Below are positions 1 to 64,000 of a stretch of 64,000 nt of DNA, piece after piece. Made by a program: the position numbers and the translations under genes. This stretch comes from Mobula hypostoma (taxonomy: Eukaryota): contig NC_086097.1 of the NCBI RefSeq assembly GCF_963921235.1, forward strand, positions 156,614,001 through 156,678,000, given 5' to 3'. The notes under the pieces are model-generated. The model made no database searches. It was not told the DNA's origin and worked only from the letters and a program-made list of their open reading frames with translations. Position 1 is the stretch's first letter. Every line of letters starts with the position of its first letter.

Positions 1-88
1 ATGGAATTGATGGTTCTGTAGCCATGTTTGTGGATAATTCAAAGATAGGTGGAGGAGCAGGTCATATTGAGAAAGCAGGGAGTCTGCA
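1..88 (+). mobile_element. Old CR1 LINE RT fragment (left part, continues at ~2772)
   Basis: tttgtggataattcaaagataggtgga resembles the FADDTKIGG motif; the element resumes at ~2775 (aaggacttgaacaga) after a Penelope-like insertion. Confidence 0.65.
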
Positions 89-383
89 CCTAGTCCATTT
101 CCAAAACCTCCTTCGCCTTTCTCAATCTCACTGTCTCTGTCTTTGGTAACAGGTTTCCTACTGATGTCCATTATAAACCCATGGACTCTCACAGCAACCT
201 GGACTTTTCCTCTTCCCACAGTTTCACTTGTAAAAATGCCACCTTCTTCTCTCAATTCCTCAGTTTCTGCCGCATCTGCTCTCAGGTTGAGGCCTTTCAT
301 TCTAGAACAAAGGAGATGTCCTCCTTTTTCAAAGAAAGTGGCTTCCCTTCCTCCACCATCAATGCTGCCCTCAACCGCAAAAG

Positions 384-1734
384 ATAACAGCACATTTGGA
401 AAGCGGTGAAATGATCGGACAAAGTCAGCATGGATTTGTGAAAGGAAAATCATGTCTGACGAATCTCATAGAATTTTTTGAGGATGTAACTAGTAGAGTG
501 GATAGGGGAGAACCAGTGGATGTGGTATATTTGGATTTTCAAAAGGCTTTTGACAAGGTCCCACACAGGAGATTAGTGTGCAAACTTAAAGCACACGGTA
601 TTGGGGGTAAGGTATTGGTGTGGGTGGAGAATTGGTTAGCAGATAGGAAGCAAAGAGTGGGAATAAACGGGACCTTTTCAGAATGGCAGGCGGTGACTAG
701 TGGGCTACCGCAAGGCTCAGTGCTGGGACCCCAGTTGTTTACAATATATATTAATGACTTGGATGAGGGAATTAAATGCAGCATCTCCAAGTTTGCGGAT
801 GACACGAAGCTGGGTGGCAGTGTTAGCAGTGAGGAGGATGCTAAGAGGATGCAGGGTGACTTGGATAGGTTGGGTGAGTGGGCAAACTCATGGCAGATGC
901 AATTTAATGTGGATAAATGTGAAGTTATCCACTTTGGTGGCAAAAATAGGAAAACAGATTATTATCTGAATGGTGGCCGATTAGGAAAAGGGGAGGTGCA
1001 ACGAGACCTGGGTGTCATTATACACCAGTCATTGAAAGTGGGCATGCAAGTACAGCAGGCGGTGAAAAAGGCGAATGGTATGCTGGCATTTATAGCGAGA
1101 GGATTCGAGTACAGGAGCAGGGAGGTATTACTGCAGTTGTACAAGGCCTTGGTGAGACCACACCTGGAGTATTGTGTGCAGTTTTGGTCCCCTAATCTGA
1201 GGAAAGACATCTTTGCCATAGAGGGAGTACAAAGAAGGTTCACCAGATTGATTCCTGGGATGGCAGGTCTTTCATATGAAGAAAGACTGGATGAACTGGG
1301 CTTGTACTCGTTGGAATTTAGAAGATTGAGGGGGGATCTGATTGAAACGTATAAGATCCTAAAGGGATTGGACAGGCTAGATGCAGGAAGATTGTTCCAG
1401 ATGTTGGGGAAGTCCAGAACGAGGGGCCACAGTTTGAGGATAGAGGGGAAGCCTTTTAGGACCGAGATTAGGAAAAACTTCGTCACACAGAGAGTGGTGA
1501 ATCTGTGGAATTCTCTGCCACAGGTAACAGTTGAGGCCAGTTCATTGGCTATATTTAAGAGGGAGTTAGATATGGCCCTTGTGGCTACGGGGTCAGGGGG
1601 TATGGAGGGAAGGCTGGGGCAGGGTTCTGAGTTGGAGGATCAGCCATGATCATAATAAATGGCGGTGCAGGCTCGAAGGGCCGAATGGCCTACTCCTGCA
1701 CCTATTTTCTATGTTTCTATGTTTCTATGTTTCT
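384..1734 (+). mobile_element. Young 5'-truncated CR1 LINE
   Basis: RT ORF, short 3' UTR and (TTTCTATG)n tail at ~1707-1734; near-identical to copies at 11418 and 18560. Confidence 0.95.
396..1649 (+). CDS. CR1 ORF2 reverse transcriptase, C-terminal part (5'-truncated; small indel near the end)
   Basis: QHGF, YLDFQKAFDKV, PQGSVLGP, FADD, LVRPHLEYCVQFW motifs. Confidence 0.9.
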   Translation: MESGEMIGQSQHGFVKGKSCLTNLIEFFEDVTSRVDRGEPVDVVYLDFQKAFDKVPHRRLVCKLKAHGIGGKVLVWVENWLADRKQRVGINGTFSEWQAVTSGLPQGSVLGPQLFTIYINDLDEGIKCSISKFADDTKLGGSVSSEEDAKRMQGDLDRLGEWANSWQMQFNVDKCEVIHFGGKNRKTDYYLNGGRLGKGEVQRDLGVIIHQSLKVGMQVQQAVKKANGMLAFIARGFEYRSREVLLQLYKALVRPHLEYCVQFWSPNLRKDIFAIEGVQRRFTRLIPGMAGLSYEERLDELGLYSLEFRRLRGDLIETYKILKGLDRLDAGRLFQMLGKSRTRGHSLRIEGKPFRTEIRKNFVTQRVVNLWNSLPQVTVEASSLAIFKRELDMALVATGSGGMEGRLGQGSELEDQP

Positions 1735-2771
1735 ATCTCTTCCATTTCACGCACGTCTGCACTTACCCCAGCCTCCTGCCACCCTACTGGGGATAGGGTT
1801 TCTCTTGTCCTCACCTACCACCCCACCAGCCTCCATGTCCAGCACATAATTTGCTGGAACTTCCGCCATTTCCAATGGGATTCCACCACCAAGCACATCT
1901 TTCCCTCCCCCCCACTTTCTGCTTTTCACAGGGATCACTCCCTACGTGACTCCCTTGTCTATTCCGCCTCCTGCCACTTATCCTTGCAAGCAGAACAAGT
2001 GCTACACCTACCTCTACATCTCCTCCCTCAATATCATTCAGAGCCCCAAACAGTCCTTGCAGGTGAGGTGACACTTCACCTGTGAGTCTGTTGGGATTAT
2101 ATACTGTGTCTGGTACTCCCAGTGTGGCCTCCTGTATATCGGTGAGACCTGATGTAGATTTGGAGACTGTTTTGCTGAACACCTATGCTCCATCAGCCAG
2201 ATTTCCCAGTGGCCATCAATTTTAATTCCACTTCCCATTCCCATTCTGATATGTCGATCCATGGCCTCTACCGTTGCGAAGAGGCCACAGTTAGGTTGTG
2301 TCTGGGTAGCCTCCAACACGATGGCATGAACATCAATTTCTCCAACTTCCAGTAATGGTGCCCCTTCCCCTCACCATTTCCCATCCCCTTTTCCCTCTGT
2401 GACCTTATCTCCTTGCTGTCTGTCGCCTCCCTCCCATGGGCCTTCCCCCCCTTTTCTTTCCTCCATGACCTTCTGTTCTCTCCTATTGGACTGCCCCTTC
2501 TCCAGCCCTATATCTCTTTCACCAGCCAACTTACCAGTTCTTTATTTCATTCCCACCCCACACCCCGGTTTCACCTATCATCTTGAGTTTCTTTCTCCCC
2601 TCCCCCACCATTTATATCTACTCCTCAACATTTTTTCTCCAGTCCTTCCGAAGGATCTCGGCCTGAAATGTCGACTGTACACTTTTCCATAGATGCTCTC
2701 TGGCCTGCTGAGTTCCTCCAGCATTTTGTGTGTGTTGCTTGAATTTCCAGCTTCTGCAGATTTTCTCTAGC

Positions 2772-3622
2772 CTCAAAGGACTTGAACAGATTAGTAAAAT
2801 GGGCAAATAAGCATCAGATGGAATACTGTGTAGGGAAGTGTATGGTCATGCAGTTTGTTAGAAAGAATAACTTTGTCGACTATTTTCTAAACAGGGAATG
2901 AATTCAGAAATTAGAACTACAAAGAACTTGGGAATTCCTGAAAGGTTACCTTGCAGGTTGAGTCTGTATAAGGAAGGCAAACACAATGTTATCATTCATT
3001 TCAAGAGGACTTGAATATAAGGGCAAGGAAGTAATGCTGAGACTTTATATGAATTTGGCCATACCATATTTGGAGTATTGTAGGCAGTTTGGGCTCCATA
3101 TTTAATTAAGAACGAGCAGGCACTGGAGAGGGTTCCAAGGTGGTTCCTGAGAATGACCTTGGGAATGAAATGGTTAATGTATGAGGAACATTTGATGGTT
3201 CTGTACTCATTGGAGTTTAGATGATTGAGGTGGATCTTATTGAAACCTATTAGACATTGAAAGGCTGAGGAAGAATGGACATGGGGAAGCTGTTTCCAAT
3301 AGCGGGAGAGTCTCGGACCCGAGAGCATGGTCTTAGATTGCAAGGATCTTCCTTTAGAACAACAATGAGGAGGAATTTATTTAGCCAAAGTGTGGTGAAT
3401 CCAAAGAATTTATTGCCATGGATGGCTGTAAAAACCAAGTCATGCTGTACTGTATATTTAAAGTGTAACTTGATAGGTTCTTGATTAGTAAGGGCATCAA
3501 AGGTTGGGGGCGGGGAGTAGGAGAATGGGGTTGAGAGGGAAAATAAATCAGATGATCAAATGATGTAGTAGACTTGATGGGCAGAAGGGTGTAATTCTGC
3601 TCCTATGCCTTTTGGTCTTATG
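2772..3622 (+). mobile_element. Old CR1 LINE 3' part (degenerate)
   Basis: Decayed RT C-terminal motifs and 3' tail aattctgctcctatgccttttggtcttatgg. Confidence 0.85.
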
Positions 3623-3754
3623 GATGAACTGTCTGGAAAAATACTTGTCAAAAGCATTTGATAACTGTTCTCCTCTGAATCAACAGAACCAGTAGATTGT
3701 GGTAAATATTGTGCAGTCACAGGCTTGTTACTTCTTTCCATCCAGTCCATCTTA

Positions 3755-4030
3755 AAACATAGACCATAGAAGAGTAGAGCACCAGAGCAGGTCATTCGAC
3801 CCACAATGTTGTGCTAAAACAGCTAAAAAGTAAATCAAGAACACCCAAACACTAAACCCTCCATCTTCCTTACATCAATGTGCCTGTCCAAATGTCTCTT
3901 AAAAACCTCTAATGTATTTGCATCTACCACCAGACCAGGAAGCACATTCCAGGCATCCATGACTCTCTGAGTATAAATCTCACGCCTTACATCCCCCCTG
4001 AACCTACACCCTCTCACCTTCTATGCATGC
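3755..4030 (-). mobile_element. CR1 3' end fragment
   Basis: Minus ORF ..TQRVMDAWNVLPGLVVDANTLEVFKRHLDRH matches the CR1 ORF2 C-terminus. Confidence 0.75.
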
Positions 4031-4054
4031 CCTCCGGTGTTAGACACCTCACGG

Positions 4055-4482
4055 TGCTTTGCTTCAAGAAGGTTAATGGTATAATCAAGGATTCTTGCCA
4101 CCCTAGTAATTCCCTTCTCTTTCATCTATCTTCTAGGGGAAGATGGCCAGACTTAAGATCAATATCTTCCCCACTGCTATCAGACTTCTGAATTAATCCC
4201 CTCTTCCATAGCCTCTTCCCAAAGGTGCTGCCATGTTCTCGAACACTTACTTCTACCTACATCCATTATTAATTCTGTTGTTGTCACTTCAGTATTTATT
4301 TTTGCTCTCTTTCAGATTTCACTACAACCTTTACACCATTCTGTTGTTCTGTGCTCGTTGCTATATTTACTGTTGGATTTTATTACTAATGTATACGTAT
4401 ACTAATAACTCTGTGAGTTTCACACAACTGAGTAATTTCATTCCACCCTAGTGTATATGACAATAAACTAATCTTAATCTTT
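4055..4482 (+). mobile_element. Rex1/Babar-like LINE 3' fragment
   Basis: IIKDSCHP-like coding relic followed by UTR ending acaataaactaatcttaatctt. Confidence 0.55.
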
Positions 4483-5046
4483 GAGAAAAATATGATTTAA
4501 CACAGATACTTAATTTACCTCTAACTCTATCAAATTGATGGTAATTGAGAAAATGCATGGAGATTTAATGGATTATGATTTAGTTGCTTAACTATCAAAT
4601 TGATCCATTGTCATGATCAGTTTGGAATTGCTATGGTGTTAATAACTTCCCACAGAATGTGATATGATTCTCTGCAAGTTGGGCCTGGCTGCATTCATAA
4701 TAAGGAGGTTTAAATTATCATCCCCAGCAGTTAAATAATTACTGTAGATCAGCTGCACTGAGTACTCTTCATCTGCATCATAGAACATAGAAATCTACAG
4801 CACTTAGGCCCACAATGTCATGCCGACCAACAAGGGGGTACATTGTTGATGTGCACTTTTCATTACGTCCTTTGTAATCACATGAAGTAGAATTCTCTGT
4901 TTGCATGCTGCTGTAAATAGTTTGAGGCTAAAACAGGCACAATCACCTGCTTTCTGACACAACCATCAAATTGCCTTGGTAAGGCCAGAAATCTTTTTTC
5001 ACGTTCTTGCAGATAATAAGACTTTTTACCTGTGTTTATATGGATA

Positions 5047-6554
5047 CAGGTGTCCCCCGCTTTTCGAACGTTCGCTTTACGAAACCTCACTGTTACGAAA
5101 GACCTACATTAGTACCCTGTTTTCACTTTCGGAAGGTGTTTTCACTGTTACGAAGAAAGGCAGCGTGCGATAAAAAAATCAGCGCGCGAAAAAATCAGCG
5201 CGCGATAAAAGGCATCGCGCGCCCTGAGCAGCCACTGTCCCCCGGATTTGGAACGACATTACTTAAACACGTTGCATTGAGCAGCCGTTAGCAAGATGAG
5301 TTCTAAGGTGTCGGAAAAGCCCAAAAGAGCTCGTAAGAGTGTTACACTTAGTGTAAAACTAGACATAATTAAGCGTTTCGATTGTGGTGAACTAAGTAAG
5401 GAGAACGTGAGTTTGGCTTGTGGAAGTTGACGAAGATGATGTTGAAGAGGTTTTGGCATCCCATGACCAAGATCTGATAGATGAAGAGCTGATGCAATTG
5501 GAAGAGGAAAGGATAACAATCGAAACCGAATGCAGTAGCGAAAGTTAAGCAACTGCGTGAGATTTTCACTGCAATGATAAAGTACGACTTTAATTTTGAA
5601 AGGGTACATTGGTTTATGGGATATTTGCAGGATGGTTTGAGTGCTTACAAAGAACTGTGTGATAGAAAAATGCGCGAGGTTCAACAGTCAAGCAAGCCTT
5701 CCACATCAGCCACAGCAGACGACGAACCTTGACCTTCGACATCGAGGCGGGCAGTCATAGGAGAAGATGAGCTGCCTGCCCTGATCGACAACGATGAGAT
5801 GGCACCCCCGTGTCCCACCACCCCAACCCCCGGACCCTGGACTGTACCAATTCGCGGAGAATGCAGCGGTGGCCGGGAGGCACACAGCACATCTTTAAGA
5901 AAAAAGCCGAAATAAACATGCTAATTAATTAGGTGCCGCATAGCACGTAATTAATTAGCATGTTTATTTCAGTTTTTTTCTTAAAGATGTGCTGTGTGCC
6001 TCCTGGCTACCGCTGCGTTCTTTGCCGCAATGTATCGGGTCGGCGGCCCGGAGGGTGGGGGCCACTGCATCAGCCAAACTCCGACAAGTCTAACACACCA
6101 TCATCAGTGTGCTCGGCCCTGTTTTCCCAATTCCAGTAAGTGATACTACACTGTACATACATTATTTCTACTTTATATAGGCTGTGTATTTTTACGTGTT
6201 ATTTGGTAGATTTGCAGCTTCACAGTTTAAAGGTTAATGGAGAGCGTGTTTATGCCAACAGCACTTGCATGAGATTTTCGCTACGAAGATCTGTGCAGGC
6301 AATCGTTGTAAAGAAGTATTTCTACTTTATATAGGCTGTGTATTTATCATATCATTCCTGCTTTTACTATATGTTATTGTTATTTTAGGTTTTATGCGTT
6401 ATTTGGCATGATTTGGTAGGTTATTTTTGGGTCTGCGAATGCTCACAAAATTTTCCCATATAAGTAAATGGGAATTGCTTTTTCGCTTTATGACATTCCG
6501 GCTTACGAACCGTTTCATAGGAACGCTCTACCTTTGGATGGTGGGGGAAATCTG
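5047..6554 (+). mobile_element. Tigger/pogo-like DNA transposon, internal-deletion derivative
   Basis: TA at 5045-46 and 6555-56; imperfect TIRs CAGGTGTCCCCC.. / ..GGGGGAAATCTG; relic coding from ATG 5296 (MSSKVSEKPKRARKSVTLSVKLDIIKRF, HTH-psq/CENP-B-like) joined to an acidic C-terminal piece (EVDEDDVEEVLASHDQDLIDEELMQLEEE). Confidence 0.85.
5859..6020. repeat. Near-perfect inverted repeat (~78-bp arms) inside the Tigger-like element
   Basis: gaatgcagcggtggccgggaggcacacagcacatctttaagaaaaaa..taattaatta pairs with taattaatta..tttttttcttaaagatgtgctgtgtgcctcctggctaccgctgcgttc. Confidence 0.92.
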
Positions 6555-6579
6555 TATTGTTAAAACATCAATATTTAAA

Positions 6580-7670
6580 TAGAACACAGAGCATAGAACA
6601 GTAGAGCAGAATACATATCCTTTGGCCTACAATGTTTTGCCAATCTTTTAATTTACTCTAAAATCAAACTAGTCCTTCCCTCACCCATAGCCCTTCATTT
6701 TCTTCCATCCATGTGCCTATCAAAGAGTCTCATCAATGTCCCTATTGCATCTACCTTTACCACTATCCATAGCAGCATGTTCCACAGAGCTACCACTTTC
6801 TGTATATAAGAATTACCTTTGACATGGTTCCTCATATTATCCAATTCCACTCTGGGAAGTCTGGTTGTCCACGCGATCCTCGCCTCTTATCATCTTGTAC
6901 ACACATATCAAGTCACCTCTCATCATCCTTTGCTCCAAAGAAAAAAGCTCCAGCTCACTCGATCTTTCCTCATAAGACATGCTATCTAATCCAGACGGCA
7001 TCCTGGTAAATCTCCTCTGCATCTTCTCTAAAGTTTACACACACTTCCTATAATGAGGCAACCAAAACTGAACACTATATTCCAAGTGTGGCCTAGCCAG
7101 GGTTTTATAGAGCTGCAACATTACCTCATGGTTCTTGAACTCAATCCTCTGACTAATGAAGGTCAACATACCAGAATTTCATTCTTTATTGCCCTTTAAG
7201 CTTACATGGCAACTTTGAGAAATCTAAGGACTTGAAATGCAAGATTCCTCTGTTCCTTCACAATTTGAAGAATCCTGTCATTAACCCTGCATTCTACCTT
7301 CAAGTTTGACTTTCCAAAGTGTATCACTTTTCCAGATTTAACTCCATCTGCCATGTCTCAGCCTAGCTCTGTATCTTGTCGATGTCTTGTTGCAACCTAC
7401 ACTAACCAACACCATTCACACCACCAGCAATTTTTTGATATCATCTGCAAACATACCAATCCATCCTTCCACTTCCTCATTGAATCCTTTATAAAAATCA
7501 CAAAGGAATCCCAAAACAGATCCCTGCTGAGGATAATCTGGGATACAGCAAATTCCGAGCAAAATATTCTCCATCTACTACCACCTTCTGCCTACCCTGG
7601 GCAAGCCAATTCTGAATCCTTACAGCTAAGTTTCCCTGGATCCCATGCCTCCTGACTTTTGCAATGAGCC
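6580..7670 (-). mobile_element. Degenerate CR1 3' portion
   Basis: agaacatagaaca-type tail; minus ORF QRRFTRM..YEER..LELFSLEQRMMRGDLI. Confidence 0.8.
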
Positions 7671-8713
7671 TTTCTGAATTACATACTTATAATCCATTGT
7701 TACAATTTTACTTCCTAAAATAGTCGCGCAGTCTTTTTAGAATGTACCGTAAGCTTTACATCATTGATCATTGTGTCCCTGCAGTCCATTGTAGAGAGTT
7801 AGTCCAGAAGCTGGCATTGTAATAGGTTCCATCACAGCCAGTGTGAGAAGCAAATGTCACTTTGTAGGTATAATGCAGGGTAAGTATTTAATCAATATAG
7901 AAATTTGGACAAACTGTGTCGGGACACAATTGCTTAAATTTTGAAACAGATTGTTTGTCAGGGTTGTTTTATCAAGTGTAAATTCATGGTTTCATAAAGT
8001 GCAGGATCTATTCAGTGCTTTTATTTTACCTTTTATTTTCATAATCTTTCATGGGATATGGACATTGATTCCCCCACTATGGAAAGAAAGATGAAACATT
8101 TCCACCTCACTACTTTATGGCATTTCAAAGCAAGGTTTTTAACTGTAATCGCAGTTGCAATGAAAGAAACACAGCAGATAATTTGTGCATACAATTAATA
8201 TCCCAAAAACACCAATATGAAAATAACTAGATAATACTTCTACGCCTCCCCCCTCCCCCCTCTGATCCCAGCTCTCATCCGTGCCGGGTCTTTACCATCC
8301 CCTCCGACCTTCAACTGTCGGAGGCAGAACGCTCTGTTCTCAGTAAGGGCCTCACCTTTGTCCCCCTTCGCCCACATCTCAGCGAGTTCTGTGTTCGCCA
8401 TGATGCGGAACTTTTCTTCCGCCGTCTCCGTCTCCGAGCCTACTTCTTCGGCAAGGACTCTTCCACCCCCACCGATGACCCCTTCTCCAGTCTTCAACCC
8501 TCCTCTTCTTCATGGACACCCTGCTCTGGTCTTCTGCCTGCTCTGGATCTCTTTATTGCTAACTGCCGACGGGACATCAACCGTCTCGACTTCACCACAC
8601 CTTGTTCCCATTCCAACCTCACTCCTTCGGAACGCTCGGCTCTCCACCCTCTCCGCACTAATCCTAACCTTATTATTAAACCCGCCGATAAGAGGGGTGC
8701 TGTTGTAGTCTGA

Positions 8714-10477
8714 CCTACTGACCTCTACCTTGCCGAGGCACAGCGACAACTCGCGGATACCTCCTCTTATTTACCCCTTGATCGTGACCCCACTAAGGAG
8801 CACCAGGCCATTGTCTCCCACACCATCACCGACTTTATCCGCTCAGGGCATCTCCCATCCACTGCTACCAACCTTATAGTTGCCGCACCCCGCACTTCCC
8901 GTTTCTACCTCCTACCCAAGATCCACAAACCTGCCTGTCCTGGCCGACCTATTGTCTCAGCTTGCTCCTGCCCCACCGAACTCATTTGTGCATACCTCGA
9001 CACGGTTTTATCACCCCTTGTTCAATCCCTTCCGACCTATGTTCGTGACACTTCTCACGCTCTTAAACTTTTCGATGATTTTAAGTTCCCTGGCCCCCAC
9101 CGCTTTATTTTCACCATGGATGTCCAATCCTTATATACTTCCATCCCCCATCAGGAAGGTCTTAAAGCTCTACGCTTCTTTTTGGATTCCAGACCTAATC
9201 AGTTCCCCTCTACCACCACTCTGCTCCGTCTAGCGGAATTAGTCCTTACTCTTAATAATTTCTCCTTTGGCTCCTCCCACTTCCTCCAAACTAAAGGTGT
9301 AGCTATGGGCACCCGTATGGGTCCTAGCTATACCTGCCTTTTTGTTGGGTTTGTGGAACAATCTATGTTCCGTGCCTATTTTGGTATCTGTCCCCCACTT
9401 TTCCTTCGCTACATCGATGACTGCATTGGCGCTGCTTCCTGCACGCATGCAGTACTCGTTGACATTATTAACTTTGCCTCCAACTTTCACCCTGCCCTCA
9501 AGTTTACCTGGTCCATTTCCGACACCTCCATCCCCTTTCTAGATCTTTCTGTCTCTGTCTCTGGAGACAGCGTATCCACTGATATCTACTATAAGCCTAC
9601 TGACTCTCACAGCTATCTGGACTATTCCTCTTCTCACCCTGTCTCTTGCAAAAACGCCATCCCCTTCTCGCAATTCCTCCGTCTCCGCCGCATCTGCTCT
9701 CAGGATGAGGCTTTTCATTCTAGGATGAGGGAGATGTCTTCCTTTTTTAAAGAAAGGGGCTTCCCTTCCTCCACTATCAACTCTGCTCTTAAACGCATCT
9801 CCCCCATTTCACGTACATCTGCTCTCACTCCATCCTCCCGCCACCCCACTAGGAATAGGGTTCCCCTGGTCCTCACCTACCACCCCACCAGCCTCCGGGT
9901 CCAACATATTATTCTCCGTAACTTCCGCCACCTCCAACTGGATCCCACCACTAAGCACATCTTTCCCTCCCCCCATCTCTCTGCATTCCGCCAGGATCGC
10001 TCCCTACACAACTCCCTCGTCCATTCGTCCCTCCCATCCCTCCCCACTGATCTCCCTCCTGGCACTTATCCGTGTAAGCGGAACAAGTGCTACACATGCC
10101 CTTACACTTCCTCCCTTACCACCATTCAGGGCCCCAAACAGTCCTTCCAGGTGAGGCAACACTTCACCTGTGAGTCGACTGGGGTGATATACTGCGTCTG
10201 GTGCTCCCGATGTGGCCTCTTATATATTGGCGAGACCCGACGCAGACTGGGAGATCGCTTTGCTGAACATCTACGCTCTGTCCGCCAGAGAAAACAGGAT
10301 CTCCCAGTGGCCACACATTTTAATTCCACATCCCATTCCCATTCTGACATGTCCATCCACGGCCTCCTCTACTGTAAAGATGAAGCCACACTCAGGTTGG
10401 AGGAACAACACCTTATATTCCGTCTGGGTAGCCTCCAACCTGATGGCATGAACATTGACTTCTCTAACTTCCGCTAA
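8714..10477 (+). CDS. Penelope-like RT + GIY-YIG endonuclease (frame open from the in-frame TGA at 8711-8713; ORF track calls 9116-10477)
   Basis: FYLLPKIHK, MDVQSLYTSIP, GVAMGTRMGP, RYIDD, PFLD, CKRNKCYTC linker, VIYCVWCSRCGLLYIGET..R..EH. Confidence 0.9.
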   Translation, partial: PTDLYLAEAQRQLADTSSYLPLDRDPTKEHQAIVSHTITDFIRSGHLPSTATNLIVAAPRTSRFYLLPKIHKPACPGRPIVSACSCPTELICAYLDTVLSPLVQSLPTYVRDTSHALKLFDDFKFPGPHRFIFTMDVQSLYTSIPHQEGLKALRFFLDSRPNQFPSTTTLLRLAELVLTLNNFSFGSSHFLQTKGVAMGTRMGPSYTCLFVGFVEQSMFRAYFGICPPLFLRYIDDCIGAASCTHAVLVDIINFASNFHPALKFTWSISDTSIPFLDLSVSVSGDSVSTDIYYKPTDSHSYLDYSSSHPVSCKNAIPFSQFLRLRRICSQDEAFHSRMREMSSFFKERGFPSSTINSALKRISPISRTSALTPSSRHPTRNRVPLVLTYHPTSLRVQHIILRNFRHLQLDPTTKHIFPSPHLSAFRQDRSLHNSLVHSSLPSLPTDLPPGTYPCKRNKCYTCPYTSSLTTIQGPKQSFQVRQHFTCESTGVIYCVWCSRCGLLYIGETRRRLGDRFAEHLRSVRQRKQDLPVATHFNSTSHSHSDMSIHGLLYCKDEATLRLEEQHLIFRLGSLQPDGMNIDFSNFR

Positions 10478-10772
10478 GGCCCCACCTCCCCCTCGTACCC
10501 CATTTGTTACTCATTTTTATGCACACATTCTTTCTCTCACTCTCCTTTCTCTCCCTCTGTCCCTCTGAATATACCCCTTGCCCATCCTCTGGGTTCCCCC
10601 CCAACTTGTCTTTCTTCCCGGACCTCCTGTCCCATGATCCTCTCGTATCCCCTTTTGCCTATCACCTGTCCAGCTCTTGGCTCTATCCCTCCTCCTCCTG
10701 TCTTCTCCTATCATTTTGGATCTCCCCTTCCCCCTCCAACTTTCAAATCCCTTACTCACTCTTCCTTCAGTT

Positions 10773-10808
10773 AGTCCTGACGAAGGGTCTCGGCCTGAAA
10801 CGTCGACT
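10773..10808 (+). ncRNA. Minimal type I hammerhead ribozyme in the Penelope-like 3' end
   Basis: AGTC-CTGACGA-AGGgtctcggCCT-GAAA-C-GTC-GACT: stem I AGTC/GACT, core CUGANGA and GAAA, stem II AGG/CCT, GUC cleavage triplet ending at 10804. Confidence 0.85.
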
Positions 10809-11347
10809 GCACCTCTTCCTACAGATGCTGCCTGGCCTGCTGCGTTCACCAGCAACTTTGATGTGTGTTGCTTGAATTTCCAGCATCTGCAGATTCCTGT
10901 TGTTTGTAGATAATACTTCCGTTGACCAGTATGGTCGAAGCATAAATATTGGTCAGGACTTTGGGGAAGCTTCTTTGCAACAATGTCATTTGGCTTTTGA
11001 TCCTGAGAAAGCTGGATGGAAGTAAGAGAACTTTTCAGGCAGTTCTGAGGCTGATCACTTCACAGCGCTGAAGGAGAGGCTGGACAGACTGTTCTGTTGT
11101 TTAATTAGGCTGTTGTACCAAAGATTTTAGTATTGTGGTGTTTTTGAGACCTTGCCCAGTTGTTCGTTTTCAGTTTGTTCCCTAGGATAGTCAGCAAATT
11201 AAACCATATTTTGAGCTTTCTTGAAAATCATCTCACTTATATCCTTATATAGGCAGTATTAATCCAGTATGAGGAACAAATTACTGATTGAAAGTGAGCT
11301 CTGTTGCTTTATTTCAAGCATTACACTCTCAGTTACTGCAGTTTTTT

Positions 11348-13638
11348 TCATAGTCATACTTTATTGATCCTGGGGGAAATTGGTTTTTGTTACAGTTGCA
11401 TCATAAATAATAAATAGAAACATAGAAACATAGAAAATAGGTGCAGGAGTAGGCCATTCGACCCTTCGAGCCTGCACTGCCATTTATTATGATCATGGCT
11501 GATCCTCCAACTCAGAACCCCGCCCCAGCCTTCCCTCCATACCCCCTGACCCCCGTAGCCACAAGGGCCATATCTAACTCCCTCTTAAATATAGCCAATG
11601 AACTGGCCTCAACTGTTTCCTGTGGCAGAGAATTCCACAGATTCACCACTCTCTGTGTGAAGAAGTTTTTCCTAATCTCGGTCCTAAAAGGCTTCCCCTC
11701 TATCCTCAAACTGTGGCCCCTCATTCTGGACTTCCCCAACATCGGGAACAATCTTCCTGCATCTAGCCTGTCCAATCCCTTTAGGATCTTATAAGTTTCA
11801 ATCACATCCCCCCTCAATCTTCTAAATTCCAATGAGTACAAGCCCAGTTCATCCAGTCTTTCTTCATATGAAAGACCTGCCATCCCAGGAATCAATCTGG
11901 TGAACCTTCTTTGTACTCCCTCTATGGCAAGGATGTCTTTCCTCAGATTAGGGGACCAAAACTGCACACAATACTCCAGGTGTGGTCTCACTAAGGCCTT
12001 GTACAACTGCAGTAGTACCTCCCTGCTCCTGTACTCGAATCCTCTCGCTATAAATGCCAGCATATCATTCGCCTTTTTCACCGCCTGCTGTACCTGCATG
12101 CCCACTTTCAATGACTGGTGTATAATGACACCCAGGTCTCGTTGCACCTCCCCTTTTCCTAATCGGCCACCATTCACATAATAATCTGTTTTCCTATTTT
12201 TGCCACCAAAGTGGATAACTTCACATTTATCCACATTAAATTGAATCTGCCATGAATTTGCCCACTCACCCAACCTATCCAAGTCACCCTGCATCCTCTT
12301 AGCATCCTCCTCACTGCTAACACTGCCACCCAGCTTCGTGTCATCCGCAAACTTGGAGATGCTGCATTTAATTCCCTCATCCAAGTCATTAATATATATT
12401 GTAAACAACTGGGGTCCCAGCACTGACCCTTGCGGTACCCCACTAGTCACCGCCTGCCATTCTGAAAAGGACCCGTTTATTCCCACTCTTTGCTTCCTGT
12501 CTGCTAACCAATTCTCCACCCACACCAATACCTTACCCCCAATACCGTGTGCTTTAAGTTCGCACACTAATCTCCTGTGTGAGACCTTGTCAAAAGTCTT
12601 TTGAAAATCCAAATATACCACATCCACTGGTTCTCCCCATCCACTCTACTAGTTACATCCTCAAAAAATTCTATGAGATTCGTCAGACATGATTTTCCTT
12701 TCACAAATCCATGCTGACTTTGTCCGATGATTTCACTGCTTTCCAAATGTGCTGTTATCACATCCTTGATAACTGACTCCAGCAGTTTCCCCACCACCGA
12801 CGTTAGGCTAACCGGTCTATAATTCCCCAGTTTCTCTCGCCCTCCTTTTTTAAAAAGTGGAGTTACGTTAGCCACCCTCCAATCCTCAGGAACTAGTCCA
12901 GAATCTAACGAGTTTTGAAAAATTATCACTAATGCATCCACTATTGCTTGGGCTACTTCCTTAAGCACTCTAGGATGCAGACCATCTGGCCCTGGGGATT
13001 TATCTGCCTTCAATCCCTTCAATTTACCTAACACCACTTCCCTACTAACATGTATTTCGCTCAGTTCCTCCATCTCACTGGATAGTAATAGAACCATAAA
13101 TAGTTAAATAGTAGTATGTAAATTATGCCAGTAAATTATGAAATAAGTCCAGGACCAGCCTATTGGCTCAGGGTGTCTGACCCTCCAAGGGAGAAGATGT
13201 AAAGTTTGATGGCCATAGGCAGGAATGACTTCCTATGACGCTCTGTGCTACATCTCGGTGGAATGAGTCTCTGGCTGAATGTACTCCTGTGCCCACCCAG
13301 TACATTATGTAGTGGATGGGAGACATTGACCAAGATGGCATGCAACTTGGACAGCATCCTCTTTTCAGACACCACCGTGAGAGAGTCCAGTTCTATCCCC
13401 ACAACATCGCTGGCCTTACGGATGAGTTTCTTGATTCTGTTGGTGTCTGCTACCCTCAGCCTGCTGCCCCAGCACACAACAGCAAACATGATAGCACTGG
13501 CCTCCACAGACTCGTAGAACATCCTCAGCATCGTCGGGCAGATGTTAAAGGACCTCAGTCTCCTCAGGAAATAGAGACAGCTCTGACCCTTCTTGTAGAC
13601 AGCCTCAGTGTTCTTTGACCAGTCCAGTTTATTGTCAA
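11348..13638 (-). mobile_element. Rex1/Babar-like LINE 3' fragment interrupted by CR1
   Basis: Minus ORF 13160-13531 (MFYESVEASAIMFAVVCWG..KLIRKAS..HPLH..RKSFLPMAIKLY); AATAAA and short tail at ~11348-11367. Confidence 0.8.
11418..13081 (-). mobile_element. Young 5'-truncated CR1 LINE with 1-bp deletion near 12638
   Basis: Overlapping ORFs 12567-13097 and 11512-12627 form the RT; (CATAGAAA)n tail on + strand; atag at both junctions (11414-17, 13082-85). Confidence 0.95.
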
Positions 13639-13984
13639 TAAGTTTGTCTTAATCTCTACTTTCAGTGTGCTTTCAACATTTTACCAATTAGTGGTTGTAT
13701 TCATTCCAAGAAAATGGTGTTTTTTTTTCCAAATTATCAATTCTTCTACTCCTTACTTTCTCTGAATGTATTGATTCTGTGCTACTGAGTCACATCCATA
13801 GATCCTATTGTATTTTGAAGCTTGATCGGGATCTTAGCCTAACCTCACCCTCATTATTTCAGGGAATGTTGAGGACACAAGTGTAAGACCAGTTATTTCA
13901 TAGTCTTATAAGTGTGATGGTTACTAACTCTGCTTGAGTTATGTATACTCCCATGAACTATGTTGACACCTGGTCCACACACAG

Positions 13985-14232
13985 CACAAACTTACCACCA
14001 AGTTTCCCTCTCACCAACCCACCATCCCCCCCCCCCCCCACCCCACTCTCCATGCTCTCTTCCGAAATTCCTTGTTCAATTGTCTGTCTCACTGATCTCC
14101 CTCTTGGCACTTATCCTTGCAAGCAGGACAAGTGCTACACCTGCACCTGCATTTCTTCCCTCACCATCATTCAGGGCCCCAAGCACTCCTTCCAAGAGAT
14201 GCAACATTTCATCTGTGAGCCTGTTGGGTTGC
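13985..14232 (+). mobile_element. Penelope-like fragment (linker region)
   Basis: TDLPLGTYPCKQDKCYTC..IQGPKHSFQ..HFICE. Confidence 0.75.
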
Positions 14233-14305
14233 TTACTATATCCAAATTTCCTAGTGCAGACCTTTCTAGAATTAGTGAGAAATAATGTAGATTGGGCCCT
14301 AATTA

Positions 14306-14945
14306 CACTGGACAATTTTTTTTTCAAAAGTGTTGCTTCCTCAAGAATACTTTTTGTTTATTATAGACCACTTGAAGCTGAACACAAATATAATCTCAGA
14401 CTACTTGTAGGAATTGCGAGAAGAGAGAAATTAACTTTTATTGAATATAATGCATTTAATAGCATAACGGTGCTGAAGCTTTGCAATAGTTCAACTAAGC
14501 TAAAAGAGTTCTGTTGATGATTTTCATTTGTACTGTGTCTGAGGCCTTTCGCTTAAGTGTCCAACAATAATCAGCCAGAATTAATAGATTCCAGTTGCCC
14601 TGATACCGTTTCTCCATGACCACAATATCCTGGTGAAACTTTGCAACATGCTCATCACTGACAACAGGGAAAAAGTATAAATGGGGATACAGAAAATGAA
14701 TCTTTAGTGAAATGTTGCACTTCATGGATTTGTATGCTTGACGCATGTTGTCAACCAACATGTACTTTGGTGCTTTGTAATTGCCAAAAAATTTCAACAT
14801 CCTGGAATACCTTCCATGTGATTTTCTCCAGTCCCACTCAAGGTTCTTTGAATTGCCTGTAATTGATAACCCTGCTTGATTTGTGGACCAACAAAAACAC
14901 CTTCCTTAATCTTGACATTAGTTATTCTAGGAAATATTTTCTCAA
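14306..14945 (-). mobile_element. Chapaev(3)-like DNA transposon 3' relic
   Basis: Minus ORF 14495-14800 SLKIHFL..HL.FFP..VSDEH..FHQDI.VMEKRYQG.W...LADYCWTL resembles this transposase C-terminus as I recall it; terminus begins CACTG at 14306. Confidence 0.65.
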
Positions 14946-14959
14946 GTATTGAAATCCTT

Positions 14960-15345
14960 CACAGAAGCAGTACTTCCAGGGTAGTAATTTCTGGATTGTT
15001 ACCTGTGCCATGTGCTAGTGAGGGTAGAAACAGGATGATTTGGCAGATAAGTATGTGGCTGAGAAGTTGGTACAAGGGGCAGGGCTTCAGGTTCTTGGAA
15101 CATTAGGATGTCTTCTAGGGGGTGGGGAGGGTGGTTGTCACAGTATGACCTGTACAAAATGAATGGGTTGCACCTGAACCTGAGGGGGACCAATATTCTT
15201 GAGGGCAGATTTGTTAGAGCTGTTGGGGGGGGGTGGTTTAAACTAATTTGGTAGCAGGGTGGGAACCAAAATAAAGGGTCTCAAGATAGATCGGATGGTT
15301 AGAAAAGCAAAGCTAGCATGCAGTCAGACTGTCAGGAAGGGCAAT
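14960..15345 (+). mobile_element. CR1 ORF1 3' end and ORF1/ORF2 junction relic
   Basis: VVISGLLPVP..RNRMIWQ..WLRSW..QGFRFLEH; TTTAAAC-TAA at 15237-15246. Confidence 0.8.
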
Positions 15346-15349
15346 CTTC

Positions 15350-15575
15350 TTTCTCACCCATCCCCCATATACCAATCTTCCACCTCACCTGGTTTCACCT
15401 ATCATCTGTCATCTTGTACTCTTCTTCCCCAGTTTTCCTCTCCAGTCCTGATGAAGGGTCTTATGACACATCAATCATTTATTCCTCTCTATAGATGCGG
15501 TCTGACCTGTTGTGCTCCTCCAGCTCTTTGTGTTTGAAGCTCAAGATTTCCAGCACCTGCAGAATCTCCTGTGTT
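15350..15575 (+). mobile_element. Penelope-like 3' tail relic
   Basis: cagtcctgatgaagggtc followed by the typical tail ending atttccagcacctgcagaatctc. Confidence 0.7.
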
Positions 15576-16162
15576 CAAATTTCAAATCTTCATCATTGTT
15601 CTGAACTCTCTATGCTCTTATGTCTCCCAACCTTTATGACTTCAAACAAGTTAGAAAACACTGAAAGCTCCATATTCTTCCTACTATTGGCCTCTTGCAT
15701 GGCCAATACCTTTTGTTTCATGATCTGTATCAGCGTCCTCACCCATCCAGATTCAAATATGTACAGTTCCCTTAATAAACCTCGAACTCTCCCCTTCTTT
15801 CTCCTCTTTTATCGCATCTCTTGACTGAGTTTTTGGTCATATGTGCTAACTAGGTTCTGTGTCCTGGTGTCAAATTTACTCAGATATCCACTCCATGAAA
15901 CAACTTGTTTTATTGTTATTATTATTAATTGAAAAGCACTAAGTAAATGGAAGTAATTTTCTTGTTTTCCAAATAGTATCTTCCCCTAACTGAACATCAT
16001 CAATAAAATCGATGGGCAGCAAGTTTATGTCATTGATATACATTGGAATTTGCTGTGCATAGAATTGGTCTCCACTTTTTGCCTGCATGTTAACAGAGCA
16101 GGCCATGTCCCATTTATCAACGCAACAAATCTGTAACCCATTGTGGCTTAATATGTCAATTA

Positions 16163-16372
16163 ACAGCATGGTAGCATAGTGATTAGCATAATGTTATTAC
16201 AGTGCCACTGTCTGGGTTCAGTTCTGCTGCTGTCTGTAAGGAGTTTGTACATTCTTCCTGTGACTGTGTGTGTTTCTTCCAGGGTGCTCTAGTTTCCTCC
16301 CACATGTAATAGGTGGCATGAGCCTATTGGGTCTAAAGGACATGTTACCAACTGCTTCTCTGAAGAGATAAA
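16163..16372 (+). mobile_element. tRNA-derived V-SINE-like element
   Basis: A-box-like tagcatagtgattag, B-box-like gggttcagttc, core ctgtaaggagtttgtacattct..gtttcctcccaca. Confidence 0.7.
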
Positions 16373-17286
16373 TAACAAACATTGTCAGGATCTGACAAAC
16401 AGTGGGAAGCAAATTTTAATATTTAAATACAGTAACTCTTTAGTTGTCCATCTTGTCAGGACTTCGGTACTATTGGACTTACAGATCTTCCAGACTGTAG
16501 ATGTAATTTCTAATAATGCTGCAGTGTACCACTTCTTCACGCTTTTTTCCCTGTGTTACACTGCGGAATAGTAAACTTTCTAAGATTAGGCACAGCCAGT
16601 TTCAGGAAATAGATGAGCTTAAATGGAGTGTGGGAACCGAGGCCCCGATTAATTTAAAGAGAGTGTGGGAAGTGGTGCCCCAGTATATTAAAGGTAGCAG
16701 AAGAACTAGCCCCCAGTGAGCTAGATGCCAAGCAATTAGGATTCCCAAGTATCAGACAGAGGATTACTGAACGAGAAAGTAACACTGCTTATTAAAAAGC
16801 CACACAAACTTTTTAGAACTTAGTATTTTTAATTCTTCAGAAAAATTTTAATTAATAAAATAATCATCTGACCCATTCACTGATCAGCGCCATGATAATT
16901 AATCAATAATGCTCTTGTTGAACCTGTTAATCAAATTACCATATCATGTGATATTATATGAGAATGTTTATTGTCTTACTGTCTCTCAAAATTTAGCAAT
17001 CTGTCAGGAATTATTATTGCATAATCCACAAAGTATCACAGTAGATAAACATAACCTAGCTATTAGCCAATATTTTAGCACTAGGCCTTACAGAAGAAAT
17101 TTAAGACAGAAGAAACAGGAGCTGCAGTATGTCAATGGACCTTTTGAACCTGCTTCATCATACAGTAAGAACATCGCAGATCTGATCTTGGCCTCAACAC
17201 CACATTATGTTACAGTTATAATATACTACAGAATTCATTTCAAAAACATGTACAGGGGATTCTGGTTAATTGGGCCATCAGTTAAT

Positions 17287-18558
17287 CATAAGACCATAAG
17301 ACATAGGAGCAGAATTTGGCCACTCAGTCCATCAAGTCTGTTCCACCATTCCATCATGGCTAATTTATTATCTCTTTCAACCCTATTCTCCTGCCTTCTT
17401 CCCGTAACATTTGATTCTGTGACTAACTTCTGCTTTAAATATACTCAATGAATTTGCCTCCACAGTCATCCGTGGCAATGAATGCCACAGATTCCTTCTT
17501 GGCTGTGTTCTGAATGGATGTCCCTCTATTCTGAGACTGTGTCCTCTTGTCCAAGACTCATCAACTTTGGAAACATCCTCTCCACATGTACCCTGACAAA
17601 GCCTTTCAATATTCAATAGGCTTCAGTGAAATCCCCCTCAGTCTTCTAATCTCCAGCAAGTACAGACCTTCATTAACCCTTTAATTCCCAGAATCATTCT
17701 CATCAGGCTTCTCTGGACGGTCTCCAATGAGAGCAGATCTTTTCTTAAATAACATGCCCAAAACTATTCACAATATTTCAAGTTCGGTCTGACTTATGCC
17801 TCATAAGGCTTCAGCTTGACATCCTTGTTCTTATATTCTAGTCCTCTTGAAATAAATGCTAAAATTGCAATTGCCTTCCTTACCACTGACTCCACCTGCA
17901 AGTTAACCACTAGGGAATCCTGCACAAGGACTCCCAAATACTTCTACACCTCTAATTTTTGAATTTAGAAAATAGTCTATGCCTTTATTACTTCTACCAA
18001 ACTGCATAACCATACACTTCCCCCATACTATTTTCCATCTGCCACTTCTTTGCATGTTCTCCCAATTTGTCGAAGTCCTTCCACAGATTCCCTGCTTCCT
18101 CAACCCTACCTGTCCCTCCAACTATCTTTGTGTTGTCTGAAAACTTGGCCACAAAGCCATCATTCTGCATTCCAAATCATTAACATATAATGAGAGAAGA
18201 AGTAGTCCCAATACCAATCCATGTGAAGCACCACTTGTCACCAGCAGCCAGGCAGAATAGGCACTCTTTTTTCCCACTCCTTGCCTCCTGCCAATCACCC
18301 ATTCTTGTATCAGTACTAGTATCTTTCCTGTAATACTACTGGCTCTTATCTTGTTAAACAGCCTCATGTGCGGCACATTGTCAATGACCTTCTGAAAATC
18401 CAAAAAAACAATTTTCACTGACTCTCCTTTGTCTATACCATCTGTTATTCCCCCAAATAATTCCCAGATTTGTCCAGCAATATTTCCCCTTAAGAAAATC
18501 ATGTTGACTTTGGCCTACTTTGTCATGTGTCTCCAACTACCTCTTTCAGAACACTGGT
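17287..18558 (-). mobile_element. Old CR1 (3' half), host of the full-length young CR1
   Basis: cataagaccataagac tail; decayed RT ORFs 17383-17616, 17903-18121, 18122-18502; continues at ~22830. Confidence 0.85.
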
Positions 18559-18656
18559 ATAGAAACATAGAAACATAGAAAATAGGTGCAGGAGTAGGCC
18601 ATTCGGCCCTTTGAGCCTGCACCGCCATTTATTATGATTATGGCTGATCATCCAAC

Positions 18657-21600
18657 TCAGAACCCAGCCTTCCCTCCATACCCCCTGACCCCTGTAGCCA
18701 CAAGGGCCATATCTAACTTCCTTTTAAACATAGCTAATGAACTGGCCTCAACAGTTTGCTGTGGCAGAGAATTCCACAGATTCACCACTCTCTGTGTGAA
18801 GAGGTTTTTCCTAATCTCGGTCCTAAAAGGCTTCCCCTCTATCCTCAAACTGTGACCCCTCGTTCTGGACCTCCCCAACATCGGGAACAATCTTCCCGCA
18901 TCTAGCCTGTCCAATCCCTTTAGGATCTTATACGTTTCAATCAGATCCCCCCTCAATCTTCTAAATTCCAACGAGTACAAGCCCAGTTCATCCAGTCTTT
19001 CTTCATATGAAAGACCTGCCATCCCAGGAATCAATCTGGTGAACCTTCTTTGTACTCCCTCTATGGCAAAGATGTCTTTCCTCAGATTAGGGGACCAAAA
19101 CTGCACACAATACTCCAGGTGTGGTCTCACCAAGGCCTTGTACAACTGCAGAAGTACCTCCCTGCTCCTGTACTCGAATCCTCTCGCTATAAATGCCAGC
19201 ATACCGTTCGCCTTTTTCACCGCCTGCTGTACCTGCATGCCCACTTTCAATGACTGGTGTATAATGACACCCAGGTCTCGTTGCACCTCCCCTTTTCCTA
19301 ATCGGCCACCATTCAGATAATAATCTGTTTTCCTATTTTTGCCACCAAAGTGGATAACTTCACATTTATCCACATTAAATTGCATCTGCCATGAGTTTGC
19401 CCACTCACCCAACCTATCCAAGTCACCCTGCATCCTCTTAGCATCCTCCTCACTGCTAACACTGCCACCCAGCTTCGTGTCATCCGCAAACTTGGAGATG
19501 CTGCATTTAATTCCCTCATCCAAGTCATTAATATATATTGTAAACAACTGGGGTCCCAGCACTGACCCTTGCGGTACCCCACTAGTCACCGCCTGCCATT
19601 CTGAAAAGGTCCCGTTTATTCCCACTCTTTGCTTCCTGTCTGCTAACCAATTCTCCACCCACACCAATACCTTACCCCCAATACCGTGTGCTTTAAGTTT
19701 GCACACTAATCTCCTGTGTGGGACCTTGTCAAAAGTCTTTTGAAAATCCAAATATACCACATCCACTGGTTCTCCCCTATCCACTCTACTAGTTACATCC
19801 TCAAAAAATTCTATGAGATTCGTCAGACATGATTTTCCTTTCACAAATCCATGCTGACTTTGTCCGATGATTTCACCGCTTTCCAAATGTGCTGTTATCA
19901 CATCCTTGATAACTGACTCCAGCAGTTTCCCCACCACCGACGTTAGGCTAACGGGCCTATAATTCCCCAGTTTCTCTCTCCCTCCTTTTTTAAAAAAGTG
20001 GGGTTACATTAGCCACCCTCCAATCCTCAGGAACTAGTCCAGAATCTAACGAGTTTTGAAAAATTATCACTAATGCATCCACTATTTCTTGGGCTACTTC
20101 CTTAAGCACTCTGGGATGCAGACCATCTGGCCCTGGGGATTTATCTGCCTTCAATCCCTTCAATTTACCTAACACCACTTCCCTACTAACATGTATTTCA
20201 CTCAGTTCCTCCATCTCACTGGACCCTCTGTCCCTTACTATTTCTGGAAGATTATTTATGTCCTCCTTAGTGAAGACAGAACCAAAATAATTATTCAATT
20301 GGTCTGCCATGTCCTTGCTCTCCATAATCAATTCAACTGTTTCTGTCTGCAGGGGACCTACATTTGTCTTTATCAGTCTTTTCCTTTTTACATATCTATA
20401 AAAGCTTTTACAGTCCGTTTTTATGTTCTCTGCCAGTTTTCTCTCATAATCTTTTTTCCCCTTCCTAATTAAGCCCTTTGTCCTCCTCTGCTGAACTCTG
20501 AATTTCTCCCAGTCCTCAGGTGAGCCACTTTCTCTGGCTAATTTGTATGCTACTTCTTTGGAATTGATACTATCCCTAATTTCTCTTGTCAGCCACGGGT
20601 GCACTACCTTCCTTGATTTATTCTTTTGCCAAACTGGGATGAACAATTGTTGTAGTTCATCCATACAACCTTTAAATGCCTGCCATTGCATATCCACCGT
20701 CAATCCTTTAAGTGTCATTTGCCAGTCTATCTTAGCTAATTCACGACTCATACCTTCAAAGTTACCCCTCTTTAAGTTCAGAACCTTTGTTTCTGAATTA
20801 ACTATGTCACTCTCCATGTTAATGAAGAATTCCACCATATTATGGTCACTCTTACCCAAGGGGCCTCTCACGACAAGATTGCTAATTAACCCTTCCTCAT
20901 TGCTCAAAACCCAGTCCAGAATAGCCTGCTCTCTAGTCGGTTCCTCGACATGTTGGTTCAAAAAACCATCCCGCATACATTCCAAGAAATCCTCTTCCTC
21001 AGCACCTTTACCAATTTGGTTCACCCAATCTACATGTAGATTGAAGTCACCCATTATAACTGCTGTTCCTTTATTGCACACATTTCTAATTTCCTGTTTA
21101 ATACCATCTCCGACTTCACTACTACTGTTAGGTGGCCTGTACACAACTCCCACCAGCGTCTTCTGCCCCTTAGTGTTACGCAGCTCTACCCATATCGATT
21201 CCACATCTTCCCGGCTTATGTCCTTCCTTTCTATTGCGTTAATCTCTTTTTTAACCAGCAACGCCACCCCGCCTCCCCTTCCTTCATGTCTATCCCTCCT
21301 GAATATTGAATATCCCTGAACGTTGAGCTCCCATCCCTGGTCACCCTGGAGCCATGTCTCTGTGATCCCAACTATATCATAATCATTAATAACAATCTGC
21401 ACTTTCAATTCATCCACCTTATTACGAATGCTCCTTGCATTGACACATAAAGCCTTCAGGCGCTCTTTTACAACTCTCTTAGCCCTTTTTAATGCTTGCC
21501 CTGGATTTGTCGGCCTGCCACTTTTACTTTTCCCCTTTGTACTTTTTGCTTCTACGCTCACTTTACACCCCTCTGTCTCTCTGCACTGGTTCCCATCCCT

Positions 21601-21672
21601 CTGTTGTGAACTAACCTCCTCACACCTAGCCTCTTTAATTTGATTCCCACCCCCCAACCATTCTAGTTTAAA
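18657..21672 (-). CDS. CR1 ORF2: APE endonuclease + reverse transcriptase, split by one extra base at ~19992-19997
   Basis: ORFs 19990-21657 (NARS, ITETWL, GGGVA, YRPP, MGDFN, SDH) and 18657-19937 (RT); A6 run here versus A5 in the 12852 copy. Confidence 0.9.
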
Positions 21673-22598
21673 GTCACCTCAGTAGCCCCCGCTAATCTCC
21701 CTGCCAGGATATTGGTCCCCCTAGGATTTAAGTGTAACCCGTCCTTTTTGTACAGGTCACGCCTGCACCAATAGAGGTCCCAATGATCCAAAAACTTGAA
21801 TCCCTGCCCCCTGCTCCAATCCCTCAGCCACGCATTTATCCTCCACCTCATCGCATTCCTACTCTCACTGTCGCGTGGCACAGGCAGTAATCCTGAGATT
21901 ACTACCTTTGCGGTCCTTTTTCTCAACTCCCTTCCTAGCTCCCTATATTCTTCTTTCAGGACCTCATCCCTTTTCCTACCTATGTCATTGGTACCTATAT
22001 GTACCAGGACCTCTGGCTCTTCACCCTCCCACTTCAGGATATCTTGGACACGATCAGAAATATCCCGGACCCTGGCACCAGGGAGGCAAACTACCATCCG
22101 AGTCTCTGGACTGCGTCCACAGAATCGCCTATCTGACCCCCTTACTATCGAGTCCCCTATCACAACTGCCCTCCTCTTCCTTGCCCTACCCTTCTGAGCT
22201 ACAGGGCCAGACTCTGTGCCGGAGGCAGGGCCACTGTCGCTTCCCCCGGGTAAGCTGTCCCCTCCAACAGTACTCAAACAGGAGTACCTGTTGTTAAGGG
22301 GCACAGCCACCAGGGTACTCCCCATCACCTGCCTTTTCCCCTTCCCCCTCCTAACCGTGACCCACTTGTCTGCCTCCCGTGGCCCCGGCGTGACCACCTG
22401 CCTTCCACTCCTCTCTATCACCTCCTCGCTCTCCCTGACCAGACGAAGGTCATCGAGCTGCAGCTCCAGTTCCGTAACACGGTCCCTTAGGAGCTGCATC
22501 TCGATGCACTTGGCGCAGATGTAGACGTCCGGGAGGCTTGGAGACTCCTGGGCCTCCCACATCCGACACCGAGAACAGCAAACTGCCCTCACAGTCAT
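21663..22598 (-). CDS. CR1 ORF1p: zinc finger, leucine zipper, SGNH esterase
   Basis: CxxC..CxxC, LRDRVTELELQLDDL, GDSIVRG, HIGTND, DGLHLN; first ATG at 22598. Confidence 0.92.
   Translation of the reverse strand: MTVRAVCCSRCRMWEAQESPSLPDVYICAKCIEMQLLRDRVTELELQLDDLRLVRESEEVIERSGRQVVTPGPREADKWVTVRRGKGKRQVMGSTLVAVPLNNRYSCLSTVGGDSLPGGSDSGPASGTESGPVAQKGRARKRRAVVIGDSIVRGSDRRFCGRSPETRMVVCLPGARVRDISDRVQDILKWEGEEPEVLVHIGTNDIGRKRDEVLKEEYRELGRELRKRTAKVVISGLLPVPRDSESRNAMRWRINAWLRDWSRGQGFKFLDHWDLYWCRRDLYKKDGLHLNPRGTNILAGRLAGATEVTLN
21666..21672 (-). other. Candidate -1 ribosomal frameshift heptamer T_TTA_AAC
   Basis: ORF1 ends ACT TTA AAC TAG; -1 frame TTT AAA CTA GAA TGG TTG is ORF2. Confidence 0.65.
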
Positions 22599-22599
22599 A

Positions 22600-22829
22600 A
22601 TGCCCCTCTCCTCAAATAGCAACAGAAAATGAATGTCAAACCTTCCTCGCCTCGCCCGCTTCCGCCTAAGCCCGTTGAGCCAAAGCCCTTAAGTCTTCAC
22701 TCTGCTCCCGGCTCACTCCGCAGCCCGCAAACTACGCTGCCCGCTCTATGAGGCTCTGTTCCTTTTAAATCTGCCGCGCTGCACTGCCCGACGTCACATG
22801 CCTGCGCAGTCCCGCCTCTCAGAAAGCCG
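22600..22829 (-). promoter_or_regulatory. CR1 5' UTR / candidate internal promoter
   Basis: CpG-rich; GC-box-like GGCGGG, CRE-like TGACGT, TATA-like ATTTAAAAGG on the minus strand. Confidence 0.4.
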
Positions 22830-24478
22830 TGATCCAAGTGATTTGTTTATCTGCAGAACTTACAGTTTCCTAAGCACCTACTCTTTAGTAATACCAATAA
22901 TATTTGCTTCTATCCCCAGAAATGTTTTAATTTCTGCCACATTGTTAGTGTCTTCCACAGTAAAGACTGATGCAAAATACTTAGTAAGATTGTCTGCTAT
23001 TTCTTTATCTCCTATTATTACCTCTCTAGCATCATCTTCTAATGCTCCAATCTCCACTCTTGCCTCCCTTTTACTCTTTATATATCTTAAAAATCCTTTA
23101 TTATCCTCTCTGATATTTTGGCTAGCTTAACGTTACGTTTTATCTTTTCTCTCCTTATAGCTTTTTTTTATAAATAACCTTTGGAAGGTTTTTAAAAGCT
23201 TCCACATCCTTTAACTTCTGATTAGTTTTTGCTATATTACATGTCCTCTCTTTTGCTTTTATATTTTCTTTGATTTCCCTTGTCACCCACAGTTGCTTTA
23301 TCCTCTCTTTAGAATATTTTTTCTTCTTTGGGAGGTTTCTATATTGTGCCTTCCTAATTGCCTCCAGAAGCTCCAAGCATTGCTGTTTTGCCATCATCCC
23401 TGCTAGTGTCCCCTTCCAATCAATTTTGGCCAGTTCCTCTTTCATGCCTCTGTATTTGCCTTTACTGCACTATATTACTAATACATTTTACCTTATCTTT
23501 GTCCTCTCAAACTGTAGGATGAATTCTATTTTATTATGATCTCCCATTGGTTCCTTTACCTTAAGTTCACTAATCAATTTTGGATTATGACACAACACCC
23601 AATCCAGAATTGCCTTTTCCTTAGTAGTCTCAAGCACAAGCTGCTCTAAAAAGTCATTTCCTCTGCATTCTACAATTTCTTTCTCTTAGGATCAAATGCC
23701 TGGGTGTATTCTGGAGTTAGGGTACATAGTAAATATTAATTTCACCAGCAACCAATCTTCAGACATGAACGTGGATTGTAGATTGAATTTAAAATGAAGC
23801 CCTGATCAATAGTTTTCCTGGAGCTGTCGACTGGAGTTGATTGCAAACCAGACAATGCTGATTAACATTCATCTTGGGTGTCTGGATTGTGGGTGTGAAG
23901 AAGGAGGTGTATGAAAACTGTATGTAAATCAATTGAAGCATTGTAGGTACATTGTAACTATAGAATTGTCTTGCTGTTACTTTTGATCTTTAGTATATGA
24001 AAATGACATGTAATATTGAGTTGCTGGGCCCCTTCTTCTGATGCCTGCTGTTTCTTGGTGATGAATACAGCAATTCTGTATTCATTAGCCGCAATGTCTC
24101 TCTGGTGACTTAATTCACATCACAATACCAGCATTAAACTGATTTTCCCCAATCCCTCCAGATTGGAATTTCTTTGACAATTGGAACATTGCCCTTTTCA
24201 TATCCCTTTTCTTTTTCCCATTGAAATTTATATTCCACATCCTAGCTACTGTCTGGGGGCTTGTATATAACTTTCATCAGTTTTTTTTTACTCTTGCGGT
24301 TGCTTAATTGTACCCACAAGGGTTCTACATCTTCCAGTCCTATGTCACTTCTTTGAAAGCATTTGATTTCATTCTTCAATAACAGAGCCACCCTAACTCC
24401 TCTGCCTACCTGGCTGTCCTTTTGATATAAAATATATCCTTGGATGCTAAGCACCCAGCTATGATATTTTATCAGGCA
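22830..24478 (-). mobile_element. Old CR1 5' half (endonuclease region), with unrelated sequence at ~23700-24120
   Basis: ORFs 23155-23445 (EELAKIDWKG) and 24242-24541 (IQGY..RGVRVALL..IYKPP). Confidence 0.75.
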
Positions 24479-25481
24479 GCCACTTACTTGGGACAACTCT
24501 TTAAAAAATATAATTGAGAAAATAGCTTGGATTCCCTTCATTTATTTGGGACATTATGCCACTTAATTGGAGACTGTTGTAAAGCAGTTTCTAACTAGCA
24601 TCAGTCGCATGCACTTGTGTAACCAGCATTACACCATGTTTAGAGTGAACAGTTTTTAAATCGTGTCAGTTACATGTTTGTGTTCAAAAAGCAATGATTT
24701 TTGTTACTGATATCTGGCAAGAAATAAACAGTAGGACAATTCAGCAGTTTTGCTCTCTGTGGTTTCAAGCATTCAGACTTGGAGATGCCAGAAACAGCTG
24801 GGAGTGAAAATGAAACAATTTCACCACTTCATAGGAACTATGAGGGTATCAATAATCATCTTGAATGTTACCTTTGGTCTGCACTGGACATTCAGCTCTC
24901 ACTTGTGGCTCTAAGTAGCTGTTTGTATGCAACAATGGCTACACCACGGTACATCAATTCAACACGTAGGCTAAACCAGGTGAGGGTAGCCGTTGGGTCT
25001 CCTACACCAGTGAGATAGGGACATGCCTGCCCTACTATGCAAAGTCAGCTCTGGTGGATTGGGTGGATAAGTTCTAAAGTGAGATGCAATGACAGTTCGG
25101 CAATGCTAAGTGGAGAGAAAATCACACTGAGGAAGTCATGTTCTTCCACTGCAGCCATGGAAGACACCAATTGAGATGTCTACTTGTCCCACAGTGCCCA
25201 GACTTCCAAGCTCAAGAGAGCAGAACTGCCCCAGTGCAACAGCTTTTCCATTTTAAAAACTCTCCCACAAGGTTTCCTGTTATTGTTGGATATGATGGAC
25301 AATCACCAATAGTATCGGTAGTGTTCTAATTTGTTCTGTATTTCGAAAGTGAGTAATTTTTTACTCATTTAAATGGTAGTTTATCTTTTTTAAAGCTTTT
25401 TAAATGTTTCCATGAAACTTTGGCTAACTGGGCCAAAATGTACTGGTCTCGATGTGTCCCAGTTAACCGGAATCCACTGTA
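24479..25481. mobile_element. pogo/Tigger-like MITE relic with an internal insertion (~24870-25310)
   Basis: Right end tcccagttaaccggaatccactg-TA; related end tacaggggattctggttaattggg at ~17251; repeated aattggga motifs at 24480-24575. Confidence 0.5.
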
Positions 25482-26799
25482 TTTTTCTAAGGAAACTGTC
25501 TATTTTGGAATAAAAGCAGTATGATATTCAGATTTTACTGAGCAGTCATCCAGAAATATGCTTCACCAAAAATATGAAATCAAAACAGTTTACAAAGTTC
25601 ATTGTTTTTAAGTTGTTCATTTCTTTTACATCAAACAAAGTTTCTTGGAGTACCCATTCCCTGTTTTCATCTCTATTTTCTACCTTCTGTATCCAGTTCC
25701 ACATGGAATTATTCAAGCAAAATATTCAAACAGATTGATGTTGTAATTAATTATTTTGAAAAGCTGTTTTTTAATTAAACTTTCCCTCAGGTCAGAGTAC
25801 ATCTAAGAGTGCCTGCCTTAGGCAACAACAATGATTTCTGGGGTTCTGTAATGATTTGACAACATTGAGATGTTCACAAAAAATGAGCAAACATACTGTA
25901 TACTCTGGACAATAGCTACTAAGTCAACTGAAGAACTTTGGAACAGCCTCAGCTCCCGAAAAGGCATGTCCGGTGATTTCATCAGGTGCTAATGAGAGAT
26001 GGTGCCTACCATACTGAGCATTAACAGCAGAGACTTTCACATAAGATGTTTAAAACCATGATCTGGATGGAGAAATACGAGTTGACAGTGATCACAAGTG
26101 CCAAGTTACTAGACAAGTATATGGAGGAATTTAAGGTGGGGGGTTATGTGGGAGGTAAGGTTTGAGGGTTGGCATAACGATGTGGGCTGAAGGGCCTGTA
26201 CTGTGCTGTACTATTCTATATTCTATGTTTTCATCCATTATTCTGTTTATCAATATTTCTCCAGGAGCTAAAGGAATATTGCTGGAGGAACCAGATTGAA
26301 TAGCGTCTCGGGGTGAGGGGATGTAAGGAACTGTCAATCCATCAGGACTGAAAATGGATAACGAAGTTTGCTGGTTTAAAGAGGAAAGGGAAGAAAGCTG
26401 ATAGCTAATTGGTGGATGGAGGAGAACTGAAGGATAATGGGTAGACAGATCCAGGTGGAGTCAGAGCAGATGGATGACAAGTGGAAACAGACAAGGAAAA
26501 AAGGCAGATTATTCTGGTGGAAGGAGGACAGGATGAAGATGGAGACAATTTTAGGAGGGTGCTAAGGAAGAATACAAAGGCTACAAATGCTAAAATCTGT
26601 CCAGTAAAGAAGATAATAATGGAACTATTAAGGGAGAGATGTAAGGTAGATGGAACCAGATGGGGGAAGGGATTGGTGGGTGAAGTGTGGGGTGATAAAC
26701 AAGGGGAACCAAGATGGGAAGGGAGACAAAAATGGGTGGAGGGGAAATAGGACAATAAGAATGGAAGTGAATTGGAAGAACAGAGGGAGAAGAACGCAA

Positions 26800-28145
26800 G
26801 TGGTAAAGCTAGACAATAGTATTAAAGAGAATACTAAAGTTTTTTCAGATATATAAAGAGTAACTGAGAGGGAAGGGTAGCTATCAGACCACTGGAAAAT
26901 TACACTGGAGCGATACTAATTGGGAACAAGGAAATGGCGGACAAAATAAATAAATATTTTGCATCCATCTTCATTGTGGAAGACACAAGCAGTATACTGG
27001 AAATTTGAGAATGTTAGGGGGTTTAGCTGCTATTACCAGGGATAAGGTGCTTGGGAAGCTGAAAGGCCTGAAGGTAGATAAGTCATCTCGACCAGATGGA
27101 CTACACCACAGGATTTTGAAGGAGGTGGCTGGGGTGGATTGTGGAGGCATTACTAATGATCTTTCAAGAATCACTAGATTCTGGCAGTGATCTGGAGAAG
27201 TGTCACTCCACTTTTCAGCTAGGAGGGAGGCAGAAGAAAGGAAAGTATAGGCCTGTAAGCCTGATCTCAGTGGTTGGGAAGGTATTGGTGTGCATTATTA
27301 AAGATAAAGTATCAGGGTATTTGGTGGCAATTGATAAGATAGGTCAAAGTCAACAAGGTTTCCATAAGAGAAATCTTGTCTGATATATCTGTTAGAATTC
27401 TTTGAGGAAATAACAAGCAAGATAAACAAAGGAGAATCATTTGCTGTTGTATACTTGGATTTTCAGAAAGCCTTTGACAAGGTGCCTCCCATGAGACTGC
27501 TTAACAAGTTAAGAGCTCATGATATTACAGGAAAGATACTAGCATGGATAGAGCATTGGCTGGTGGGCAGGTGGAAAGAGGGGGAATAAAGGGAGATTAG
27601 GACAATGGCAAAGAAGTAGCAGATGGAAGACAATGTCAAGAAATGTATGGTTATGCACTTTGTTAGAAGAAACAAAAGTATAGACTATCTTATAAATGGG
27701 CAGAAAATTCAAAAATCCGAGATGCAAAGGGACTTGAGAATCCTGGTGCAGGTTTCCCTAAATGTTAATCTGCCCATTGTGTCAGTGGTGAGAAAGGTAA
27801 ATGCAATGTTAGCATTCATTTTGACAGGACTAGAATATCAAAGCAAGGATGTAACGTCAAGGCTGTATAAGGCACTGGTGAGGTCTCACTTGGAATATTG
27901 TGAGAAGTTTTGATATTCTTAACTAAGAAAGGATTAGCTGGCATTGCAGAGGGTTCAGAGAAGGTTGATAAGAATGCTTTCAAGAATGAAAGGTTTATGT
28001 ATGAGGAGCATTTGATGGCTCTGGGAAATTCACTGGAATTTCGAAGAATTGTGCGGGGGGGGGGAAGAATCTCATTGAAACCTATTGAATGTTGAAAGGC
28101 CTTGCTAGAATGGATGTGAAGAGGGTATTTCCTATAGTGGGGGAT
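26800..28145 (+). mobile_element. Degenerate CR1 ORF2
   Basis: LKGLKVDKS..PDGLH, YRPVSLISVVGK, LYKALVRSHLEYC relics. Confidence 0.85.
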
Positions 28146-28159
28146 AGGGTTAGAGGGCT

Positions 28160-29463
28160 TAACAGAGTTCATTCTGGGGAACTTACTTGGGGAGCAGGGT
28201 AAAGATCCAAAGTCCTTGAAGTCCACAAGCCAGCAGCTCTTAAGATTGGTTAGCAGTCGTTGGGCACACAGGAAATCTGCACCAAGCAGAGGTCTAGCCA
28301 TTTTAGCCATGACAAAGTCCCATGTGTAACATCGTCCACTGAAACAGAGCATCATTTGTTGTGTCACATAGGTCTGGATCCTGTTGCTGTTGGTGGTCTC
28401 TAGCAAGGTTTCTTTGCCTTCTCATCAATAGGCGATGCAAGCAGCACACTCACTTGAGCACCCCATCACACAGGATGTGTCACCCTGAAAGGTTGTCCAT
28501 AATGAACAGTAGACAACACTGGCAGCTGAAAAGCATGGTGTTCACAGACCTCTGATATCCCAATGTGCTGGCACTGTCAAAGTTGCAAGGTTGTTGGCAC
28601 TTCTAAGTGTTCGTACCAAAGCAAGTATGGTAAAAACGTAGGCCTAGCATTATCTGTTTCACAGCCGTGGGCATCCTTATGTTGGGAGTCTCTCTGACCG
28701 GGCTTATTGAGGTAGAAAAAGGAGGCGGAATGATGCATCACTGCCTAACTGAATGTAGACTATCAGCCATTTCAGCAAGCTCCTATAGTCCTTCACAGGT
28801 GCAATAGTGAGGGCTATACAAACTTGATCAAGCATTTGCTGCATGAAGAGATCCTTAAAAGTAAACAAGGATGGTGATTTCCCAGGAAAGACAGCATATG
28901 GTCCATTATCTCCGATGACTTAGCATCGCCAAGTCAGGGTAAGGAGAGCAACTGTCTGGTGAACTCATACTCCAATAGTCCAAAAGTCTGTTAAAGATGA
29001 GTTTTCAGCAATCAGTATTGAGTTCAGGCAGGTGTTCAAATAGACTCGCCACTCTCACAGCTGTGGAGTTTCCGACTGACGCAACCAAATAATAGAATTT
29101 GGTTTTGTTGGTGGTGATATCTCGCAGACCAAACTGGACTTCAGCTTGTACAACCAAGCAATGGCATTTTGATCCCAGTACTCTGGCATTTTCAAAGCAA
29201 CTGTATTGGCTAAAATGTTCAATAACTTTGGAATCATCCTGGAGCATTAGGGTCACCAAAGTAGGTTTTCACAAATAAACTGAAGTGAAGCATTTTATTT
29301 TTAATGAAACCCATAACACCTTTTACAGAGCTCTAAAGCCTAAACACAAAAGCATGTTAAAATCCTTTATATCATCACCTCAGACCAGCCTCTTGAAGTA
29401 AACCCCGACTCAACATCGGTGGTTGTGAATTATGTACATTTCTCCCAATTACGTTACCTACAC
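28160..29463 (-). mobile_element. Degenerate Gypsy-like LTR element (5' LTR relic, PBS, gag, protease)
   Basis: Minus TGGTGACCC PBS-like at ~29250-29258; gag-like W..NAIAW..E.QF..ITT..TKFYYLVAS; protease end PLLGADFL. Confidence 0.65.
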
Positions 29464-30239
29464 AGCCAATTACGATACTTTCCACTGTGCACTGTGAAGT
29501 TTGTCAAAGTTTTACATGGCATGTTGATTCCCACTTGTCAGTGGAAGACAAAAGAAAATGCAAATGTTCAAACGCAGAACAAATAACAGGATTCTGGATG
29601 AACTCAGCATCAAACAGGATCTGTGGAGGCATAAAGTGTAAACTGAAGATCTGGCACCAGTCCTGATGCTGGGTCCTGACCTAAATCGTCAACATAGCCC
29701 TTTTGTCTCACAGATTCTGCTTGACGCACTAAGTTATTCCTGTATCCTATATTTATCCAAGTTGTCAGCTGTTATTTTACCTGCAAGCATCTGCTCCTAA
29801 CCTATTTTTTTCTCTTACATTATTGATATCAGCTTTCTCTCAATTCATGAGTTTAACCTGAGGACCAGTTGTAGCCCTTGAAACTTATAGCATTACGGTT
29901 CCTGCCCCTAAAATGTTCCCTCCTGACTCCTCCATCATCTGGCCAGTTTCATTATCTAAGAAAAGGCAATTTACTGCCCTGTCTCACCACACATTGCCTC
30001 AAAAAACTTATTTGAACATATTTAATAAATTCTAACCCTTCCCATTGGACTCAGACAATCTCAGTTAATAATAGGAATGATGAAATTGCCCACTACTTTA
30101 ATCCTATTGCTCTTATGGTTTCTGCAATTTGCTTTGATGCTTGATCCTCTATTTCCCGTGGACTATTGAGGTCTATAGTATAATGTTATCACTCCTTCCC
30201 AGGTTCGAGCCATATGGCCTCATTGGATGATCTCCTGGG

Positions 30240-31046
30240 ATTTTCATGCACTACAGTCTCCAGAGATTACAGAAAATAGTGCGAAAAGCGAAAAAAAAAA
30301 GAAAGAAATCCAGAGAGGGGAAATTCTGGGGGCAAAAATGTCTTGTTAATGACAGAGGTCAGAGAAGAATGGCCAAATTGGTTCAAGATGACTCAAATAA
30401 CCAATTGTTACAACACCAGCATGCAGAAGAGAATATATGATGTGGAGATTTTAATGCTTATAATATTTCGTGGGATGTAGTGACATAAATGTGAATGGGA
30501 TGGTGGTGCAGGAATTTCTGAAAGAAAAGTTTTTGTTGTGTTTGAAAGGTGCTTAGGAGGTGGTGGTAATGGCCTGTCAGCTACCATTAATCATTACTAG
30601 AGGAAGAAGAAGAAGAAAAAGGTTCAGTTGTTCCAACCAAACATCAGAACGAGATGGGAATGTGATCTCTTTTAAGTGACTTTGGCCGTGGAATGATTAT
30701 TGGTGTCAAACATGGGTGGTTAGACTATCTCAGAAATTGCCGATCTGCATTTTCATGTGCAATAGTCTCTGGAGTTTACAGAAAAAAAACAAAACAAAAC
30801 AAAAATCCAGTGAGCAGCAGTTCTGTGGGTGAAAACACTTTGTTAATGAGGGAGGTCAGAGGAGAATGGCCAGGATGGTTGAAGCTGACCCCCAGGAAGG
30901 TGATAGCGACTCAAATAACCACACATTGCAACAGTGGTATGCAGAAGAGCATCTCTGAACACACAGCTTATTGAACCTTGAGGTAGATAGGCTACAGCAG
31001 CAGAAGGCCATATCAATACACTTAGTGGCATCTTTATTAGGTACAG
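30240..31046 (+). mobile_element. Tc1-like non-autonomous relics (two partial copies)
   Basis: Duplicated segment gaggtcagag.agaatggcca..gactcaaataacca..atgcagaagag at ~30354 and ~30852; TIR-like cacttagtggcatctttattaggtaca at ~31019-31046. Confidence 0.6.
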
Positions 31047-31136
31047 GTGGCAGCTAATTATTTTACTCATAATGAAAAATAAAACTTGTGTTTTCATATA
31101 GTAATCATGAAACATTAATAATAATGCTATACTATA

Positions 31137-31733
31137 CGAGGGCTGATTGATAAGTTTATGGCCTAAGGTAGAAGGAGTCAATTTTAGAAAACCTAGCACA
31201 TTTATTTTTCAACATAGTTCCCTCCTACATTTACACACTTTGTCCAGCGGTCGTGAAGCATACGGATCTTGGACCTCCAGAAAGTGTCCACAGCAGGGGT
31301 GATTGATAAGTTTGTGGCCTAAGGTAGAAGGAGGTGAGTTATACAGCTCTCATTATATGCACATGCAGTTCAACTCTGAGTGATTATGCAGAAAGTTTGA
31401 AGTTAATAACTCATCAGTTAATGACTTATCAGGGGTGATTGATAAGCTCGTGGCCTAAGGTAGAAAGAGATGAGTTATTAAGTTCAAACTTTCCGCATTA
31501 TCACTCCAGGAGTTGAACTGCATGTGCATATAATGAGAGCTGTATAACTCATCTCCTTCTACACCAGGCCACAAACTTATCAATCACCCCTGCTGTGGAC
31601 ACTTTCTGGAGGTCCAAGATCCGTATGTTTCACGACCGCTGGACAAAGTGTGTAAATGTAGGAGGGAACTATGTTGAAAAATAAATGTGCTAAGTTTTCT
31701 AAAATTAACTCCTTCTATCTTCTGCCACAAACT
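31137..31733. mobile_element. Mariner-derived fold-back MITE
   Basis: TA-CGAGGGCTGATTGATAAG start; ~270-bp inverted arms; arm encodes DRWTKCVNVGGNYVEK* (mariner transposase C-terminus); right tip truncated. Confidence 0.85.
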
Positions 31734-32745
31734 GGGTCCTGGGTACTTGAGGTCCTTAATAATAGACACTGCCTTTCTGAGACACCGCTCCTTGAAGGTG
31801 TCCTGGGTACTTAGTAGGCTAGTAACCAAGATGGAGCTGACTAAATTTACAACCCTCTGCAGCTTCTTTCGGTCCTGTGCAGTAGCCCCCCAACCCATAC
31901 CAGACAGTGATACAGCCTGTCAAAATGCTCTCCATGGCTCGAAGTGTTTGAATGTATTTGTTGACATACCAAATCTCTTCAAACTCCTAATGAAATATAG
32001 TTGCTGTCTTGCCTTCTTTATAACTGCATCAATATGTTGGGACCAGGTTAGGTCCTCAGAGGTCTTGATACTCAGGAACTTGAAACTGTATACTTAGCAA
32101 ATCTATAGAACAGTAACAATAAACAGTATCAGTAAACTGTAAACAAACTGTGCAAATGCAGTTAATAAATAAATAATGAACATAAAATAACAAGATTAGA
32201 GAGTCCTTAAATGAGTGTAGTTATCCCCTTTTGTTCAAGACCCTGATGGTTAAGGGGTAGTATCTGGTCTTGAAGATTGTGCTGTGAGCCCTAAGGCTCC
32301 TGTACCTTCTACCTGACAGCAGCAGTGAGAAAAGAGCATGGCCTGTGTTGTGAGGATCTTTGATAATGAATGTCGCTTTTCTACGGCAATGTTTCATGTA
32401 GATGTGCTCAATAGTTGGGAGGGTTTTATTTGTGATGTACTGTGTCGAATCCACAACCTTATGTAGGATTTTCCATTCAAAGGCGTTAGTGTTCCCATAC
32501 CAGGCTGTAATGCAGCCAGTCAGCAGACTTTCAGCACACATCTGTAGAAGTTTGCCAAGGTTTTTGATGATATGGCGAATCTCCGCAGACCCCTGAGGAA
32601 GTAGAGGCAATGTTGTGCTTCCTTTCCAACTATATTTATATGGTGGGTCCAGGATTGGTTCTCTGAGATAGTGACACCCAGGAATTTAAAGTTCTTGACC
32701 CTCTCCACCTCTGATCCCCTGATAATTATTAGTTCATCGACCTGA
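31734..32745 (-). mobile_element. Two Rex1/Babar-like LINE 3' fragments
   Basis: ERVKNFKFLGVTISEN.SW, ESLLTGCITAWYG, IIKDPH..GHALFSLLLSGRRYRS; second piece QDRKKLQRVV..RKAVSIIKD. Confidence 0.8.
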
Positions 32746-32749
32746 AGGC

Positions 32750-34375
32750 AAAAAACTCTCTTTACAAACCCTAACTACCTGTGACACCACTTGCAAGGAA
32801 TTATGGACCTGTACTCCCAGATCCCTTTGTTCTACTGCACACCTTAGTGCCTACCATTTACTGTGGAAGTCCTATCCTGGTTATCTTCCCAAAATACAAC
32901 ACCTCACACTTCTCTGCACTATATATTCCACATACAACTTTTCAACCCATTTTCTTCCTGGTCTATATCCCGCTGCAAGTTTTGCAAATCTTCTTCGCTG
33001 TATACCACACCTACAATCTTGATATCATCCGCACATCTGCTGATTCAGTTTACCACATTGTCATCCAGCTTGTTGATATGGATGGCAAATAACAAAGGAT
33101 CCCTGTGGCATACCACTACTCACAGGCCTCCATTCAGAGAGGCAACTATCTACTACCACTCTCTGGCTTCTCCCATGAAACAAATGTCTAATCCAATTGA
33201 CTACCTCACCTTGAATGTGAAGTGAATGAATTTTTTTCACAAATCACACATGCAACACCTTATCAAAGGGCTTGCTGAAGTCCATATGGACAACATCAAC
33301 TCCTTTCCTTCATCAACTTTCATGCTAACTGCCTTGAAAAGCTCTATAAAATTGGTTAGACATGACCTACCATGCACAAAGCCATGGTGAATATTCTTAA
33401 TCTGTCCCTATCTATCCAAGTATTTATATATCCAGTCTATCTTGCAAAGGAGGGGAGGAGAAGATGGCGGCATGACGCAGCACGAGTGGCCACTCCAAAA
33501 GATATCGTATTTGTAAGTAGGATGCTGTACACAATCCTGATTTGATGGAGGCAGATGTGAGAAGCATGGAGGAACATCTGGAGAAACTTCTGAAATGCCC
33601 GCTTCACTGCCGCTGCTACTGTGCGATCAAGAATCTCCAAAGGGGAAGGCCCCGAATCCTTGGCTTTGCCTGCTGCTTGGCAGCCGGGGCCAGGGTCAAA
33701 GCACTCGGCTGAGATGCTGCTCGGTGTTGGAGGGCTGGTCGCAGGCTCGAAGTTTACGGACGGACTCAAGAGTCAGTTGTGGTCGGGTGCTTCCAGGATG
33801 CTGCATCGGTAAGTTTGCAGCGCTGGAAGCTCATGGCAGGGAGAGTTTTCTTCCATCTACCGTCTGCGTGAGATGATGGGACTTTCAAGAGACTTTGAGA
33901 CTTTTTTTTACTGTGCCCATGGTCTGTTCTTATCAAATCACGGTATTGCTTTGCACTGTTGTAACTATATGTTATAATTATGTGGTTTTTGTCAGTTTTT
34001 CAGTCTTGTTTTTCTTGTGTTTCTGTGATATCACACTGGAGGAACATTGTATCATTTCTCAATGCATGCATTACTAAATGACAATAAAAGAGGACTGTGT
34101 GTCCTCATAATCTAATCTAATCTAATCTAAAATCTTTCCCCCTACTGATGTCAGGCTCACTGGCCTATAATTTCCCGGCTTATTCTTAGAGCCTTTTTTC
34201 AACAACAAAACAACATTAGCTATATTCTAATCCTCCAGCCAGCAGATAGCTCTGCTAGGCATCTGCAATTTCTGCACTAATCTCCTGCAAGGTCTAAGGG
34301 AACACCTCATCTGGCCCTGTGGATTTATCCACCCTTATTTTTCCTCAAGACATCAAGCAACTTCTCCTTCTGTAA
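32750..34375 (-). mobile_element. Degenerate CR1 RT region interrupted at ~33440-34129
   Basis: Reverse complement of YMDFSKPFDKV, HGFVHGRSCLTNF, YRPVSLTSV, PQGSF relics. Confidence 0.75.
33450..34129 (+). mobile_element. Non-coding non-autonomous retroelement with (TCTAA)n tail
   Basis: 5' gaggagAAGATGGCGG, GC-rich body, AATAAA at 34084, tail aatctaatctaatctaatctaa. Confidence 0.7.
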
Positions 34376-34377
34376 TC

Positions 34378-37060
34378 CTTGGAACATAGACTGCTCCACG
34401 TAGCTGACAAACAGGCAGGCATAACTGGGACCTATGTGAGTGCCCATGGCTACCCCTTTTGTTTGAAGGAAGTGGGAGGACACAAATGAGAAATTATTTC
34501 GAGTGAGGACAAGTTCTGGAGGATGGAGATGTGTAGGGACTGGACATGCATAGTAAAAACATGGAACAGTCTATGTTCCAAGCCTGCACTGATGAACCTC
34601 CTGCACTTTTAATACACTACATCGATAACTGCATTGGTGCTGCTTCCAGCACCCGTGCTGAACTTATCAATTTCATCCACTTTGCCTCAAGTTCATCTGG
34701 TCCACTTCCAGCACTTCCCTTCCCTTTCTTGGTCTCCGGAGACAGCTTATCCACCAATGTCTACTATAAACCAACGGACCCTTACAGCTACCTGGAGTAT
34801 ACTTCATCCCACCCTGCTACTTGTAAAAACTCAATTCCTCTGTCTCCACCACATCTGCTGTCAGGATGAGGCTTTGCCTTCTGGAATGAAGGAGATGTCC
34901 TCCGTTTTCAAAGAAAGGGACTTCCCTTCCTCCACCATCAACATGACCCTCAACCGTATCTCTTCAATTTCACACACATCTGCACTTACACCATCCTCCC
35001 GCCACGCTACCAGGGAAGTGGTTCCTCTTGTCCTCATCTACCACCCCACCAGCCTCCGCGTTCAGCACATAATTCTCCAAAACTTCCAGCACCACCAACT
35101 GGATCCCACCACCAAACACATCTTTCCCTCCCCCCCCCACCCCCATTTTCTGCTTTCCGCAGGGATCGTTCTTGTCATGGTCTGGTCCGTGAAGTCCGTA
35201 TTCTGGTTCACGGACTGGTCCATCGACCCCTTGCTCCAGGTTTTCCTGTCTACCCTGTTTCTGTTCTTGTTGAGCTCTAATTGAGGCAGCTGATGCTCGT
35301 TGGGGCTGGCTGCATAAATACCTTCAGAGACCAGGGCGTGGCTGCTGGATTGTTCTTGTCCTTATTCCTTGTATCCCCTCCTCTGCCTTCTGTTTCCTCG
35401 CCTGAAGCCTTGCCGGTAACTCTCGCCTCGCCTGAATTTCTCGTTTCGCCTTGCAATTCCTGAAGCCCTGCTTTGTCTTGCTGTCTTGTCCTGGAGCCAC
35501 CCCGTACCTAGCTCCCTTCCTGTCCCTTGCCTCCGTCGGGTAAGCCAGGCCGTCTTGCCATTACCTGCAGTTGGTTCTGTCCCTTCCTGTCCCTTGCCTC
35601 CGTCGGGTAAGCCAGGCCGTATTGCCGTTACCTACAGTTGGTTCTGTCCCTTCCTGTCCCTTGCCTCCGTCAGGTAAGCCAGGCCGTATTGCCGTTACCA
35701 ACGGTTGATTCTGTCCCTTCCTGTCCCTTGCCTCCGTCGGGTGGAGATCCGCGCCCTGCCCTGGAGGAACTTCCAGTCTCCTGCCTCCGGCCCCCTGCCT
35801 CGCCTTGCCTCAAGTATCAAGTCTCCAGCCTCCTGCCTAGCCTCAAGCCTGAAGACTCCAGCCTGCTGTCTAGCCTCAAGCCTGAAGACTTCAGCCTGCT
35901 GCCTCCTGCCAAGCCTCGCCTCAAGTCTCCTGCCTCCTGCCAAGCCTCGCCTCAAGTCTCTAGCCTCGTCCTGCCTGCCAGCCAAGCTTCATCCTTGCCT
36001 ATTTCTGGGGTCCGAGCCAGAGGCAAGACCCAGGTACTGGGTCCTTGTCCAGTCTCTGGCTCGGAGTCCAAGCCCGGGCTCCTAGCTCTCTTGTCCAGTC
36101 CTGTTCCGGGATCCCGGTTTTCATGTCCATGTCCTTGCCCTCACCCTGTATCCTAGTCCTGTCTCTAGTACTTCCGTGCCTGTGTCTTGCACTTGGGTCC
36201 ATTCCTAGCCACCGTCTTATGACAGTTCCCTACGTGACTCTCTCGTCCATTTGTCCCTCCCCACTGATCTCCCTCCTGGCACTTATCCTTTCAAGCAGAG
36301 CAAGTGCTACACCTGCCTCCTCACCTCCTTCCTCACTACCATTCAGGGCCCCAAATAGTCCTTCTAGGTGAGGCGACATTTCACCTGTGAGTCTGTTGAG
36401 GTCATATACTGTGTTTTGTGTTCCCGGTGTGACCTCTTGTCTTTCAGTGAGACCCAACGTAGATTCGGAGACTGCTTCACCGAGCATCTATGTTCCGTCC
36501 GCCAGAACAAGCAGATCTCCCCGTGGCCACCCATTTTAATTCCACTTCCCATTCCCATTCTGATAGGTCCATCCATTGGCTCCTCCACTGTCTGGAGAAG
36601 GCCACACTTCGGTTGGAAGAACAACACCTTATATTCCGTTTGGGTAGCTTCCAATCTGCTGGTATGAACATCAATTTCTCAAACTTCCAGTAATGTCTCC
36701 CCCTCCTTCACCATTTCCCATCCTCTTGTCCCTCTCTCATGTTATCTCCTTGCACACCCATCACATCCCTCTGGTGCTACTGACCCTTACTTTTTTCTGT
36801 GTCTTTCACTAATCAACTTCCAACCACTTTGCTTCCTCCCTCCCCCTCCAAGTTTTACCTATCACCTGCTGTTTCTTTTTACCCTACCCCCACCTTTAAA
36901 ATCTACTCCTCAGGTTTTTCCTCCGGTCCTGCTGAAGGGTTTTGGCCTGAAACATCGACTGTACTTTTTTCCACCAATTCTGTCTGGCCTGCTGAGTTCC
37001 TGCAGCATTTTGTGTGTGTTGCTCAGATTTCCAGCATCTGCTGATTTTCTTTTGTTTGTG
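34378..37060 (+). mobile_element. Degenerate Penelope-like element with inverted 5' segment, interrupted by a solo LTR
   Basis: Colinear with the 8241 copy from 34560; 34378-34559 is the upstream RT region in reverse; tail with hammerhead-like motif at ~36925-36961. Confidence 0.85.
35173..36224 (+). mobile_element. Solo LTR with internal tandem repeats
   Basis: TGTCA...TGACA; 5-bp TSD gttct/gttcc; TATA-like gcataaata ~35312; strand inferred from that motif. Confidence 0.85.
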
Positions 37061-37289
37061 ATTATCCTGCTCCAGTTCATGAGCAAACCATCCCACTATT
37101 CTGACTGCAATAAAAAAAGGAAATAAAGAAAGAAAGCTACCTGAAAAATCTACCTAGATACTCCACCTCTTTTCTCTGAATCCTCTATGAGCCAAAGCCT
37201 CAAGCTCCCCACTCTAACACTAGTCCACTCCAACAATGGACACTGTACTTAAAACTAACTTCTTTGTATTGGCATTTGCCAAGTTCCAC

Positions 37290-38855
37290 ACTCCCTGGAA
37301 GATAGTCCAGTGATCCAAATACCTGAAGCCCTCCCTCCTGCACCAACTCCTTAGTCATGTGTTAAACTGTATTATCTTCCTATTTCTGGCATCACTAGTA
37401 CATGGCTCGGGTAGCATTCCTGAGATCACCACCCTGGAGATTCTGTCCTTTAACTTAGCACCTAACTCCATGAAGTCATTTTGCAGCACCTCATCACCTT
37501 TTCAACTTGTGTCTCTGGTACCAACATGGACCTCTGTCTGCTTAATCTCTCACTTAAGAATGCTATGGACTTGATCCAGCATCTCTCTGACCCTGGCACC
37601 AGAGAGGCAACATATTGTAACATGCTGTAACGTTTCACTGCTGTGTAACATGTTGTAAGGTTTCACTGATAATGTAATGGTTTCTCGGTAGAAGCAATGT
37701 TTGGGTTATGACTAGAGATAACTGGGTTTGGAATGTTGTTGTTCTTTCTTGTGAGTCTGGAAGAGAGATTTTCATGGTTTTTGGTGAGCGAGAGAAGAGG
37801 AGAAGAAGGAAGGTGCGTGTGGAGAGAGCCAGACGAACACCGAAAGGAGTGGACCGGGTGCAAGTGTCCGAAGGTCAGTGATGCTCAGAGGAGGTCAATG
37901 GTTGATGATCTCTTATCAGTGAGCTCCAACATTGTACAACAGACTGTTTAATAAGATTGGGCCCTTTTTTCTTTTTTCGTTTTTTTACTAACCATATAGT
38001 CCAAGTAGGAATTATAAAGCTTCATCGCTTAATCGCATATTGTTTACTGTTTGTTATTTTGGGGTACTGATTTGTAACAGGGGATACATCGCACAGCATC
38101 CACCCAAACGAGATTTCTTAAGTTTGGCCAGGCTAGGGGCTATCACCCCCTGTATTAAGCCGCTAGATGAAGCAAGAGTTACAATACCATCTGGTAATTT
38201 TATTCTTGTCCATAGAACCTTCTGTCTGTTCCACAAACCAATGAATCCTGTATCATTACAGCTCACCTCTTCTCACCCCTTATTTTCTAAGCCAGACTCA
38301 AACTGAGTGCCAGAGACCTGATTGATTGCTGTGGATTTCATCTGCTTCATCATCCTCACAACAGTATCCAAAATGGAATGACAACAGGGCTACCCTGCAC
38401 TGGCTGCCTATCTTATTTCCCCCCGCTGATCAACCAGTTACCTGTGTCCTGAACCTTAGGTGTGTATACCTCCCTGTATCATCTGTCAATCAACCCCTCA
38501 GCCTACCAAATGATCCAGCTCCAGCTCCACTACCCTAACATGGCCTCTAAGAAGATTCAGCTGTATGCATTCCTTGCAGGTGTCGTTGTCGGGACCACTG
38601 GAGGACTCCCTGCCTTCCCATATCCTGCAAAAGGAGTATTCCACTGCCCTGTTAGATATTCCCACTGCTCTAGCTGTGCAATAAAAAAGAAGGAAAAAAA
38701 GAAAAAAAAAAAGCTACCTGAATAATCTACCTAGACCCTTCATATCTTTTTGTTGAATCCTCTATAAGCCAAAGCCTCAAGCTCCCCATTCTAACATTGG
38801 TCCACTCCAACAATGACCACTCCACTTAGAACTTGTTTGTTTTGGCATTTGCCTA
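37290..38855 (-). mobile_element. Degenerate CR1 5' UTR + ORF1, interrupted by a solo LTR
   Basis: Reverse complement of RVVISGML, HVGTRD, CLSGARVRE relics; 5' UTR block at ~38670-38855 repeated at ~37100-37285. Confidence 0.7.
37616..38183. mobile_element. Solo LTR
   Basis: TGTAAC...GTTACA; 4-bp TSD atat/atac; interrupts the CR1 sequence gaggcaac|ataccatctgg. Confidence 0.8.
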
Positions 38856-39829
38856 ATTAACATTGGTATTGGTCATTGGTATGCAGAATGTCCCAGCTGG
38901 CAGCACTTGCCTTTTCAAATTTCACTTCCACTACGCATAACATGAAGGCTCCTCGCAATCTGTGGCACACAGATAGGTTCTTGATTAGCAAGGGCATCAA
39001 ATGTTATGGGGAGAATGCAGGAGAATAGGGCTAAGAGGGAAAGTAAATCAGCCATGATCGAATAACATAGCAGACTTGATGGCTCGGATAGACTAATTCT
39101 GCTCCTACGTCTTATGGTCTTATTGAAGAATATATATCTTCTTTTGGGCATAATAGTTAAAAGAATTATTATTCTGTGTTCACAAATATAATTTCAAAGA
39201 TTTACATCACAGCCAAGAACAAACACAGTAGAATAATTATGTTCTGTCAAATTGACAGAGTTAGGTGTCTCTTCTTGAGTAAACACTGGACATTAAGCAA
39301 GAGCTCTCATATTTGGGCCTTACATGTACTGCATATATTCTTTCTATTAAACTGAATGTAAATACAATTGGAAGAACAAAATGTGAAACCTCCTAAGCTC
39401 TGAAGTTATTTTGTTTCTGATATATCAAGGCTTCTTTTACATGATAATAGTATATAAGATTTTGAGAGCCTGAGGAAGGTAGAAGAATGACAAAAGAAAC
39501 ATAAAAATTAAGAATTAATGGTTTTAAGATGTAGGGAAGGTGTTTTAAAGGGAATCTGAGAGGTTAGTGAATTGAACTCAGTCCAGAGGAAGTGGTAGAA
39601 CCATATATAATTATTATGTTTAAGAGGCATTTAGACAGACAATAATAGCCAAGCGAAAAGGACACAGTAATAGAGGGAACAAATGTGACTAGTATCAATG
39701 GGCAAAAAGGTCAGCATGGGCATGTGTGGGCCAAATGACATGCCTCTCTGCTGTACAACTCCATGAATACCAATTGAAATCCACAGCCCGGTAGAAGAAA
39801 AGCAGAACACCCATGGGAATGCGATCAAT

Positions 39830-42800
39830 AGGCAACTTTCCTGTCACATCACTGGCTATCCTGCCATACCACCGAGTATTCTGTTTTGGATTCTGCTTTG
39901 GGGGATGACCTTCCAGGGGAATGCCACAGAGACCAGGTTACAGGCACTGAGCATGGGCTTGTGGTGCAGAAGAGGAAGAGGGAGAAGAGGGGAGCGGTAC
40001 AGATAGGGGACTCAATAGTCAGGGGAACTGATAGGAGGTTCTGTTGACATGAACAGGTCACCCAAATGGTATGTTGCCTCCCAGGTGCCAGGGTTAGGTA
40101 CGCCTCGGATCATGTCCACAGCATTTTGAAAGGGGAGAGAAAGCAGCTTGATGTCTTGGTACATATTGGTACCACTGACATGGGAAGGAAAAGCAAAGAA
40201 GTCCTGAAAATAGAATTTTGAGAGCTAGGCAGAAAGCTGCAAAGCAGAACCTCCTGGGTAGTAATTTTTGGACTGTTGCTTGTGCAACGTGCCAGTGAGG
40301 GTGGAAACAGGATAATTTGGTAGATTAGTGCATGCTCAGAAGCTGGTGCAGAGGGCAGGGCTTCACATTCTTGGATCATTGTGTCATAAGGGGGATATTG
40401 GGAACAGACCTAAAAGCAAGATACAGACACTGAAGTACTAGAAACAGTACTGGACAAAGCTGAAGGACGGGACAGGTTGCAGACTAGGCTAGGGAAGCAG
40501 GACTAGGACAGGGGACTGGGAACAAGGAGCCTGGGCATGGACTCCGAGCCAGAGACTGGACAAGGACCCGGAACCTGGGTCTTGACTTGGGCTCGGACCC
40601 CAAAACCAGGTGAAGACATGACGAGGCTTGGGTTCTTGGAGACCAGGCGAAGACATGACGAGGCTTGGGTTCTTGGAGACCAGGCGAAGACGTGATGAGG
40701 CTTGGGTTCTTGGAGGCTAGACGAGGACATGACAGGGCAAGGGTACTATGAAGCAACTCTTGGGAAGGATGCAGGACTCCTGGGCAGGACGCGGGACTCT
40801 ACCCCACTGAGACAAGGACAGGGAGGGACAGACTCAACCACAGGGTAATGACCAATGGCCTGGCTTACCCGACGGAGGCAAGGGACAGGAAGGGACAGAA
40901 CCAACCGCAGGGTAATGGCAAATGGCCTGGCTTGCCCAACAGAGGCAAGGGACAGGAAGGGAGCTAGGTCCGGGTTGGCTCCAAGACTCAAGGAGGCCGG
41001 TAACCTTGGCGGGCTACAGAACAGCCAAATCCATATCTCGATGACTGCACTAGCCTTCCACCAGTGGGTTGCTCCAAGGGGAGACTGACAAGACAACCCA
41101 GCATCCACGCTCAATCCCAGGGCCACTTATATTCCCAGCCCCAAGATGAGCATCAGGTGCTTATGGTTAAGTCCAACCGAAACCAGGGACAGCCGGAAGA
41201 CCCGGAGTCCGGAGACTGCGGACCGGACCGTGAACCAGAATGCAGACTTTGGACCGGATCATGACACATTGGGATCTTACTCTGGGTGGGTATGACCTGT
41301 AAAAAGTGATGGGTTGCAGCTGAACTCAAGAAGGATAATATTCTCACGGGCAGGTTTGTTAGTGCTGTTAGGGAGAGTTTAAACTAATTTGGCAGAGTGG
41401 TGGTTACCGGAGTGAAGGGACTCAGGATAAGACAGATAGTAAAAAAAGAGATAGCGTGCAGTCAGACTGGCAGGAAGGGCAGGCAGATGATAGGACAAAA
41501 TTACTGCCAGCAGGCTGAGTATCAGTGCATTAGGGATGCAGAATCAAAAAGGGTAGCCAAAGTGTTATATCTCAATGCATGGAGTATAAGAAATCAGGCG
41601 GATGATCTTGCTGCACTATTACAGATTGTCAAGTATGATGTTGTGACTATCAGTGAATTGCAGCTGAAAGATGGTTGTAGTTGGGAGCTGAATGTCCAAG
41701 GTTACAATGTTGTATCAGAGGGATAGGACAATAGGCAGAGGGAGTGGCATGGCTCTGCTGGTAAATAATAGCATCAAATTAGTAGAAAGATGTCACATAG
41801 GATCGGAGGATGTTGAATCCCTGTGGGTTGAGTTAAGAAAATGCAATGGTATAAAGACCGTGGTGGCAGTTATATTCAAGTCTCCCGACAGTAGAAGGAA
41901 AGTGAACCATAGATTACAATGGGAAATAGAAAATGCATGTTAAAAGGGCAATGTTATGATAGTCATGGGAGATTTCAATATGCAGATCAATTGGGAAAAT
42001 GAGGTTGGTAATGGATCTCATGACAGTGAGTTTGTTGAATGCTTGTGAGATAGATTTTTAGAACTGTTTGTCACTGAGCTTACTAGGGGTCCAGCTATAC
42101 TGGATTGTATGTTACGTAATGAACCAGAGGTGATTAGGGAGCTTAAGGTGAAAGAGCCCTCAGGATGCACTGATCACAATATGATTGAGTTCAACTTGGA
42201 ATTTGATAGGGAGAAAGTAAAGTCTGACATAGCAGTATTTCAGTGGAGTAAAGGAAACTACAGTGGTATGAGAGAGGAGTTGGCCAAAGTAACTTAGAAG
42301 GAGCTGCTGGCATGGATGACAGCAGAGTAGCAATGGCATGAGTTTCCAGGAAAAATGAGGAAGGTGCAGGATAAATGTGTTCCAAACATGAAGGAAAACT
42401 CAAATAGCAATATAGTACAAACAAGGCTGATAAGGGAAGTCAAATCTAATATAAAAGCATAAGAGAGAGCATACAATTAGCAAAAAGCAAAAATTAGCAG
42501 AAAGATAGAGGTTTGAGAAGCTTTTAACAACCTACTGAGAGCAACTAAAAGGATCATTAAGACGGAAAAGATGAAATACGAAAGCAAGCTATCAAATAAT
42601 ATCAAAGCGGACAGTAAAAGCTTTTTCAAGTATGTAAAATATAATAAAAGAGATGAGAGTGGATATAGGACTACTACAAAATGAAGTTGAAGAAATAATA
42701 ATGGAGGGCAAGGAGATGACAAATGAACTAAATTAGTATTTTGAATTAGTCTTCACTGTGGAATGGACTAGCAATGTACCAGTAGTTGAAGGGTGTGAGG

Positions 42801-44200
42801 GAAGAGAAGTGAGCACAGTTACTTTTACAAGGGAGAAGGTGCTCAAAAAGCTAAAACAGTCAATTGTTAAGGATGAGGTTATGGAGTACTTGCTGACATA
42901 GGACAAGATAGGACAGAGTCAGCATGGATTCCTTAAGAGAAGTACTTGCCTGGCAAATCTATTGGAATTCTTTGAGGAGATTACAAGTAGAAAAGATAAA
43001 GGGGATGCAGTGGATGTTGTATATTTGGACTTTCAGAAGGCCTTTGACAAGGTGCCATACTTAAGGCTGCTTACCAAGTTTAGAGCCCATGGTATTACAG
43101 GACAGTTACTGGCATGGTTGGAACATATGCTGATTGGTAAGAGGTAGTGAGTGGGAATAAAAGGATCCTTTTCTGGTTGGCTGCCGGTGACTGGTGGTGT
43201 TCTGCAGGGTTCGGTTTTGGGATCGCTTTTTATATACTGTATATCAATAATTTAGATGGTGGAATAAATGGTTTTGTTGCCAATTTTGCAGATGATGCGA
43301 AGATTGGTGGAGGGGAAGGTAGTGTTTAGGAGAAAGGTAGGCTGCAGAAGGACTTAGACCGATTAAGAAAATGGGCAAGAAAGTGGCAAATGGAATACAA
43401 TGTTGGAAAATGTGTGGTCAGACACTTTGGTCGTAGACATAAATGTTCAGACTATTTTCTAAACAGGGAGAAAATCCAAAAACCTGAGATTCAAAGGGAT
43501 TTGGGAGTCCTGTGCAGAATACCCTAAAGGTTAGCTTGCGGGTAGAGTCGGAGGTAAAGAAGACAAATGCAATGTTAGCATTCGTTTGAAGATGTCCAGA
43601 ATGCAAGAAAATGGGTGTGATGCTAAGGATTTATATGGTACTGGTGAGGCCTCATCTTGTGAACAGTTTTGAGCTCCTAATGCTAAGAAAAAATGTGCTG
43701 GTATTTTAGACGGTTCAGAGAAAGTTCACAAGGATGATTCTGGGAATGAAAGGTTCATCATATGTGGAATGTTTGAAGGCTTTGTGCTTGTATTCGCTGG
43801 AATTCAGAAAGATGAGGGAGGATCTCATTGAAACCTTTTGAATATTGAAAGGCCTAGACAGAGTAGATTTGGAAACATGTGGAGGAGTTTAGAACAAGAG
43901 GGCACAGCCTCAGTATAGAGGGCAATCCATTTAAAAGAGAGATGTAGGGAAATTTCTTTAGCCAGAGGATGGTGAATTTGTGGAATTTGTTACCATAGGG
44001 TGCTGTGGAGGTCAGGACATTGGGTGAATTTAAGGCAGAGCTTGATAGGTTCTTGATTGGACACAGCATCAAAGGTTACGGGGAGAAGGCCGGGGAGTGG
44101 GGTGGGGGGGGGAGGGAGAAAGGATCAGCCTTGATTGAATGGCAGACTCAAAGGGCTGAATGGCCTAATTCTGCTCCTATGTCTTATGGTCTTATGGTGT
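39830..44200 (+). mobile_element. Degenerate near-full-length CR1 with internal deletion, interrupted by a solo LTR
   Basis: ORF1 relic (IGDSIVRG, HIGTTD), TTTAAAC-TAA at 41378-41387, APE and RT relics, tail tcttatggtcttatgg. Confidence 0.88.
40382..41266 (-). mobile_element. Solo LTR, same family as 35173-36224, opposite orientation
   Basis: TGTCA...TGACA; exact 5-bp TSD CATTG (40377-81, 41267-71); ~38-bp unit repeated about three times at ~40605-40720. Confidence 0.9.
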
Positions 44201-44530
44201 ATTTAATGTTTCAGTAATATTTGAGTAGTATTATAAATATATTGTTCGACTAAGCATTCTTTGTTGTTATACTCTGTATAAAGGAATGTCAATGGCATTT
44301 GTCATTACGCCACCAGATCATATGTGTGTGCCTCACTAAAGAAATACTACGCATACATGAGCTATCCCCTTCTTCTATGTTTTTCTTTCAATTAGTGTTT
44401 CGAATTATAATACATAATAATCTTTTGCACCAGTTTTTTTATATAACTGTGTAACCCCAGTTTTTTTCAGTTACATAACAACAACTTTTCATGCACAGGT
44501 AGGTAATTTTGTCAGTTGTACTGATTACCA
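44199..44530. repeat. Dispersed AT-rich repeat, copy 1 (copy 2 at ~56817-57172)
   Basis: Shared blocks atgtttcagtaatat, taagcattcttt, cctcactaaag, gagctatccc, ataacaacaacttttcatgcacag, ttgtactgattacca. Confidence 0.75.
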
Positions 44531-45825
44531 TGTCTTATGTCTTATGGTCTTATCCTGACTTGAGAATATTTTACTGTTCCTTCATCAATGCTGTGTCCAA
44601 ATGCAGCAACTCCCTGCCCATTAGCACTGTTACTAGCAGCTAATGAGTGATAGTGGCTCCAGAAAGTGGCTCAGCGTAATCTTCTCAAGAACAATTAGCA
44701 AAGTATTATAAATGCTGACCTTGTCAGCAATAGCCACTTGCTTTAAATGAAAAAAATCAAACAAATTTATAAAATATGCAAATAAAATAAAATTTATATT
44801 TCTTTATTACCAAGATTGATTTTTCTGCAAGTGATTCAACATGCCTTCAGGCCCTGCCAAGGATAAGATTTGGAGATTCGCTTGGATATTAAAATCTACA
44901 CAAAGATGTTTTGCAACCTCAGCTTTCCAGTCTCAGGAGTATGAGAAATGGACTTATCAGAAACACAGCCAGAATCTGACAGAACTAATGGACATTATTC
45001 AGCCCATCATTTTTGTGCTGGCTCTTTGAAAGAGTTATTCAATTAATTCTACTCTGAATGCACATATATGTGGAATATCTAACATTGAAATCCATCGTTA
45101 AAGGTTATGTAATTGAATTCCACTACCTAAGCGTGGGCATGAAGATAAAACCACTATGGAGTTATAACATGGGATAACTTACTCAGCCCTAAATGTAATT
45201 ATGTGTCACAATTCTCTCTAAAATGTTTTTTTCTCATATTCTCTCCCACAAGAGCATATCTCTTTACATACAGTATAAGGATGTACAACATCTATTTTTG
45301 CACAAAGATTCAAGTGCTTTCCCACAGAGAGCCCATGGCATTATTAAGTGCAGAACATATCAAGGTTTGAGTTAGGGGAAAATATAAGATTATGGGAAGC
45401 AAAAGAAGCTCTGAAATTTTCAATTATTATGAAAATGAGTTCATGCATTTGTAAATGACTACTGAGATACAAATTTTGCAGAGCCTCTGATGAAAAACAA
45501 TTTTCACCCTGCTCACCCTTTTGGAAACCCATAGTCAAGAAGATCAATCATCACATTGGTTTATCCATATACAAATAAGGCAATTTGGACTGTCAGCCAG
45601 GTTATTAATACAATCCAGCTCATTATGGATGCTGTATTTCCTATTAAATTTCTGGTCAGATGGATGTTTGTTGAATAATCCTCAAAGACTGCTGTTGATA
45701 TTTATACAAATGTTCATCAATCATCATTTATTAATACAATAGCTTTCATTTTTATAATGCCTTTCATGCTCTTGAGCAGTTCAAAGCACATAAGAAATAA
45801 CAGATGATATTTGAAGTGAAGCAAC

Positions 45826-46672
45826 TGTTACGTACCCCGTAACTGGGTTGCCAAACCAGCAGAAATGGATCACTCAGTTGGAGTCTGGAGTACTAGAACT
45901 AAGAAAGTTTTATTAAAGAAACAAGCAACACAGTAATCGAAAGGATAATGAATGCAACAGTTCAGCGATGATAAACACACATGTGCACAGAATTAAGATA
46001 ACAGCATCAATCAAGCTCTATCGTTGTCTCGGGGTAAATGACCAAATTTCAAAGTGACTCAAAGTTCAGTCCAGTTTAGTAGTTCAGTTCGCAGTAATCG
46101 TTGCCATGGCGATGGACAACGTGGGGGAAGAGAGAGATAGAACAGGAACAACTGATCATTCAGACACTGCTTCACTCACAGACCGGCGAGATGGCTCACA
46201 AGCAGCTTTTGGGCGGGTCCTTGGTGATGTCACCTGAGGTCACCGACTGTGACCCCTCCTCCAGATGCGGTCGATCCTCTGCAGTGAACCCGGCACCCAG
46301 GCAAGGGCGGACACACACCGGGTTCCCGCTGATCATACCTTTCCACCCTGTGCGTTGTCCGATACTTCTCACCAACTCGTGAGAGGCGTACCGCTTCCAG
46401 GGTCTCGTTACCTCGGGTGGCGTGTGTGTCTGCCTTAGTGAACCGGTCCCTTTTTATCCCCCTGCTGGGGTATCACCTGTCCATCACTTCAAACAGTTCA
46501 AGGTTCAAAGGGGGGAGCCGCTCCAGACAACTCTCTCTCCCACATCTCCAGACACTGCTCCATTGTTCCTTATCTCTCCTTCCCCTGAGGGCAGGTGGCA
46601 GACCACTTGCTGATGTCACTGATGCTAACCCAGGCCAGCAAACATCTTAATTTTATGTGTATTCTCGTCACA
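45826..46672 (-). repeat. 3' LTR (847 bp)
   Basis: Direct repeat of 49815-50676; minus-strand AATAAA at 45909-45914. Confidence 0.95.
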
Positions 46673-46684
46673 CTTCCCCCCTTT
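46673..46684 (-). other. Polypurine tract
   Basis: AAAGGGGGGAAG on the minus strand abutting the 3' LTR. Confidence 0.85.
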
Positions 46685-46845
46685 AAGGATTTTTACCGGG
46701 AGGTAAAAATTACAAACATGAATACATTATTTGATACACACACAAATATACATCTTTATCAGCTATTTGGCTAATACAGAGAATTTGAAGCTGTCAACAC
46801 CTTGACAGACAGTCATCACATTTTCTGTTCCTTTTACACGTGCTA

Positions 46846-47751
46846 TTAATAATCCCTTAGACCAGGCTCCAACTCAGCAAACTTCATAGTGGCCAAAAAC
46901 ACTGATGAATTGCGACCAATGTAACCTCTCATTTGGTTTTGTCCCGGACCACAATAACAAGGGTTGTCCCATTCCGACTCAGTTTTCTCTCGCAAGGGCT
47001 TAGTAGGAGGGGGATGGGTATTGACCGCAGTGTTATTGCAAAACTTCCTGCAGTACCCCACCATCTCCAAGAGCCTTCTGAGGGCCCTCTTGTCTGTCGG
47101 GGTTGGGAGGTCAGCGATAGCCTGCACTGTAGCTTGCATCGCTGCCAGCTGCCCCTGTGTCACCACAATTCCCAGGTAAGTGACCCTCGTGTGGCCGAAT
47201 TCATTTTTTTCAAGGTTCACTATCAAGCTGGCTTCAGACAGCCGTATTAAATTGCCAATACACACCTCTGTGTTCATCAGCCCTTTAGTCACTGAATTAC
47301 TCATTATATATGCATGTTCTTTACTAGGCCGCCCTATTGTAACAGACATCACCCAACATCCCAGTTCTTTGCATTTCCTCGGGACAATCAAACACACGGG
47401 TGCGAGTCGTTTAATTACTTCTTCTAAAGATTCGCTTTGTTCGGGGATTGAGGGAGAAACCTTATCAGTAGACCTGGCCAAAACAATAGCCTTCTCCCAT
47501 CTGATCGATCCCATACTAATCTTTTCAAAATGTTTTTTTTCTCTTATCAGGGGGCCCCTAGCTTCATTGATTTCCATGCTAACACCGACTAGGTTTGTTA
47601 TCATATCAAAAGCCAGTGACCGTCTCAGTTCGCGTCGGTCATGATCAATAACATTCTTCCCCCTGGGCAGCCAGTAAATCTCTTTCATGATTCCACCAAC
47701 TGTTTCCTCCAGCACCGCAAAATGTCCACCGGGGGGTACCTCGTGGGCCAT
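46846..47751 (-). pseudogene. Decayed pol mosaic: integrase Zn-binding N-terminus then RT palm/thumb relic
   Basis: AHEVPPGGH..IMKEIYW; KGLMNTEVCIGNL where YxDD is expected; VNLEKNEF..VTYLGIVV; PTPTDKRALRRLLEMVGYCRKF. Confidence 0.75.
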
Positions 47752-49715
47752 GTAAAAATCTCATCCCCATAACTCTTTTGCACCACCCCCCACTCCTCAT
47801 CTGCGGATACTGTACTTGATTTCCCTTTCTTCCTTAGCACTTCCTCCTCCGCACAATAGCTTGTCAAGGCTGTGTCAGAGAGAGCGGTCTCTGCCAAAAC
47901 CATCAGCCCCTCGTCTCGCTCCTGCGTCTGCACAAATTCTTTCCTGGCTACTGCTACGTCCGTCCCAGCTCCCTCACTAGCCCTTGTCTCACACAAGGTT
48001 GGCAGAAACGTTTCAGCTAAATTCACGATCGTGGGCCCGTGATGAACCTGTGAGTCCATGGGCAGGGCCTCAATGCTGGCAGGCTGACCTGTCAATCTCA
48101 CGACTGGGAACACGATTCCCCCGGCGAGGTCATTACCGAGCAAGACTTCCACGTCTTTCATCGGTAATTCGGACCTCACCCCGATCGTGACTAGTCCAGA
48201 GACCAGGTTGCTCTGTAAGTGTATCTGGTGCAAAGGGACTGACTCTGTCCCTTCCCCAACACCTTTGACCTCTACCTCCCCAGTCTCAGTCTCTGAGCTA
48301 AACTCTAATACACTCTTCAGTATTAGTGACTGACACGCTCCCGTGTCTCTCCAGATCCGCACTGGAACTGGTTTTAACCTCTCCTTCACTGACACCAATC
48401 CGGCCGAGATAAACCTCTCGCGCCCTTCCTGGACTTTTTCAGACCTGTCCTTCCCTAGCGGTTCGCTTAACAGCTCGATACAGCCATTCAAAATTTCCGC
48501 TTTTCCTTTCCCCGTCTCCTTCTTTGGGGCAAAGCACCTGGACGCAAAGTGTCCGACTTTCCCACAATTATAACAGACGACCCCAGGAGACTTCCGACCA
48601 GACTGCTCCCGGTCTACCTTATCCTTTTCACTAGTCCCCGGCTTACTTTCTGACTTTTCCGGCGGACTCTCCCCGCCGTCCTGACTACCCTTCTGGTAGC
48701 CTTTACTCGGGGCAAACTTCATTTTATGCGTCAACGCATACTCATCCGCTAACTTAGCAGTTGCGGCTAACGTGGCTGCCTCTTTCTCATCGAGGTAGGG
48801 TCTCATACCCTCGGGGACACAACCTTTAAGCTGCTCAATCAGGATCAGTTGTAGCAGTCTGTCATAATCCCCCTCTACCCCCTTCGAGGCGCACCAACGC
48901 TCACAATATGTCTGCATCTCACGGGCAAACTCCAAATACGTGCGGTCCCACTGCTTCCTCGCATTCCGGAACCTCTGCCGGTATGCCTCCGGGACCAACT
49001 CATAAATCCTGAGGATGGCCTCTTTCACCACCTCATACCTCTGGGCATCTTCCGCGGACAAAGCTGAGTAAGCTTCTTGGGCCTTCCCTTTCAGTACACT
49101 CCAAAGTAAAACAACCCACTTATCCCTCGGCCAGTCCTGACTTATAGCCACTTTTTTGAAATGGAGAAAGTACCGATCCACGTCGGTATCGTCAAATGGG
49201 GGAACCAGCCTAACCTCCTGGGCCGCCCGGCACCCTCCACCTTGGTTCGGCACGAGCCCCTGCTCGGCCCTTATCTTTAACTTCTCCAGCTCAAATTCCC
49301 TTTCCCTCTGTTTCTCCTCTCTCTCCAACTGTCTGTCCCTCTCTTTCTCTTCTCTCTCCAACTGTCTTTCTCTCTCTTGCCTTTCTACCTCTTTCTCTCT
49401 CTCCTGCCTTTCTAACTGCTTCTCTTTGTGTTCTAACTGCCGTACCCGGAACTCATGCTCGAGTCTCAGTTTTTCAAGCTGTACCTGTACCGCGTCTCCA
49501 GCAGGTTTTTCAATAGACACCACCCCCAACTCACCTTGGGGAAACACACCTTTAGATACATAGTGCTCTACAATAGCTCTGTGTATCTCCTCTCTCCTCA
49601 TTGTTGACTTCACCTTAGCAAGATTCAACCGTTTGGCCACAGCTATCAATTCCGATTTCCTGGCATCCTCTAATGCCTCCAAGGTCGGTGCCTTTATAAA
49701 TTCCTCAACCTCCAT
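47685..49715 (-). CDS. Gag-protease polyprotein: coiled coil, SCAN-like capsid, CCHC knuckle, aspartic protease
   Basis: 676 aa from ATG; PEAYRQRFR..LILIEQ..LADEY (SCAN-like), CYNCGKVGHFASRC, RDTGACQS, LLGNDL. Confidence 0.9.
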   Translation of the reverse strand: MEVEEFIKAPTLEALEDARKSELIAVAKRLNLAKVKSTMRREEIHRAIVEHYVSKGVFPQGELGVVSIEKPAGDAVQVQLEKLRLEHEFRVRQLEHKEKQLERQEREKEVERQERERQLEREEKERDRQLEREEKQREREFELEKLKIRAEQGLVPNQGGGCRAAQEVRLVPPFDDTDVDRYFLHFKKVAISQDWPRDKWVVLLWSVLKGKAQEAYSALSAEDAQRYEVVKEAILRIYELVPEAYRQRFRNARKQWDRTYLEFAREMQTYCERWCASKGVEGDYDRLLQLILIEQLKGCVPEGMRPYLDEKEAATLAATAKLADEYALTHKMKFAPSKGYQKGSQDGGESPPEKSESKPGTSEKDKVDREQSGRKSPGVVCYNCGKVGHFASRCFAPKKETGKGKAEILNGCIELLSEPLGKDRSEKVQEGRERFISAGLVSVKERLKPVPVRIWRDTGACQSLILKSVLEFSSETETGEVEVKGVGEGTESVPLHQIHLQSNLVSGLVTIGVRSELPMKDVEVLLGNDLAGGIVFPVVRLTGQPASIEALPMDSQVHHGPTIVNLAETFLPTLCETRASEGAGTDVAVARKEFVQTQERDEGLMVLAETALSDTALTSYCAEEEVLRKKGKSSTVSADEEWGVVQKSYGDEIFTWPTRYPPVDILRCWRKQLVES

Positions 49716-49790
49716 TTCTGCTGTTTGTCTTTTCTTTCTTTCAGGAATTTTAACCCAATCAATTTACTCCGTCCCAAATTTAGCGTTCAA

Positions 49791-49810
49791 AATCGCGGAC
49801 GAGAACCCCA
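49791..49810 (-). other. Primer-binding site, tRNA-Pro-like
   Basis: TGGGGTTCTCGTCCGCGATT 4 nt from the 5' LTR versus the tRNA-Pro PBS TGGGGGCTCGTCCGGGAT. Confidence 0.7.
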
Positions 49811-49814
49811 CTTA

Positions 49815-50676
49815 TGTTACGTACCCCGTAACTGGGTTGCCAAACCAGCAGAAATGGATCACTCAGTTGGAGTCTGGAGTACTAGAACTAAGAAAGTTTT
49901 ATTAAAGAAACAAGTAACACAGTAATCGAAAGGATAATGAATGCAACAGTTCAGCGATGATAAACACACATGTGCACAGAATTAAGATAACAGCATCAAT
50001 CAAGCTCTATCGTTGTCTAGGGGTAAATGACCAAATTTCAAAGTGACTCAAAGTTCAGTCCAGTTTAGTAGTTCAGTTCGCAGTAATCGTTGCCATGGCG
50101 ATGGACAACGTGGGGGAAGAGAGAGATAGAACAGGAACAACTGATCATTCAGACACTGCTTCACTCACAGACCGGCGAGATGGCTCACAAGCAGCTTTTG
50201 GGCGGGTCCTTGGTGATGTCACCTGAGGTCACCGACTGTGACCCCTCCTCCAGATGCGGTCGATCCTCTGCAGTGAACCCGGCACCCAGGCAAGGGCGGA
50301 CACACACTGGGTTCCCGCTGATCGTACCTTTCCATCCTGTGCATTGTCCGATACTTCTCACCAACTCGTGAGAGGCGTACCGCTTCCAGGGTCTCGTTAC
50401 CTCGGGTGGCGTGTGTGTCTGCCTTAGCGAACCGGTCCCTTTTTATCCCCCTGCTGGGGTATCGCCTGTCCATCACTTCAAACAGTTCAGGGTTCAAAGG
50501 GGGGAGCCGCTCCAGACAGCTCTCTCTCCCCCGTCCCTTCATTACACATCTCCAGACACTGCTCCATTGTTCCTTATCTCTCCTTCCCCTGAGGGCAGGT
50601 GGCAGACCACTTGCTGATGTCACTGATGCTAACCCAGGCCAGCAAACATCTTAATTTTATGTGTATTCTCGTCACA
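49815..50676 (-). repeat. 5' LTR (862 bp)
   Basis: About ten substitutions and one 15-bp indel relative to the 3' LTR (manual count). Confidence 0.95.
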
Positions 50677-50872
50677 CAACACACACAAAATGTTGGTGGA
50701 ACGCAGCAGGCCAGACAGCATCCATAGGAAGAAGCACGGTCGACGTTTCGGGCCGAGACCCAAAACATCGACTGTGCTTCTTCCTATGGATGCTGTCTGG
50801 GCTGTTGCATTCCACCAGCATTTTGTGTGTGTTGCTTGAATTTCCAGCATCTGCAGATTTCCTTGTGTTTGC
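50677..50872. mobile_element. Fold-back element made of two inverted Penelope-like 3' tails
   Basis: Arms acacacaaaatgttggtgga..gtcgacgtttcggg / aaacatcgac..ccagcattttgtgtgtgttgc; 15-bp TSD atatttgaagtgaag at 45807-45821 and 50873-50887. Confidence 0.88.
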
Positions 50873-51746
50873 ATATTTGAAGTGAAGTTATTTTTGCACA
50901 TAGCCAGCATTTTGCACCCGGCTAAAGCTCTCACATAGGAAAGAAATAGAAGACAAGTTAATCTGTCTTTGATAACTGCTCATTTAGAGATTAATATTAA
51001 CAAGGGCAGATAAAAAAAATTGTATCAAAAATAGAGAATGCTGGACAGGCCACACATATAGGTAGAAAAATAGAGCCAGCAGTTCAGTTTGGACCAATCA
51101 GACAAAGGGTCTCCAACCTGAAATGTTGACTTTGCTTTTGTCACACATTTGTGAGTATTTCCAGAATTTTTCATGTTATTTTAAATTTCCAGAGTCTGCA
51201 GTTTATTTTTGATTTTCTGATAAGGATTGCCTTGACTGCTCATTCTCAATGAGCTCTATCAGATATTTTGCCATCTACCTAAGCAGCCAGTATTTTGGTT
51301 TAATGTCCAATCTTAAACAATATCGTCCAGAATTTCTCAGATGATTCTAATGTTAACTGACAGTTTATAATCAAGTATTTTAGATGAGTCTGGAACTTGC
51401 TACTTTCCCAGGCCTGGGGGCTAGTGCACCACTCAGCTAAAATTATGTTTTATTAAATATTGCCTTATTTCCCCCAAGGTAACAATTTCTGTTGACATAG
51501 AAACCCTTTACCATCCAGGCACCACTACTAACTAAATTAATCGAGGATGGTCGGAGCCAATATGCTATGTTAACAACATCCATAAATGGTACCTTCATAT
51601 ACAGACTGTTTGTGCATCAGATAGGAGGACAGTGGCTGTCTCTGGAGCTATGAATGCTTAGTGAAGAGAAATGAATAAATGGAGACCATGAAAGCTTAGC
51701 AGAAATTTAACCTTTGTATGTATTTGCCTGAATATTTATTTCTCTG

Positions 51747-51747
<1 letters not shown>

Positions 51748-51785
<38 letters not shown>
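51748..51785. repeat. (TG)n microsatellite
   Basis: About 19 TG units. Confidence 0.97.
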
Positions 51786-51789
<4 letters not shown>

Positions 51790-52436
51790 CACATGTATGC
51801 ACACGTGCACAAGCTGGTAGGACAGAGTGAGATGAGGGGTTCAAGAGAGTTATCCATTTATTTTAATATTGTTCCAGCTATATATGGAAAAAGCCTCAAA
51901 GGCGTTGAGCATAATGACATGTAGCACAAGCCATAATCATTTTATGTTGAACAACAGAGGGCTGTATTCTATACAGCGTATTTCACACAGCTGTTAGCAG
52001 CCTCATTATACATGCAAGAATAATGATGTGTATTTTAAACACAAATAATGCTGTAGTCAAAGCAGGCCATAATTAAACTTACTAAAAGAGTTCCAGCTCA
52101 TTTTTTTTTGTGGCAGACATTACATTTTCTTTCTTTCATTAAGAAGCTGATTTACCTTCAATTGTAGACATAAAAATATCTTACTAAAGGACCATAAAGG
52201 ATTACTGTGGTAGTCTGTCTGAATAAATTGGATCCATCAGAATAGCACTTTAAGCTACATGCCAATATCATTCCGCCTTTTGAGAGGCAAATTAACACAA
52301 CCAAAGTTCAAAAAATTATCATGGGAGTTCATTTTCAGAAAATAAAACCATCTTATATATTTATGTCCTGATTTGTTCACCTTCAAAATATAGTTGCTTG
52401 TTTCAAATATTTTCTTTGTCTACTTACTTAGCTTAG

Positions 52437-52730
52437 AGGTGGCATGGTAGCTTAGTGGCTGGTGCAATCTGTAAGATTGGGGTCCTATTCCTGCCACAGT
52501 CTATAAGGAGCTTGTAAGTTCTCCCCAATGGGTTCCTCCATTGCTCCAGTTTCCTCCAACTTTCCAAAGACAGACTCTTAAAGTTCATGACTTGTGGCCA
52601 TGCTATGTTGGTACTGGAAGCATGGCAACACTTGTGTGCTGCCCAGCACAGACCTTGCTGATTTGACACGAATTATGCACTTCACTCTATGTTTTGAAGT
52701 ACATGTGTCAAATAAAGCTGATCTTTCTTT
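52437..52730 (+). mobile_element. tRNA-derived V-SINE-like element
   Basis: ggcatggtagcttagtgg head, ctataaggagcttgta, tgctccagtttcctcc core, aataaagctgatcttt tail. Confidence 0.65.
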
Positions 52731-53286
52731 CTTGCTCTGCTTTCTATCATTAAGCTCAAATTTGCTTATTATTCATTAGAAAAATCATTTTGGGATAAAT
52801 ATGTTGAACTTTGACTTCTATGAAGTTAACTTCAATTAAGCTAATTATTAGTAGTTGATTAAATGCAAATATTCTCATTTTGCTCACCATTTCTGTATCT
52901 AATTTCACCCTTCTGGGAGTTTATTCAGTATTCCGTTGTAATGCATGATATGTAAATTTTGCAAATTTAAATAAGATTACATGAAATGGTAGTTTTATTA
53001 TGATTAAGATTCACTGAGACTAAAGTTTCAGGGACGAAGTCTCATACCAGAATGTTGAGCACACAATCTAGCACAGGATAAAGGGATTACTGGACTTCAA
53101 ATGATATGCTAGCCTAAAGCTCATGTGTTTTCAGGGTGAATAGCAATCTACATTCACAACAAGAAACTTGAGAACAAGGAATCAGATACTTTATTTAACA
53201 AAGACAAATACAGGAAGATGCAGTATCAAACCTTAAACACTGAAATACCACCAGTGGTTTAACTTTTATATAATGCTCTAATGGGA

Positions 53287-54172
53287 AAGTTCAAAGCTCA
53301 AGGTACATTTATTATCAAAGTATGCATGCAATATACAACCCTGAAATTTGGCTCTTTACAGGCAACCATAAAACAAAGAAACCCAATGTGCAGAAAAAAA
53401 GCAAATTGTGCAAACAACAAAAGCAAGCAAACAACTGAAGTTTATGACAGTGAGTCCACAGCTATGAAACCAGTCATCCCTGTAGCCGATCCAGTTGCCT
53501 GTTAGTTGCAGACCACAGTCTCAGTTCAGCGCAGAGGTGAGTAAATCTCACAGAGTAGTAAGCTGAACCAGCAAATCTCTTTTCTCCAGCCCTGATATGC
53601 TGACCTTTTCAAACTGGCCTGGTGCCTAAATCATTCAAATCTTGGGTAATTTCTCACTCTTGGACCTGGGTCCTGCTGCTTTGGTATGTTCTCAGGCCTG
53701 GGACCGCCACCTCGATTTGGGCCCTACCTGACCTTTCCAATTCAGCCAGGTGAGTAAATTGATCAAAAGTTGGATTTCTCCTTACTCTCAGACTGGGTTC
53801 TGGGCCCTGTCGCCTCAATTTTGCCTCGCCTCCTCTTGCTCCTGCTGCATCAAATCCCCTTTGTCCACTCCAGCAATGTCCAAATATTGGCTCATTCTCC
53901 ATCTCGGGCCCGGGCTCCAATGCCTTGATTTGGCCCGCACACGTCATGCCACAATCATCCTGCACATTCGAGACTTCAGTTCACATTGCAAAAAGGCCAA
54001 GTTTTTCAGTCGGTTCAAAAGCTCAGTTCCAAATAGGAAGTTACAGGCTATTGTTTGCAGTGATTGTTTATCACAAAAAGTGAGAGTAATAAAGTAGTTA
54101 GTAGTTTCGTTTGTTTTGTTTGCTTCTGACAAGTAGTTGCTGTACTTCACTAGTGCCATCTTAAACTGGAAG
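53287..54172 (-). mobile_element. Non-coding non-autonomous retroelement
   Basis: Minus strand starts cttccagtttAAGATGGCac and ends gataataaatgtaccttgagctttgaactt. Confidence 0.6.
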
Positions 54173-54232
54173 AAGCGGAAGTGAATTAACTGTAAGTGTT
54201 GTCCACAGCCATTGCTGCTGATTGAGGTGAAC

Positions 54233-54505
54233 ACAAGAACAGAAGGAAACAGGAGCAGGAATAGGCTACCAAATCCTCAAACCTGGCCTACCATTCAATA
54301 TATACTTGGCTAACATTGGATGACCTTAACTCCCCACCCCCGTACCAGTTCCCAAGAACTGTCAAATAATCATTCAACTTATTACTTATTATCTAATCAT
54401 CCAGTCTCCGCCACCTTCCGTGGCAAATAATTCCAGGAATTCACTACCTTCTGAGAGAAATTGTTTATCTGTGCCTCAGATTTAAATGACTGACTACTCC
54501 AAGGA
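54233..54505 (-). mobile_element. CR1 3' end relic
   Basis: aacaggagcaggaataggc..ccattcaat tail; ggcaaataattccaggaattcactac. Confidence 0.65.
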
Positions 54506-56037
54506 AAATCATATTCAATCAATAACAATTGAAATTATTCATATACTGAGGAGACCTGGAAGATTTTAACAATGGAATCTGAAGATGTTGAGTATCTGCA
54601 CGACAATATTGGAAGAGATTAGCACGTGAGATCTTTCAATCATAAAGATGCTTAAATGAAATTTTTGTAGGAAGCCCTTAACCATTTACTGTGCTTAAAG
54701 AATTTGAAAAATAAAATCACAGTAAATGTTAACTTCTGAGCTGCTAACCAGCTGAACAAATGGCTTTGATGAAAGATCATGAACAAGAAATCGTTGCTCC
54801 TTGCACTTGTCTAACCCCAATAGAACAAATGTCACAAAGTCCAAATTCTAACCATGTGTGGGGCTTACAGTCCTGGGTGAAGCTAAGGACACCTGTACTT
54901 TGGTGTACCTGCATGAACTCCATTCAGTCTTCTGGGGCCATCATGGTTCCAATGGTTGCAGTTCATTCCTCTTCTTATTTTTTGGTATCTCTGTAACTTA
55001 TTCTCCTCAGAAATGCTTAATAACTCTTTGATTTTTTTTGCCATTAACTTGCACAAAGAGATAATATACAGTACCCAGTTATTCTTCTAGCCATCTTTGA
55101 CATGTGCGAGGAAATTAGAACTTTTGGAGGAAAGCTGCCTGTTCACAGATAGAACATGTAAGGTCCACACAGATAACACTTCCGGTTAGGATCAAACCTG
55201 AGTCTCTTGAGATGCGGGACAACAGCACTAACTTCTGAACCACTATGCTGTATATGCATTGCGTCATCTGGTGTTTAAGGTTTCTGCAAACCAAGAGCCA
55301 CAACACATTTTTCCAATGTGTACAGTCCTTTTCACTACACTCTTCACAAATCCTCCACTGTGCTATGATACAATACATAGAGAAGACTATATATTAATCA
55401 CTTTTGCAATCAGATTTACAATATAAATCATCAGAAAATATTTTGTATTGTGCACAAACTTCAATAATCGTTAACTCTTCATATGGCAGTACTTGTTTTG
55501 TTTTCTCTTCTGAAATTCGGCTTGAAAAAGTGATTAGTTTTTCCTTAAATAATGGGAACTAATAACATAATTAATTCAGTCTTTTATTTGTTTGTATTTT
55601 TCGAGTACCAGCATGAATTATATAAGCTGCCTACACAGAACAGTAATTTTCTCTTCTAAACTCTTAAGCTTGTCTGTTTTGTTGCTTAAAATTAGATTTG
55701 TTCTTTCATAGCATATAAAGTGCTACGTAAATCAAGGTTTGGAAAATGGTGAATTCATGCATGTTCTGCAACATATCCATGTTGATATCGAGAGATGATT
55801 TTTACCATTGCTAACTTTAACTCAAATTCAAATATTTCTTTCTTTTATATATTCACTCTCTATTGGAGTATTTCCTTCCTTCTCTCTCTTGATCATTCCA
55901 GATTGAATCTAGTGGCTTTGCATATCATAAATCACAAATCAAACTGTCTTGTATGTCTACATTAAGCACATAATTTGAAAGCAAATCACATCAAACGTTG
56001 AAATGTATGGGCTCCGGCAGCAGAAGATCACAACATA

Positions 56038-56094
56038 CACTCTGTGGCCACTTTATTTGGTACATCCTGTGCCTAATAAAATGGCAACTGAGTG
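56038..56094. mobile_element. 57-bp Tc1-like mini-MITE (two TIRs only)
   Basis: TA-cactctgtggccactttatttggtaca / tgtgcctaataaaatggcaactgagtg; same TIR as at ~31019. Confidence 0.75.
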
Positions 56095-56546
56095 TTTATT
56101 TGATGAGCCTCAATGCACTCTGAAAACATAACGTTATCTATTCACAGCCAATGGCACAAAAAGCTGGCATATCAATTAAGAAACTGCCACCGCAACAAAG
56201 AGTTGCAGAACTAATCAAGTTACCTTTGCATGACTTCCCTTGAACTTTGAATTTGCAATTTGTTGATATCCTCTTAATTGCTATGTTTCTTCTCTGTTTG
56301 TCAGGAAAGCCAACAGGGAAATAAATAGATGAAGAGAGCAATCAAAGAACTATGGTCCAGCAGTTAGCATCACTCCTTGACATTGAATCAGCCTTCAAGC
56401 AATAATCTCATGCCATGTTTACCAAAAGAATTAATCAACCCTGCATTGATCCCAGGTGATATATACTGATCAAGTTTTTTTTTGCTTCAATATATTCTTT
56501 TCTTTTGCAAATGATGGAAAGAAAGATGGTTGATGGTTGAGTGCTT

Positions 56547-56685
56547 CACAAACATGAGAAAATCTGCAAATGCTGGAAATCCAAATCCAAGTCCTAAAGA
56601 AGGGTCTCGGTCCAAAATGTCATCTATTTACTTTTTTCCATAGAAGCTGCCTGACCTGCTGAGCTCCTCCAGCATTTTGTGTGTA
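56547..56685 (+). mobile_element. Penelope-tail-derived short element with inverted tip
   Basis: Reverse tail tip gaaaatctgcaaatgctggaaat then agtcctaaagaagggtctcgg..cagcattttgtgtgt. Confidence 0.7.
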
Positions 56686-58199
56686 GTGGTTGAACGTCTG
56701 GTCAGACAAACATATCTAGGATAATTTTGGTGACATTAAGAAAGCTGAAGTGGACAAAGACAGCAATAGTACACTAACTAGCCCATACTGTGATTAACCA
56801 CAAGTGGCCAGAGTAGTGTATTCAATGTTTCAGTAATATCTGAGTAATATTGTAAATATATTTTGATTAAGCATTCTTTTTCTGTTTACATGCTGTAATT
56901 CATCATGTGTTATACTGTATATAAAAGTATATCATTATGCATACCTCACTAAAGTAAAACTATACATACAAGAGCTATCCCTAGTTTCCCTGTTTCTCTT
57001 TCAATTAGTGTTTAGAGTTGCATAATGCATAACAGCCAATAGTATGGAATTCAATGGTATGGAATTCTTTTGCACTTTCTTTTAGATAAATATGTAAACC
57101 CAGTTATTTCAGTTATATAACAACAACTTTTCATGCACAGAAAAATAATTTTGCCAATTGTACTGATTACCAACTTTCTAAAATTAGATGAAAATGTACA
57201 AATTAAATCAGTGTGAAAATAAGTAAAAATAAGCAATGTTTGATTGATGAAAATATGATACTGGATGTGAGCTTTATTTTTTTGAATGTATGAAAGCCAC
57301 TGATGATATTTCTTTGAGTAAGGTTCTTTATTTTAAAGGTTAAGTCATATCTCTTTAACAATTTTCAATATCTCCTCTAAACCTCTGCTTCAAAAATATA
57401 ACTCAAACTGTTTTGGCTTCACTCATTTTCCCTCTGCTCTCAATCTAACAAGATGTTGACTTTAAAATTGCTAATCTTTTTCTCAACTTTTTCCATGTTT
57501 TTATTCTTTCATATCATTTATGATCATCTTTGCCACATTCATAATCCATTAAGATAGTTGTACTCCTCCAAATGTGACTTCATGATAATCACTGATTGAT
57601 GATTGTTCCACTTTCACTAGTTTTGATATTTTCCTTGTGATCCTCTTTTCATTGGAATTTGGCCATTTGAAATCATTCATAAAATATATACTTTTGATCA
57701 AGCTTTTGATACTAATAACTTATTAGCAGTAAGTGGGTATTAGATAGTGTTACATTTACACAGATCCAGTGACCCACCATTGTTTATAAAGACAATATTC
57801 TTTCTGTGAATACACTGGGTGCTGCTGATTTCCTTCCACGTTTCAAAAATGTGCCTGTTGATAGGTTCATTGGCTGTTGGAAATTGTTCATAGAAAAGGT
57901 AAGTCACAGGAGAATCAGTGCACAGAGTCAATGTGTACATACCTAGGAATATTTTATAAGGGAAATTAGTGGAGGTGTAGGACTATGGGAATGCTCTGAG
58001 TGTCAATGTGGAACTGAGGGCCAAAGGGCCCTCGTCATTAAAATAGAAATATATGGATCAGTTTTGGATCATGTGAAGTGTCTTGAGAGGTATTGCAGCA
58101 CTAACGATATGTGGTTGTGGTTGTCCTCCCTAAGTTGGGTCTGCTGTTCTTCTCATTGCTGACTTTTCTTTCAAAGTTACAATATTCAGTTAAAACTGG

Positions 58200-60110
58200 C
58201 CATAAAATCATGAAGTCATACAGCAATGAAACCGGTCGCACACCTCAACTGGTCTGTGCTAACCAAGATGCCCCGTCCTAAATAGTCCCATTTTCCAGTG
58301 TTTGGCCCATATCTTTCTAAACCCTTCCAATACATGTACCTATCCAACTGTCTTTGAAAAGTTGTTGTTGTACCTGCTTTATCTCCCTCCTCTGGCAGCT
58401 GATACTACCCATTGTATAAAACAGTCGCCCTTCAAGTTCTTGCATATTTCCCGTCTTATCTTAAACTTATACCCTCTAGTACTTGATATCCCAAATCTAG
58501 AAAAGAGACTAAGAGCATTCACAATCACTATGCTCCTTGTGATTTTATACATTTGGTAGATCACTGCTCAGCCTCCAATCTGCTAAGAAATGAAGTCCTA
58601 GTCTATTCAACTTCACCCTATAAAATCAGTCTCTCAAGAGTGCTCCTTGTCACTCTTTGCTGTGTTCTTTCCAGTTTAATAACATCTTTCCTAAAGCAGG
58701 ACAACCAAAACTAAACACAAGTGTGGCCTCATCACAATTAAGGTCAACCACACCATGATCTCCCAATTGTTATATTTAATGCCTAGACTCATGAAGGCCA
58801 GCATACCAAAAGCTTTCTTAACCGCCCTGTCTACCCGTGACTCTATTTTGAGTGAACTATATTCTTGTACTCCAAGGTCCCTCTGTTTTACAACACTCCC
58901 CAGTGGCCTGCCCTTCATTGTGTAAGTCCTCCCTGCATTTAACATTCCAAATGCAAATCTAAATAATAAACTCCATTTGTGCACTACTATAATTTTTGAT
59001 AAGCTTCTTCACTGTTCACTATACCACTTATTTTAGTGTCATCTCGAAACTTACTGACATTCTTATGTTTGTACATTCTTTTCCAAGTTGTTGATATGGA
59101 TGACAAACAGCAATGGGCCAAGCAGCACCCCACCAACGCCAGCCACTAGCCACAGGTCTGTAATCCAAGAAACAACCTTATACAATTACCCTCTGCTTTC
59201 TACCATAAAGCCAACTGTGTATCCAATTCGCAGGCTCTCTTTGGACTCCATGCGATCTAACCTTTCAGAGCTGTCTACTATGTGGAAACTGATCAAAGGT
59301 CTTACTGATACCCATATGAGCCACATCTACTAACCCATCCTCATCAACGTTCTTGACCATATCATCAAAAAACTCAAGTTCATGATACATAATGTCATGG
59401 TCCAGTCAGTTAACTACTCATTTCAGTAAATTTCCTTTTCCCCGTGTTCCAATGTCTCCTTGATTTCCTTGATTAGGGCACCTGATCCTCATTCGAAATG
59501 GCAGCATAAAAACTCTAGCTTACTTCTACTCATTGCTGGTTCGTCATTTCAGTAGAGCGGCTATGCTCATTCCCAGCCGCCAAGAATAGGGGACCGTCTT
59601 CCATATTGTCTGTCGTTGTTTGTTTTTTGTTGTCTTGGGTCCAGCTGAGTATTGCTGACCATTTGCTGCTGCTCCGAGCCACGATACGAATTGTTTGTCA
59701 TTGTTTGTTTTTGTCGTCTTGTGTCCAGATGAGTGTTGCCAGCCGTTTTGCCGCCGCTCCGAGCTGGGATGCGAGTGGTCTGTCATTGCTTTGTTTAATC
59801 AAGGCTCCGAGTCTCAGTCCAAGTCAAGGCTTCGAGTCCCAGTCCAAATCCTGGCTCTGAATCTAAGTCCTGGCTCTGAGTCCAAATCAAGTCCAAGTCC
59901 GTCTCCGTGTCAGGTCTCTGTGCCTGTGTCCTGTACTTGGGTCGGCACCAGCCGCTGATTGCAACACATGATCTCCCCTGCAAAATGACATGCTGACTGC
60001 CCTTAATCAAACTCTATCTTTTCAGATTTGCATGTATTTTATCCCTCAAAACCCTCTCCTATAATTTACCTACCACAGATGTTCAACTTATTGGCATTTA
60101 ATTCTCAGTA
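58200..60110 (-). mobile_element. Degenerate CR1 interrupted by a solo LTR
   Basis: QRDLGVQ..SLK..VDRAVKKAFGMLAF, TRGYKFK relics. Confidence 0.8.
59393..59966 (+). mobile_element. Solo LTR related to the 35173/40382 family
   Basis: TGTCATGGTC...GCAACA; TSD cataa/catga; gcataaaa motif; 3' tgcctgtgtc..acttgggtc shared with 36178-36200. Confidence 0.75.
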
Positions 60111-60844
60111 CTTTCTTCGATACCACTTGCCAGTTTAGATATATTACTATGATTCTCTTCAATACCAATGTATAGAAAGACAACTGCTAAAGTTAAATGG
60201 GTAAAATCCAAGAAACTACGTGTTTTGAGATCAAAATATAAAATCCACATCATGAGCTTGTCCATAAAAGAAACAGATTGTTAAAGGCTCATTTATTCAT
60301 AATCATTATGTAATCTGGAATTTATCAATCCAAAGACTTTTTTTTCTGTTTAAAGGAGATTATGGTACAGTCTGTTATTTTATATAACTGGTAGATGGCA
60401 CTGCAGCTCTAGAAACATTGTCCGGGATTAATTACAATTTGATATTGTTATTTAAACATGCATTCAAGCTCCTTATTTCAATTTATGGAAACATATTCAA
60501 AGGCTTAACTATAGCATGCATATGTTACAGTCGTTTTTCACAATGACTTTTACTCCCTCATGTTTCTCCTTGAGCAGACATGAAGGATAATTTTCAAAGA
60601 GTGTGGACATCACAGTCAAGATTGCATTTAATACCAATGCTTAATTGTCCTTGAGAATGCCATAAACTGCCTGTGTGAACCACGACTGTGCTGTATTGAA
60701 AGTACTCCCACAGTGCTGAGGGTTAAGGTTTTCCAGAAGTATGACTGAAAAATGAATGCCACCACCTACAAGTTTCTCTCCACGATGGGATAGTTTGATT
60801 CCCACACCCCAGTACTCTTGAACATTTGAATAATATTTACAATG

Positions 60845-61050
60845 CACACAAAATGCTGGAGGAAATCTGCAGGCCAGGCAGCATCTAGGAAAAGAGTACA
60901 GTCAAAGTTTCAGGCCAAAACCCTTCGGCAAGGTTTTGGCCCGAAACGTCGACTGTACTCTTTTCCTGGATGCTGCCTGGCCTGCTGAGTTCCTCCTGAA
61001 TTTTGTGTGTGTTGCTGGGATTTCCAGCATCTGCAGACTTTCTCTTGGGA
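60845..61050. mobile_element. Fold-back element of two inverted Penelope-like 3' tails
   Basis: cacacaaaatgctggagg..ggccaaaaccctt / aaggttttggcccgaaacgtcgactg..ttttgtgtgtg; possible TSD ttgaataat (60826-34, 61051-59). Confidence 0.85.
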
Positions 61051-61974
61051 TTGAATAATCTTTAGTTGGTTTTGCAGATAAAAGATAGGGCAATTGTGGT
61101 ATCAATAACCAATGAAAGGAGTGGGTGGTGGATGAGGTGCAAGAAAGTTGCTTACTTTGTTCTGGATGTTTTTCTTGAGAAGTTCCACTGGAAGTTCATC
61201 CACACAAGAGGGGAATATTCCATTGAATGCATGTTTAGTATGTGATGAAACAGTTTTGAAAAGATAGGATTTGAGTCATTCACCTCAGAATACAAAGCCT
61301 CCGACTTGCTCAATCATTAGTCAAGATCTACACTTCTAACTTGAATGTGAAAGGATATTCATTGACTAAATAGCTGGAGGTGGATTGGTCTAGAGTGTTT
61401 CCTTGATAAACTTCTGCAAGGATGTCCAATGCTAAAGACATAGGCTTCCAGATATCACCATTTGTGTGCTAGGTATTATTCAATTTGGTGGAGAGCTTTC
61501 TCTTTGATTTCAATTTTACAGGTGTTTTTCAATTCCACACCTGACACAAAGATCAATTAACTACTGTACCTTGCATCTGGAAGACAGTTCCTTTGTTCAT
61601 TTTGCTCCAAATGGCAACATGATAAGGGGCTGAGCCCTTACCGTTGTCACGTGGACTCAAGGGCAGGCCATAGGCCTCTGCAAGGGGATGTTCATGGAGA
61701 TGACCAATTTCTTGGTTCATCATAGTTCACAATTGGTTTGTTTTGATTCATCTGCAGTGGAATTGTGTAGCTCTGCCAATAGCATGGTATTCCAGCAGTT
61801 TCTGAAGGATGTAGCATCACACAACATATTGAAAGATGACCTCAATGTTAAGCAAAAACTTCACTGCAAAGATATTCTGCCACTTGCTCTCACTAATATT
61901 GTCACTGAGCGAGGCACTGAGGCATACAAATCTATATCGGCAAAGTCAAGTTGTGATGATATCAAGTTGTAAAA

Positions 61975-64000
61975 CCGTAAGACCATAAGAGATAAGAGCA
62001 GAATTAGGCCACTCCATCCATTGAGTCTGCTCTACCATTTCATCATAGCTGATCACTTTTCTCTCTCAACTCCATTCTCCAGTTTTCTCCTAATAATCAT
62101 TCATGCACTGAGTTATTAAGAACCTATCAATCTCCACTTTAATTATACCCAATAACCTGGCCTCCACAGCTGCCTGTGGCAATGAATTCCACAGATTCAC
62201 TACCCGCTAGTTAAAGAAATTCCTCCTCATCTCTGTTCTAAATGGATGTCCCTCTTTACTGTGCCTGTGCCCTCTGGTCCTAGACTCTCCCAAAATAGAA
62301 GGTATCATCTTCATATCAATCCTATCTAGGTCTTTTAACATTCAATAGTTTTCAATGAGAACCCCGACTCCTTCACACTTCTAAATTCCAGCTTGTACAG
62401 ACACAGAGCCATCAAACGCTCATCATATAATAAACCTTTGTTTCCCAAACTCCATTGAGCCCTCTCCAATGTCAGCACATCTTTTCTTAGAGAAGGGTCC
62501 CAAAACTGCTCACAATACTCCAAGTGAGGCCCCACCAGTACCTTATAAAGCCACACCATTATATCCTTGTTTCTATATTCTAGTCCTCTTGAAATGAATG
62601 CTAACAGTTCATTTGCCTGCCTTGCCACCAACTCAATCTGCAAGTTAATCTTTAGAGAATTCTGCATGAGGACTCCAAAGTCTCTTTCCAACGTGGATTT
62701 TTGAATTTTCTGCCCATTACGAAAACAGTCTACACATATACCTGCCCTTCCACCTATATTCATATCATCAGCAAACTTGGCCACAAAGTCATACAAATCA
62801 TTGACATATAATTCAAAAAGAAGCAGTCCCAACACAAGCCCCTGTAGAACACCACTAGTCACAGGCAGCAAACTGAAAAAGGCTTCCTTTTGAAACACCA
62901 TGATTTCCTTGGCTGCGCTAGTCTAGGGAAGACAACGTTCGGCCCCGCCAAACTCACGAGATTGAGGCGTGCTCGATCCCACCCCAAACCCCAGTCTGTG
63001 TGGATGCTGTGTCATTTGCTACCCTGTTACAAATTATTGCCACAAAACAACAGACAGTACACTGCATACAATTAAAGGAATTATATTTATGAATCTTAAC
63101 TAAAGGGTTAGTAAAGAATAACAAAAAGAAAAGGGCCCATTCTAATTAAACAGTCAAATGTGCACAAGCTGGAGCTCATCTTGAACTTCTGTCATTCACG
63201 TGCTGGGACCTTAGTAAATGTGAAGGCACACACCACCTTCCGATCATCACTCTCAATCCATCGTGAACAAACGGCTCTCCCACCAGATCGTATGTTACGA
63301 CTGGTTTTCCCCAGCATCTTCTCTCTTCATCTCCTCTTGAACAGAAGCTCCAAGCTCAACCTTACTGTCCCTCTCCAGGAAAACCTCCCCTTAATCTGAC
63401 CATCGTAATTGGATGGCACACATTTTTCCTATCTCTTATTTTTAACAGTAACCCAAACTAGCATGAAAACAGAACAGACTGATTTTACAGAGTTGCCAAA
63501 ATGAAATAATACAGCATAACAGTAAAAATATGAACCAAGGCATCACATTTTATTCCCAATCTTTGCCTCCTGCCAATCAGTCAATGCTTTCTCCATGCTA
63601 GTGTCTTCCCTGTAATACCATGGACATTTACCTTGTTTTGCAGCCTCAAGCGTGGCAGTACATAACTTCCACTGATTCTCCTTTGTCTATCTTACTACTT
63701 TACTTCTTCAAGGAATTCCAACAGATTTGTCAGGCAGGATTTTACATTAAGGAAATCATGCTGACTTTGGCCTATTTCATCATGTACCTTCAAGTACCCT
63801 GAGACATCATCTTTAACAATCGACTCCAACATCTTCCTAACAACTGAAGTCAGGCTAACTGTTCTATAAGTTTCTTTCTTCTGCCTCCCTCCCCTCTTGA
63901 AAAGTAGAGTGACATTTGTTTGCAATTTTCTAGTCCTCGGGAACCATGCAAGAATCTAGTAATTCTTGAGAGACTAGTACCAGTGCCTTCTCTTTCAGAA
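61975..64000 (-). mobile_element. Degenerate CR1 ORF2 interrupted by a solo LTR, runs off the window
   Basis: ORFs 62335-62901 (FADD, PHLEYCEQFW) and 63695-63925 (YRTVSLTSVV, KSCLTNLLEF). Confidence 0.85.
62891..63547. mobile_element. Solo LTR-like insertion
   Basis: TG...CA ends, flanks cttt/tttt, cleanly interrupts CR1 at aaggcttccttt|tattccc. Confidence 0.7.

Follow-up and report, generated by a model that had tools for sequence, protein, structure and literature searches.

Our analysis indicates that the second open reading frame (ORF2) of CR1 retrotransposons is very probably made by programmed −1 frameshifting (PRF), which would give an esterase-APE-RT fusion protein of about 1,313 amino acids (aa). 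CR1 elements rank with the most frequent repeats in sharks, reptiles, and birds, and the copy analyzed here lies in a 64,000-nucleotide (nt) stretch of the Mobula hypostoma genome (contig NC_086097.1), hereafter the window. In the proposed course of events, ribosomes would initiate at the ORF1 AUG, and the majority would terminate at the codon directly after the slippery heptamer U_UUA_AAC, yielding ORF1p of 311 aa. A minority would shift one base backward at the heptamer, decode Leu where the stop had been, and continue through a linker, the APE endonuclease, and the reverse transcriptase (RT) to produce an ORF1-ORF2 fusion (311 + 1,002 = 1,313 aa by arithmetic), which would be less abundant than ORF1p, as Gag-Pol is relative to Gag. 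We infer the slippage itself from the geometry of the junction, the open −1 frame, the absence of a conserved AUG, and the constraint on nucleotides; its low rate is likewise presumed, and the fusion may stay intact.

The young full-length CR1 occupies positions 18559 to 22830 on the minus strand (4,272 bp) and sits within a decayed older CR1 ORF2 fragment. Alignments of 19 of 35 sibling loci begin at 22830, with the remaining loci beginning further in, and all six long sibling loci stop at 18559 to 18563, at about 99% identity. A CpG-rich 5′ untranslated region (UTR) of about 230 nt (22599 to 22830) precedes ORF1 (21663 to 22598; ATG at 22598, TAG at 21665 to 21663), whose 311-aa product ends in …EVTLN, matches a Mobula hypostoma entry at 97% identity, and comprises a CX2C-X16-CX2C zinc-finger-like motif, a coiled-coil-like segment (both assigned by eye from the sequence), and an SGNH esterase (Pfam PF13472, E = 1.6e-16). 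Downstream, an AUG-less linker of about 70 codons (21463 to 21665), open in the −1 frame only, leads into the APE endonuclease and tether of the 5′ part of ORF2 (19990 to 21462). The 3′ part encodes the RT (18657 to 20003; Pfam RVT_1, E = 3.7e-33), which lies in another frame in the window copy, and is followed by a 3′ UTR (18559 to 18656) ending in short TTTCTATG-type repeats with no poly(A). The domain order, APE (PF03372/PF14529) and then RT (PF00078), is uninterrupted in five of six long siblings. The 3′ end thus consists of short tandem repeats, with LTR and poly(A) absent, and sibling alignments reveal frequent 5′ truncation. By its domain content and ends, the element is assigned to the esterase-type CR1 non-LTR retrotransposons. 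The same SGNH ORF1, APE and RT in ORF2, short 3′ repeats, and 5′-truncated copies are described in the available parts of the accounts of these elements (Schneider 2013; GBE 2026 evag155).

The family is young: 1,376 candidate loci were found, and the 40 that were scored were all 99 to 100% identical. A T-run at 19997 to 19992 has six T in the window copy versus five in 34/34 siblings that carry the anchor (35 examined); this extra base, private to the window copy, breaks ORF2, so the window copy cannot make a full-length product. The run belongs to the stretch encoding the conserved PLFKKG (20003 to 19985, minus strand), a T5-A6 run in which the extra base arose; next to it, sibling L010 carries a deletion.

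At the junction, TTTAAAC occupies 21672 to 21666 on the minus strand in exact X_XXY_YYZ phase with ORF1 (…ACT TTA AAC TAG), as the earlier note on this DNA had described, and cross-family alignments support the same assignment. The ORF1 stop (21663 to 21665) lies directly 3′ of the heptamer; it is TAG here and TAA or TGA in other families. A TGA at 21679 to 21681, two codons upstream of the heptamer, closes the −1 frame on its 5′ side and is present in 29/30 siblings, so that the two frames overlap by the short distance claimed (16 nt including the ORF1 stop) with the heptamer inside. We also found the G-rich tract where it had been placed after the heptamer, at 21655 to 21650. The first ATG of the −1 frame is likewise the one named in the earlier note, at 21054 (in VIMGDFN); it is codon 209 of the stop-to-stop frame and falls inside the endonuclease, whose Pfam match spans ORF2 residues 93 to 279. 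All 30 fetched sibling loci carry this junction, with the first Met of the −1 frame at about codon 207, and in five of the six long siblings an open frame of 1,004 codons extends from the heptamer. An in-frame AUG upstream of the APE domain in the family had been proposed as evidence against frameshifting, and none occurs in any of the 29 open siblings. Given these open siblings and the private T, the −1 frame of the active form held an AUG-less ORF2.

On the composition of the element, the probability of TTTAAAC at one given spot is 4.7e-5, and that of any in-frame X_XXY_YYZ is about 2e-3. The heptamer followed by a stop occurs three times in the window, versus a shuffle mean of 0.75 and a maximum of 3 in 100 shuffles, which makes the raw count weak evidence; each of the three sites closes a CR1 ORF1 (21672, minus strand; 15237 and 41378, plus strand). 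The two plus-strand sites, each reading TTTAAAC TAA, are junctions of a second and a third, older CR1 family (15237 to 15246 and 41378 to 41387). In the latter copy, about 0.9 kb of inserted DNA with short internal tandem repeats (about 40385 to 41265, plus strand) splits ORF1 within the esterase.

A geometry of this kind would also be expected if the frames were joined at the RNA level, either by polymerase slippage on TTTAAA that adds a base or by splicing of ORF1 to ORF2, and the TAG of the young family could resemble a splice acceptor. However, the runs are only 3 nt long, there is no conserved AG because other families have TAA or TGA as the stop, and a base added in RNA would enter new insertions, yet 30/30 young copies keep the unshifted junction. 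We regard an RNA-level correction as very improbable. As to expression, none of the 24 read runs for the stretch is on record as RNA; four runs of uncertain type contained 15 joints, none of which recurred in a second contig or run, and the single GT..AG joint among them ran antisense to the element, so that these runs are uninformative.

To place the junction in a wider context, we compared it across CR1 families, anchoring each junction with an esterase profile that lacked the last residues. Of 130 loci examined, 109 had a C-terminal esterase match, and the 90 with an in-frame stop 8 to 17 codons later were used; single linkage at 82% grouped these into 19 clusters, 8 from the ray's own genome and 11 from metagenome contigs, with between-cluster DNA identities of 0.32 to 0.81 (median, 0.45). 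TTTAAAC plus a stop ends ORF1 in 18 of the 19 clusters, and in the remaining one (L120) the motif is displaced from the anchor by one base. The identity of the stop varies (TAG, TAA, or TGA), yet it always adjoins the heptamer. Among further loci of the own genome, some of them repeats of loci already counted, the heptamer was present in 19/20. An own-genome search with protein P0054 recovered loci already counted, and those with P0022 and P0240, at overly strict E cut-offs, gave no match. APE identities of intact representatives to the young family were 41 to 60%, taken pairwise from an alignment of the loci collected here, several of which are broken and distort the tree. Searching the vertebrate alignment against viral contigs gave no match.

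The Leu-Asn end could itself be what is conserved, since xLN forms the end of the last esterase helix and the families are related; the heptamer would then be a by-product of protein constraint and shared descent, and ORF2 would start at a downstream AUG. Codon usage argues strongly against this. In 17 representatives (L120, being off anchor, and L051, a single decayed copy, were omitted), the Leu codon was TTA in 17/17 versus 33/223 (15%) in the background, and the Asn codon was AAC in 16/17 versus 29/77. The codon before this Leu ended in T in all 17 representatives, across eight different amino acids. Codon choice is thus fixed where the amino acid is free, whereas codons of the nearby catalytic DGLHL motif, used as a control, vary (Asp, GAT 10 and GAC 4; His, CAC 9 and CAT 4; Leu, five codons). 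Moreover, the esterase in PDB 4C1B, an ORF1-encoded protein matched by esterase profile A1 (E = 2.5e-49), lacks the LN ending, and starting at the first AUG would cost the young family the N-terminal half of APE. Protein constraint is therefore largely refuted as the explanation, and we give it scarcely any weight. The clusters share ancestry, so that 17/17 does not amount to 17 independent trials. The test of synonymous constraint at the heptamer that the earlier note had suggested thus comes out positive across deeply diverged CR1 families, and by these codon patterns the constraint acts on nucleotides, beyond coding need.

We further surveyed the C termini of ORF1-like proteins, using the 167 of 252 homologues that have a DGxH-type motif 20 to 45 residues from the end; the full-length protein queries slightly favor LN-ending matches but not the codons used. 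LN formed the C-terminal end in 120/167, and the named sources of these proteins include sharks, rays, the coelacanth Latimeria, Hyla, Xenopus, turtles, lizards, a snake, and a hummingbird. The residue before LN was one without a T-ending codon (E, K, Q, M, or W) in only 2/120 proteins, compared with 44/120 and 47/120 at the next two positions. Among distant proteins ending in GN, 7/7 end in QGN. This end fits CAG GGA AAC, that is, G_GGA_AAC, a second slippery heptamer, as read from the protein; we found no DNA behind the QGN ends in viral contigs, prokaryote genome contigs, the own genome (E ≤ 1e-32), or longer proteins. An apparent switch between two shifty heptamers is what selection for slippage predicts. 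The other 40 of the 167 proteins end otherwise and are distant esterases or mutated copies. Four distant ORF1s (P0201, P0229, P0174, and P0210) end in SKN, QEN, LEN, and FFN, respectively, and the SKN end is compatible, at the level of the protein sequence, with A_AAA_AAC, a third slippery heptamer. Taking the DNA and protein comparisons together, the signal appears common to esterase-type CR1s across jawed vertebrates and more distant relatives and not peculiar to one CR1.

We next consider the frame of ORF2 at loci with the heptamer and a stop. APE lay in the −1 frame behind an open linker at 29/30 loci of the young family, 34/46 of other ray families, 8/12 metagenome loci (of the 12, 4 had no APE match), and 2/16 of an old decayed family; at no locus of any group was the linker open in a frame other than −1. 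Open linkers were 99 to 312 nt long, the other two frames contained stops in all 44 open linkers outside the young family, and the −1 frame was closed 1 to 5 codons upstream in most loci. No ATG was present in 53 of the 73 open linkers. The remaining 20 had one, at positions unshared between families, with several bird-like linkers carrying it at −1 codon 5; by its position, such an ATG would allow reinitiation in those families. P0269, a mutated member of a distant cluster, continues as …FKLVGKGG, the same −1-frame pattern.

Termination and reinitiation in the style of L1 and SART1 would account for ORF2 if ribosomes, having stopped at the end of ORF1, resumed in the −1 frame close by, at a non-AUG codon or an AUG particular to the family, with ORF2p made as a separate protein and the heptamer and G-run acting as a reinitiation signal. 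Precedent in LINEs speaks for it, L1 and SART1 being the two tested cases, as do the adjoining stop in every cluster that has the heptamer, a TTG at −1 codon 6 in the young family, and the ATGs of the 20 linkers. However, a UAAUG-type stop-start overlap, or an AUG beside the ORF1 stop as in SART1, is absent from the families compared, and no start codon is common to them. Reinitiation, moreover, needs neither a fixed −1 frame nor the exact X_XXY_YYZ phase nor the apparent switch to a second heptamer. We consider reinitiation unlikely, albeit the least improbable of the alternatives weighed here. Both sequence-level tests named in the earlier note favor frameshifting, and its suggestion that this CR1 makes an esterase-APE-RT fusion is in that measure supported. 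As judged from the genomic sequences, this major LINE clade carries at the junction a genuine recoding-type signal that is old and under strong constraint.

Natural single-ORF fusions were also sought among longer proteins, and none of the four found had an intact esterase followed by APE and then RT; P0276 resembles a mutation-fused copy, and P0278 and P0279 carry the esterase after the RT. One genomic ORF1 match (G000:C1:217918353-217919180, plus strand) lies inside a 1,097-aa open frame and is probably a copy whose ORF1 and ORF2 were put in one frame by mutation.

A conserved G motif downstream of the heptamer (21646 to 21655, minus strand) is the candidate frameshift stimulator. Counted from the heptamer, GGGGG occupies +11 to +15 in 17/19 clusters by the stop anchor, or in 18 with L120 re-anchored, usually with a GGG 2 nt further on (G at +18, +19, and +20 in 16, 17, and 15 of 19 clusters, respectively); within the element, only 12 of 4,272 positions begin a GGGGG. 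In the 17 representatives, −1-frame codon 7 was always GGG (background, 87/228), codon 6 always ended in G over five amino acids, and codon 8 always started with G. This pattern over codons 6 to 8 implies that the G-run, too, is a nucleotide-level signal.

The coronavirus parallel drawn in the earlier note extends no further than the heptamer, as no downstream RNA structure was found. Five folds gave no local structure downstream of the heptamer (z, −0.60 to +0.32) with a tool that does not predict pseudoknots, and the region contains too little C to form strong stems. Across 19 elements, the 30 nt after the heptamer had no shared long-range partner; the best partners lay at differing places per family, mostly within the shuffle range. 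A search of Rfam returned three weak matches, all far below the gathering score. G-quadruplex patterns were not universal, being met with in 11/19 representatives in two-tier form and 2/19 in three-tier form, and natural G-quadruplex stimulators are not known according to the available text of Atkins 2016 (PMC5009743). A stable RNA structure 5 to 9 nt downstream, which classically defines −1 PRF, was accordingly not seen; by its sequence features, the CR1 junction resembles a −1 PRF site in operation, although it falls outside this classical definition.

The adjacent stop and the G-run are candidates for the stimulating role, and a nearby stop was required for −1 shifting in one reported case (PMC5009743). 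That the G-run is invariant while RNA structure is lacking suggests a stimulator of an unusual type. As a tentative extension, which we consider possible but rather less than even in likelihood, esterase-type CR1s may have kept a structure-free −1 signal (U_UUA_AAC, stop, 7 nt, GGGGG) since before the shark/bony-vertebrate split, in which a G-run-binding protein at the ribosomal mRNA entry, together with slow termination, would set the ratio of ORF1p to fusion. The binder could be a host G-tract-binding protein or ORF1p itself, acting as a feedback sensor. Read in this protein-bound way, the CR1 signal would be the mirror image of the C-rich arterivirus switch, placed in the main LINE of non-mammalian vertebrates. 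In the arterivirus PRRSV, nsp2 frameshifting is trans-activated by nsp1beta and PCBP on CCCANCUCC, 11 nt 3′ of the shift site, as summarized in PMC5009743. CR1 resembles PRRSV in having a short unstructured low-complexity motif with its first base at +11, which is a positional analogy only; the CR1 motif is G-rich and not C-rich, the heptamer is another one, and the CR1 binding protein is hypothetical.

Among better-known systems, the coronavirus IBV ORF1a/1b junction and the logic of retroviral gag-pol are like CR1 in the heptamer and its phase, in the short overlap, and in a downstream −1 ORF that encodes the polymerase and lacks a usable start. CR1 differs from IBV in that the host element is a LINE, a pseudoknot or hairpin was undetected, and the 0-frame stop always adjoins the heptamer. 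U_UUA_AAC and G_GGA_AAC are listed among the shiftiest heptamers on mammalian ribosomes (Atkins 2016, PMC5009743), a review whose available text covers HeT-A, TART, and L1 among non-LTR elements and does not mention CR1. L1 and SART1 share with CR1 a bicistronic LINE mRNA and an ORF2 dependent on ORF1 translation, but they make a separate ORF2p, SART1 via UAAUG, whereas the CR1 junction has no AUG and has a conserved slippery site. Recoding has been proposed in other retroelements without LTRs, namely, Penelope-like elements, in whose two-ORF forms a figure legend mentions a "frameshift with a pseudoknot" (PMC8557442, Fig. 1), the Drosophila HeT-A gag, and Paramecium LINEs, for which a +1 shift or reinitiation has been suggested (PMC5405496). 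They are unlike CR1 in that the HeT-A shift lies within gag, the Paramecium shift is +1, and the Penelope shift has a pseudoknot, and all belong to other clades.

Published accounts of esterase-type CR1s describe two ORFs and, in their available parts, are silent on ORF2 translation (Schneider 2013; GBE 2026 evag155); the accessible text of the latter (PMC13343379) makes no mention of translation, overlap, or start codon. The corresponding parts of the Fourth Chicken Report (PMC11835228) likewise give CR1 two ORFs and mention frameshifting only for ALV. LINE ORF2 translation is described as unclear or as occurring by reinitiation (PMC3708506, PMC2881922). A CR1 frameshift was absent from the available text of PMC4120745, PMC3905857, PMC5408684, PMC4255032, PMC13405545, PMC7175516, and 10.64898/2026.10.23.761439, and no such proposal was found in the literature searched; a passing suggestion in older CR1 papers, e.g., the original chicken or turtle ones, is possible. 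While −1 frameshifting itself is known, a conserved signal for it in CR1 LINEs, with a structure-free candidate stimulator, thus appears to be unreported in that literature.

CR1 has been described as the dominant retrotransposon of most vertebrates, and reinitiation is the only tested answer so far for LINE ORF2 translation in the available parts of PMC3708506 and PMC2881922. If frameshifting is indeed used, LINEs would have a second, gag-pol-like solution, and the CR1 enzyme would be an esterase-APE-RT fusion. ORF2 annotation would then change, as start codons chosen in the linker would be wrong, and the design of CR1 mobility assays and ideas on the role of the esterase would be affected.

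Several minor observations concern CR1 copies and annotations. The young CR1 was inserted in the ORF2 of the older CR1 in the same orientation, with pieces of older CR1 on both sides (24463 to 22830 and 18515 to 18171, minus strand) and a clear target-site duplication absent at the 22830 and 18559 ends. Two 5′-truncated copies of the young family, 97% identical and comprising the RT part only, lie elsewhere in the window (13082 to 11414, minus strand; 383 to 1728, plus strand). P0020, listed as an "SGNH/GDSL hydrolase" of Pseudomonas aeruginosa, shares 60% identity with ORF1 and has an end like that of shark CR1 ORF1; it is likely host contamination of a bacterial assembly. Finally, P0062/P0063, P0026, P0120, P0276, and P0277 are CR1 ORF1 or ORF1-ORF2 pieces inside ray RefSeq host-gene models (TMEM204, RPS24, ABHD14A-like, HAO2, and VSIG10L2), reflecting either mis-annotation or exonization.
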